64,000 bases of DNA, taken from positions 113,276,001 through 113,340,000 of the forward strand of contig NW_024704742.1 in the NCBI RefSeq assembly GCF_018977255.1. The letters are read 5' to 3'. A program made the position numbers and the translations under genes. Of the stretch, positions 1-64,000 are shown in pieces. Each line of letters opens with the position of its first letter. Positions within the stretch are counted from its first letter, which is position 1. The notes under the pieces are model-generated. The model had not been told where the DNA came from, did not search any database, and worked only from the letters and a program-made list of their open reading frames with translations. Source of the stretch: Callorhinchus milii. Its lineage: Eukaryota.

Positions 1-184
1 CAGAATTCACATTAACCTGTGTACTCCAAGCCAAATCACTACAGTGAGCACTCAAATATGTACTTCCCCATTCTTCTACATGACAAAGCAAACTCTGACT
101 CTGGGGAAAAAATGTTGGCCATATTGCCTAACTCAAAAGTGTTTTTTTCTTAATTAAGGAGTTAGTTTGGCCATGTAAATGTCA

Positions 185-625
185 CAACGTTGGTAGCATT
201 CTCGCCTCTGAGTCAGAAAATTGTGGTTTGAAGATTATGTAGGGATTTTGAGCTCACTGTCTAAGCTGACACCCCAGTAGAGTCCTGGGGGACTGCTGCA
301 TTGTTGGAGGTGCCGTCCTTAAAATTAGATGTTAAACCAATATCCAATCTGTCTGTTCCGTTGCATATTAAGGATCCCATGGGATGGCTGTATTTCAAAA
401 ATGAAAGGAGTTTCTCCCAATATCCTGGCCAACAATCCCCAAAATTAATTGGGTATTTACTTCATGGCTGTTTGTGGGACATTACTGTGTATGAATTGGC
501 TGCAATGTTTGCCTTCAAAATACACAGTTGCTACCCTTTATAGTAAATCCTGTGAAGCGCTTGGAGACATTTCAACAATTTAGTAAGTCACTATATTAAA
601 TGCAAGGATTTTTATTATTATTATA
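185..625 (+). mobile_element. DeuSINE-like SINE (SacSINE1-like), near full length, decayed
   Basis: It has a tRNA-like head (ggtagcattctcgcctctgagtcaga), the core 'gctgtttgtgggacat..aattggctgc' and the tail 'aagcgc..aaatgcaagg(att)n'. It aligns by eye with the copies at 25505, 32040 and 51311. Confidence 0.75.
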
Positions 626-1092
626 GGTAACTTATGATTGCAATAAATAATAAGGTTAAAGCAGGTTTTTTAGGAAAGGAAATTGAGATATCTTATTTAC
701 TGAGGCCTTTGACGACTGACAATTTATGGACAGTTAAAAGGTTAGCTAGAAATTTGCTGCATTTTCAAATAGAGATTAGGTACACCACTTTCATGACATC
801 TGGAGTCTTTCCTGTTAAATCTTAAACATGCAATTTGAGTTATTTCTTGGCAGAATAGAAACATGAACAGATTTGTGGATTATTAAAATGAGTTTTAGTG
901 ATCAGTCCTGATGCCTTGAGCCTAGCCAGTCAAGCAATTAAAACCAAATTTTTGGTCACAACGAGTGCAGTTTTGTCCATTCTCAGCAGATCACCCTGGC
1001 AATTAAATTCCAATGTAAGGAATGAAATTTACAACGTAAGAATCATGTGCCTCAGATTAAAAACATGGCGGACGCTAGGACCAGGATGAGCA

Positions 1093-1111
1093 TGCTGCCA
1101 CCTGGTGGCAA
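1093..1111 (-). promoter_or_regulatory. Candidate CTCF site (palindromic)
   Basis: The minus strand reads TTGCCACCAGGTGGCAGCA, matching the CTCF core CCASYAGRKGGCRS. It lies outside recognisable repeats. Confidence 0.5.
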
Positions 1112-1639
1112 ACATTAAGGCCGTGTTCTTAGTTGTAGCTAAGAAATACTACCAAGGTTTTATCCCAATAATGGCAGATCAATGGTAGGTAATGGATAAG
1201 AGGACACAGGATCAGGGCTGTAGTGGTTAATTTAAGCGCAAAAACCAGGAAGCTTTTCTTTATACAGAAGGAAATTGGAATAGGTTACGTGGAAGGACGG
1301 CAGAGGTCAGCACACGGGACCTATCAGAGAAAGAGTTTGATGCTGTAATGGATAGATGGTAAGATTGGTATTCCAGTTATATCACCCTGTATTCTTTTCC
1401 TCCTCCCTATATCCTCGTGTAAGAAAAACCCATCACATTGTGTTCTCCTTTAGTTTATTCTTTCTCAGGACATTGGCACTGTGGTCACAATAAATGTTTC
1501 CTTTCTAAGACTACTTTTCTTCTTCCCTGTATTCTGTAGCAGAAGCGAGATGGATTGATTTCAAAATGGAACACAGTATCTCTAGATTCTGGTTTAACAA
1601 AGAACTTGTGTAATTCAAATTTTCAAGAAAATTCATAAT

Positions 1640-3035
1640 TTTAATAATAATAATAATCCTTGCAGTTTGACATAGTGCTTTTCACATCTTCTAGAAATCT
1701 CAAAGCGCTTCACAGAATATACTGTAAAGTGAATTGACTGTATATTTGTGGGCGAAACGCAGCAGCCAATTGCGCACAGCAACAACAACAACAAGAAAAT
1801 TACATTTGTATAGCGTCTTTCACATCGGGAGGACGTCCCAAGTCGCTGGACAGCGTGAAACTTTTCAGACCCGAGCTGGGGTCGGGGGGAGAAGGGAGGG
1901 GAGGGGAAGGGGGGTGACCAATGGCATGGTTGAAGAGGAGGGTTTCGAAACGGCACTTGAAGGAGGCTAAGGAGGAGGCGAGGCGGAGTGATTGGGGGAT
2001 GGAGTTCCAAAGGTTGGGGGCAGAGTGGCTGAAGGTTCTCCCGCCAATGGTGGGGCGGGTGGGTCGGGGGACATGGAGCAGGCCGGAGCCGGCTGAGCAT
2101 AGTCGAGCCTGGAGGTGATGAAGGCATGAACAAGAGTTTCAGCGGCCTGAGGGTTGATGTAGTGGCAGAGTCGGGTGATGTTACGGAGGTGAGGGAAGTC
2201 AGAGCAGGTCATGGCTTGGATGTGGGGAAGAAAAGACATTTGAGGGGCGAACAAGACACCTAGGTTCCTGACTGGCTTGGTGAGTTGTAGTGTGCAACCA
2301 TGGAGGTTGATGTTGCCAGAGCTTGAGGTGCAGAGGCGCTGGCGAGAGCCAATCAGGAGGGCCTCAGTCTTGTTCACATTCAACTGTAGGAAGTTTGCCC
2401 TCATCCAGGACTTGATGTCCGACAGGCAGTCTGTCAGGACAGCAGTGATCCTGGAGTTGAGGGTGGAGTTAGAAAGGTAGAGTTGGGTGTCATCCACATA
2501 CATGTGGAAGTTTACCCCGTGTCTGCGGATAATGTCACCAAGGGGGACCATGTAGATATTAAAGAGGAGAGGGCCAAGGACAGAGCCCTGGGGGACGCCA
2601 GACGTGACAGTGCGGGGGCTGGAGGAGAAACCGTTAGAGGCAACAAAGTGGAGATGGTGAGAGAGATAGGAATCGAACCAGGCAAGGGCAGGTCCGCAAA
2701 GATTGAGTAAGGAGGAGAGATGGTGTATGAGGATGGAGTTGTCGACAGTGTCAAAGGCGGCAGAGAGGTCGAGGAGGACAAGGAGGCAGAGGGAGCCCTG
2801 ATCACTGATGACCAGGGCTGTTTCCGTGCTGTGGGCAGCACGGAAGCCAGATTGGAGGGGTTCAAAGAGGGAATGGCGAGAGAGAAAGGAGCGGAGTTGG
2901 GATGTGATGACTCATTCCAGGACCTTGGAGATGAATGGGCGGTTAGAGATTGGGCGGTAGCTGGAGAGCAGTGTCCCACAAACAGTCATGGATTGAAGTA
3001 ACCAATTTAGTATTTTTTTTCTTGAGGGATGATTC
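1640..3035 (-). mobile_element. 3' half of the young SINE (1640-1781 plus 2967-3035), split by an L2 insertion
   Basis: The SINE core gcgcac-agca-gtgtcccacaaacagtc is interrupted, with 'agca' on both sides of the L2. The tail loop is the TAGAA type. Confidence 0.8.
1782..2966 (-). mobile_element. L2-clade LINE, 5'-truncated and internally deleted ORF2 (RT) with 3' UTR and (TTG)n tail
   Basis: ORF 1967-2551 contains 'IIRRHGVNFHMYVDDTQLYLS..WMRANFLQLNVNKTE..VHAFITSRLDY'. It is frameshifted, and the tail ends aaatgtaattttc(ttg)n. Confidence 0.92.
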
Positions 3036-4524
3036 ATATTTATGTGAGTTTTTTTGTTGGTCATTATGTTCAAGTGGACATTAAAACTGGTTAGTCATGT
3101 CGGAAAAACTAAAGCCTTGACTATAAACCCAGTGGAAACTTTCTATATCATTGGGAGCATATTTTTCCATTAGCAATTTAAATAGTGCAAGAAAAACAGA
3201 ATACCTCTTCAAATACAACTCCTACGGGTTGTACTATGACAGACTCTCTCTCTGTTGCATTCCTAAAATACAAGTTTGCCTGTTTATTTCTAGTCCGGGT
3301 TTTTCTATGTTTACAGAAATAATATTTTACCTTTCAAATGTAAGGCAAGCATCTGTTTACACATAGCCGTTTGATTGAAGCAATGTGGAACCAAATCATT
3401 CACTCTTTTGAAGCGATTTCTGGAGAGAGAAGGGAAGAAGTTTAAGTCAGACGTAATTAGTTATCTTAGATTAGAAAAAGGGAAAAGCTTGGGAGCTACA
3501 TCTAAGAACACACACAAGCTCTCTTAACCACAACCAGATGCTAGTTCAAATTCTACTATTATTAAGAGCTGGGAGAGCAACCATTCCTGATGGGTAACTA
3601 TTGTGAAATCGATTGCGGTAAAAGGCAGTTTATACTACAGGAGCTCAAGACTCAAAATTTAATTCATACTTGTAAAACTTGATCAGTGATCAATAACGTT
3701 GCAAGTTACAACATATGTACATTGCATCTGTAGTGGATGCTGCCTTTTTTTCAGATTTATTGCCCTTCTGTTGATGAAGGCTGTGTATTGTTAGCGCACC
3801 ATCAGGCGATTAATTTGTTGTGATGAGAACTAACCGGAGATGGCATGAACACATCTGATATACTTAAAGGGAAAATAAAATCTAGAGAAAACCCTTTTCC
3901 ACTGGAAGTACTCGCTCTAACTAGGGACACTTTTCTGGTCACTGCCAATGTCAGTTCCACACAAGTTGATGTTAGTGGCAACCTGATGACCTGGAGGTTG
4001 ACTATTATTTAGCATTGTGAATTGGCCAGCACAAAGGAAGCTTTACGGGCATGCTCTGATTTACATTGACTGCAGAAACCCTGACTGGTATCCTTTATCC
4101 GTATAAAGCGGGTTGAGATTTCTGGATCCCAACTACCTCATTATAACTGGGCTCCACTGTAATTATTTTACAGATATCTGTACTATGGCGTCTCACACAT
4201 AATCCTTCTCCTGACACTTCACCTTAATAGGAATTCAGTCTCATACGTGTCTTTCTCCAAGAAAAGTCTTCCTGGAAATCCTGAAATGATTGGTTGGGAT
4301 TTTCTTGTTCAGTTTGGTAGCTAAAGTTAGATAGTCAAGAAAATTTAACATTTGAACCAACAAACTGCTAGCTTGTAGCAAATCCAGAATAGTGATGATT
4401 TTTAGTCTCGTTAGCAAAAAATTGTGATTCCCTCGATACTTGACACAAACTTGAAAGAGTCGCCCTTCACATTGTTAAATCTTTCAGAGTTTCAGAGTGT
4501 TTCTGTCTTGCTTTCATGCGACTG

Positions 4525-4597
4525 TCAGGAAGGTGGAAAATGAACTAGATAGACCTTGGTCTTTTTTCATCTAGCATTTCTTATGTTATGTTATGTT
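4525..4597 (+). mobile_element. CR1-type 3' tail fragment (second copy at 58872-58943)
   Basis: Both share 'caggaaggtggaa..aactagat.gaccttggtcttt.ttc.tctag.atttcttatgtt' and end in a short (ttcttatg)-like repeat. Confidence 0.55.
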
Positions 4598-7014
4598 TTG
4601 GGGATCACTATTTGACTGATATTGAATTCTCTTTCCAGCATAATATAACTTAACATTCAAAAGTTTTTTCAAAGTTTCTATTTTTTCGTTTGGCTGTTCT
4701 GTGCTATCCTCAATTGCAAATATATGTAAATGGCTGTCAATTGAAATATGCCTGGTTTCTATAACTCAACCTGTATTCCTAGCTTCGGTTGTCATTTAGT
4801 GGTACTGGGATTTAGTGCTATGCACTCTTTATTTAGCAGAGAGAAAAAAATGCTAGTGTAAACATAGGCTACCCGGTTCATGCTGAGTTATGAGTTGACA
4901 ATTCTTCACTCATATGCCTAGTCAGTAATTACCAAGACTGTTTAGTTATGGGGAAGAGTAACAAAGCCAAACCCAACCCTGTCCTCACCTAAGATCTTTC
5001 TATTTATTAGACGTTTACTTCCCGCTTCTCAACTTCTATTTGTTGATGCCAATTTAGCATTCTATTTACACCCTACCTGAAACTGGGTAACTGAGAGCAG
5101 AGTGAAATTGAACCTGGTACCTTCATTGTTTCTGTGGCTTAGTAAAATGGCACATGAAGTGTGAGGGACGAGGGGGAGAAGAGAAAGAAACAAGAAGACA
5201 GTAATTTGTAACAGGAGAAGCTTGTGCCTAGTATTCTTCTGTACCATTTCTTACAGTGTTAAGGTATATGTGTGTGTGTAATACACACTAGGTGTTTAGT
5301 GGAACTTGATTATCTACCAAAATAGAGAGAAATTTGCTGTGGAAAATTGAAATTAGTAGATAATTGAAGTTCCATATATTCTAAGTGCTATTTATTTTTG
5401 CACACCATAGTATTTTTAACTAAGAAAATCTATTTACATTTGATTTCCAGAAAACTCCCAACCACCACCCTTCTTCTGTTTATATTACACAGTTTGATGC
5501 AATTTTATATCCCTGTAGTACAACATGCTGTAATATTGATCAGCCGCTTTGCTTCAGAGGATCTTGGACTTTCATTGAATACATTGAAGCACTTTAAAGG
5601 TTCGCTAAACACGTTCTTGTTTAGAATTCATGGCATATTTTGACCTTTGCAGTGTTATAGGTAGCGATGGCGTGCAGTTTGCTGTGTGGGGTTTGCAAAC
5701 GGCTGTAGCCTGGGAGATGATCGAATTATCTACCTTGTTGATTATGGTGGAAAATAGAAATCCCATCACACATGAAATATAAAACAAAACATAACAAACG
5801 TGATATTTATTCTTAGTTTTCACATTGTGTTATCATTGCTTTTGTTTTGGTGTCAGTGAAATATTCCTGTTGAAACTGTAGTGCGGTTTTCAACAAAGGC
5901 TATGGCAATTGACAAGATTCCAAGAATATAATGAGACAAAAGCAATAGTTATTACAGTTTATGATTTAAACCATTCTTCTGGACATGTTCCAGATGGATT
6001 AATCTCTCCATTCTATACCAGCGGCAAGTTTGTATCCTTCCACACTCTCTAATCAAGAATGTCATTGGCTTCATAAAAGATTACACAGAGTCTGCATTTC
6101 TCATGTTTGATGAATGTACAGCTCCAAATGAGGAGTTCAGTTCAAGTATGGCTACATAGTGATTTATTTAAAAAAAACATTGAAAATCATAATCATGGGT
6201 TCGCTGTGCCATTTCACCTTGTCACCTTCACCTTTGTATAGTTTTTACCCACACATCCTCATCCCGCTCCCTATTCTCTCTATTGCGAATAAATCAGGAT
6301 CTTTGATCCTCTTTTCATATCTCAGTTATGTAAGCTTCAGAAACACCGTTGTTGCGCTTGGAAAAACCATAGGCTCCCAAAGGATTACAAGATCTACACC
6401 ATTCAAAAATCATTGAAATATTGCAGGACTGGGAGAATGACAGCTATTTTATAAATGACAGAAAGGGTGTGAACATCCATTCTTGTTGGTGTTTTGGTAG
6501 CTCCATAACTCAATGTTGAAACTGTGACATTTACTAACTCAGCAGTTTCTACTCACTACTATCTTTATGTAATATGGTCATTAATATATTTATTGTATCC
6601 ATTATTTAGTTTAGAAATGTAATCCACTACCTCCCATATTTTAACTCTTTTTTTCCCCATTCTCTGCTATTGTTGAAGTGCAGTTTTGGCAGACGATTCT
6701 GTATTAACCTTTGAAAGGACTTGCACATCTTTATTGCACTAAAAATGAACTTAAGAAACAGTATTCAAAAGTTCCTTAATAACTCAAGTTTATTCAGTGA
6801 GAAGCTGAGCCATATACACAATAAAGATTCCCGTTTTGCCAGAATTGTACCGGGTTCCATTGGTTTCCCGTCTCTGACAGGATCGATTTCAAAATCCTTG
6901 CCCTCATATACAAATCCCTTCAATCCCTTGCACCTCCCTACCTCTTTGGCCTACTTACATCCCACTTTTTTGCTCGACCCCTTTGCTCAGCTAGCACAGC
7001 TAGCAAGTTGTTGT

Positions 7015-7330
7015 TGCTGAGTTGACTGATCTCAGCCAGGGATGCACTTGGGGTAGGCAGCTATAATTAGCCTCAACAGCCCAGTTTATAAAGAAGAAAT
7101 TTGTATAGAATTGCTGCTCATTGTTACTAGCGGTCGCTGGTCAGTCTTCACTATGTGAACACCATCTGAAGGCAGGATCAAGCACAACTATGATGCCCCC
7201 CCCACCCCGTGCTCAAGTAGCTTGCTGACACTTGCATTATGGTGATTATGAATGAATATTGGCGTCTAGAGCAAGATAAGGAGAGCAAACAACACTTGTG
7301 GAACTGCACTGCACAGGAATTGAGCAACTT
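7015..7330 (+). repeat. Old SINE-like interspersed repeat (related pieces at ~4875-5000, ~7880-8060, ~41735-41975)
   Basis: Shared words include 'tgctgagtt..ctgatctcagc' and 'caagg.tcac..atgaa'. The copies are highly diverged. Confidence 0.45.
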
Positions 7331-8477
7331 CTAGACAGAAGTGAGAACTGGAGGAGAAAATGGGTGTGGAAGAAGACATTATTCAAATAACTAATTTAAC
7401 TACAATCAGAAAACAAAAGGGATTAGAAATGCAGTTTTTATAATTCCCTTCAAAAGATTATATACAAAGTGGCTCTGAATTTTGGGTTTGGTTCATTTGG
7501 AAACAATATTTTTGTCCATAATCTTTTTATTTTTTAATCCATTCTGCTTTTCCAACATTAGGGCTGCAATGCATTATACAGGAGTAAAATACACTTTAAT
7601 TTGCTTACCTAATTCAGGAAAGTATTAGGTGCAGGTTGGCAACAGCCAAGGCTTGGGTACCCCAGTATGTGCATTGGGCTACTGCTGGGGTATGTTTATA
7701 TCATGAGTGAGAGCTTAGTAAGTATTTTTTGAATGTTTTTGAAGTTATTTAGGATGATATTCTTCATAAAACACGTAGTGAAAATAAGTGCTTCTACACT
7801 TTTAATATGTTGTTTCCCCTGACTCTATTAAGTGCAACAGGCAGTTTGCCTGCAGTCATGTGAATTTCCTTCAGTAACCAGACCCAGACTGTTATTTCCA
7901 AATCCAAGGCTTCTAACAGCCTGATCGCTAAAACAGCAACACTTGCTGGAAATGTTCATGTTACGTGAGGGGAGAGTGAGGCTTGCCTGTGTGAATGTCC
8001 ACAGCAATAAAATAGCCCACTATTACTCAATAACAAGGTTCACACATGAATAACAATCACAGCATCCAAAGCTCAATAAGCAGTCATTGCCATTACGAGG
8101 TCGAGGAAAGGGAGACAATTTAAGGAGAATTTATTAAAAAAAATAGAATTGCCTTAAACTCAGTTTAAAGGTGCACTTTATGAAAGGGGTAATATGCACT
8201 TTTAACTAAGTAGCAATTTTTTCATCACACTGTCACGTTCGCGTGATAAGTGCTTGAGGGATATTTACTACAGCTCGCGGGTACATAGTAAGTTCACTTG
8301 TACATTCACTAATATTAGTGAACGTTGTGCTTTGATTTCAGTTTAGAATTGTAAATGCACGTCTTAAAATTTTCTAATGGATTAATTTGTAGGTTTCACC
8401 ATCATTAGACTTGCAATGTTAATTTAGATGGCCAAAAATGTAATTATTTTTACTTTCCTTCCCACCACCCACCACAG

Positions 8478-8633
8478 ATTAACCTGCAACGCACAATGAG
8501 AATCACAGGACTGATAACTCAGGGTGCAAAGAGACTTGGGAGTCCAGAGTATGTGAAATCTTACAAGATTGCTTACAGTAAAGATGGCAAGAGCTGGATG
8601 ACTCACAAAATAAAAGGCACCCATGATGACAAG
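8478..8633 (+). CDS. EDIL3: EDIL3 internal coding exon (discoidin domain 1, middle part), 156 bp, phase 0-0; absent from the ORF track
   Basis: Junctions are cag|ATT and AAG|gtaagc. It translates as [52 protein letters not shown], the F5/8C 'TGxITQGA..YK.AYS.DG..W' signature, close to vertebrate EDIL3 as I recall it. Confidence 0.96.
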
Positions 8634-10094
8634 GTAAGCTGAAATAATTTAAGGTGCTTTTTCAATAATGCGATTAGCTCTTTGGCCTATTTGATCTTGT
8701 CCTTCTGGAACACCCAGCCTACCGTGCGCCCATTACAGCATCAAGCTAATTTTAAATCAGTCCAATGTCCTTTTCTGGTGAAGTGTTCCAGTCTCTTGAG
8801 TCAATAAATAAGACTCCAGATAAAGAAATACATGATGGATTTATGTAGATGGCTCCAAGACAAGTGCTCTGGGATGTTACTCTGGGTTAAAGGCCCAATA
8901 TAAATGCAAGTTATTGTTGTATCACTTTTGTATACATTTGCAACATTTTAAGTTGGCATTTATTGGAATGAAACACAAACCTGTGATCCACCTTTAAGTT
9001 CATTTGAATAATTTGGCTGGTTTATTGAGAGGAGTTAAGTTACTTCCAATGGCTTGTGTTTCCATTGCCCCATTGCAACTTTTACAATTTTGTTTCCTTT
9101 TTATTTTACATTAAAGTTGTGCAGAATATAAACAACCTCAGGCCTCAGGTATTTACTCTGCACATTTTAATGGCCATGAAAGTGTGTAGATTGGTTAATG
9201 GTACCTGAGTTTTTATATCTGATGTGACCTAACATAATGTATGATTTTCTGCTGCCTGTCTGTGCTGGGAGGTAATGTGCTTGGCTAGCTCTCAAAGTCT
9301 TGACAAATGGTTTACGAAGCCTTGTGGATGATCAGTAAACCATATATTTTGAACATCTCAATGCACTTTTACTCAGTCCTTATAACAACCTTAAAGAACA
9401 GCTCTTGCCATCAGTAACTAGTTTCACATGATATATTTTAATTTTAATATAATATAATTTTGCATAGAGTATTTTTTAGCTTTGTTTCCTGCTGAGTTGC
9501 TGTGGTGATGATATTGTTTCCTTTGGAGGAAGTATTGAGACTTGACAGTGTGAAGGAGCTAAGGTATTGCAAACAATCAGACATGAAGCAGCACTGGGTG
9601 AATAATTAACATTTCTGCCAACATACAGGCAGGCTCCGTAACTCTTCCGAGCCAGTTTCCTGCGATGTCTTCAGCACTTGCTAGACGTAAGCTTCTCAAG
9701 TTGAAGAAGATTGGTGCTGAGCAATGAAATATTCATCCATTTCAGACACCTAAAGAAATAAAACAGATGAATCTTGGATTGTTAAGGGTATTGATGGTTG
9801 TAGGTAAAATGTATACATACAAGTCAACCATCTTCCCCAGATCTGAAGCACTCTGGTTAAAAAAATGTTTGCTTTCTGATACTTTTTCATTTGAGTTAGA
9901 TTTATTTTGATTTCTGTCAATATTTTCTGTACACATTTTGTAGATTTGCTCTTCTGTTTTATTTTTCAAATTTGCAATTAAAAGTTTTCTCAAATTCTCC
10001 ATTAGCCCTGTTTAGGCTTGTGAAGTATTCTGGACAAATTTTGCTTATGTGTACTGTTTGAAATAGATTGCTGTCCTATTTCATTAAGCTTCTT

Positions 10095-10432
10095 CTCCAG
10101 TGCAGTGCTGAGTGCTTTGCATTGTGAGAGGTGCTATCTTTCAGATGAAATGTTAAACTGAGATCTTATCTGCCTACCCAAGTGGGTGTTAAAGACCCGT
10201 GGCTCTATTCAAACTAAGAGAGGAGTTCCTTTCAGTGCCCTGGCAGCAATCTCCCGAATAAGATTGTTCATTCACTTCATGCCTATTTATGCGACATCAC
10301 TATGTGCAAATTGGCTGCCACGTTCGCCCACAAAATACTATATTTTACAGTAATCCTGTGATGCGCTTTGTAATGTCTTCCAACTTAAAAGGTGCTACAT
10401 CAAGAACAAGATTATTATCGTTGTTATTATTG
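10095..10432 (+). mobile_element. 5'-truncated DeuSINE-like SINE ending about 60 bp upstream of the 10493 exon
   Basis: It contains 'gaggtgctatctttcagatgaaatgttaaactgag..aaattggctgcc..caagattatt'. It accounts for the N-terminal half of ORF 10289-10687. Confidence 0.7.
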
Positions 10433-10492
10433 ATTTTGGGAAGAATCTTCAGAAATCGGTTGCATTTTCTTACTGAAATGTTCATGTTACAG

Positions 10493-10637
10493 ATTTTCCG
10501 TGGAAATGTTGATAACAATACCCCACATGCAAACTCCTTCAATCCTCCAATGGAAGCCCAGTACATCCGTCTGTACCCCCAGGTGTGCAGGAGACACTGT
10601 ACCTTGAGAATGGAACTGCTTGGCTGTGAGATGTCAG
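10493..10637 (+). CDS. EDIL3: EDIL3 internal coding exon (end of discoidin domain 1), 145 bp, phase 0-1
   Basis: Junctions are cag|ATT and TCAG|gtacca. It translates as [48 protein letters not shown](G), in frame with the previous exon. Confidence 0.97.
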
Positions 10638-12861
10638 GTACCATCAAATCTCAGCATTTTCTTGGTGCACGTCTGTCTTTAAAGTGATCAGCTATAAAAA
10701 GTTCTTTGTGCAATATGGTAGCGTAATGATCAAATGTTTAGCAAACTGAGTTTCCATGCACAGGTCTGTTCCACCTCATATAATTCCTATCAAAATTCCA
10801 GCAGTATCTGTGTTAATTAATCACATTGTTGCCAAGGAATTTGGTTACTGCTTGTTACCTTGTTTTTTACTCTGGAATAGTCAGCTTGTGTTAGCTTGGC
10901 AGTGGCCAAGGTGTAGTCCTCCTGCAACATCATAAAGCTTGACCACAATAAACTGTCTCAGTAGTGCATCGGTGCTGTTTGGGCATTTCCATTCATACAA
11001 ATGGTCACCTAAAGATCTACGTGAGGATTTCCATGGGATGAAGGTTAAATCTATTGGTCTAATGGCCTGGGACTATACAGAGGAAAATAAATCCACTATT
11101 ATTACTGCATAATGACGGAATGTCTTTAACAGGTAGAAGAAACCTTCAAGGCTTACAACACATTTTTTAGGGAAAAAAGCCTGAATCGGGGAGAAGCAAT
11201 GTTAAAAGAGATTATGTTTGGGCAACAGGGGATTTCTATAAAGTTATTGTCCAGGGAGAGGCCTAGTGAGGTGTAAGACTAATTGGTGTGAGTAGACTTA
11301 CGTCCAAAAGGAGTGACCAGATAGACAGTTTCCTTGTTATTGGTGCTCCACACAATTGACTGTTTTTGTAGTTAAATAAAAACCCATATTCATAGAATCA
11401 TAGAATATTAGAGCACAGAAGGCGGACATGCTACTTCAAGGGGTTAGTCTTGAGAGCCTCTCTAGAAGTTGGCAAAGCATTTTGTGGTTCCAAAGGGAGT
11501 CTTATTTTGAGACATCAATTGAGCAGACTTGCTCTCAGTGAGAACTTGAGAAATGGATGGGTTTTGGTGGCGTCTGAATACACTGGAGAATAGACCTTTC
11601 AGTTTTTTTCTCCAGTCGCTGAATCTTCTGTAGAAGTAAGTCAGGCTGCCTCTAACATTTCAGCAGTTGACACGGGCTCTGAGTATTATAAATGTCACTT
11701 TTTATGGATGATTTGATGCTCTGCATCATTGATTTCAGTGCAGAAACATTATGTTTGCTTGGATGCGTAGTGACATATGGAAAACTTCCAGTTATAAAAT
11801 AAATCAGGATTAGTTCATGCCACTTGCACCTTCTTCCTGCAGGGGGGTAGCTACTAGTTGTGTAAGTTTGGATCAAGCCTTAAAGAGGATGTTTAGTTGA
11901 CTGAATTACCTCTATAATCCCAAATGTTATAAATCAAACTGGCTCCACTTCTAAACGTCTCTCATGCCTCATTTATACTGCAGCAGTGTAGTGATTCACA
12001 GCGGGAAATACGATTTATATTTCATGCTTCAAGTAACTCTCGTGGGACTGAGGAGAGCTCTGTGCATATGTAGAGCTCCATTCATGGATGTCAAATACAA
12101 GTTCGTTTTTTTAATGATATTAAGGATCTGGTCATGAGTCAGCTTAATGGCAGTCAATTCAATGACTTCCCATTACCCACCCCGTCCCACTTGACCAGCA
12201 CATATAGTTTATTAAGTTTGAAAGTTCATTACAAATCTGATTTATAGTGATTTGTATTGCAGCCAATTTCATCCATTCCATTCGAAAGCCTCAATTCCAT
12301 TTGTGCAGCACAAATGGGATATTGCTCACTCCTTGTTGCCTTGTTTTTTATGGAACAGTCAGCTAGGAGCAGATTATTTGTGTTGTATTCCTCCTGCTGT
12401 AACATCATAAAGCTTGACTTCAGGAAAATTATGAAAGAGGAACACTGTCCACTATATTGGATGCAATATTCCTCACCAATGGGACATTGGGTCATCCAGC
12501 TTCCAGGCTATAAATCACCTTCCATTATTTCAGTATGAAAATAGTTGCCTCTATGTCTTGGTTGATCCCGTTTACAGGCGGCCACATTTGCTGCATATAA
12601 TACTTCCTCTGACACCTAAACACAATATGGTCCTGAATTTATGGAAAGCATTTAGTTGCAGCAGATGAGGTGGGAAGGTAGAAAATAATTCTTCAACACC
12701 TCATTCATAACAAAACTCAGGTGATGATTGTGTTTTTTAAAATAAAAGAAAGCCAATTCTATTTGAGTGTGTCGCAGAATGTTTGTACCACTTGGTTATT
12801 TGTAAGCAGTTTTCTTGCCTTTGCTTTGCTCTATTTTAAGCAATCTATTCTATTCTTTTAG

Positions 12862-13046
12862 GCTGTTCAGAGCCTCTGGGGATAAAATCAGGACATATCC
12901 AGGATTATCAGATTACTGCTTCCAGTATCTTTAGGACCCTAAATTTGGACATGTTTACATGGGAACCCAGCAAAGCTCGACTGGATAAACAAGGAAAGAT
13001 TAATGCCTGGACGTCAGGGCGCAGCGATCAATCACAGTGGCTACAG
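12862..13046 (+). CDS. EDIL3: EDIL3 internal coding exon (start of discoidin domain 2), 185 bp, phase 1-0
   Basis: Junctions are tag|GC and CAG|gtacag. It translates as (G)[61 protein letters not shown], and the phase matches the upstream exon. Confidence 0.97.
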
Positions 13047-13133
13047 GTACAGTTTATCATTCGAAAGTCTATCAAGCCTCCATTACATAGTTTGATGCTT
13101 ATTGTTCCTCTACAACTAGGAATGCATTCATCC

Positions 13134-13196
13134 AGCGCCTTGGGATTTCCTCCCAATGTGAAAGGCGCTATACAAATGTAATTTGTTGTTGTTGTT
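13134..13196 (+). mobile_element. Tail-only L2 insertion (~60 bp), directly followed by a minus-strand DeuSINE-like fragment (~13225-13470)
   Basis: The sequence agcgccttgggatttcctcccaatgtgaaaggcgctatacaaatgtaatt(tgt)n matches the 3' end of the L2 at 1782. Confidence 0.7.
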
Positions 13197-15039
13197 TACT
13201 GCTTCCACTGAACAATTCCAAAGTCTAAGGATAATTTATAACGCTCCTTGCATTTGATACATTCCTTTCACGTCAGTAGGTCATCTCAAAGCTCTTTACA
13301 GGATTTACTGTCAAGTATGCTTTGCAGATGAACGCGTCAGCCAACTTGGACACATCAGTGTCCCACAAACAGCCATGAAGTGAATGACCACTTTTATCAG
13401 GGGGATTAATGAGCAGGACACCAGCAAACTCCCTTCTCTTTTCAAATAGCTTTATGGGATTTTTAAAGTCTCATCTCATTCGTAGGATATTTAGCTTGAA
13501 TGTACTCATGAATCACTCGTCCCCTCTTACAAAGCAAAATCAAGACAAGTTCTAAGAAAAAAGGTTTCAAGATCAAGCAGTCAGGCTTACATTTTCTGTT
13601 TTACTATAACTTCCCATCTTTCGTTTAAATGGGTATTATAGCCTCAAGAATGGCCCAAATGGTCCCTTAACTGATTCCTGCTTTGTTCTTCAAATTTAGA
13701 ATGAACAGTAATGATTCCCTCTTTAGTTTGTCTTGTACCAATCCCGTTCATCATTTCAAGAGAATATTGCAGCAGTTTCCTATACTGCATTGGTATTAGA
13801 AACCTAAAGGATGATTGAGGGTGGGAATAAATTGCAGGAGCTTGGGTGAATGTCCTGCAACTATCACAGTTTTTTATTTGGTGAAATCCCACAAATCTTA
13901 GCAAGCTCAAAGCAAGGCCCCCACTTGAATAAATTACTGTAGAAAAACCCGAGGACAGAGAGAAAAAAAATTAAGGACATCATTTTCAATGACCCTGAGC
14001 ATGACAAAGCACCAATTGAACCTTTTTTGTACTTTAAGTAAAATTTATGTACAAAAAATTTAAATAATAATGTTACAGTTTCCTGTTTAGTTCTTCCCCA
14101 CGTTTCACAAGAACTGTAGTAATTGCTTCCAGGAATTTGTAAGACAGTCATTTTTATTGCAAGACATTATAGAAAACAATATTTTACAGGCTGACTATTC
14201 TGTATTGCTGGAAAGTTATTTAGCATTCAGAGCGCTGAGGATTTATAATAAGATCTGTCCCGTCAGTTATTACCCTAGGAAAATGTATAATGGATATGGA
14301 CAGCCCTACAGCTAGCTCATAGAAGAGTGTTTGTGGCACACATACAAATCTGTCGTATGGTGGCCTAGATTTCTATTTTTATTTATTTGCAGCATAATTA
14401 TTGTGGTAGAGTGCTCAGTTAAAGTTGTTTTTCCCCCACAACTTGATGTAAAATCAATGTTGTATTAATACTAAATTTGAACATGGAATAATTCTGCCAC
14501 TTTTTTTTTGCACAACACAGCCTAGGATTTGTTTAATTTATCCACCATCATGTCTGATGGTATAAAGTATGTTCAAAAACTTTTCCCCAATTTTCTTTTG
14601 ATAAAGTAGGCCTTAGATAATAATAGTAATAATCCTTGCATTTGATATAACATATTATCACATCACTGAAACATCTTAAAGCAAAAATGTATTATAAAGT
14701 GTGATTACTGTGTATTATAGGTAAACACAACAGCAAACTTTGCTTACAGCAATGACCTACAAACAGCTGTGAAGTCAATGACCAATTTTATTGATTCAAG
14801 AGGTAAACAAGGCCATAAATGCTTTCATTCATAAAAAAATATTGGCATCAAGGCCACTATTTGTATATTCCCAAATTAATGGTGGCAAACTCAAAGTGTA
14901 AGTGTATCAGAATTTTCACAGTGGCAAGTACATGAATGCTAACTTTGTCCCAATTATCGAAAATACTCAATGAGGAGCCATCTTATTAGCATCTTATTAT
15001 TTCACACCACAGGTTTTTTTATGGTCAGCTGTGGGTGGG

Positions 15040-15290
15040 TTTTTCATCATCATTATGCATCATAAGTATAAATTATGAATATTCATACCAGATTGACAGT
15101 TCCACATATGCATGCTACCTACACATGGAAATTTACCTGTCTAAAAAGGAATGTGTACCCTCTTCCTGGAGGGAAGCATCCTACTTACCTAATTCCAAAA
15201 AGTATCACTTGCCGGAAGGTGACAGCCTACACTTGGGGTCCCTGGGGTGTGCATCTTGATAGCCTTGGAGTTTAACCAGCTAAACTGTAT
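15040..15290 (-). repeat. Unclassified old interspersed repeat, one of six copies (see findings)
   Basis: 'ctacacatggaaattt..cctggagggaagcatcctactt' is shared with 54765-54915 and, reverse-complemented, with 33765-34005 and 46490-47060. Confidence 0.65.
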
Positions 15291-18200
15291 AGCATTCTGA
15301 GCACTGTCTCGGACTCAGGGGAGGCCATGCTTATTTCCCCCCCACCCCACTCCAAGGAAGATACTAAAAGTTGTGTAAAAAATACTTAAGTAATCAAAAA
15401 AATTCCAAGTTTGGATTACCTTTGCAATATCTTTCAACCCAAAAGAGAGGAAATTGGTGGGTTTGAGCAAATAATGTGTCTACTACTATTAAAATAACAG
15501 TATTGGAAACTGTGATCTGATAAACCACATAATCTTTTGTCACTCCTTTTTTTAATGTTCTTAAAATTGATGATCTTTTTTTTTGCACTCCCCTCACCTA
15601 ATTTCTCATGCTTTTTTTTTCCTCACGAAAGTTGGCAACTCATTGTTCCATAAGTTGATACCTTATTCACGTGACAGTCTCCCTGTGTGAACTTGATCGC
15701 CCACAAAAATAAACAGCCATTCACTTTACAGTATATTCTATGAAGCGCTTTGAGAAGTCTCGAAGACATGATAAGGTCCTATATCAAATGCAAGGATTGT
15801 TATTATTGATAATTTTAAACACACAGTTATTCCTCCTTTTATTTAGCAAACTTGCTATCTGAATGATGGATTCTGCATAAGGCAGACTTTAAGACAAAAA
15901 ATCTGCGGTTATAAATGCCTGAAAATGACGCTCTGTGCTGAACTTTGAAATGGAATATTTTACAATGGGAGATTAATAATAATCCTTGCATCTGATATAG
16001 CGCTTTTCACGTCTTCTAGACATCTCAAAGCGCTTCACAGAATATACTGTAAAGTGAATTGACTCATAATAATGAACAACTCAATATGAGTAAATTCTCA
16101 GACTTTGCATGAAATTTGTTTCCAGTATTATTCCCTGCTGTGAAAGCACTGGCAATTTCAGGAGTGGATAGTGTCATTAGTGAGCAAGGCAGAAATTTCA
16201 TACATGCATATTATGATGAAGTACAATTTATTGTTCAGACATGGAAATGTAATGTGTTTTATAAAATGACAGACACTTGATCACATACACTTGCTGAATT
16301 AGATTGCTGACAGTCTTTCAGTCCCTTCTATTCCAGTTATTAATGATAGAATTGACAACATTGGTGTTAGATAACAGTTGGATATCAGCAAATAAATATG
16401 CACAGATCCCTTAAAAGAGTGACATGTTACCTGTCGATAAGTATTTGCCCAGGTATATGATACTGAATTTAGATGGCAGGAGTCTCTACATTTCACCAAA
16501 ATGCTGGTTTCAGGTTTGCTTCTGTCAGGCACGTGAGTGAGGGTTCGACACTTTAAATTCTATATGTGTAGGTATTGTGTGCATGGAGCTCACACAGAAA
16601 GAGGGTTCAGAGTAAAATAAAGGTAACAGGCTGAGAGGCTGATTGTCAGGTCATCTCACTCTCAGGTCATTCTCTGGCCTCTGCTTCCTTTATTCTGCAT
16701 TAGGCCCATTTATGTGTGGTCTCCAGAACCAAATGGGCATGTGCACAACACTTAATGATAATACTTGCATTCAATATAGCATCTTTTTACGTCATTGAGA
16801 TGCCTCAAAGCACTTCACAGGAATGACCTCACAGCTCATTTGACCCTGTTGCATGGGAAAAGTGCTGATGGCAATGCTCGGCAGGTGATATTAGTCATTC
16901 AGACCCTGAATCATTCTTTGTGTGTTGTGTATAAGCGCTATGATGTTCAGTAGTTGCTTGTAGCTGTGTAAACAAAGATTGCATTGTTGCATTGATTACA
17001 TTTCTGAACGGACAGTGACAACAAGGCAGTTGAAATTTTCTGCTCTTCCATCATTATTTCTACTGATATAGTTTGCTTTCAGCCATTAGTTAGAATGGGA
17101 CACGTTAGGCTTAGAACAAGTTTGGCATTGTAATGGTAGGACACTATGTATTCTGGAACAAATTAAATCATCTTTATCCATCTTATGATCTTGTGACTAT
17201 CTTCTGTTTCACAAGATTAGTTTGGATGAAGAAGGCCCTTAGACCCATCTGATGCCTTTCCTCCAGAGTACCCACTCTGTTGTCCTCCCATCACAGCATC
17301 AAGCTGTTTTTTTTCAAATAAGTCCAATCTCCTGGCCTCTATCACCCTTTCTGGCACAACCCTTTCCAGTTATTAATTATATTCTTGAGGAACTTTTAGG
17401 AAATGGCTGCAGTTTAATTCAGAGTTCTGAGCCATCGAGATAGTGCTTAGTGTTCAGACAGTTTTGTTTTAGAATTTAAGATTGTGAATAATTTTGGTCA
17501 ATTCTTAAATCCTGTCTCAATTTGGAAGCTGCTTTTATGTTTTCGTTTTGAGTATGGTGGAAAGCCAGCTTCCAAATTAAAACTAAGTGTAAACCTTTTC
17601 CAAAATAATGCACAATCTTAAATTTTAAGATGATGTTTTTGAGTTTAAGAATGTGGGTCTCATGTCTTAATTACCAGCGAGAAAATTACTAAATGACATT
17701 CTCTGTAATCTCCATGCATTGAAATCGTGGATCCTGTGCAGGAGAGGTGCAACACGTTTACACTAAATATAGAACATAGAATTCTGAAAAATAAAAATGT
17801 TGTCTTAGTGTGAGCAGACCTTTAGAAAATCCATTGCCTAATAGTGCAGTGTTTTAATGTTGTATGTATTAGTTATATAAATTAAGGTCCCAAACACCTT
17901 TGGAAAATGCATTTCCAAATGTCATTATAATAAAGTAATAGAGTCTACGGTTTGTTACATGAATTGTAGGAAAAGTAGCTTGTCTAAGCAGCACTGCATG
18001 GGATCACAAGCAAAATCCTTTAAATTATGTTAATACTTGTACAAGCTTGTACATCAAAGGAGTATTAAACATTCAGAGCCACAAAGCGCATTAAATAACA
18101 TTTAGTTTTCTAACGCACGCCTGTGGCACTAATTCACCAAATGCGACCACTCAACTTTTTACTATTTGGGGCACCACTGGAGTCCACATTACCCTACTGC

Positions 18201-20773
18201 TAATCAGATTCAAAACAAAACTATTAACAAACGGGCAACAAAACTGCACTGTAAAAACAAGTAACAAAAAGCACCTTAAATTGATCTATGAATTTAATAA
18301 TAATCCTTTTTAGATCTGCTGCACTTGTTGTCTTCAAACCACAAACAAAACAAATGGATAACTCAGCAGTGTAACCAGATCATATATGGGCTACAAAACA
18401 CACACAGTCACAGGAATTTACAGTATATCCTGTGAAGCACTTTGGGACATCCTCCTGACATATTATAAGGTTTATTTTATGTTGAATGAAGCATCGCACA
18501 CCACATATTTTACTTTAAATCGTTATCTTTCAGCTATCTCTGGGCCATTTTCAAAGGTAGTAAACATCACGGCACTCAAGTCGCCCTAAGCAATTTTGCC
18601 CTTGCGCAAATGTTTTAACAATTTAACCTCAATCATTTAAAATGCAGTATCTGAGGGGACCTTTATCAAGACTGCAAGTTGGTTTTGGAAATGAATAAGC
18701 TGGAAAGGAATTCGAGTGTTCAACCACATTCATACGTACTGACTTGCCATTTCGATGGTCTAACCTTTTTGCTGATTCCAATACCTCTGGCAGTGCAGCA
18801 TCGAATTGTATTTAGAAAACTGGCATCTTAATTCCATCACAGCCATCGTTTGAATGTTCTAAGTCACTGGATTTTTTTAGCCATTTGGACAGGCTGATAA
18901 ATGGAATACTTTGTAGCCTTTTAGAGTGTAGGACTGCTCTATGTATCGTATGAATAAAATGACTCACTTGTGATAGAAAGCATATAACTCACAGTTTCTT
19001 CATAACCAAACCAAGCTACTTTTAGGGTGCCACATCATATCAGTTATTCTGTTCGTAAATTGAACCAGCTCATTGTAGATGCTGTCTTGGATGTGGCGCT
19101 AGCTGTGATAGTGTTGCAGTTTCTTGGAAAAAAAATTGCACATACACACATGTTCCACTATATTTCTAATCTGAGCTGATTGCTCGGAGATGCCAAGTAG
19201 AGGCCAAATTCTTTCCCACAGCGGAAAGAGAATTAGATAGTGTGATGCTCCTCCTAGCTGCTGTGGCACATACCATTTACAGTCACTTTCATGTCCCTTT
19301 GGCATTAGGGATCAAAAGAGGGATAAATGCCTTTTTAAATAAAAAAAAGCCTTCAGAAATCGGCCACTTATCATCTGTGCGTGCATCGTCTGGAAATACT
19401 GATAGTTCAAGGATAGTTGTAAAGAAATGTGAGCTGTATGACTGACAAAACAGGCATGCAATATGCCAGTGTTAGATCTTGGGGAATTTCTGCTTCAGTA
19501 ATTAAAACAAGCAATAGTGGACTGAGGAGGAAGAACCTTCAGTTGAGCCTTCAGGAATTTGTTTAGCGTTTGCGGCAAAGTACTGAATAGCTCAAAAGAT
19601 GAGAGTGTAATCTGCCTTTTTTGATTTACAATGAATTAATTCCAGTTGACTGTCTGTGACATGTGCTGTGAATTTGAGATCAAGTTCTGCACTAGCATAA
19701 ATTCTTTTTGGGTGTGACAAAAAGAATTTTATGAGGATAATTACGCTGCAGCTGTTTAATGAGTGTTTGTGTATTATTTTTGCCTTTATTTGTTTTTGAA
19801 TGAGGGGCATCAGCATTCCACTGAAGCGGAGTGAAAACTGTCTGATTATTACACTTGACATCCCTGTTAGGCTCTGCAGATAGTTAAGACTCCACCATCT
19901 GGACTGAATTGAGATTTGAACTTGGGTCACTGGCCTCTGAGCCCTCCCTTAGAATTTCATCCCTGAAGGATTCGAGAGAAGAGTAAAGGATTTAAGAGCA
20001 GCATCGAATTCAATGCATCAGGTGAAAACTGGGCTGAATTTGTTTCAGTTCTGAAAAATATGCCTCCTGCTAACCTACTTGAACAATAATTGTAAAATGC
20101 CTGGAACAGAGAGTCCTGTGCCTTGCAGAGATTAGATGTTAGCCTGGGGACCTCACGTAGTGGGTTAAATTGGGGGCGCTGATGAAAGAGTGATCTTATT
20201 AAAGAATTTAAATTCAACAACAGTTATAAATGTGCAGTGTGCCCTATTCGATGACTTGGGCAGTGTTTCTCTACTGTGCCTATTAATGCATGTCACATAC
20301 AAAGCAACATATTATGCGAGAGTCATTCCAGTTACTGATTGAAACCTTTTTATTAAGCAGCAATTTCAGAACCCAACAGAGACCTTCCCATAATTAACAA
20401 GTGTTTCAATTTACCTTATTTAGAAAATCAAAGGCAGCCTCGGCAAGGCATGTGGTACCTTCATTAGCCTGCTGCTATCACTACACCTCCCTGGTCCTCA
20501 TAGCTCACAAAAAGACAACCATTGGCTTGGCAGATGGCCCCTGGGAAGTAGTTGCATAAGCCGTCCTTAATAACTCCTGAGCTTGCCTTATGAGCTTCCA
20601 CCCACCCACCCTCCCACTCTCTTCCATGTCACACAGGATTTTGTGACCTGCAGAGCTGCAAATGGAAGTGATTATATAATGGTCAGTTAATTTACGGAAT
20701 GTTTCGGACCAGAACCTTGTATTCTTCACTGGTGAAGTTGAGAATTTACATTACGATTCACTACACCTAGATT

Positions 20774-21050
20774 ACAACAACAAATTACATTTGTAAAGTG
20801 CCTTCCAGGTTGGGGGGGATGTCCCAAGGCGCTGGGCAGTCAGGGATTTGGATTTGAGGTGAAGGGCAGGGACGGTAGGGGTAGGAGGGTGACCGAAGGC
20901 ATGGTCGAAGAGGAGGATCTTGAGACGGGCCTTGAAGGAGGCAAGTGAGGGAGTGAATTGAAGGCACTGTGGGATGAAAGGCTGAAGGCCCGATTGCCGA
21001 TGGTGGGGTGGGCAGGGCGGGAGACATGCAGTAGGCCAGAGCCTGCTCCA
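20774..21050 (-). mobile_element. L2 3'-end fragment
   Basis: It has a (caa)n tail and a G-rich 3' UTR colinear with 1782-2090. Confidence 0.8.
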
Positions 21051-21185
21051 AATGTAGGTGTTGTGAATTCAATAGGATTCACAACACCTACATTTACAAG
21101 CCAATGGAGAATCATCCCTTCCTAGTGTTTTAGAGCCAGCAATTGCAAACATTCCCTTACCACTCCCACCACGCACGCCACATAT

Positions 21186-22377
21186 AATAACAAAAGGTCT
21201 TTATCAGGTCCAAAAATGGCAGTGCCAACATTGATGGAAAGCATGTGATAAAAGATTTCCAATAGAAAACACTAGGAGTAGTGGATTCTCTACTGGTTGA
21301 TTAATGTATAGTTTCTCTTGCTACAATGTATAGGGCTTCAATTCAAAATTATACACTCACTGCAATTGTTTATTCAAATGGTATTACACTAGTACTTTAA
21401 TATAAGGCAGTCTTCAGGGCCTTGTGGAAGGTGGAGTTGGGAAGCTGAGCAGGGCATTGGAAAAACCCTTTGAGATTTCCTCCTGATATGAAAGGGGCTA
21501 TATAAATGTTAATCGTTGCTGTTCTTTCACTAAAGGTGAACATCTCAAAGCGCTTTACAAAGACTGAATGGGAGCCTGAACTGGGAGGGGACAGAGAATG
21601 GGGTTAGTGGGTGATGACCAAAGGTGCTGTCAATAAGGTGGGTCTTTCGAAAGCTTTCAACCAGTAGAGAATCACTACTCCTCATGTTTTCTATTGGAAA
21701 TCTCTTTTCACTTGATTTCCATCATGTTGGCCCTGCTATTTCTGGACCTGATAAAGGCCTTTTGTTATTCCAGCGCACATACGACCTCCAGTGGCAAACC
21801 CAGAGAAGCTCAATTGTAACAAGACAGGACAGGAGTGGAGGGAACCAGATGGAAGAGAGATTCAGAGGATGGGGCAAAGGAAGGGGCTGACAGCTCGCCT
21901 GCTGATGGTGGAGCAGGATGGGCGGGAGCCATGAATTAAATCAAAGTTGGAGTGGAGTCAGAGACTGGGATAGTAGGTCGCAAGAGATCATAGAAGTATG
22001 GTAGGGCAAAACCGAGGCATTTGAAGGTAAGGATGAGGATCTTAGGTGAGCTAGGTGAGGGTGGGGGTGATTGTCTTGCGGAATCTAGTGCAGGAGAGAT
22101 TTGCGGGCTGCAGTGCTCCGATGATCTGGGGCTTGAGGAAAGTGAAGCAGAGCTGAAGTGCTTTGTGACCATCTTCCCCTACTACTCAAATCCAGCATGA
22201 TAATATTGGCAGTAAACCATTGTTCGTTCCTCATCCAGTAAATTCTGGCTGATGCTGACCCAGCAGTGTGTGTACCTTTTGAACACACTCTTGTGTGTCT
22301 ATTAACAATACATACAACCTCCTGTCTTTTCTTGTTACATTTGAGCTTCTCTGGTTTTGCCACTGGAGGTCGTATGT
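21186..22377. repeat. Double inverted repeat: A (21186-21300) pairs with A' (21657-21769), and B' (21777-21835) pairs with B (22319-22377)
   Basis: Manual alignment gives about 12 differences over 115 nt for A/A' and 4 over 59 nt for B/B'. Confidence 0.9.
21520..22170 (-). mobile_element. Older L2 3' fragment interrupted by the A'B' block
   Basis: It is colinear with the L2 3' end on both sides of 21657-21835. ORF 21936-22172 contains the L2 C-terminal-like 'KILILTFKCL'. Confidence 0.6.
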
Positions 22378-22999
22378 TCCATCATCATTGGAAGCCTTCA
22401 CTTAACCACTGTTGTTCCTTCACTTATCCAACTGGTTGCTGTGGACCTTCACATCAGATCAAGGTTGCAATTACACTGACAGACCAGAGCATTTTTTTTG
22501 AACAGCAATATGTTTTTGTTTTAAACTCAGCTGCAATGACCTTCTATGTACAGTATTATGAATTGAGAGCCTTTTTTATTGAGGAGCGGTGTATTTATAA
22601 TTGGGAAATAACATCAAGTGACTTCTTAAAGCTTTCAGAGCAGTTAAATATAGACTTGTCTGTGTCGAGTCCAGCTTAGGTTTCAATTTTGTTTTCCACT
22701 TTGAAGGTTGAACGGTAAATATGCAAAATATCTTCTACAAGTGTGACCAATTATTCCTATTCCTGAATGTATTTATGAAGATATGACATAATAATGTATT
22801 GTGTAGTGGAGTGCCAAGAGTACGATTTATAATTGCAGTTTCCCACGTAACAATTTTAAAAGGAAAGATAAATCTTGTCAGCCGGAGGTTTGGGAACAGG
22901 CCTGTCTACCTCTTTGCAAAGGTTTGGAATGGCAGAATGTGTGAAAGGAATTGAAAGGAAGAAAAGATTTTTTTTGAATGCAACTTGAGCGGTAAACTC

Positions 23000-23200
23000 A
23001 AGCTAGGCTCACTTTGTGGCACTCTTGCCTTTGAGTCAGAAGGTTGTAGGTTCAAGTTCCACATCGGGACTTTGAGTGCATAGTCTATGCTGACACTGGG
23101 GAATGCTGTATTGTCAGAGATCCCATCCTTCTGATGAGACAAAGGTCCTATCTACCAGTTCAGGTGGACGTTAAATATCGCATGGCAGTATTTGAAAAGA
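23000..23200 (+). mobile_element. DeuSINE-like SINE, 5' half
   Basis: It contains 'gcactcttgcctttgagtcagaaggttgtaggttcaag..ttcaggtggacgttaaa'. Confidence 0.7.
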
Positions 23201-23305
23201 ACATTGACATGATAAGACACAAATACAAGAATTATCATTGAAGTGTAGACCTGACACTCCCCCCTCAGAGCCAGGCAGACAGGACGCACACAGACGCTCT
23301 CTATA

Positions 23306-23627
23306 TAACAATAATAATAATAATAATCCTTTCATTTGATATAGCGCTTTTCACATCTTCTAGATGTCTCAAAGTGCTTTACAGAATATGCTGTAAAGTG
23401 AATTGACTGTAATATTTGTGGGTGAAACACAGCAGCCAATTGCGCACAGCAGTGTCCCACAAACAGTCGTGGATTGAAAATGACCAATTTATTATTGTTT
23501 TTTGGAGGGATTATTATTAGGCGTGTGGAGTAAGGAAATTTGCCGAAGGTTTCGCCCTGCCTGGAATTGAACCCAGGTGTCTCGCTTGCAAAGCGAGTGC
23601 TCTAACCACTGAGTTACAGGACTCCAC
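23306..23627 (-). mobile_element. Full-length young tRNA-Ala-like SINE (TAGAA tail-loop type)
   Basis: It is the reverse complement of the 46567 and 50407 elements over its whole length, with an (ATT)n tail and a possible short TSD (tata). Confidence 0.92.
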
Positions 23628-24549
23628 TATAGCAGGTTTCGGGGTGGGGGGACGGACAGCAACATAACAACCGCAGAGGATTGCAGGCACCTGGGTTTGC
23701 AGACAATGCCTACCATCCCTCTTACAGATCTGCGCACTCGCAGTCATCTATAAGCCATAACAGCTTTTAACACAATGTATAGGGAGATAGGTTTGAAAGA
23801 AGCAGAAAGTGGAAATTGCCATTTATTGCCACTTTGTCACCAGATGATCAATCATTTTTTTTCAAGCACACATTAAGCATTAAGTTGCAATTTGAGTTAA
23901 CCATGTGCAAACAAAATGTCTACAGAGGAAATGACAGACCCACTTGACCAATTATAGATGATTCTGTAATCTCTCTTCATTGTTTTTTAATTATATAATA
24001 ACTACCATATTTAATTCCCTGTTTACACATGGTATCTTAACCCCAAATTGGACCCCATTAAGTTTAAATCATCCTGTATAATGTATTGGTGAGATCATAT
24101 TTGGAATAAATAACTTGCCTTTCAGCACCTATAATATCGAAATGTCTTTAAGTGTCTTACAGTAATTTCTGTCTTGTGTCTCTTTGTAAGTAACAGGTCA
24201 GCTAGTTTTTTTCACAGCAAAGTGCCACAAGCAACTATTAAATGTGAATGTCTAATTTATTTAGATGATTTTTGACCAGGACACTGAAAGAAAGTCCCTC
24301 ATCTTTATTTATGGTTTGTGGGACATTGCTGTGTACAAGTTGGCTGCCACATTTATCTACAAAATATAAAATTTTGGTAATAATTACTGTAAAGCGCTTT
24401 GAGACATTATATGATAAGATACTATATTAAATGCAAGGATCATACTTATTAGATTCATAATTTCTTAAAATAAAACTATTGTTTCAATAACCAGTCATAG
24501 TATTTTAGGATATTTGGGCTTTAAATTTGAACTCTTATTTATCATGGCA

Positions 24550-25395
24550 ATAATAATAATAATAATCCTTGCAATTATATAATGCGCCCAGCACAGTTGC
24601 TCATCGAGTATTAAGAGATTTGAGATGTCAAATATCTCAAATGGCTTCAATATAAAGTGATATGAAGTGTATTTGAAGGTGAATTCATAGTCACATCACG
24701 ATGGGGCGTCCTCCTGACGTGAAAGGCACTTTACAAATGTAATTTTGTTGTTGTTGTTGTGAAAGTGGCAACCAATTTGTACACAGAAAATCCCCACAAA
24801 CAGCCAGGAAGTGAATGACCAATTTTATTTGGAGGTTTGCTAGCTAGGACACCAGGACAAACTCCCTTCTCTTTTTGAATAGTACAATGGGTTCTTTAGC
24901 ATCCACCAAAATAAAACAAATTACCAATTTTATTTGGGGGTTGTTGTTGGGCGGGGCAAGACCCTCCACGGCCTTATTCCCCCCACTTCTGCGACCTGCT
25001 GACCCCATATCAACCTGTCTGCTCCCTCCCTTTAGCAGGATCTGGCCTGCTCCACATCCCCTGCCCAATCCACCCTACCATTGGTGGTCAGCCCTTCAGC
25101 CTTTCTGCTCCCACCCTATGGAACTTCATCCCACATACCCTTTGCTTCACTCCCTCACTTGCCTCCTTCAAGGAGTGTATCTAAATCTTTCTCTTCGACT
25201 GAGTCTTCAGCCATCTTCCTACACTCCCTGTCCTCCACACTCCCCGATCCTGACCCCCAGCTCGGGTCCCAAATCCCTGACTATCCCTGACTATTCAGCG
25301 CCTTGGGATGTCCTCCTGACATGAAAGGGGCTATACAAATGTAATTTTGTATTGTATTGTAGGCTAGGACACCAGGAGAAACTCCCTTCCTTGTG
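24550..25395. mobile_element. Nested cluster: a minus-strand Deu-type SINE with a duplicated segment, carrying a tail-only L2 (+, ~24703-24760) and an L2 3' fragment (+, ~24960-25360)
   Basis: 'accaattttatttgg' occurs at 24818 and 24923, 'gctaggacaccagga.aaactcccttc' occurs at 24843 and 25363, and there are two L2 tails. Confidence 0.65.
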
Positions 25396-25504
25396 AATTG
25401 TGTCAAGGGTTTAACTACCGACTGAGTCAGACTGACACACCTGGCTTCCACATCAAAATAAGTTTATCTTTTAGAATGGCAAGGTTTCAGAAGTAACCTG
25501 TCAA

Positions 25505-25900
25505 CTTGGCTCAGAGTTAGCACTCTTGCCTCTGAGTCAAAGGGTTGTGGGTTCAAACCCCATGTCGGGACTTCAACTCACAAAGTCTAAGATGCCACTC
25601 CATTGCAGGGTTGGGGTTGTCAGAGTTTCCGTTCTTCAGATGAGACCTTAAACCAAGGTCCCGTCTGCCTGTTCAGGTGGATGTTAAAGAACCCTTCAAA
25701 AAGGGTGAGCTTCCCTTGGTATCCTGGTCCACAATCCCCCCCAAAAAATGAATATTTTGTTTCATTGCTGTGCCCAATTGGATTGCCGCGTGCACCTACA
25801 AATACACAGTCACTCCATTTCACAGTAAATCACAGTGAAGTGCCTTGAGACATCCTTCCAACATGATAAGGTGCTATAGCAAATGCAAGGCTCATTATAA
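25505..25900 (+). mobile_element. DeuSINE-like SINE, near full length
   Basis: Head, core and tail are colinear with 185-625 and 32040-32460. Confidence 0.78.
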
Positions 25901-25946
25901 CCCAGATACCACCCTCATAGCATCATCGTGTCTATGAACAGTTCAT

Positions 25947-26090
25947 GAATCATAGAATTTATACAGCACAGAAAGCGAAGATCACTTGGCCCATCGTGTC
26001 TGTGCCGACTCTTTGAAAAGAGCTATCCAAATCAATCCCACTCCCCCCCTCTCTCCCCATAGCCCTGCAAACTTGTCCTCCCCAAACCTT
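25947..26090 (-). mobile_element. CR1 LINE 3'-end fragment (related copy at ~39497-39690)
   Basis: 'tatacagcacagaa..ttggccca..ctctttgaaaagagct..tccccatagccctgcaaacttgtcctcccc' is shared by both copies, and 'gaatcatagaat' is a CR1-type terminal repeat. Confidence 0.75.
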
Positions 26091-27764
26091 TACAAAATTG
26101 TTCATTCCTTAAACCAATGCTACAATTACTGAGAAATCTGTAATCTATTTCAAATGTCACGTTTAGCCCTGCACTTATGCACCACTGGAGAGTAAATGAA
26201 CATTGTGGGCAATTTGAGGATTTTAATTTACATTGCATGAATGAAAACTCCATTGAGCACTGATTCCTACATTGATCACGCCATGAATAAAGCAGTCTTT
26301 AAATGTGAGAATAATTTATATGTACACCAGGACGACTTAATGGCTCCATGTTTGACCACAAAAGTGTGATTTTACTGTTAAGTAACTCATTCAAGGAGTG
26401 TATTTGTGCTTAGCCATGAACAAGGCTAGTATTTTTCAATTTATTCAAAGAATGTTATATAAAAGGCATACTTTGAATAAACTGCATTTTATATTATAAA
26501 AACAGTATTCCTTTAGTCTTGAAAATCTAAGGATCAGTTACACTGCAATAGTGTCTCTTTTCAGTTCTCTACTTGAATATTTTGTGTTTTGAATTGATTA
26601 TTGGCATTACTTTCTGTGTGTATCAACTGTTTTTCAGTGACTGTACTTACTGTTCAGTGGGTGTGACTGTCTATAGGTGACCTCACTTCAATGTTGCTAT
26701 AGTACCACCCAGGCATATAGGATACCTGCGAGATGCAGTTAATGAAATGGAAAAGGAAGCATTTTCATCACCCTGCACATTTTTTACCTTTCAAATCTCT
26801 CCTTCCATAAAGCTTGTTGTATACTATCTATGTTAAGTGTGTTGCTTAAAATAAAAATATGGCATAAATAAATCCTAAATCATTAAAACCTGTTCACAAT
26901 TTGAATTCAGAAAGAATGACTTCTACTTGCCATGCATTCATTGATTTTTCCAGTGATCGTATCCTTTTGTTAAACCTGCCTGTGGAATAGTGGTTTACAA
27001 TTACAAAATGACACAGTGCATCTAGCTTACGTTTAATGTAGAAATCTATACCATATGTTAACTTTAATGTTGTAGACAAACACAGCAGCCACTTGTACTA
27101 GCGCGATCCCTCAAACATCCATGAGATGCATGACCAATTAATCTAGAGGATTGCTAGCCAGGACCTAGAGACACAGACACTCTCTTTTTGAATATTGTAC
27201 CACCATGGGTCTCTAGTGTCAGGCTGGAGGGGATCAGAATGCCATTCTATTCACCTCATTCTGCATATAGCACCAGTTGCTGCAATGTACTGTACAATCT
27301 TGAACCAACAATCTTCTGTCTCAAAGGCTACCAAGTGAGCTGTATTAACTAACACACAATTGCTTTGTTCTATTTAGAAGTAAAGAATCCATCAAACCAT
27401 TTGTTTTTTTCTTTTTGTTCAAATTAATAAAAAGAGAAGGTACTCATTTGTATGTATAAAAAGTGTTTCTTTAGGTATAAAGGAATAAATGTCTGCCATC
27501 GTACAGAAATGGAATAAGTCCGAGTAAAATGTGCTGCAATTATAGGCTATTAGCATCAAATTGGTTACTAAGAATATGAAAGACACATCCATTGATTCAC
27601 CTTTCTTTGTGCATACAATAATTGGGAGGCTCTCAGTACATAACACAGGTGCTAATGCAGATCCCAAAGTGCTGGAGTCAAGCCTGCAGATCCTAGGATC
27701 TCTGCTGTAACCACCAGAGCACTCTTGCCTCCTAGTCAAACAAAATGTTGAGAATACAAGCCCT

Positions 27765-28120
27765 AGATTGGGACTTTGAACTTACTAGCATTTCAATACA
27801 GTGCTGGGGTAAGGCTGCTGTCCTTCGGATTAAATGTTAAACTGAGGCCCCATTTGCCTGTTCAGAGATATGGCACTGTCTGAAGAAGGCCCTTTTCGAA
27901 AAAAGGATATTTTGTTGTGGTGTCCTGGTCAACAGTCCTCCAGGATAGAATTGGTCATTCAGTCATGACTGTTTGTGAAACATTGCTGTGCGCACACTGG
28001 CTGCTGTGTTTGCCAACAAAAATACAGTCACTGGACATTATAGTAAATTTCTCTGGAATACTTTGAGGCATCCTCCTGATGGGAAAGGCATTTTATCAGA
28101 TATAAAGATTGCTCTTTTTA
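27765..28120 (+). mobile_element. DeuSINE-like SINE, decayed
   Basis: It contains 'gttaaactgaggccccatttgcctgttcag..gactgtttgtgaaacattgctgtgcgcacactggctgc'. Confidence 0.65.
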
Positions 28121-29074
28121 TGATTCAATTTGGCAGAAGTAATCAAAGACTTGTAAGGATATATTTATACCTCTCCCCCACACACAAAAAAAATGCTAAT
28201 ACTTTTGGAATTAGTGTTTCTACATTCTGCCAGGTTGGAATCTGGCTCCGAATATTGGGATAGTCACTGTGCTATATATGCAGTACATCCTGAGACTTTT
28301 TTACCAGTGAATATTACACTACTTTTAACAGAGTTCAGCTCTGAAGCAATATTTTGATAGCTTTAACATTTAGTTCAGAATTGTCCTTAATTGCAAACAT
28401 TGCGTGGTTATTATCTTTTAAACTCCAACTACGGAATGAATGTAAGGTTCATTGAAGTCTTCTGCAGTATGTTTATTTTAATGAGAGATTTATTTCAAAG
28501 CCTCGAACATTTGAATGTGCTTAAGTCTGTGAATTATATAATTTGCTCTGTTGATGTGCATATGATTCATTGGCATGTCTAATGCATTTAAAATTCTGTA
28601 AAGCTAAATGCTTTTCTGGAATAAGGAATAGTTTCTAATTTTGTAATTATGATCCTTGTTACAAGAGTACAAAGAGTACTTTTGATTCTATTGCTTCCCT
28701 GGAAAACTGTAACTAGGTAGAATTCTCCAATGGTTTAGTTAGTACAGTACATGAAGTGTGAAGTGTTCCACCTCAATGTATGCTGAGTAGAACTAATCAG
28801 CATACTCTACCCGTACGGGGAAATTTTCTTGTCAGAGTTTTACACACATCGTCTTTTTTGATTTTGCCACTAAAGGGATTTGCCATTTTAATCGCACCGT
28901 GCCAAAGGCGCTCTACATAATGCTTCATAATAATAAAAATAATAATTATAATAATATATACTAATTATTATCATAGAATAATAATGGAAATGCATAATTT
29001 CCCAAGTGATGGTTCAGGATTAACAGTCATTTTAGGTTTATGGTCATCGAGTTGAGCAATATTAAAAATAAAAA

Positions 29075-29480
29075 ATTATCCTTGGATTTTAACACATCAG
29101 GATGTTTCAAAGCACCCTCACCTTACAGATTTACGATAAATTGTAGTGACTGTATTTTGGATGCAAACCAGTTTTATGTTTCAAGGATTGTTGACCAGGA
29201 CACTGAAAGAAACTCCCTTCTCTTTTTAAATAGTTGCATGGGATCTTTAACATCCACCTGCCCAGGAAGATGGGATTTTGGTTCAACATCTCATCCACAA
29301 AGGATAGCACCACTAATAATGCAGCACTGCATTGGCGTGTCAGTCCTCCCTATGTGAAAGGCACTGTACAAATGTAACTTGCTGTTGCTGTTGTCAGGCT
29401 AGAGCCCTAGACGATACAAGTTCAAAATCCTGATTGAACTCACATCGATCTCATTCAGAGGCGAAGGTTCTACCAACTGA
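29075..29480 (-). mobile_element. DeuSINE-like SINE with a tail-only L2 (+, ~29343-29393) inserted
   Basis: It is colinear with 51311-51750 and interrupted by 'gtcctccctatgtgaaaggcactgtacaaatgtaac(ttg)n'. Confidence 0.6.
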
Positions 29481-32039
29481 GACCTCTGTATTTTGCATTG
29501 CTGAAAAATGAAACAATTTCACAATTTCAGACATCAGAAAGAGCTTACAAATCAACTAGCTGGACAGTAAAGCTGTTTCCACTCCATCCCAATAACATGC
29601 TTTTGCCACAGCTGCACCAGAAAGATATTTTCATTTCCAACACCAACCACCCCTCTCTGTATAACATTGACAATCGAATGACAAAATAGGGTAATTGGTT
29701 TCTGCTTTCTGCTCTGGTTCACTAAGAACTGGGTTGATTGAGACTGTTCAAAGCCATTGATATAGGGCCCTCGACGGGGGAAATTTTCAGCACACTAGGG
29801 TGAGATTCAAACTGTTGTTAACAAGGTGAAAAGGTTTGTGTTAGCTTACTGTGCTTTCAAGGGCTCATTTACAGTACTTTTTGTATTAGAAATAATTATC
29901 GTAACTAATCACACCCTTTTGACTGGTAGAAAGAGAATTCAGCAGTTAGTTAATTTCATGCCAGAATGTGTCATTTAAAAATTTCAACTATACATCTTCA
30001 CTCGTACAAACATAGAACACTTTGCATTGATTCTGCCAGTCAAGAAATTCATTATTTGTAGTTCATGTAAACATTTTGATGATCCACAGATAGATTCTGC
30101 AGTTAAACACAGGCATGTGTACATTCAAGGATATGAGAGGCTTGCTTCTGGCAGCTAACAGAATGACCTGAAGGGAGTCCTTGTGAACCTTTTTAATGCA
30201 CCATGAACATATTTCTACTTCAAAGGGTAGCTGATGTGCATGTAAACACTGATTTTGTAATGCTGAGCTTTTCTGAAATGAATAGCTCTGTATGCAGAGA
30301 CAAAACACGGTTTCATTCTGTAATTTATGGATGAAATTCAATCACGAAGTTTTAAGTATATGAGAAGCATTTTGCTCCACCCAACAAAACTATTCTTGGA
30401 GTTTAGGAAAGCACAGTATTGATAACCCGATATCACAGCCAAAATAAACATGCAAACAGCACAGCAAATCTTTACTTAAAATAGAGGTATAGACCAGCGA
30501 CTGAGACCTGGAATTCTTCCCACTCGGTTCCTGCTAACCCTGTAAGCCAAAACCCTAACGGGTAGGGTGATCTTAGTTAGACAATTGTTTGCAATGATAA
30601 GTGGTTTTAGCTGGTTAAATCCAGCAGTACCCCAATGCACTCTGGAGTGCCCAAGCCTTGGCTCTCATCAACCTATGCCTAAAGTCCTTAGGACCTTAGG
30701 ATTAGATAAACAGGAAGAGAATGTGTACTCCATACTGAAATTCGTACACAGTTCAAAAGTAGAACTTTCAGTAATTTAGTTTGGATATGCCCAAGCATGG
30801 TGACAGGTTTTTGCATGTGTCAAAAATCAGACTGACAAAAAAAATCTTTGTAACTAGTTTAGTGCATGGCTGCAAAGATGTTGAGAGGGAATCCATACCA
30901 AAAAAATGGATTATTCAGGGATAAATAATTCTAAAAGCTAGATCTGTTAACATCCAATTTTGGGGGAGTAAAATAATGACATTCTATGTGATTACCCAGT
31001 TTCCTTCAATAGATTTCCTCACAAAGATTGGATAATGTTGTTCCTATGTTGAATCTGTTTAGATTTTGTGTAGAAAATAGCTTATCACAATTAAGGTATC
31101 TTGGCACCAATATCACAAACTGGCTTATCAGGCTTTGTGCTTTGGCACCGGTCTACTGCATACTTACACTGCAATCTGATCTATGTAAACTCACACATGG
31201 TAACTGTTTGCTACTAAAATAATTTCCTCAAACAAATCAGTGTTGATTATCTGAGAATATTGAATTGAGAGCTTGAGGACTTTAGTGATTGTATATAATG
31301 TTCCTCAGATTTTTACTTAAATGTTCTCAGTCTCGTAAATTCGATTTCAATGCTGTTTTGCCGTATATTTATAATATGTACCAATATGTAAAATCCTATG
31401 CATACACCTCCTCCCTCGGTTACCTTTGCTGTTATCCCAAAGTTATCCTGGGTTACAAGTCACTTCTCTGTATCTATAAGCCATAAAAAAATGTGCTTGA
31501 AGATGCAATTTGTTAGTCAGATCTTAAATGGGAAATTAATTTAGAAAATTTAGGGTATGATTTTATGGAGAGGCGGCTCATCATTTTAAAGTTTTGTGAC
31601 TTTTTAAAGAAAACAGACTTTTTTGTTTGAAAAGAGCACTGTTTTTGACAAGCATAGGTCAGTTTGTTTAATAGGTGGCGTCACTCTGAAAAGGTGTTGT
31701 GGAGAAGTGAATCACTGAGCTTTCAAGCTACTTGACATGTAAATGAAAATTGTGCTGTTTTAAATTATGATTCAAATAAATACGAGCCCTTTAGAACGTT
31801 CTTTTTGATATTAAGCTATTGATTAGGTGCACAGCTCTTAAGAATGCTCCAGCTTCTCTTGAAAATGTACTTATTGTTAAGTTCTGTTAGATGAAAAAAG
31901 AATCACTTTTTGGCAGAATTGTACATTGACAAAACATCTGGTTTCCAGAGTCAAAATGGGTTGTATATAAAAGTACAAATGCATTAAAGGTCTTGTGTCT
32001 GATTACTAAGTTTTTTTAGTTTAGTACATAGTGTGTGTC

Positions 32040-32460
32040 AGCCTGGTTCAGTTGATTAGAACTCTCAACTCTGAGTCAGATGGTCATGGGTTCAAGCCCC
32101 ATGTTGGGACTTTGAACTCACAGCGTAGGCTAATAGTGGGGAGTGCTGCATTAATAGAGGTGCCATCTCATATGGGATGTTAAACTAAAACCTGTCTGCT
32201 TGTTCAGGTAGACATTAAGGGCCCAAATCACTATTTGAAAAGTGAAGGAAGTTTATCCCAGTTTTCTAGCCAATAATCGCACAAATAAAATTGGTCACTC
32301 ACTTCCTGGCTGTTTGTGGGACATTGCTGTATGCAAAATTTGCTGCTGCTTTCACCTACAAATACACAATCAATGTACTTCACAGTAAAATCCTATGAAT
32401 CATTTTGAGACACTTTGATGACATTTTATGCCGTTATATCATTTGCACAAGTTATTATCA
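32040..32460 (+). mobile_element. DeuSINE-like SINE, near full length
   Basis: The head 'ctctgagtcagatggtcatgggttcaagcccc' and core 'ggctgtttgtgggacattgctgtatgcaaa' are both present. Confidence 0.78.
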
Positions 32461-33147
32461 AATACATGTTGTACCATTTGAATCTATTTAAAACTTTGAA
32501 GACTCAAAACAGGATTTGACAGTATTCTACATATTTAACCAGATTTGCTCTTGTCTCCCAAGTCGCTCAGCAGCAAATTAAAGAGAATAATAATTTCACC
32601 AAAGAGCCTGGCTTTATTCTGACATTCTGTCAACAAACATGTCACCTTGGAACCAGACTACCCCGTTTACCTCCCCCCCCCCCCCATCACCGAGAACATC
32701 CAACAAGTGCGAGTTTGAACCCTCATTAGGTGGATGGTAGGTACCAGGAGCTCCCTGAAACAACACAGCTCAGCATGAAATTCGTGAGAGGACTGCCACT
32801 ATCTTCCTGTCTGCAGCTCAGAAATGCTTCCCTTCCTCTTGTGCCAGTGACTTTGAAAAATCGATTTAAATATCAGTGGGGTGAAATTTCACTGGTCCTA
32901 TAATGGGATTTCTTTATAGATTATTGTAGATTTTCACTTTCAATATCAGTAACTACCAAACAGGGTAATTTTTCGCACTAAGAACTTAACAAAACCACTT
33001 TGTTGAGCAAAAGATTTTATTTGGAGATGATAAAATAAGATGACTGTTTATTGATATGGTTGGTCCATTTATTTCTCTTTAGAAACCTGATGGAACTGTC
33101 TCTGTATATTAACACTGAAAGAGTTTTATATTTCTTCCATTTTTCAG

Positions 33148-33303
33148 ATTGATCTTCTTGTTCCAACTAAAGTGACCGGCATCATCACCCAGGGCGCAAA
33201 AGACTTTGGTCACATTCAGTTTGTAGGATCGTACAAGGTAGCTTACAGCACTGATGGAAAAAGGTGGGCTATTTATAAAGATGGGAAGCAAAAGAAAGAT
33301 AAG
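33148..33303 (+). CDS. EDIL3: EDIL3 penultimate coding exon (discoidin domain 2, middle part), 156 bp, phase 0-0
   Basis: A polypyrimidine tract precedes cag|ATT and the donor is AAG|gtgagt. It translates as [52 protein letters not shown]. Confidence 0.97.
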
Positions 33304-33764
33304 GTGAGTATCAACGCAATACAGATTTACTCTCCTTTAAGATGTATTCTGACATGCTTCTTGACAATTTTTTTGGTCCATTTCTTATCCTCCACACCAT
33401 GAGAGTAAATTAGATCAACAGATCAAGAATCACTGAGGTCTTTTGTCTCTTGATAAAGCCGAGCAATATAAAGCACTATATAAAGGATGGTTACTGAGCT
33501 GTGAGTTGCAATTTGCTGCCTGGGCAGTGAAGGACTTGGTTAACGTAGATAATACCAGGGTCGGGAAATTCTACCTGTTCTTATGGGCCTTTTTCAGACT
33601 GAAACCGGTGACTGTCCTCTAGGGCAGGGGGAAGAAGGGAAAGAAGTAAGTGGTGTTTCTTTGGAGCTGAGCTGCCTGTAACTTGACGTGCTTGGCAATA
33701 AAATATCTGAATCAAAGCTTGTTAGATAGTGCTCTCAAAAATATGCTATAACGTACTAAGCAAT

Positions 33765-34005
33765 TAAATCCCAGCAATATCCCAACTTCACCCTCCTGGG
33801 TTCCCAAGCCTGGGCTCTTACTAACCTGCACCTAATACTCTCCAGAACTAGATAAGCAGGGTACGTCTTTCCAGCAAGAGTGCGTTCATTTCTTTCAAGA
33901 CATGGGGAAATTTCCATGTGTGGATGGCATACGTATATGAAACGCGCAGTCTGGTTTGGATATTATCGGTGCATGGTGATAGGTGTGAACATGTGTTGGA
34001 CAATT
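33765..34005 (+). repeat. Unclassified old interspersed repeat copy (also 30605-30740 + and 7600-7695 -)
   Basis: It contains 'ttaaatcccagca..cccaagcct.ggctct..aacctgcacctaatact..ggaaatttccatgtgt..cagtctggtttg'. Confidence 0.65.
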
Positions 34006-34129
34006 GACTATCGAAAAAATACAGGAACCGTGGTTCCAGTGGAAATCAGACTGAGGTCCTGTCTACAAGTGGTAGTAAGTTCACAACAGTCTGATGATGT
34101 GCACAGATAACTTCACTGCAAAGTCTACA

Positions 34130-35790
34130 TGCACATCATCACTGGTCCACCCTCGCCTCCACTAAATCGTCCTTCTTTTCCAAGGTAATCTTGGAGGCCA
34201 AAGGCAACTCCAGACTTCTCTTCTCCATGACCTGGCTCCTCGGTCCACTCTTTCATGCCTCACCCATCCTCTCCTCCAACTCCAACTGCAAGGAGATGCT
34301 GGATTTCTTCGAGACCAAAATCAGGGGGATCCGTTCAGCCATTTCCACCCTCCCAACCGCCAACCCCTTCCCATTTCTCCCTCACACTCTGGCCCCTACT
34401 CATCCCTCCCTCCACACCTTCAAACCTATCTCCCCTCCTCTCTTACCACCACTGTAACCCACATGAAGCCCACCACCTGCTCCTTAAACCCCCCAAAAAA
34501 CCTTAACCCCCCTTCTTGCCTCCTAGCTCCACCTCCTCGCCCCTTTACTCTCAGACCTCGTCAACCTCTGCCTGTCAACTGGCACCATTCCCACCCCCTA
34601 AAAACACCTGTCATCACCCTTATCCTAAAAAAATCTTCCCTGCCCCATCCTTGCTCACTAACTACCGTGCATCTCCAACCTCCCTTTCCTTTCCAAGATC
34701 CTTGAAAGAGTTGTTTCCGAGCTTCACTCCTTCCTCTCCTGCCATTCTCTTTACGACCCTTCCAGTCAGGTTTCTGTGCTGCCCACAGCACAGAAACAGC
34801 CCTGGTTAAGGTGACAAATTACATTCTGTCTATCTGTGACCAGGGCTCCCTCTGTCTCCTCGTCCTCTTCGACCTCTCTGCTGCCTTTGACACTGTGGAC
34901 CACTCTATCCTCCTCCACCACATTTTCTCTCACCTGAACCTTCAAGGTTCTGTCTTTGAATGGTTCAGATCCTATCTCTCACACCAGCTCCACTTTGTTT
35001 CCACATATGGCTTCTCCTCTAACCCCTGCACCGTCTCGTGTGGTGTTCCTCATGGCTCGGTCCTCTCCTCTTCAACCTGTACATGCTCCCTCTTGGTAAC
35101 AACATCCGCAGACATGGGGTCAACTTCCGCATGTACGCCGATGACACCCAACTCTATCTCTCTGCCTCCACTCTCAACCCCAAGACCACTGATGTCCTGA
35201 CAAAATGTCTATCAGACATCAAATCTTGGATGAGAGGCAAATTTCTACCGTTGAACATCAGGAAGATCGAGGTTCTCCTGATTGGCCGCGCTGCGCCTCC
35301 GCACCTCAGGCACTGACAGCAGCAGCATCCACGGATGCACACTCGACCTCAGCAGGCCTGTCAGGGACCTAGGAGTCTTGTTCGGCCCTCAACTGTCCTT
35401 TCTCCCCCACTCTGCCTTCCCCCACCTCCGGAACATTGCCCAACTCCGCTACTGCCTCACCCCTCCGGCCGCCAAAACCCTCAAACATGCCTTCATTACA
35501 ACCAGGCTCGACTACCGATACCCTGCTTGTCGGCTTTCCCAACTCTTCCCTCCACAAGCTGCAGATCATCCAGAACTCTGCAGCTCGTAACCTCTCCCTC
35601 ACCAGGCTCTGTGACCCCATCACACCCTCGCCCAACTCCATTGGCTCTCCATCCCTCAGAGGTTCGAGTTCAGAATTCTCATCTTCACCTTCAAGGCCTT
35701 CCATGGCCTTGCCACTCCTACCTCTCCGACCTGTAAACCCCTTATCAACCCGTCCGCTCCACCGCTCAGCAGGCTCCGGCCTGCTCCAGT
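34130..35790 (+). mobile_element. L2-clade LINE ORF2 remnant (RT domain), frameshifted, truncated at both ends
   Basis: Fragments read 'LLVLFDLSAAFDTVDHSILL', 'GVPHGSVL', 'GPLLFNLYMLPLG.IRRHGVNFRMYADDTQLY' (YADD at 35134-35145) and 'HAFITTRLDY'. Confidence 0.95.
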
Positions 35791-36999
35791 TACTGAGCTT
35801 CAAAGGCACCAATCCTTCTAAAGACACCCCTTGATTTTGGAGATAATGTTGAATGGTAAATTGTAAGTCAGGTTTCATCTCCTTTGCAAACACCATAAAA
35901 TTGCTCAGATTGTGTAGTTTGTCTAACAAGCCCCTTGACCTTATCATTTTCTCAGAATAAACAGAGGTTAATTCAATTGACTGCACTTGTGGCTGTGAAA
36001 TTATATTTGTGTTCTTTTTCCTGAAAGTTTCATTACTCTACATAGGTCACATTAACATAAAAACATAAGGCTTTTTTTGTGCCTTCAGTTTAGTCACAGG
36101 CCATAATACAATGACAGCAGCTGTATACTGTAGTAATGTGACATACAAGGTTTTGAAGCAGCATGACAGACAAAAACCATGCAAACCCTAAATAATTGCA
36201 AAGCTGATTGAGATAAATACAGTGCTACCTTGTTATGCTGTAGTATACTGCGGTTTCGGCTACAACGCAGGTACATTGGCGATTTGCAATGTACAGACTG
36301 TTTCTGCTTCAATCAACTCACATCTGTGTTCTCTGGCCAGCTTGCTGCATACTGTGTGCAGGCACAGAGAGCCTCTCAGAGGCACAACCAACAGAAATGC
36401 TCACAAGAGCATTCGCCACTGACTGTCCGGCTCTCGGTGCACAGCACAGCAAGCCTCAGTTATGTCAGCAGTGATCTGTTGACCCTGGATACCCTGCCTG
36501 GCACCCGCATTGTGACACAATCCATAAAAAGGCACGATCTCATTTTATTTTATATCACCCGTCCCAACCATCATGTTACAGAGGAGGTGGATGGGAGGAA
36601 GGTCGTACTGTAAGTGATAAAATAAATGGATACCTTGCTGTGAATAAAATAACACTAAATAAAATAAACTGCTAGAGGGATCACCAGCATCTGACTTTGT
36701 TTTGTACAATTTTGGCTTCTGTGACATGAACAGTGCAGTGAGGCAATATTTACTTTCCAGCATTTTTTTTCATAAACAATATTCATTGCAAAATTATATT
36801 GTCATGGAAACTATCTAGTTTACTGAGGCTCGGAACAGCAGTGTAATTGAGCAGAATTAAAAAGGATTGGACCTTTTGAAGAAAAGATTTGGGTTTTGAC
36901 CCGGCCCATTTAGACTGGAGTATTTGGGTATTGTTTTTCCTCATCTAGGTGAGAAATGTCAGTACTGAGTATGAAGCACTTCACTCTGTCTGGCATTGA

Positions 37000-37135
37000 G
37001 GGCATAGATTGAAGGTAATTACCAACAGAGCCAAGGGAGAGTTTAGGAGATGTTTTTGTACACAGGGAATTGTTCTGATGTGGAATGCCCTACCTCAGAC
37101 CATAATTTAGACCTAATCCATATTCACTTTTAAAA
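37000..37135 (+). mobile_element. CR1 ORF2 C-terminal fragment
   Basis: 'gggcatagattgaaggtaatt..tttttgtacacagggaattgtt..tggaatgccctacc' resembles the CR1 GH..K..FF.QR...WN.LP coding end. Confidence 0.55.
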
Positions 37136-37696
37136 TAAATGAATTATTTATATTAAGATTAATTAATTATCATAAGAGGGAAAGTGTAGGAGGAGAAGGC
37201 CATTGAGGCCTGTTCTACCAATTTATCGGATTTTGACAGATCTTCTAATCCCAATGCCCAGCCCTTTCTCCATACCTTAATATCTCTATTGTTCAAGTAT
37301 CTGTGTATTTCTCTATTAAACGTGTATCAAAACAAGTAGTTTCTATGTGTTAGATTCTTATAAATAAGTAGCGTCAGTCAGTTCTAACATCTCCATTATT
37401 ATGCCTCCCAAGAAGTTAGGTTGTCAACACATTTTATAATAATAATCCTTGCATTTGAAATAGCGCCTTATTGCATCATTGAGACATCTCAAAAACCTTC
37501 ACAGAATATATTGTTAAGTGAACTGACTGTATATTTTGTGGGTGAAATGCATACAAATTTTATTTTACTTTATTTTACTGTACAAAATGATGAAGGTGAC
37601 AAGGCAGTGAGGTGTCAGTTTCTGGACTAATGCATATCTAAGAAAAAGTGTTTCTTCACTATATTGATAACATGTGCTTTTGTTTTCAATTGACAG

Positions 37697-37843
37697 GTTT
37701 TCCAAGGTAACTTTGACAATGATACGCACAGGAAAAACTTAATCGATCCTCCTATATATGCGCAGTATATTCGGATCTTGCCTTGGTCATGGTACGGGCG
37801 AATTACTTTGCGGACGGAGTTGCTGGGATGCACAGAAGAATGA
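37697..37843 (+). CDS. EDIL3: EDIL3 last coding exon, to the stop codon
   Basis: The acceptor is cag|GTT. It translates as [48 protein letters not shown], with TGA at 37841-37843 and a second in-frame TGA right after. The '[17 protein letters not shown]' motif fits EDIL3 better than its paralog MFGE8, as I recall them. Confidence 0.96.
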
Positions 37844-38736
37844 TGAACGTTGGCCAGTGTCAACAGAATTACTATTGGCCCTAGAAATATCTCAAAAACT
37901 GCACAAACCTGTAAGATATTAAAGGGTGTTGATGAAGAAGTGTTCAGTTTGTGATAGGCAGAGGGTGAAGTTAGGAGGTCTAGGCCAGCCCTTTATCAGA
38001 CATTGATATTGTGTTTCTCTTCTTTAGAAATTTATTCTCCTGGGTTTTTTTGCACCTTGATTTGTGTATTTTGAAATGAATGAACATAGTTGCACACTTT
38101 ATTTTGGTTCCGCCACCCCCACCTTCCAAGTTGAATTAATATGAATAGGATTAATATCACTTATTATTGCAGGAGTATCATATTTAATTTATTTTCAACT
38201 TTTAAGAAAAAAAGCTTTATTTTTTTCTGGATGACTTTGAAGACAGTCCAACAGTCCAGTGTTTATTTCTGGTTGCCATTAGAGTCAAGTGTACCAAATG
38301 TTATAATGATCGAGCACTGATAGCGGTGTTTTCAGTCTACATACTGTGCATGTTTCACAGTATTCGAAGAAAGGCTGAAAATCCTTTCCAGGTGACATTT
38401 TTACCACATGCATGAAATTATGCTAGCAAAACCTCCAACTTACAGACTTGGTTATAAATATATATTGGATAAGTGCTTAAAGTGCTCATGGCAAAAACAG
38501 TTAAGACATATTAGATTACAGTATTGCATCAAAAAGGTAAATTAATCTGTGATCCCTAAACAGGACAATAAAATCTACAGGTTGGGATATTTGAACCTGA
38601 TTTTCCTTTTGAATTCCACTCGAGGATTCCAAAGTTTAACATTATGAGACATCTTTGCAATTCAAAACTGAAATCACTGCTATGACATGTTTTCCAAAAA
38701 GAACAAACACTGCCCTGGGAAGAAGTAAAGCAAAAA

Positions 38737-38742
38737 AATAAA
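38737..38742 (+). terminator. Candidate EDIL3 polyadenylation signal AATAAA (others at 38567-38572, 42022-42027, 43314-43319)
   Basis: The hexamer lies about 0.9 kb after the stop and is followed by GT/T-rich sequence. The true 3' end cannot be fixed from DNA alone. Confidence 0.3.
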
Positions 38743-41700
38743 CTGTTGTGATTACTCAGTGTGGATTTATTTCCTCACTTTTTAATACCTCATAGATAGC
38801 ATTGATTTAATGCAGTTTCTGTGTTGAATTAAGGCTAATTATGATATGTCTCATCAATTACATTTTGAGCTCCACTTCCAAAACCATCTCCATCAACCAG
38901 GCTTTACTGAAGTCGCCTCCATAACAACTTGAAAATGTAATTTTACATTTTCCTGGGACACCCCTCTTGGAGTTCTTAAAATTACTAGTGACCTAGATGC
39001 ATTCCTAAAACTTTAACCTTAACACTTTAACCACTTTTCCATGCTATGAAGAAAAGCTCCACATGTGCTTAGTTGTACACATGCAGAGTTCTCCTCAGCC
39101 ATAGAAGATGACTATGAACAGATAGTATCAGTGCACGTTTCTGTTTTGACTCACTCTACTAATACTCTACTAACATCACATTGCAAATAACACCCAATAC
39201 GTTTATAAGGATCAGATTTGGACGATCAATATAAAACGATACATGACACAGCTTGGTTATTTACAGACTTCTTATTACTCTGTGACTTCATACATCTAGG
39301 CATTGTTGTCAGCTGTTTAAGTTCTGTCTCACAGAAAAACTGAAGTATAAACAATAATCAAGGCTTAGTTATGTGACTTTAGAATGTCATTTCAGATGCT
39401 ATCATATGTCACCCTCTGAACTGTCTTCACTGACTAATCACAACATTTCTTACTTTTACTTATTGACGTATTCTTTCTTACAGCACTTTTATCATTGAAT
39501 TATACAGCACAGAAGGCGGCCATTTGGCCCATTGTGTCTGTGACGGCTCTTTGAAAAGAGCTCTCCAATTCAATCCCACTTCCCCGCTCTTTCCCCATAG
39601 CCCTGCAAACTTGTCCTCCCCAAATAATTATCTATGTCCTAAAAGGTGTTCTCGAATCGGCTTCCACCACCCTTTCAGGCAATGGATTCCAGCATTATTT
39701 CTTACTAAACTGTAACATTACATTATTAGAACTAAACTCGCAAAATTCCCAGCATTGGTGGGACAAGTGCATGGAGTTGCTGTGTACTGATGAAGGAAAA
39801 GGCCATTTGTTTAGTGTGCAGGAGATGTGCACAATCTCACTCCCTAGGATCCTAAGTTATTTGTCGCTTAACTATATTTGTTTATATTGAGTATAACAAT
39901 AATGGCATCTAACAAATGTTTAAAAATGGTGAGCCATTTCGATGTATAAGATTGCAAGTGAACCATGTGTTTGCCAGCTGTTGTCTGTGACCATAAAGTT
40001 GAGTGTTGATGTGCATTCTGGATTCTGTCTTTACCATATTGTCTTCACACAGGGCTGTAAAAACCCTTCAGTGCTTGCAAAAATGTATGGTCGGACATTC
40101 CTGCTGAGTGCTCTTCTTTCTGGTAATAATCTTGACCCTGCCAACTGCAATCGTTCCACAACTGTATGTGATTCATTGCCGGTTATAATGAGTGTCGCTA
40201 GTCTCAAAGTGACAAAGAAAGTCAAGTTAATTACAGCCCTAATGTATGCCATTTTGTTAGCCTTCATCAAGGGATTAAGATTGTTAACGTGCTACATCAT
40301 AGATTATTGCTTACTGACTTATGTTATTGGCTGGTTTTGTTTATATCCTGCCCACATAAAGATTTTAATGTTAAACCTTGCCAAAATTGTCATTCCCCTT
40401 GCATAGAGCAGAAAATTCTAGGAGTTCTGCCTTCATTGTTATTTGCCATAATTTCAGAAGTCTGGTAATGTTACCTGTTCTGGGTTTAACCCTTATCACT
40501 TTGACAGAAGCTGATCTAAATTGCTTAAATTATTTTCATTTTTTTATCATTCCATTCAGAGCTGTATCCTTTTTATTGTGTCTCTGAAGGCTGTGCTTTT
40601 GAAGAGTATTGAACATTTATTTTTATCCAGTAGCTTTGGGATATAACAGCAACCTTTCTAAATTACCCACAAATTAATTGAGTTTGGTCACTGAGAATTA
40701 CTTTGAACACGATGAAGGAAACGTGTGTGAACCTTTTTTATTGCAGTGTTTTTATTTGAAGTTTAAAAGTAAATGCCAAATAGAGAAACGGTTTGGGGAT
40801 TTTAAAAAAAATAGAGCAAGTTGTAGCATTTATGAAATGGCTTGTGGGTTGTATTTCAGGAGGTATAACTTAATCAAACTGCATATCGAGGGCAGGATTT
40901 GTGCAAAAGTTAAACACTGCTTTAACCGTTTCAAACAAATTTAATGCAATAGATAGTTTAAAACTAGGTAGGTGAAGGCCAATAATAGGCATATTTCAGC
41001 TGTAATATTATGGAGCATCAGAACAATAGTAGAGAGACTAACCTTTTACTGCAATCTATTCAAGCCATTCGACTGTTATGTGTCTGTGATTGTACAACAT
41101 TCCTAGTCCCTACGATGCACTGAGTGACTTAAGAATGTATTCATTTGTGTATGAAATTAAAGGGAAAGTCAACCCTTACTGCGTTATTGATTCTAGAGTA
41201 TCTAAACGAATTAAAGTAAGTTTGAAACTGCATCTTTACTTCAGGATTTTACTTAGGAAATTTCTATAGAATTTCAGGATTTGTGTAGCTATTTGAATAG
41301 AATGTGTACCCAACCTTATTAAATTACTTGAGAATATTTTTCCATTTTCCAAGTACTTTTGAAACATCACTGCTAATGTAATACATTTAAATTATAAAAC
41401 TATTATCCTACCTTCAACCTTGTTATATTTAACTTTATTTAACTAATTATTTTCTGCTCCACAACAAATTTACTAATAGTATAGTAGTGCCTATCTTATT
41501 AAGAGATTAAATCCTCCAGCTACATAAAGCCCTCCTTCTAAACCCTGTATGAGGGATGCTATAAAAATGCAAGTAGTTGTTCTCCCCCTTCCCAAATTTC
41601 AGCACCTTTGTCACACTCAATGCACACCACTGAGACATTTAGAGAAATGTCTCTACCAGTGCCGAGGATAGCAGCCCCGAAGGTTACTGGATAGAGCTGA

Positions 41701-44700
41701 AGTTTACAGATTTGGAGCTCACTGGTTTGAATCTCAGTCCATGCTGAGTTTGCTGATCTCAGCTGGAGCTGCCTGGCAATGCTTTATTGGTCCTGGCCTT
41801 CCCCAGGGTTAGGGGAGGGAAAACAGCCAGGATTCTTGCTGCTGGTGCCTCTACAGCAGGTCTATTGTGTGTGTGTTTGGTAGTTATGCCCTCTACAGTC
41901 ACTGCCAAGGATCACGTATGAACAAACAATAGGCACTTGAGTGAGATAGCAGAGGGCAACCAGTGCCTGAGGGCCAGATGGGTGGGCCCGCACTGTGCTA
42001 TACTTACCATTTTATGATCCAAATAAAAACAACTTTATTGGCTCTATCTTACCAACAGTTAAAATGCCGCAAATCAACAAGGTAGCCACAAGAGGCCCTT
42101 CTAATTATTAACCTGAACTTTTTCAAAATTGGGTCCTGAGCAGGAAAATGATCATTTTGTTTATTAATCGACAGTGATAGATTTTTAAGAGAGATTTTTT
42201 TGCACAAAAGAAATCTAAACCGTAGAGGACCTGTTGGGGCCTCCACCTAAGCCTACTGGATCATCTTCTATCAGGATCTAAATTATTCACAATTGGTGAT
42301 GTGAACTGTTTTCTGGCAGATTTTCACTTCTTCAAGAAGAGATTGCCCTTGATCCTACCAAACAGGTACAGGCTGCTCTCCCAGAATGGGGGAGAGTTTT
42401 GCAATCTCCCTGCCTTGATGAATGACTGATGCCTTGGTTATTGAAAATGATAGGTTAAGTGATTGGTGTCAACTACAGTGGGTAATTGACAGTGTTATAA
42501 AATACAGAAACTACGCACAAGGCACGGTACAGTGTCGGAAAATGATCAGCCTCATAGTGCCAGGATTGCATTTTTTCCTGCACCACTTAAATCAAAAATA
42601 GAATGTAAATTGATGTGCCCATCAGCAAATTGTTTTGCTGTGTAGATATGAAGGAAATGGTTACATAATCTAATTACCTGTTGGTACCACGGAAGCAAAT
42701 TTGTGCAAAACTGGCATAATGATTTTAGTAATAGAAAGTGCAGAATGTGCAGAACCAGAAAATTAAAGTCCATCTGACCAGTCGTATTTTCAACTGCGAT
42801 CTCTCCCTATCTCACATATCTTCCGCACCCCCCCCAAACACTTTCACCATCAAAACCCCATCCAATTTCCTCTTAAAAACGTTCATGCCATTCAGCTTCC
42901 TGAGCAAAATATTCATCACAGCAACCAGCGAGCAGGAAAAAATCCCACTGAAGGGATTGCTGTCATGGCTCCCATGTGGGCAAGATTCTATCATGCTGCA
43001 TTATAGCATATCCACAGATTTTCACCAAACTTAGTTTGCAAGTGGCTGTGAACAGTGTGTGTGCTTCTGCTCCAACTCATATGTCCTCTTTTCTGAAGAC
43101 ACTGAGGTAGATGGTCCACCTGAGTCCAGATTTAGTAATTTTCTTAGCATTTCAGACCGTGATGAATTTGACAGATTCTTAACCACAGTCTTAATCTTGT
43201 AACCAGTTTTCTTTAAGGTCTATTTAAAAATACAGTAAACTAGCCTCAGATTTAAGATTAAAATCAACAATTTGCCAAATTGAAAATTTCTGATGAATTT
43301 TGCCTTTTTAAAAAATAAACTGTGCTTGACAAAACATACAAGAAATGGGTCATTTTGGGGAATAACTTCATGTACTATAATTGCCACAAACCTTTTTTTG
43401 TAAAGATCTAAAGCTGGCCCAAGGGGGCAATATAGACAAAAAATTCCACCTGGACTTGGCCTATAATATCATTTTACCTTAAAGTTTAACATACAACAAC
43501 AACTTGCGTTTATATAGCGCCCTTCACGCAGGGCTAGTGTTCCAGACCGCTTAACAAGGTGGAGTTTGACCCCAAGCCGGTATTTCAGAGAACTCTTAAA
43601 TTCAGTATTAATTTGGCAGTCGGTTCTTTTTAGGTATTGTGAAAAATCGGCTTCCAAAATCACGCTCAAGAATTTTCTGCGCAATCCTAAATTTTAAAAC
43701 AAAATGGTCCTGCAGGCAGACTCGGTGTAATGTCAGGTTACAGAGCTGAAAAGAGGGAACTTGTGTAGCTTGGAGCTGTAAATCTCTTAAATAGAAAGGC
43801 ATCTACTGATTTGCTTCAGGGCTTGCCTTAATTTATCTAGAATGTGCAGAGAATAGCTACCTTTGAAGAACAAAAAGCTCTACACAAAAGGTGAATAATT
43901 TGCCTTTCAAGATCGTTAAAGCTGTTACCAAATGAAGTATTTGCAGAGGTAATTATTGCCAATTAGTTCATTGGTATTCTTGTGCTTGGCTCAAGGAGAA
44001 ATAGTTATCTACATCCTGGTAAAAAAANTCCTGCAATAAATGTTGGCTTTCCCTTCTAGAATGATGCAATAAAGGTCCAAAGTGAGCTCTCAACATCAAG
44101 GACTTGATGGGTTTGTTTATGTGTTGTATGAAAGATATTTGTAGTGAAAACATATGAGCTGCTGGCTTAACAACTGTCAGTAAATTAAATAGTGTGAATC
44201 ACATAATGGGGATGAAATAACCACTGCAACCTTAGCAACTGTGTAATAATAAACTTTTTTTTGTATTCTGCTCCAATTCGGCAGGTTAAAGCAAAAATCG
44301 GTACAAGCTTGTGTGTCTTTCAAATTAACAATAAAACTTTGAAACATCTACATCTCATGAAATGGGTTTGGGATTTATTACACGGTATGGTTTTAATTGC
44401 TGGAGGAACTGCTGTGTTATTTTATTGACTAAATTCATCATATGGCTGTTTATGGGACATTGCTGTAATCACATTGGCTGCTGTGTTTGCCTGCAAATAC
44501 ACTTATTATTATTACTACATGAGCACAAGCACTTAAAAAGAGCATACAAGCTCACGGAGGCAAAGGGCGTTTTTTNCTGCATAGAGGACAATTAATGACT
44601 GGGATGGATTGCCAGCAAGTGGCAGTGGCAGGTTTTGCACTGGAGGAGGGAGGTGATGGGCCATTACTGGCATCACCTTCCAGTCACTCTCCGCGCTGCC

Positions 44701-44859
44701 TCATACCTCTCGCTCCAAATTCTCCTCCTGTTGCTCTATGCACTGTACAGGCTGTGCAAGTCATGGGGCAGTGTGGAGAGCAACAGGAAGAGAGGTGGAG
44801 CGGGAGGTAAAGGCACCGTACATACTGCTAAAGGCCGTGAAAAAGGCCACTAACCCTCT

Positions 44860-45107
44860 TGCCATAAGTAGGAACCCAGTTGTTAGTTGATTGGCGGATT
44901 GCTTTTCCATGGGTAATATTTCCTTAAAAAGACTTGTCACTTTAATCCATGACTGTTTGTGGGACACTGCTGTGTGCAATTGGCTTTCACGTTTTGCCCA
45001 CAAAATATACAGTCGATTCACTTTACAGTATATTCTGTGAAGCGCTTTGAGACATCTCAAAATCGTGATAAGGCGCTACATCAAATGCAAGCATTATTAT
45101 TATTACT
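44860..45107 (+). mobile_element. 5'-truncated long-form SINE copy
   Basis: 'taagtaggaaccc.gttgttagt' is shared with ~63436-63458 and is followed by the standard core and an (ATT)n tail. Confidence 0.75.
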
Positions 45108-46489
45108 ACCCAAGGAAGGGAAATATATCTTTGGTGTCTTAAGCCAGCATTACATTTCTGAAACATGTTTACTTACTGGTGATTTCAATTTGCTATAAAA
45201 TGTGCTCTTTCCCTAACATGTATACTTGACGACCACTGGAGTCTGAACCATGACATAAATTGCAGAAATGAATGAATGTGAAGCTTTTGGGTGGTCTGCC
45301 TTGGCTAAATTCCTTAAATTCTTCACAAACCGAACATCAGCTCTGTGTACATGCAGTTTTAATTTTGGCCTCTGAAGCATAATAAATCAACATAATAACT
45401 TAGAATTACAGATACATTTTTTAAAAGAAAAACCTTGAATTTACAAAAATATTTGTAGTGACAGTAAAAAAAGTGACAGTAATAATTGAAACTTGTTCAT
45501 TGAATTTAATTTTATTTTTCCAGAAATAACTACACCAGAAAGTTGTGTGAATCCTTGACTTTTAACAGCAGTAAGCAGGTGTCACAGTGTTATTCAGAGT
45601 GATGAAATCAAGCCTTTCATTCTCTATATGAAGGTGACATCCTTCTGATGAGATGCTAAACCGAGGTTCCGTCAGCCTGTTTAGGTGGACATGAAAGATC
45701 TCATGGCACTACTCAAAAAGAGCAGGGTCTTTCTCCCAGTGTCCTGTCCAACAATCCCTCAAACACAATTAGTCATTAACTTCATCATTATTTGTGTAAA
45801 TGATATTACACTCCATTGATTCTCAGCGTTGAGCACACCCAGATATTGTGCGGCAATTATGCAGAAGAGAGCAACCTGTATTCTATTCCCGACTACATCC
45901 AAACAAGCATCATCCATTGGACCAATGCAAATCTTTCCATCTCACACCCCAGACATCAGTGTGACCTCTTGGCACTGAGACTCTGGCTGACAATTAGTGA
46001 TGATTTATAATCAGTTTTATGTGGGGAACACTTATTGAGGAAAAGATGGGTTGAGACTATCTGAGCTCACCTCAAATAAGGTTCTAATAGATACCAGAGA
46101 GCAGAAACTTCAATTCAATCTGATCACTATTCAAGGCTATGTGTGAAAATGGAAAGGATATTGTTACAACCTAAAGTGTCTTTAAAATGAACTGGCTCCA
46201 AGATGACATGCTTGGCAAAAGGAATGTCAAAATAGAGTCAATCCTGTGCAGCTGTTCTGGTAGCCGGATTCCTGAGCCAGGCAGGTCCGCAGTACTCCAG
46301 ATATTGCTGATCACATACCAAGCAGCCTGGCTCATCAGCAGGACAAAGAAGGGCAGACCAGTCACTGGGGACAGGGATTCTTCTAACTCAGCTCCCTGTA
46401 CGTCAAAGCTGTAACAGGTAGGATCGTTTTCACTGGACAAGCAGCAGCAAGTTTTCCAGGCATTGCTTTCAAGCTACATGGTTTTAATG

Positions 46490-47060
46490 AGTTAAACTCT
46501 AGCAGTACTCCCAACACACACTCTGGAAGATCCACGCTTTGGCTCTTGCAACCTACACCTAATACTGTGGAGTCCTGTAGCCCAGTGGTTAGAGCACTCG
46601 CTTTGCAAGCGAGAGACCTGAGTTCAATTCCAGGCACAGGGCGAAACCTTGGGCAAGTTTCCTTACTCCACACGCTTAATAATAATAATCCCTCCAAAAC
46701 CAAAAACAATAATAAAAAGTGGTCATTTTCAATCTATGACTGTTTGTGGGACATTGCTGTGCGCAATTGGCTGCCGCGTTCGCCCACAAATATACAGTCA
46801 ATTCACTTTACAGTGTGTTCTGTGAAGCGCTTTGGGACGTCCTCCCGACGTGAAACGTGCTATATCAAATGCAAGGATTATTATTATTATTATTAATACT
46901 CTCTGGAATTAGGTAAGCAGGGTGTGTCCCTCAGGGGAAAAAGGTGCACGTTCCATTCTAAACACAGAAATTTCCATGTGTAGGTGGCATGCATTGAATT
47001 CTCAGTCTGGTTTGAATACCCTACGCATAGTGATGGGTTTACACAAGTGTCAGACCCTGG
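46490..47060 (+). repeat. Unclassified old repeat, split by the young SINE at 46567-46893
   Basis: The flanks rejoin as 'acctacacctaatact|ctctggaattaggtaagcagg', colinear with the uninterrupted copy near 33825-33862. Confidence 0.7.
46567..46893 (+). mobile_element. Full-length young tRNA-Ala-like SINE (CTCCC tail-loop type) with a 7-bp TSD
   Basis: The TSD TAATACT lies at 46560-46566 and 46894-46900. It has pol III A and B boxes, the anticodon arm ctcgc-ttTGCaa-gcgag and an (ATT)n tail. Confidence 0.95.
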
Positions 47061-47469
47061 AGAAAAACATACATTCTTTACATACTGAGGCCCTTTTCTA
47101 CTACATTGTTACAATTCCACACTCATAGTCCCGACAAACACTTTTAAACCCCCAACATCATACAAAGACTGTAAAATGTATTAAACCTCATAAAAAGCAC
47201 TGGGCAATGAACCTATGAAGTGGTTCGACATCTGGTAGGTACAATCTTACCTAGAAGATAAGTCTTACCTTCAAGCGCTCTGAGACACTGCCCTGCATGG
47301 AGGGTGCTATATAAGTGCAAGTTGTTGTTGTTATCCTTGGGTGTTGTCAGGTCATCCCAGCTATACATTTATGGGAGCATCTGGGTTAGAGAGAGAAAAA
47401 GGGGAAACTAATATTACTTTTTGGTAAGTTGTGGATTTCCAAGGCCTTAATGCACAGCCACATGGTGTT

Positions 47470-47832
47470 GCATAGAGTGATACAGCAAGGAAACAGGTCA
47501 TTCAGCCTAACTAATCGTGACAGTGTTTGTACACCACATGAGCCCCTAACCCTCTCATTCCCCTCTCTTATACCCCTCTATTCCCTTCTCTCCTTTATGT
47601 ATTGGATCATGTTTTCTCTTAATTACATTGACATTATTTGCTTCAGCCATTGCTTCTGGCAGTGCGTTCCATTCTCACCACCCTCTGTGTGAAGAAGTTT
47701 CTCAACTCCCTAATAAATGTACCAGGAGCTAATTTGTTTTTATATCCTCATTTTAGACTCACCAATAAGTGGAAACAGCCCATCAATATCCACCCTATTG
47801 AATACTTTCATAATCTTGAACACCTCCATCAG
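47470..47832 (-). mobile_element. Decayed CR1 3' fragment
   Basis: It contains 'ttccattctcaccaccctctgtgtgaagaagttt..ggaaacag..ttcataatcttgaacacctc', the same region as 49574-49915. Confidence 0.65.
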
Positions 47833-49232
47833 GTTCTGACAAACACAACAACAACTTGCACTTATATAGCACCCTTCACACAGGGTAGCATCTCAGAGCG
47901 CTTAAACACTCAGCTCCTGTGCACACAGGAAGACAACCTGTGGAATAAAAAACATTCATTCTGCTTGAAAATATTTTACTTCGTGAACCGAATTAAATAG
48001 AAAGATTTCTGCCTTTGCCATTGTCAAATGAGTCTGAATTATGACCTCTACAATAATATCAAGCTTCTGACACAAAGGTCATTCAAGCAAGGTTGAAAAG
48101 CTCCCCTTTGCCAGTTTACTCATGATATGACTAATGCATTATAACATGACAAATCGTTTTCTAATAACATTTATCACACTGTTGCAGTAACTCGTGTGCA
48201 TCCAAATTTGATCAATGACACTCCTTAATTGTTTTCTTCCACTAGAGATAACCAAATATTATAACTTAGTTTGAATTCCTTTGACAGGAACCTAGCATTC
48301 AACAGTTGCCATCATATCTCTTTATAAGTAATCCTATTTCTGCCTTTCCTCACAAATTATGTTTATCTTGTTCTCCTTAACTGATGTTCAAAGCAGCTTT
48401 TGTTAAGGAATGATAAATGAGTGGCCAGGGCACACTGATGTTGATTTCTGTGCATTATCTAACCACATGTCCTTACAAGTTGGAATGAGATGTCACCGGA
48501 ACTTGCAAGGTGGTTTAGTATTTAATTAAAATTATCTTAATTGATCTACAACTGTTGTTTCCCAGTCAAATGTGAATCAGCTAAGGAGAGTTCAGGCCGT
48601 AATTTCACAAATGCAAAAAATCTTCCAATGTAGTTTTATCAGTCTTGATTGATCACCTCAATTTACTGGTGAAGAATGGTGCCCTGCGAAACAACCTGCA
48701 ACTGATGGTATGTTAATTGGTGATTCCAGATAATGCTCCGTCTAAATGGGATGAATGACCCTAATTACATGAAGCTGATGATGTCTGGTTCTTTATCAAC
48801 GAGTGAGGATCTAGTTGATAAAATGAAGAGGGGGGGGGGAGGGGTAGTAAATGTTGTGTCTATATTGTACCTTTGCTAACATGTAGCTGACAGCTTTAAC
48901 TGGTTTTCAATAAATATTTTTACTTTTTTGATTTTGCTGCGAGTTCTAGAATTTTACACTCTGCAGTGCATTCTTGAGTTGACTGTCCCCACAAGGCAAC
49001 ACAACACAACCTGAGGCTTAGCTGGTAATACAATTGAGTAAATTGATGTTATAAGCAGATAGCCTCCTTTTGTCGTGATTGTTTGAGGTTCCCGACTGAT
49101 CAGAATAACATGGAGCAGTGCAATTTTCTCAGATTGGACCAATGTAACTTATTAGGGAAGAGGCTGATTCTACTTGGGTATTTTCCACATCAGCAAAAAT
49201 GGATGTTTCAGGCACATTAATAACAGCAGCCT

Positions 49233-49235
<3 letters not shown>

Positions 49236-49268
<33 letters not shown>

Positions 49269-49272
49269 TAAA
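49236..49272. repeat. (TAA)n microsatellite
   Basis: Directly visible. Confidence 0.9.
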
Positions 49273-49573
49273 TTATTTTTTAAAAGAGCTAAAGAGGATG
49301 AGAAAGCTCCAGTTAATAATAATAGTCTTTGCATTTGATATAGATCCTATAACATCAAAACATCTCAAAGCAATTTGCTGTCATGTATAGGGACAGTTCA
49401 TTCGTTGATAAACACAGCAGCCAATTTGTGCACAGCAAGATTCCACAAACAGCCATAAGGTGAATAATCGTTTATGGGAGGATTGTTGGCCAAAACATTG
49501 GGAGAAACTCTATTCTCTTTTCAAATGTGATCTTTACCATCTACCTGAGTAGGCAAACCGGATTTCAGTTTAA

Positions 49574-49915
49574 TCAAAGAACAGCATATTTGACAATACT
49601 TTTCAAGTACCTATCTAATTCCCTTTTGAAAGTTGTTATTGAATCTGTTTCCACCGCCCATTCAAGACAACTCTCTGTGTAAAAAAAAATTATCTTCATC
49701 TCCCGTCTGGTTCTTTTGCCAATTACTTTGAATCTATGTGCCCTGGTTGCTGACCCACCTGCCAGTGGAAACAGTTTCTCCCTATCTTCTCTATCAAAAC
49801 CCCTCACAATTTTATTCAATTTATTGAATGCTCTATTAAATTTCCTCTCTGCTCTAAGTAGAACAATCCCAGATTCTCTAGTCTTGCCACTTAACTAAAG
49901 TCCCTCATCTCTGGT
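49574..49915 (-). mobile_element. CR1 LINE ORF2 C-terminal fragment
   Basis: The ORF reads 'KIVRGFDREDREKLFPLAGGSATRAHRFKVIGKRTR..FF..ITTFKRELDRYL'. Confidence 0.88.
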
Positions 49916-49924
49916 AAATAAAAA

Positions 49925-50110
49925 TAAGAATATAATCTTTGCATTTGATATAGCACTTTTCATATCTTCTAGATGTCTCAAAGCGCTTCACAGAATACAC
50001 TGTAAAGTAAATTGACTGGACATTTGTGGGCGAAATGCAGCAGCCAATTGTGCACAACAGTGTCCCACAAACAGTCGTGGATTGAAGTGACCAATTTATT
50101 ATTGTTTTTT
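49925..50110 (-). mobile_element. 3' half of the young SINE (TAGAA loop). Similar 3' halves lie at ~15975-16065 (-), 52522-52700 (-), 58172-58275 (-), 58672-58856 (+) and 15695-15810 (+).
   Basis: Near-identical core and tail sequence. Confidence 0.85.
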
Positions 50111-50406
50111 TTGATGAAATGCTGTTCTTGACATCTCCTCCAACAATGTAATAGTTTCTCAGACCTAACTGTGAACTCAAAGTCCTAACGTAGGGCTTGA
50201 ACCAAGGACCTCCTGACCCAGAGGCAAGTGTCCTACCAACTGAGCCAAACTAACACCTACGCTTTATGTGATAATTAACACATGCATTCAATTTAGCATT
50301 GATGAGGGTTTCACTTTCTAACAACCTTTTTTGAAAACAAAAATCTAACTCCCTTTTTTCAAGAAACTAGTTCAGGCAACTGAAAGGTCTCTGTATACTG
50401 GGAGCA

Positions 50407-50731
50407 GTAGAGTCCTGTAGCTCAGTGGTTAGAGCACTCGCTTTGCAAGCGAGAGACCTGAGTTCAATTCCAGGCAGGGTGAAACCTTGGGCAAGTTTCC
50501 TTACTCCACACGCCTAATAATAATCCCTCCAAAAACCCAAAACAATAATAAATTGGTCATTTTCAATCTACGACTGTTTGTGGGACATTGCTGTGCGCAA
50601 TTGGCTGCCGCGTTTGCCCACAAATATACAGTCAATTCACTTTACAGTGTGTTCTGTGAAGCGCTTTGGGACGTCCTCCCGACGTGAAAAGCGCTATATC
50701 AAATGCAAGGATTATTATTATTATTATTATT
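50407..50731 (+). mobile_element. Full-length young tRNA-Ala-like SINE (CTCCC loop)
   Basis: It is near-identical to 46567-46893, with 'agca(g)' repeated at 50403 and 50732 as a probable TSD. Confidence 0.95.
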
Positions 50732-51310
50732 AGCAGGTGTAAGTAAAAGTTGTACGTGTGTAAGATGATAACAACAAGAGTACACCCACTGCTCTCTAGT
50801 TCATTTTCAGCTGCGCACATTTTTCATAGCATACTTTTTACGTCACTTCATTTCAAATAAAAGCGCAGCATGTTGTCATTTTAAGTGGATTACGCACATG
50901 AGGAGGCACATTATAATGAATATAAGATCGATTTTCAGATAGAACACCAAGAATTAGTGGATTGTTAGTACAGCAAAAAAGAAAGCACATGTTCAACTCC
51001 CTGCAAAGCATGCTGTGTTACACAGCAGGTAAGACCTTCAAAGGAGAAGGTTGGGTAGAAATCCAGGGGTAAATAGTGTGTGTTGCTATAATGTATAATT
51101 AACTAGCTATATGCTGATTAATACCTGGAGTTATCTGCTCAAGCAAAGAAAAAAATCAGATTACAGTTGGTATCTCACAAATCAGCATTATAATGTCTCA
51201 ATCCACAATGCATGGCACAGCCAGCTTCCTGAACAAAACCACTGAGAAGGGAGTTGGGAACGGTGCACAGTTTCCAGCACATGCAAGACTAGTCAATGTA
51301 TTAAATATTA

Positions 51311-51750
51311 ATAATAATAATCCTTGCATTTGATTTAGCATCTTTCACGTTGGGAGGATGTTTTAAATACTTCACAGGGTTTAATGTGAATTGTAGTGAC
51401 CTCATTTTGTAGGCAAACATGGCAGCCAATTTATGTGCTGCAATATATCTCAAACAGCTATGAAATGAATGGCTAATTTTAGTTGAGAGACTGTAGGCCC
51501 GGACACCGGGTAAAACTCATTTCTCTTTTCGAGTAGCGCCATGGAATCTTTAGCATCCACATGGACAGGCAGACAGTATCCCTTGGTTTAACGTCTCATT
51601 CCAAAGGATGGTATCTCCTACAATGTAGCGGTCCCCCAGCATTGGACTGGAGTGTCAGCTTAGACTCTCAGTTAAAACTTCCAGTGTGGGGCTTGCAACC
51701 AAAATGCTCTGACTCAAAGGTGAGAGTGTTATTAACTGACCCAGGTTGAG
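51311..51750 (-). mobile_element. DeuSINE-like SINE, near full length
   Basis: It is the reverse complement of the 25505-type element from tail to head ('ctctgactcaaaggtgagagtg'). Confidence 0.78.
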
Positions 51751-53380
51751 ATATGATTAATATGTAATTAGCATATAGGCGTATATAGCATTTCATATCA
51801 TCCAAAATTTCACCACATATTGAGGGATCAGGAAGTGGCTTGTGTTAAATCCAGTCGCATTGTCTTGAGAAGATGCTAAATCTAAACAAGCTGGGTGCAT
51901 CCTGGAGGAAATGAGTGACCAGATGTATGAGAGTTCAAAGGCACAAAATAAATTGTACCTGGGAATGAAAGATGCAGAACCTCGATATTCAGAAACGGTG
52001 TTACACATGAATCAAAGAAGATCACTGGCCCTCATTGGAGAAATGTTCAGGAGCATGTAATGGGATGCTCTCAATTCTACAGGGATGATGGAAATGTCAT
52101 CCATGGAATGCAACCAGCCAGGGATGAATAATGGAGATTGTGATGTTAGATTGAGATCTGACAGTTTGCACTCCATTCCCTTCAGGGGTCAAGGAGAAGC
52201 TTCACAGTTTTATCTGCTTAGAAATGTTACCTGTGGCTATTCAGCTCACTGGGGAGATCAAATAAAGTGTGCAGGTTCCACGACAGTGCAAATTGTACCT
52301 GTTCTGTTGAAGGGTAGACCTTGATAACATCTAATGTCAGAGCAATAGAATTGCAAGAAAATCGTTACATTTTTTCATACGACCAAGTACCTTGCAACAT
52401 TGTTAAGTACAATATGATCACCCTACAACGACTTGCATATATAACCCCATAATAATGATAATAATCCTTTCCTGATTTATCTTGCCTTCTCTCTGTTCTT
52501 TTCAACATGATCTTACACTAAATAATAATAATAATCCTTGTATTTGATATAGCACCTTATCACTTCTTCGAGACATCTCAAAGCGCTTCACGAATATGCT
52601 GTAAAGTGAATTGACTGTAATATCTTGTGGGCGAAACGCGGCAGCCAATTGCACACAGCAGTGTCTCACACACAATCATTGATTGAAGTGACCAATTATT
52701 TTGTCGAAGGAATTATTACCACCGGAAAAGCGATCCACCAATCGACTAACAACCGAGTACCTACTTACTGATAGTTAAACAGAGGCTTACCTTGGGAATG
52801 CTGAGAGACCGTAAGGAAAGGCACAGAAAAAAACAGTGAAAAAACTAACCTCTGTTACAAAGTTCTCAGGATCTAGCTTTCAACAATTCATCCAAACCTT
52901 CTTTTCTCAAAACTATTAAACTTAATAACTTAAACTTATTAACCCATTTAAGATTGTCCTTAGCACGTGTTTACCCTTTAAAACAGCTTCAGACTGTTTC
53001 CATGAGCTTTACACAAAAGTGATGTCCATTTTGTCTATGAATTTCATTTCCAGCTTGAAACAAGGACTGTCAAATAGCTTAAAATGAGTTTGTGTCTGCA
53101 ACAAGTCACACAGATTGAACTTCCCTTCCCTCAGATTCTTATGTCAAAAGCTGACTTAAATTGCAGGAAGGGCTGCTATTTGAAAACAGGGCAGGTTTTT
53201 GATGGATTCATCAAAACGTCTTGTCAGATATTGTTTGTCAATTTCCTGGCTTGCAAACACCAGAGGTTCAGTATTTGATTTAACAATTTCTCATCAGCGC
53301 AGCAGCAGACAGCTCAAACACATTGACACAATTGAAGTGTGAGGAGCACCTCACATGCAATTTTCAAGGATCAAATGATA

Positions 53381-54311
53381 TGCACTGTACATCCAAACAA
53401 CTTTGAATGCTGCTTCCTAAGGCTTTTGCTGCATGCTGTGAGACGCCCAATAAGCTATAAGGATCTTAAAACCGTTGATGACGAAGTCTGTGATACTTTC
53501 TGAGAAGCATGCAAGCAAGAAGCATGTGTACAAGTCCATAGATACTGTTCCTGACATCGAAAATGCTGTCAACTACTCAACTGGGTTTTTAAACTCTGTG
53601 GAAACATCCGGTGTGCCTCCACACAAACCCATACTAAAGCTTGGATAAATAATCATGCTGCGGAGGAATCCAGATGCACCGAAGCTATGCAATGGCACAA
53701 GGTTGGTGGTAAAGAGTTGATACCACATATTATAGAAGCAATTGTTCCAACTGGTCAGTTCAAAGGGGAAGATGTATTCATTCCTCGCATCCCACTGCTC
53801 CCAAGTGACTACAGGTTTGAGTTCAAAAGGCTCCAAATCCGTGTTCAAATATATTTTGTTATGTCAATTAACAAGCACAGGGGCAGAGCTTAAAGGTTGC
53901 TGGCCTTTTCTTGAATACACCCTGCTTTTCCCATAGACAATTCTATGTTGGATGCTCATGTGTGGGCTCATCTCAAAACCTGTACATTATGGCCAAAGGA
54001 GGAAAAACTGCAAATGTCATCTACGGAAAAGCCTTGCAATAACTCGAAGACCTGCCAGATCACACAGTAAACCCCTTCAGTTAGCATAACTTTGATAAGT
54101 TATTGTTCATGAGCTATGACCCTTTGATAGGATCTTTTATCGTTGATGAACTATAACCTAAACAAGCTCATCGCAATTGTATGGCAGTTTCACTTAAGGT
54201 GTTCACACAGTGTTTATGGCGTGTTAAATGGTTTGTGAGTTGTATCACTGAAATCTACATTCCATATTGGATCCTTTGGTAGCAAACGTAGCTGTAACGG
54301 GTACAGTTAGT
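53381..54311 (+). mobile_element. Helitron remnant: RepHel pseudogene fragments (53381-54042) and a possible 3' terminus
   Basis: Hand translation gives TVHPNNFECCFLRLLLHAVRRPISYKDLKTVDDEVCDTF*EAC, then KSIDTV..NYSTGFLNSVETSGVPPHKPILKLG*IIMLRRNPDAPKLCNGTRLVVK..GEDVFIPRIPLLPSDYRFEFKRLQ..FVMSINK..QSLK..CFSH*QFYVGCS..TANVIYGKALQ*. These are Pif1-like Helitron helicase motifs. Confidence 0.9.
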
Positions 54312-54764
54312 TACAACTAAAAGGTAAGTGTACAGGAGAACAGTATAATAGACAAAGGTACAACTTTGACACCATTGTTTCAATGTGGTAACTTTTCTAT
54401 AAAAACATTCTTGGAACGCTTGCTCATTCCCAAGAATCCTGCCTCATCTCTTCCACTGGAGTTTGATTGTAACTAATAAATACAAAATTTGGGAGCCACT
54501 TATCCAATCCTTCTCATTTATACAGCCAAAAGCTATTTGATGGGTAAGCAATTATTAGCCTCTATTTATGCCAGCAAGTGGCCAAAGAACTGTGCAAGTG
54601 CTTTTCATTTGAATCACAAATGCGCATAAGGTTTACATTCATTTTTAGAATGCTGGTGTAAATTGCTCCTTATGGCCCACTGCTCTTGTAAACTGTATGT
54701 ATTTAACATTAGAGCTGTGAAAGTGCTGATAATGTTATTTCGGGGGGGGGGGGGGTAAACTGGA

Positions 54765-54915
54765 TGTCTGACATGTGGAAACCCATCACTATGTTTAAGA
54801 GTATCCAAACCAAACTGAGAGTTCCATGAATCCCAACTACACATGGAAATTCCAGAGATATTTTTTGGAATGGAATGAGCACTCTCTCCCTGGAGGGAAG
54901 CATCCTACTTCCAAG
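54765..54915 (-). repeat. Unclassified old repeat copy
   Basis: It matches 15040-15190 directly and 46915-47060 in reverse. Confidence 0.65.
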
Positions 54916-56589
54916 TCTCAGACACCTTCCATAAACTGTTATCCCAAGTCTCAGAGTTTCCTCATAAGCTTTCAGACAGACATCTGCCCTGAGTGTGGAG
55001 GGAGGACCTTTACAAGACAGCTTGTGATGTGCAAAAAAATGCTTCAAAATTCGATTCTGGACACTGTGAAATGTCACATAAAAATAATGAATTTAAACCT
55101 CGTGGAATTTCTCTCTTCAGCAGCCTTGCTGCATTTCAATTTCATTGGTGTTATTGGAAGGAACCCGTAAAACTGCAATCTGCCACTCATTAGGAATGGT
55201 GGATATTTTTCTAAACATTGAGAGTGACAGAAACCCTATAAAATAATCTTTCTGGCAAGTTGTTAAAGAGACATAATGACCCGTACCAGGTTTACATATC
55301 ACCAATTGCATAATCCAAATTCTCATGTGAGCGACATGCCCACCATGAAACCAATTCCACTGCCAGGGTGCTGCGAAACAGGTTAATCTAGGCCACAGAT
55401 ACCTCCCCACAGCTACTTTTCCTTGTTACCACAAGTCCACATCACAACATGTTCCTCGACCTCACAACTGGACCAAAGGAAAACCTTCTGTTGCCTGCTC
55501 AGGAGCTCAGAACAATCAAGGGGGACTGTTTAAAGGGTGTATACAAAGGGATCTATCTATCATTTGTAACTTTAATCTCCGCTTCTGAGATTTTTCAAAC
55601 TGATGGACATAAACAGAGAGACAATAACCTGATTCATCAATGGACGTGAGAGATAAAATGTTTATTGTGATAAAGTTCTACTACATTTCAGTGAATTCTT
55701 CTGTTGATTATGTGGACTTTACTTTGGAAAAAATAATTGTTCATTATTACTAAAACAACCAATGTGGAAAATGACAGCAATTCAGAAGTTCTCTTTAATA
55801 ATGCAAGAAAATTAATAATGCAACAACAAGATTACATTTGTATTGTGCCTTTCATGTCAGGAGGACATCCCAATTTAAGAACAAAGATAACCTGACATCA
55901 CACCATAACTAATTTCTAATGCAATATAAAGATTCCCAATCCCTCCCTCGGCAATAATAAACATCAAAAAAATCTATGTTCCCCCAACCAAACTGTTTAA
56001 AATTGTGTCATTAATCTGAATGTGTCAAGAGCTACATTTACTCAATGACTGATAGGACTGAATATCATTCTGCTATGGCAAACCAATAGGGGAATCATAA
56101 CTTGCACTGGAAATTCTGCTTTGAAATGTTACTTAAATGATATTGGGTTTAATATGATAGGGGCTTATCATCTATTCTATATCATCATTACAGTTAATGG
56201 AAAGGGATTTTACTTGAAACATTTCTTAATTGTGAATCGTTCGCACAGACTTTGATCTATAGTGGGCTCTGGTGTACACTTGCTCTGTGAATAGAGATGC
56301 AGAATTTACTTTGCAGCTCAGATTTGTAATAGAACTGAATAGGATCAGGACGATTTAAATCATATTAACACTCAAAGTGTATAGTACCTTACACAGATTT
56401 GTATAATGGTGTTTTATAGCTTTACTCAGAGTTTGAGGGCACTGATACATGTCACAATTCCTTTCATGGTTTATCATTAGTGTTGTATATGCTCTGCCTC
56501 TTTAAGAATAACTATTTTAAGTATTGGAGATCCTTTGCACTGTGTAAAATATATGCACATGTTAGACATTATCATGAATAAATACATTA

Positions 56590-56785
56590 CAAATTTACAT
56601 TGATACGCCTTTCATATTGGGAGGACTTCCCAAGGGGATGGACAGTCTAGGGTTTGCATCTGAGCTGGGGGTGGGGGCTTTGAGGGTCAAACGTTCGGTC
56701 AAAGAAAAAGGTCTTGAGGTGGACCCTGAAGGAGACAAGGGGAGGGGCGATTCGAAGGGCCTCAGGAATGGAGTTCCAGAGAGGA
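56590..56785 (-). mobile_element. L2 3'-end fragment
   Basis: It contains 'aatttacattg..ctttcatattgggaggacttcccaagg..aggtcttgag..ggaatggagttccagag'. Confidence 0.7.
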
Positions 56786-57244
56786 CTTTCTATAAATATT
56801 ATGAACAACTGAGGTAAAGTTTGAGATGTTTACTGTGTTCTTTATGTTAAATAATAGAAGGAACAAGTTATGAATAAGTTCCTCTGTTGTTGTTTGACAG
56901 GGAGATGGAAAAATTTAGAAGTAGTATAGATGGTGTGGTTGAGTTTTGTGTGCTAAAACAGTCCTAGACTCAGAAAGAACTGAACTATGCCTCTAGGAAA
57001 TATTCATATATCCTTTTTGTCAGAAGAACTTGGGAGCACACAAAACTGTACCATCTAGGATTGAATACAGATGTTCCAGAATAGTTTTCCAGCCACTAAC
57101 AAATACCAGAGACCATTAGAGTAATAGATGTATTAGCCATTAAACCACCAGACATTTCAGATCACTGACGTTTAAGCCATTAATTAGATGGTCAATGCTT
57201 TCTGTTGATAGCTGATTAACAGTGTTCTTCACAAAACAGTGTTT

Positions 57245-57936
57245 GTGGAGTCCTGTAGCTCAGTGGTTAGAGCACTCGCCTCTCAAACGAGAAACCTGGG
57301 TTCGATTCCCGGCAGGGTTTGCATCTGAGCTGGGGTGGGGGTTTTGAGGGTCAAAGGGCGAGAAAGGTCAGGGTGAAACCTTGGGCAACTTTCCTTACTC
57401 TACGCTCCTGATAATAATCCCTCAAAGAAAAAAATTTGGGGACTCAATTAACGACTGTTTGTGGGACACTGCTATAATAATAATAACAATAATCCTTGCA
57501 TTTGATATAGCACTTTTCACGTCGGGAGGCCATCCCAAAGCGCTTCACAGAACACACTGTAAAGTGAATTGACTGTATATTTGTGGGCGAACGCAGCAGC
57601 CAATTGCGCACAGCAATGTCCCACAAACAGTCGTAGATTGAAAATGACCAACTTATTATTGTTTGGGTTTTGGAGGGATTATTATTAGGCTCTGTGTGGA
57701 GTAAGGAAACTTGCCCAAGGTTTCGCCCTGTCTGGAATTGAACTCAGGTCTCTCGCTTGCAAAGCAAGTGCTCTAACCACTGAGCTACAGGACTCCATGA
57801 TGCTATGCGCAATTGGCTGCCGAATTTCACCCACAAAATATACAGTCAATTCACTTTACAGTATATTTTGTGAAGCACTTTGAGACGTCTAGAAGATTTG
57901 AAAAGCGCTGTATCAAATGCAAGGATTATTATTATT
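57245..57936 (+). mobile_element. Host tRNA-derived SINE (57245-57475 plus 57807-57936; TAGAA loop) carrying two insertions
   Basis: The head is at 57245, the core is split at gggacac-tgctat-gcgcaattgg, and the tail is at 57875-57936. Confidence 0.9.
57476..57800 (-). mobile_element. Full-length young SINE (CTCCC loop) nested antisense in the host SINE
   Basis: The TSD TGCTAT lies at 57470-57475 and 57801-57806. Confidence 0.92.
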
Positions 57937-59118
57937 TTAACAGGCAAGAATTACTTTAAAATATAAAGACAGCAACAAACAGCAACAATGTTTATTTATA
58001 TAGTACCATTCCCGTACAGGGTAATGTCTCAGACCGTTTACGCTCATCAAACAACAAGGTAAGCAGCAGGTATCAGCTTAGCAATATCGATTGCCAATTT
58101 AATTGGATATACTGTAGATTTATTCAATGGAGGTAGATTTAAATAATTTAGCTAAGACCAGACAAGCACAAGTAATAATAATAGTACTCCTTGCATTTAA
58201 TATAATGCCTTAGCATGTCTCAAAGGTTTCACAGAATATACTGTAAAGTGAATTGACTGTATATTTTGTGGGCAAAACAAAAATTTCAAGTGCAAAGTAA
58301 AAGGTTTGAGAATTACTTTACGGAAGCATTCAAACAGATTCAAAGAATCCAAGCTCTTGGAGTTTGTGCCATATTCTACCAAATACCCAGGAATGGAGAA
58401 AGAAAGAAAACAACTCATTATGAAATGTAGAAAAACTTCTATTTATATGCACTTTGAATACTCAAGGCCTGAAATCCCAGGCAGTCTTAGCCCTTAAGAA
58501 AATAGCCAGCTTCGAAATTAAGGCTGAATTCATTCAAGAATTTAAAAAAATGCAATCTTCAATTTTTAAACAGGCTAATCTGACAGGCTAAAATTTGGTG
58601 GAAATTCTTTTAAACACAGATTAGGAAACAACATTATGGGATATAGTACATAGGTAGTTTAGGAGAAAAAAAATAATAAATTGGTCATTTTCAATCCACG
58701 ACTGTTTGTAGGACACTGCTGTGCACAATTGGCTGTCACTTTTCGCCCACAAATATACGGTCAATTCACTTTACAGCATATTCTGTGAAGCGCTTTGAGC
58801 TGTCTAGAAGATGCGAAAAGCACTTTATCAAATGCAAGGATTATTATTATTATTATATGTGCATTCGACCGCCAGGAAGGTGGAAGGCAAACTAGATGGA
58901 CCTTGGTCTTTATTCGTCTAGTATTTCTTATGTTCTTATGTTACGTTAATTTCATGCCATCCGTGTTCAAATAAGAATCAAAATAAAACTTTTGATGCAG
59001 GTTGTCTCAAGTTTTGTCAGATTGTAAAATAACAACAACAACCAAATGCTCAAGCTTTTGTTCCCCGAGGTTTCAATAGATGTTACATTCCCAAGCAGCA
59101 AATGCTGGTTTTGTAATC

Positions 59119-59910
59119 AAAACACAAAATACTGCAGATGCTGGAAATCTGAAAGAAAAGCAGAAGTCGCTGGGAACACTCAGCAGGTCAAGCAGAATCT
59201 ACGGAGAAAGAAAAGTGAGTCAACGTTTTGGGTCCACGAGCCTTCGTCAGAACTGGGCCATGTTGAGAGGGAAAGGCTTTTAAGGACTAACAGAGAGGGG
59301 GGAGACAGGGCAAGGAAGACAAAGGAGAAAATGGGGTAAAGGACAGGGGATGATGGGTTAAAGAGGTGTTAATAATGCAAAATAAAGGGGGCAGGGGAAA
59401 TTGCAACAAAACAGGCAGACCAGAGAGAGAAAAGGTGTGTCTGGGACCCAGATGATGTGGTAATGATCACAAAAGAGGGGGAGGGGGAAGTTGAGCTGTT
59501 ATGGTCTGAAATTATTGAAATCAACATTGAGGCCAGAGGGCTGTAAGGTCCCTAGAAGATATATGAGATGCTGTTCCTCGAGCTTGCGCTGTGGTTCATT
59601 CGAACAGTGTAGGAGACCATGGATGGATAGGTCAGAGTGAAGGTGGGAGGGAGAATTGAAGTGGCAAGAAATCAGAAGCTCAGGCTTGTGCTTGCGGACA
59701 GAATGGAGGGATTGGGCAAATCGGTCAACCAATCTGCATTTGGTCTCCCCAATGTACAGGAGACCACATCGTGAGAAGCGAATGCAATATACTACGTTGA
59801 TGGTAGTACACGTAAATTGCTGTCTCACTTGGAGTGACTCACTTTTCTTTCTCCATAGATGTTGCCTGACCTGCTGAATATTCCTAGCGAATTCTGTTTT
59901 TGTTGCTGGT
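59119..59910 (-). mobile_element. Penelope-like retroelement, 5'-truncated: GIY-YIG endonuclease end, pseudo-LTR, and an inverted partial pseudo-LTR
   Basis: ORF 59499-59828 reads 'FTCTTINVVYCIRFSRCGLLYIGETKCRLVDRF..HFNS..RKLEEQHLIYLLGTLQPSGLN', which is a Penelope GIY-YIG domain. Positions 59835-59910 are an inverted copy of ~59146-59222. Confidence 0.92.
59218..59254 (-). ncRNA. Degenerate minimal (type I) hammerhead ribozyme motif in the Penelope pseudo-LTR
   Basis: The minus strand reads agtt-CTGACGA-a-ggctc-gtg-gaccc-AAAAC-GTT-gact. This gives a CUGANGA box, stem II with one mismatch, GAAA decayed to AAAA, a palindromic ACGT stem III, an NUH triplet and stem I agtt/gact. Confidence 0.7.
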
Positions 59911-62499
59911 TTTATGTTTCTTTCACCACTATTAATCTTTTTCCTTTTGAACTAGTTTGCAAATTCCCCTTTTCACATCATTATCTGATGTTAAAAAGAG
60001 AGGTACTCTCCCTTCACCTTTTAACTTCACAAAAGAAAAAAAATGAGCAAACCCAGAGATTTAAATTTAAACTCCAAAGCTGACTGTATTCTTACAGGGC
60101 TGACTCCAAATAGTTTGGAAGTTTATTAACTTGTGTTTGTGCACACTGTTCTGATTAGATTTCCTTGCTTTTGACTTGATTTCTCCAAAGATATTCAATC
60201 AAAGACAATAAATTATTGAGGATATATCCTTTGGGAGACCACAAGGATGAAGTAAATCATGCTCTCAGGAAAAATACCTTTCTGGAGCAAAGGGAATTTA
60301 TTTGTTACACTAATCAGTCACAGTTTGGGTTATAGTGTGAGATATGACAGAAGTAAGTAATCAAAGTAAAGGCAAAATACTAAAAGTAAAATCATTAATA
60401 GGAAAAGCATTTTGACTAGCTTAGCAATAGTAATACTCCTTGCCCTTATTGTAGTGTTTTGGTTTATTTAAGTTGTTAGTTTCTCATGTCAAAGTATTTG
60501 GTGCAGATTGGCCCCAAATCACATACTAATAAAATAATAATCCTTACATTGGGAGGATGTCTCAGAGTGCTTCACAGGATTTACATGAAAGTGTAGTGAC
60601 TGTATATTTGGTAAGATAATGCAACAGCCAATTTGCACACAGCAGTGTCCCACAAACAGCCATGACCAAAAAAGTAAATATGTAGATGAACAAAACCAAT
60701 TGCAGAAATTCTTAAAAAGTAGAAAAAACAGTTTTGAATAGGTTTGTGTTATTTAATTATATAATTTCAGCTTTAAATTATTATATTGTAGGATTTATTT
60801 TATAATGTAAGACACTGTACTTTGATATAGCGCCTATAGCAATGAAATGTCTCAAAAGAGGGGATTTCTGTAAAATGTTCACAGGTGATTTCTGTAAAAT
60901 GTTGTAACTGTATTTGTCGGCAAACATAGCTACTAATTTGACCACCACAAAGTCCCGTAAACATTCATGAAGTGATCAATATTATCTGGGGGATTGCTGG
61001 CCAGGACACCAAGAGAACCTCACTTATGTTTTCGAATAGCATAATAAGATCTTCAAATCACACCCAAACAGTGAGATGGATCTTAGTTTATTGTTTAAAC
61101 ATCCTGTTTATGGTGCTTCTAATAGAATGGTCCAAGTCTCTCAGGAATAATGATGTTAAACAATTGACAAGTGGTATTAATTCAATTTATTGCATGGTAG
61201 GTTAGTTGGCTTTATTGCAATCTCATGTGTGTCCAATTAGAAGAAACAGGCCTCAATTGTGACCTTGCACCAATACAACAACAACAACAACTTGGATTTA
61301 TATAGCGCCCTCCACGCCGGACAGCGTCTCAGAGCGCTTCACAGCAACGGATCCCAATGACACTTAGACAGAACTATGGACTCAATATTAGCAATAACCC
61401 TGCAGCCTTGAGTCACTGATGTCTTCCTGAAAGGACCATCATATCTGTGAAGGTTTCCCCATCTTCTCTTATACAGCATCAATGTGAAATTGCAAACATT
61501 TCGATGCAAGCAAATGCAAATTTATCAACCATTGCTTGTATTTCCAATAAAAAGTTGTATTATTTGCAATTATATCTCCCCTCCTTTTAATTCTGTAAAG
61601 GAACTGCTCACTTCCAAACTACAATTCAACATTGATGACTCCTTTGATTACACTGACAAAAAAGTGGACTGCCAACCAGACAATCTCTTATTGTGAGATG
61701 GAGCATCCTTGCATCTCGTCATTCTCCAGATGGTGTACATAATCAAGAATTTAAAGTAAATTGACTATCACAGTGACAGCCAGGCTTTGATTGACAGCCA
61801 ATCCTGAGACTTAAACCTGCAACCATCTGTAGCTGTCCCTATCCTATGTTACTTAACCTAATGTATTGTTTATCTCATTTCATTTGTTCACGAAAAATTA
61901 GTATGTTCCCTATCACTTGCAGCCTGGAATTCAGTCACAGAGAAAGCTGGATCCTTGAAATCTAACTGAAATCCTGTTGAGAAATGCTAGTCTTCTGAGA
62001 CATTTATGGGTGTATCTCATTAGCTCGATTATGTGCAATTGTCTTGTTGATGTACATTGTGTTCCTATTGCTAATGAACTTTGAATATTCAGTCAAGAAA
62101 CCAAATGAGATCTAATAACATGCCTAATTAAACTATAGCATACAATATTTACACTGCAGTTCACTCAGTGCAATGATTCACTTGCTCCATTCGCAATGGT
62201 TTAAAACCTCAGCAATTACCTCTGGCTAGATGTTAGTATCTGAGAATGCAATGCCTGCTGCACCATAATGAACTCTAATTTGCAAGGGTTACAAAAGGAT
62301 TTGCAAGCAGCAAAGGCTTCAGGGCCCAATTGTACATAGAATCTACATCACTGAAAGAGGATAACCGGCCCAACTAGTCTGTGCTGGTGTTTATACTACA
62401 CATAAGCCTCCTAATCCATTCTCCATAGCCTCACCCATATCCTCTATTCCATATCTCTCATGTATTGACTGGAACTCCGCTTTGATGCTAATTTCAGTT

Positions 62500-62925
62500 C
62501 CAACTATAGTGAAGCCTCAAGATCCTTGCCTTCACCTTTTACTCCCCTGCCCGGTCTTTCCCCACCCTGCTTCTACGATCTCGTCAAACCGTATTAACCC
62601 AGCCACTACCTTTCCTCAGCAGGCACCTATCTGCTCCATGTCCCCTACCACCATCTCCCCCCTCCCTTCTCCATACAATCAGCAATTGAGGTTCCAGCCT
62701 ATCTGCCTCCACTTTCCGGAACTTTATCCTAGAGTCTCTCTGACAATCTCTCTCCCTCACCTCTATCAAAGTCTGTCTCGAGACCTTCCTCTTTGATCAT
62801 GCCTTTGGTCATCTTTCCCCTCCCCACACACCTCAGCTCCCATCCCCTGCTCGGATGCCAAGACAGGACTGTTAAGTGCCTTAGGATGTTCTCCCTTTGT
62901 GAAGGACACTATATAAATGTAATTT
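62500..62925 (+). mobile_element. Older L2 3'-end fragment
   Basis: It has a C-rich 3' region ending 'gccttaggatgttctccctttgtgaaggacactatataaatgtaatttt'. A CR1 tail fragment (~62335-62480, -) precedes it. Confidence 0.7.
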
Positions 62926-63310
62926 TGACCCCAACTGGGGTCAAAGCAATTCCTAAAGCCTGGCAGAAGATCAGTATCTCAATGGAACCCTTGAGAGTGA
63001 GCCTGAGACACACACAGATACCTGCACGATCTGCTAGTTATAAATCCTTTTGTGACTCTCACAAATTTGACTCTAAAATTTAATGAATTAAATTGTTACA
63101 GACAAGCAGTTATTCTCCTTCTGTTAGTAAATGTACCAACATTTAGAGGCAGGCACACATTTTTCGATTGTTAGTTTAGCAATCACATATGATAAGAAAT
63201 CTTATTTTAAATTCACACTGCCAGGGCCAGTAATGTTACTGACATATGGAGAATAACTCAAATATTGAAAAGCGAATGAGTTTGGCTAGATTTTTGTAGT
63301 ACCTGTACCT

Positions 63311-64000
63311 GTGGAGTCCTGTAGCTCAGTGGTTAGAGCAATCGCCTTGCAAGCTAGAGTACCTGGGTTCGATTCCCAGCAGGGCGAAATGTTGGCCAAG
63401 TTTCCTTACTCCACATGCTTCTGTTTACCTAGCAGTAAGTAGGAACCCGGTTGTTAGTCAATTGTAGATCATTTTTCCAGAGTTAGTCATCCCTTCAAAA
63501 AATAATAATAAATAAATAACCCACGACTGTTTGTGGGACACTGCTATGCACAATTGGCTATATGCTCTCTCTCAGAGATGTCATCGGCAGACATGGGGTA
63601 AACTTCCACATGCATGTGGATGACACCCAAATCTACTTCTCATCCTCCAGCTGCGACTCCCAGTTCACTGATGTCCTGTCAGCTTGTTTGACGAACATCA
63701 AGGCCTGGATGAGCTTAAATTTCCTGCAGTTGAGTGTCGGCAAATTGGAAGCCATACTCTTTGGCTCCCATCAACATCTTGTCTCTTGTCTCCTGTGGGT
63801 CTGAACTCCTCAACTTCCCTGGGCTCTGCCTAAGACTCACCAAAGTCTGAGGCAGCTTAGGCTTCAGCTCCCTCTCTTCCTGGCTCAGCGTCAGACTCCG
63901 GCACTGTCAAGCGCTCCAGGACGCTTCGCTACATAAAGGACACTATATAAATGCAAGTTGTTGTTGCTGTATTTTGCCCACAAAATATGCAGTCAATTTG
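63311..64000 (+). mobile_element. Long-form tRNA-derived SINE (63311-63560, resuming at ~63966), split by an L2 fragment
   Basis: The tRNA head has a perfect T arm (ctggg-ttcgatt-cccag) and is followed by an extra ~70-bp segment. The core runs to 'aattggct' and resumes as 'tttgcccacaaaatatgcagtcaatt'. Confidence 0.85.
63562..63966 (+). mobile_element. Internally deleted L2 fragment (RT motif region joined to the tail)
   Basis: The ORF reads 'VIGRHGVNFHMHVDDTQIY..IKAWMSLNFLQL', and the tail is 'aagcgctccaggacg..tatataaatgcaag(ttg)n'. Confidence 0.85.

Follow-up and report, generated by a model that had tools for sequence, protein, structure and literature searches.

A decayed Penelope-like insertion in the Callorhinchus milii genome, with a minimal hammerhead and an inverted arm that starts near its predicted cut

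The window analysed here is a 64-kb stretch of the genome of Callorhinchus milii. It contains a Penelope/Poseidon-type insertion of 786 bp (59118–59903), which is 5′-truncated and ends in the GIY-YIG region (Table 1). The limits of the insertion are placed at about 59118 and 59903 because the arm limits and the copies of the target-site duplication flank there. In a control for the duplication, 3 of 5000 random window pairs had a 10-mer in common. An arm end at 59910, given in the first-pass annotation, is rejected; the arm stops at about 59903, and 59904–59913 is the right copy of the target-site duplication. The insertion is an old, broken and dead copy of an element common in cartilaginous fish. 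No second copy of the family was found in the 64-kb window, and the exact hammerhead core pattern had 0 matches. From its domain order, the element presumably belongs to the Penelope/Poseidon clade rather than to Neptune or Nematis. Element, ribozyme and inversion each belong to a known kind, and the coordinates, stems and homologues bear out the first-pass description of a Penelope-like element with a hammerhead in its pseudo-LTR (pLTR) and an inverted partial LTR.

Table 1. Coordinates of the parts of the insertion and of other features of the window
Feature	Position	Strand	Basis or remark
Target-site duplication, left copy	59103..59112	+	exact 10-mer; with mismatches on to ~59117, 12/15
One-sided 3′ tail, ~37 nt	59118..59155	-	long arm only; missing from inverted arm
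pLTR segment 3′ of predicted cut, duplicated in inverted arm	59156..59221	-	self-comparison
Minimal type I hammerhead, decayed	59218..59254	-	core pattern and stem pairing; predicted cut between 59222 and 59221
Pyrimidine-rich 3′ UTR, GIY-YIG stop to hammerhead	59255..59498	-	covered by family contigs
GIY-YIG endonuclease coding end, 5′-truncated	59499..59834	-	QVRQ...FRP then stop; frame open
Junction microhomology	59835..59839	.	fits inverted arm and Gln-Ser codons before FQVR in homologues
Inverted, tail-less pLTR arm	59835..59903	+	equivalent to 59222-59154
Target-site duplication, right copy	59904..59913	+	10/10 identical to 59103-59112
tRNA-like stretches, n = 5	57248-57322, 57724-57793, 23553-23622, 50412-50481, 63315-63387		tRNA search
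Linked inverted repeats	21186-21300/21657-21769 (90%); 21777-21835/22319-22377 (93%)		within 21186-22377
46-nt palindrome	21050-21095		lies before the linked inverted repeats
870-nt dispersed repeat pair	2100-2970 and 34652-35514	opposite strands	74% identical

The coding end of the element is a minus-strand frame (59831–59502) that is open over 110 codons and is closed by a stop; a stingray RT/GIY-YIG protein matches it from end to end with 65% identity (E = 3.3e-39). The closest homologues, obtained in a protein search in which 10 of 75 candidates passed, are three proteins from stingray and devil-ray (P0038–P0040), which cover 100% of the query at 65, 62 and 61% identity. Judged by these homologues, the host is a cartilaginous fish. 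A further 37 shorter proteins without names, out of 38 candidates, are 54–66% identical to the GIY-YIG frame. The Pfam GIY-YIG match is weak for the query (E = 0.1), and the homologues likewise fall below the cut-off. The homologues extend upstream with a YIDD/YVDN motif, which we take to be the RT motif; Pfam RT has no match in them. No sequence upstream of the nuclease, including the RT part, was found in the 59118–59903 copy. Two residues of the homologues are missing from this copy, the Cys at position 19, which is nearly invariant, and the His of EHL; both are presumably part of a CCHH motif. The stingray protein P0040 is annotated as ‘divergent protein kinase domain 1C isoform X2’ and aligns across the whole GIY-YIG region; it looks like a Penelope ORF, and the kinase name is probably a gene-model artefact.

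The hammerhead is read on the minus strand. Stem I consists of a 5′ strand, 59254–59251, and a 3′ strand, 59221–59218; the box CUGACGA at 59250–59244 conforms to CUGANGA and is followed by an extra A (59243), and stem II is formed by 59242–59238 and 59234–59230. At 59229–59226, AAAA replaces GAAA (G12A at 59229). The bases C-G-U-U occupy 59225–59222, with the NUH triplet GUU at 59224–59222. GUU is a valid NUH triplet, and G12A abolishes hammerhead cleavage. All four pairs of stem I can form, one of them G–U, as can four of the five of stem II, where 59240 and 59232 make a C–C mismatch. This mismatch stems from a change at 59240, and the family letter (39830 of 41621 depth in run X1, see below) restores the 5-bp stem. 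The first-pass annotation had placed a minus-strand hammerhead at 59254–59218 and regarded the copy as probably inactive; both statements hold.

When the whole window was shuffled 40 times, a relaxed hammerhead motif had one match in 7 of the shuffles, and the hammerhead is judged to be real, on sequence grounds, by its position 3′ of GIY-YIG and by the perfect stem II of the family rather than by the motif alone. The Rfam hammerhead models match neither 59218–59254 nor an intact minimal hammerhead used as a control (locus L011, see below); since the intact control is also without a match, this silence is no evidence. In folding predictions of the monomer, the hammerhead stems are not formed and the result is no better than for shuffles (z +0.6 to +1.7). 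According to the literature, minimal hammerheads cleave weakly and do so as dimers (PMC4209133; review PMC6765202, citing Lunse et al.). The window element shares several traits with the minimal hammerheads of metazoan Penelope-like elements (Cervera and De la Pena 2014, PMC4209133), namely a 4-bp stem I, an extra base 5′ of stem II, a G10.1–C11.1 pair, a loopless stem III with palindromic 15.2–16.2, location in the pLTR and the occurrence of copies that are mostly solo and truncated. It differs from them in G12A and the C–C mismatch of stem II, in a family stem II of 5 bp and in being a predicted ribozyme.

Homologous loci were also sought in other contigs. Scans with a 22-nt pattern gave four metagenome, six genome and no viral contig loci; these ten loci are rejected as family members, the match being confined to the 22-nt pattern and taken as chance. 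A family-specific hammerhead pattern matched neither genome contigs nor viral contigs (0 in each). A generic hammerhead pattern had 16 viral loci, none of which encodes a Penelope protein. A protein-based search gave one locus in genome contigs, as a single copy in that genome, and none in viral contigs. Locus L011 (43–1269), in a bacterial MAG labelled Endozoicomonas, contains a Penelope RT/GIY-YIG fragment and an intact minimal hammerhead (1242–1269); most likely, it is host-animal DNA in a bacterial bin. This Penelope copy is unrelated to the window element but has the same layout, with the hammerhead core intact.

The family was studied in contigs aligned to 59060–59860 at 80% likeness, in 4 of 24 contig runs covering three organisms. 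Runs X1, X2, X7 and X12 contributed 10169, 10738, 19746 and 14864 contigs, respectively; X1 and X2 come from one species, the host, and one study. The consensus was read from 40 of 565 rows, in which the majority letters at 59229 and 59222 are not included. One family contig from organism C reads CCCGAAAC at the GAAA site, and another family locus reads AAAAC, as does the 59118–59903 copy. The CCCGAAAC contig and the second AAAAC locus fit recurrent CpG decay of G12, and the GAAA-to-AAAA step suggested in the first-pass annotation agrees with them. The companion suggestion of GUC-to-GUU decay is not sustained; T is found at the H17 position in two other loci, and a GUU step is not needed.

Aligned without gaps from 59835, the equivalent of U17, the inverted arm is identical to the pLTR at 58 of 67 positions (59835–59901), with seven transitions and two transversions; 59902 equals the family letter at 59155. 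Only 4 of the 20 nt before 59835 are identical, so the arm holds none of the hammerhead core. The bases next to the junction also suit the coding side. The three closest homologues read Q-S-F-Q-V-R and the window reads E-S-L-Q-V-R, in frame through the junction; codons E-S-L-Q differ from Q-S-F-Q by 1, 0, 1 and 0 base changes, and the tblastn alignment of the coding side reaches 59840. Because 59835–59839 suit the arm as well as the coding strand, a microhomology read from protein homologues and not from a DNA consensus, the arm start is known only as −1 to +4 of the predicted cut. The start at 59835/59836 and the missing core, both proposed earlier, stand; the accompanying ‘within 1 nt’ of the cut corresponds to the earliest possible start in this range. 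At 59211 and 59846, both arms have T, whereas C is the family letter (85042 of 88893 depth, X1), and this common T suggests a single source template or later conversion between the arms.

The 4–5 complementary bases at the junction would let cDNA ends anneal, and microhomology joining would be enough to explain the arm start. The microhomology is also compatible with a run-off cDNA ending at the cut, but it takes away the precision of the junction. According to the latter explanation, the short arm was copied from hammerhead-cut RNA, its cDNA ended at the 5′-OH and four of its bases paired to the long cDNA. No extra change is needed for this, as the arm would run from 59836 with a 4-nt overlap and T59835 would come from the Ser codon; by our rough estimate, scattered ends would touch the cut in 3–8% of cases. 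However, this junction was singled out post hoc, and its family has at least 10169 contigs in one run. The hammerhead of the anole element PAc does cleave with the element protein present, but the dominant in vitro template of PAc is unprocessed RNA (both from PMC11167929).

The same microhomology would also serve a fold-back, in which the 3′ end of the long cDNA pairs with its own post-cut bases and primes the inverted arm, the tail being lost on resolution. A small palindrome (59832–59840) crosses the junction, and junction palindromes in rotifer elements led to a proposal of self-priming (PMC3846280). The arm, however, ends at the second 3′ end of the family (59154–59156) with the tail uncopied, which two priming events explain directly, and fold-back seems quite improbable. 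Stalling of the reverse transcriptase at the folded ribozyme, where it would meet the stem I 3′ strand (59218–59221) first, would involve no cleavage. The junction zone from −1 to +4 overlaps this strand; against this, stem I has just 4 bp, the monomer prediction lacks the hammerhead stems and no peak is present there among the loose-end rows listed. Stalling is very improbable.

The ends of family copies bear on these explanations. The tables of ends were sorted by support; for loose ends they comprise the best 24 of 2827 rows, for joints the best 15 of 382 and for table 5c the best 12 of 194. Loose ends combine solo copies and inverted arms. In all four runs, 3′ ends of the family pile up at 59114–59125 and at 59156. 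These two 3′ ends lie about 37 nt apart and match the tail start and the short-arm end. At the other side, the strongest 5′ boundary among the best 24 of 2827 loose-end rows is 59253–59255, made up of 59253 (52, 46, 136 and 88 contigs in X1, X2, X7 and X12), 59254 (158 contigs, X7) and 59255 (89 contigs, X12). The flanks at these ends are long, AT-rich and heterogeneous; the ends themselves lie ~32 nt upstream of the cut, at the 5′ margin of stem I. No 5′ boundary at 59221/59222 was found among the best 24 of 2827 loose-end rows in the four runs. Ends hidden at the cut could amount to at most 37, 46, 136 and 88 contigs per position, presuming that, in each run, no row of the ‘behind’ type has more support than the two available. 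The ‘behind’ row at 59154 (37 and 53 contigs) is itself rejected as an alignment artefact, with a median of 19–22 letters and an element-like consensus.

Five pLTR inversion joints were found among the best 15 of 382 joints together with the best 12 of 194 rows of table 5c. In these, the hammerhead-side arm starts at 59254, 59253, 59245, 59236 and about 59232, and none of the five starts at the cut. The reading direction of three ‘opposite strand’ joints is presumed, and the count refers to joints within the pLTR, leaving out 59598–59795 and the ‘skip’ joints except those ending at 59835. The first-pass annotation had named, as a test, a peak of inverted-arm starts at the NUH triplet; among the listed rows the result is negative and the peak is at 59253–59255. 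In three of the listed inversion joints and one listed 5c row, the partner arm is apparently the tail alone (~30–36 nt; 59148–59154).

Copying of the short arm from cut RNA finds some favour in the summed depth, which between 59211 and 59240 drops to 0.47, and so about halves, in both host-species runs. Organisms B and C lack this step (0.97 and 1.17), and the cut has neither a loose-end peak nor a joint among the rows listed in any of the four runs. From 59240 to 59258, the depth falls to 0.24–0.34 in all four runs. Both steps are weak evidence, as depth is no copy number and varies with the divergence of the reference copy. A run-off from hammerhead-cut RNA is, on the whole, unlikely. The idea that a 5′ end produced by the ribozyme is preserved in the junction is not supported, since microhomology blurs the junction and the family boundaries lie elsewhere. 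A single junction is anecdotal and too little for a claim of cleavage, and the listed family ends favour another boundary.

Double priming followed by microhomology joining, with a coincidental position near the cut, is favoured over run-off, fold-back and stalling and is, on balance, the probable origin of the junction. The GIY-YIG nuclease would cut AT-rich DNA with a stagger of ~10–15 nt, and both target DNA 3′ ends would prime reverse transcription on the element RNA at the two internal start sites of the family. As these sites are ~37 nt apart, the tail would be present on one arm only. The long cDNA, of ~717 nt, would pass the hammerhead, still uncut, and reach the GIY-YIG region, and the short cDNA would be kept for ~65–69 nt. 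The cDNA ends would anneal by 4–5 complementary bases, and fill-in would produce a head-to-head inversion between the target duplications. We infer that the start of the short arm was set by ordinary truncation and microhomology, and its closeness to the cut would be expected by coincidence among thousands of copies. The hammerhead would have decayed after insertion, and the copy would have died. The long and short arms could also derive from separate RNA molecules, one cut and one uncut.

Double priming is consistent with published work on related elements. Inverted, 5′-truncated partners and one-sided tails of 30–40 bp are typical of Penelope-like elements (PMC8557442, PMC3846280, PMC2377424). 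The insertion has the GIY-YIG part, the inverted pLTR arrangement with a one-sided ~37-nt tail and the target-site duplication of EN+ Penelope-like elements (Craig et al. 2021, PMC8557442; Arkhipova et al. 2013, PMC3846280), which are alike in the C-terminal GIY-YIG, 5′ truncation, an inverted 5′-truncated copy at the 5′ end, a 30–40 bp tail at one end, target duplication and junction microhomology or palindromes. Unlike in those elements, the arm of the window copy abuts a truncated GIY-YIG and starts at the predicted cut, and the copy is without RT and without an upstream direct pLTR. In PAc, the Poseidon of Anolis carolinensis (Frangieh et al. 2024, PMC11167929), two reverse-transcription start sites likewise define the tail, the hammerhead lies ~70–120 nt upstream of the start sites and the targets are AT-rich. 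Both target strands are cut and extended in vitro. PAc with a dead hammerhead inserts equally well, so hammerhead cleavage is dispensable in vitro, and in the accessible part of that work RNA-seq gave no reads starting or ending at the cut and no evidence for cut RNA as a template (PMC11167929).

The role of the hammerhead in Penelope-like elements has been called unclear (PMC8557442). If insertion ends peaked at the cut across a genome, this would be in vivo evidence of such a role, and shark and ray genomes have enough copies for a cheap test. It is conceivable, though doubtful, that a minority of insertions was copied from hammerhead-cut RNA, so that, next to the main class at the 5′ edge of stem I, another class of 5′ ends would start sharply with the base that follows NUH and would include the junction at 59835. 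Were this true, the two boundaries would show from genomic sequence that, in vivo, the hammerhead is folded and cleaves while Penelope retrotransposes and that it affects how the inserted copies end. PMC11167929, in its accessible part, contains no analysis of where inverted arms start, and no plot of such starts against the cut was found in the literature searched, including the available parts of preprint 10.64898/2026.07.22.740005 and of PMC3681739.

The more reproducible signal is a 5′ boundary that recurs at the ribozyme's 5′ edge in three organisms; no description of it was found in the literature searched. It may reflect a transcription start, a splice acceptor, fold-back or a short non-autonomous master. 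Family copies starting at the 5′ edge of stem I comprise units of ~99 nt and 136 nt in all four runs and three organisms. At 59255–59253, CAG follows a pyrimidine tract and is a splice acceptor candidate for this boundary. In D. virilis, an intron has been mapped to finish at the 5′ end of helix I (PMC4209133).

Apart from the Penelope copy, the window contains other repeats (Table 1). Several of the tRNA-like stretches head an abundant dispersed repeat, often as inverted pairs, and are probably heads of tRNA-derived SINEs. The linked inverted repeats have a layout that we take to resemble the split terminal repeats of DIRS-type elements.
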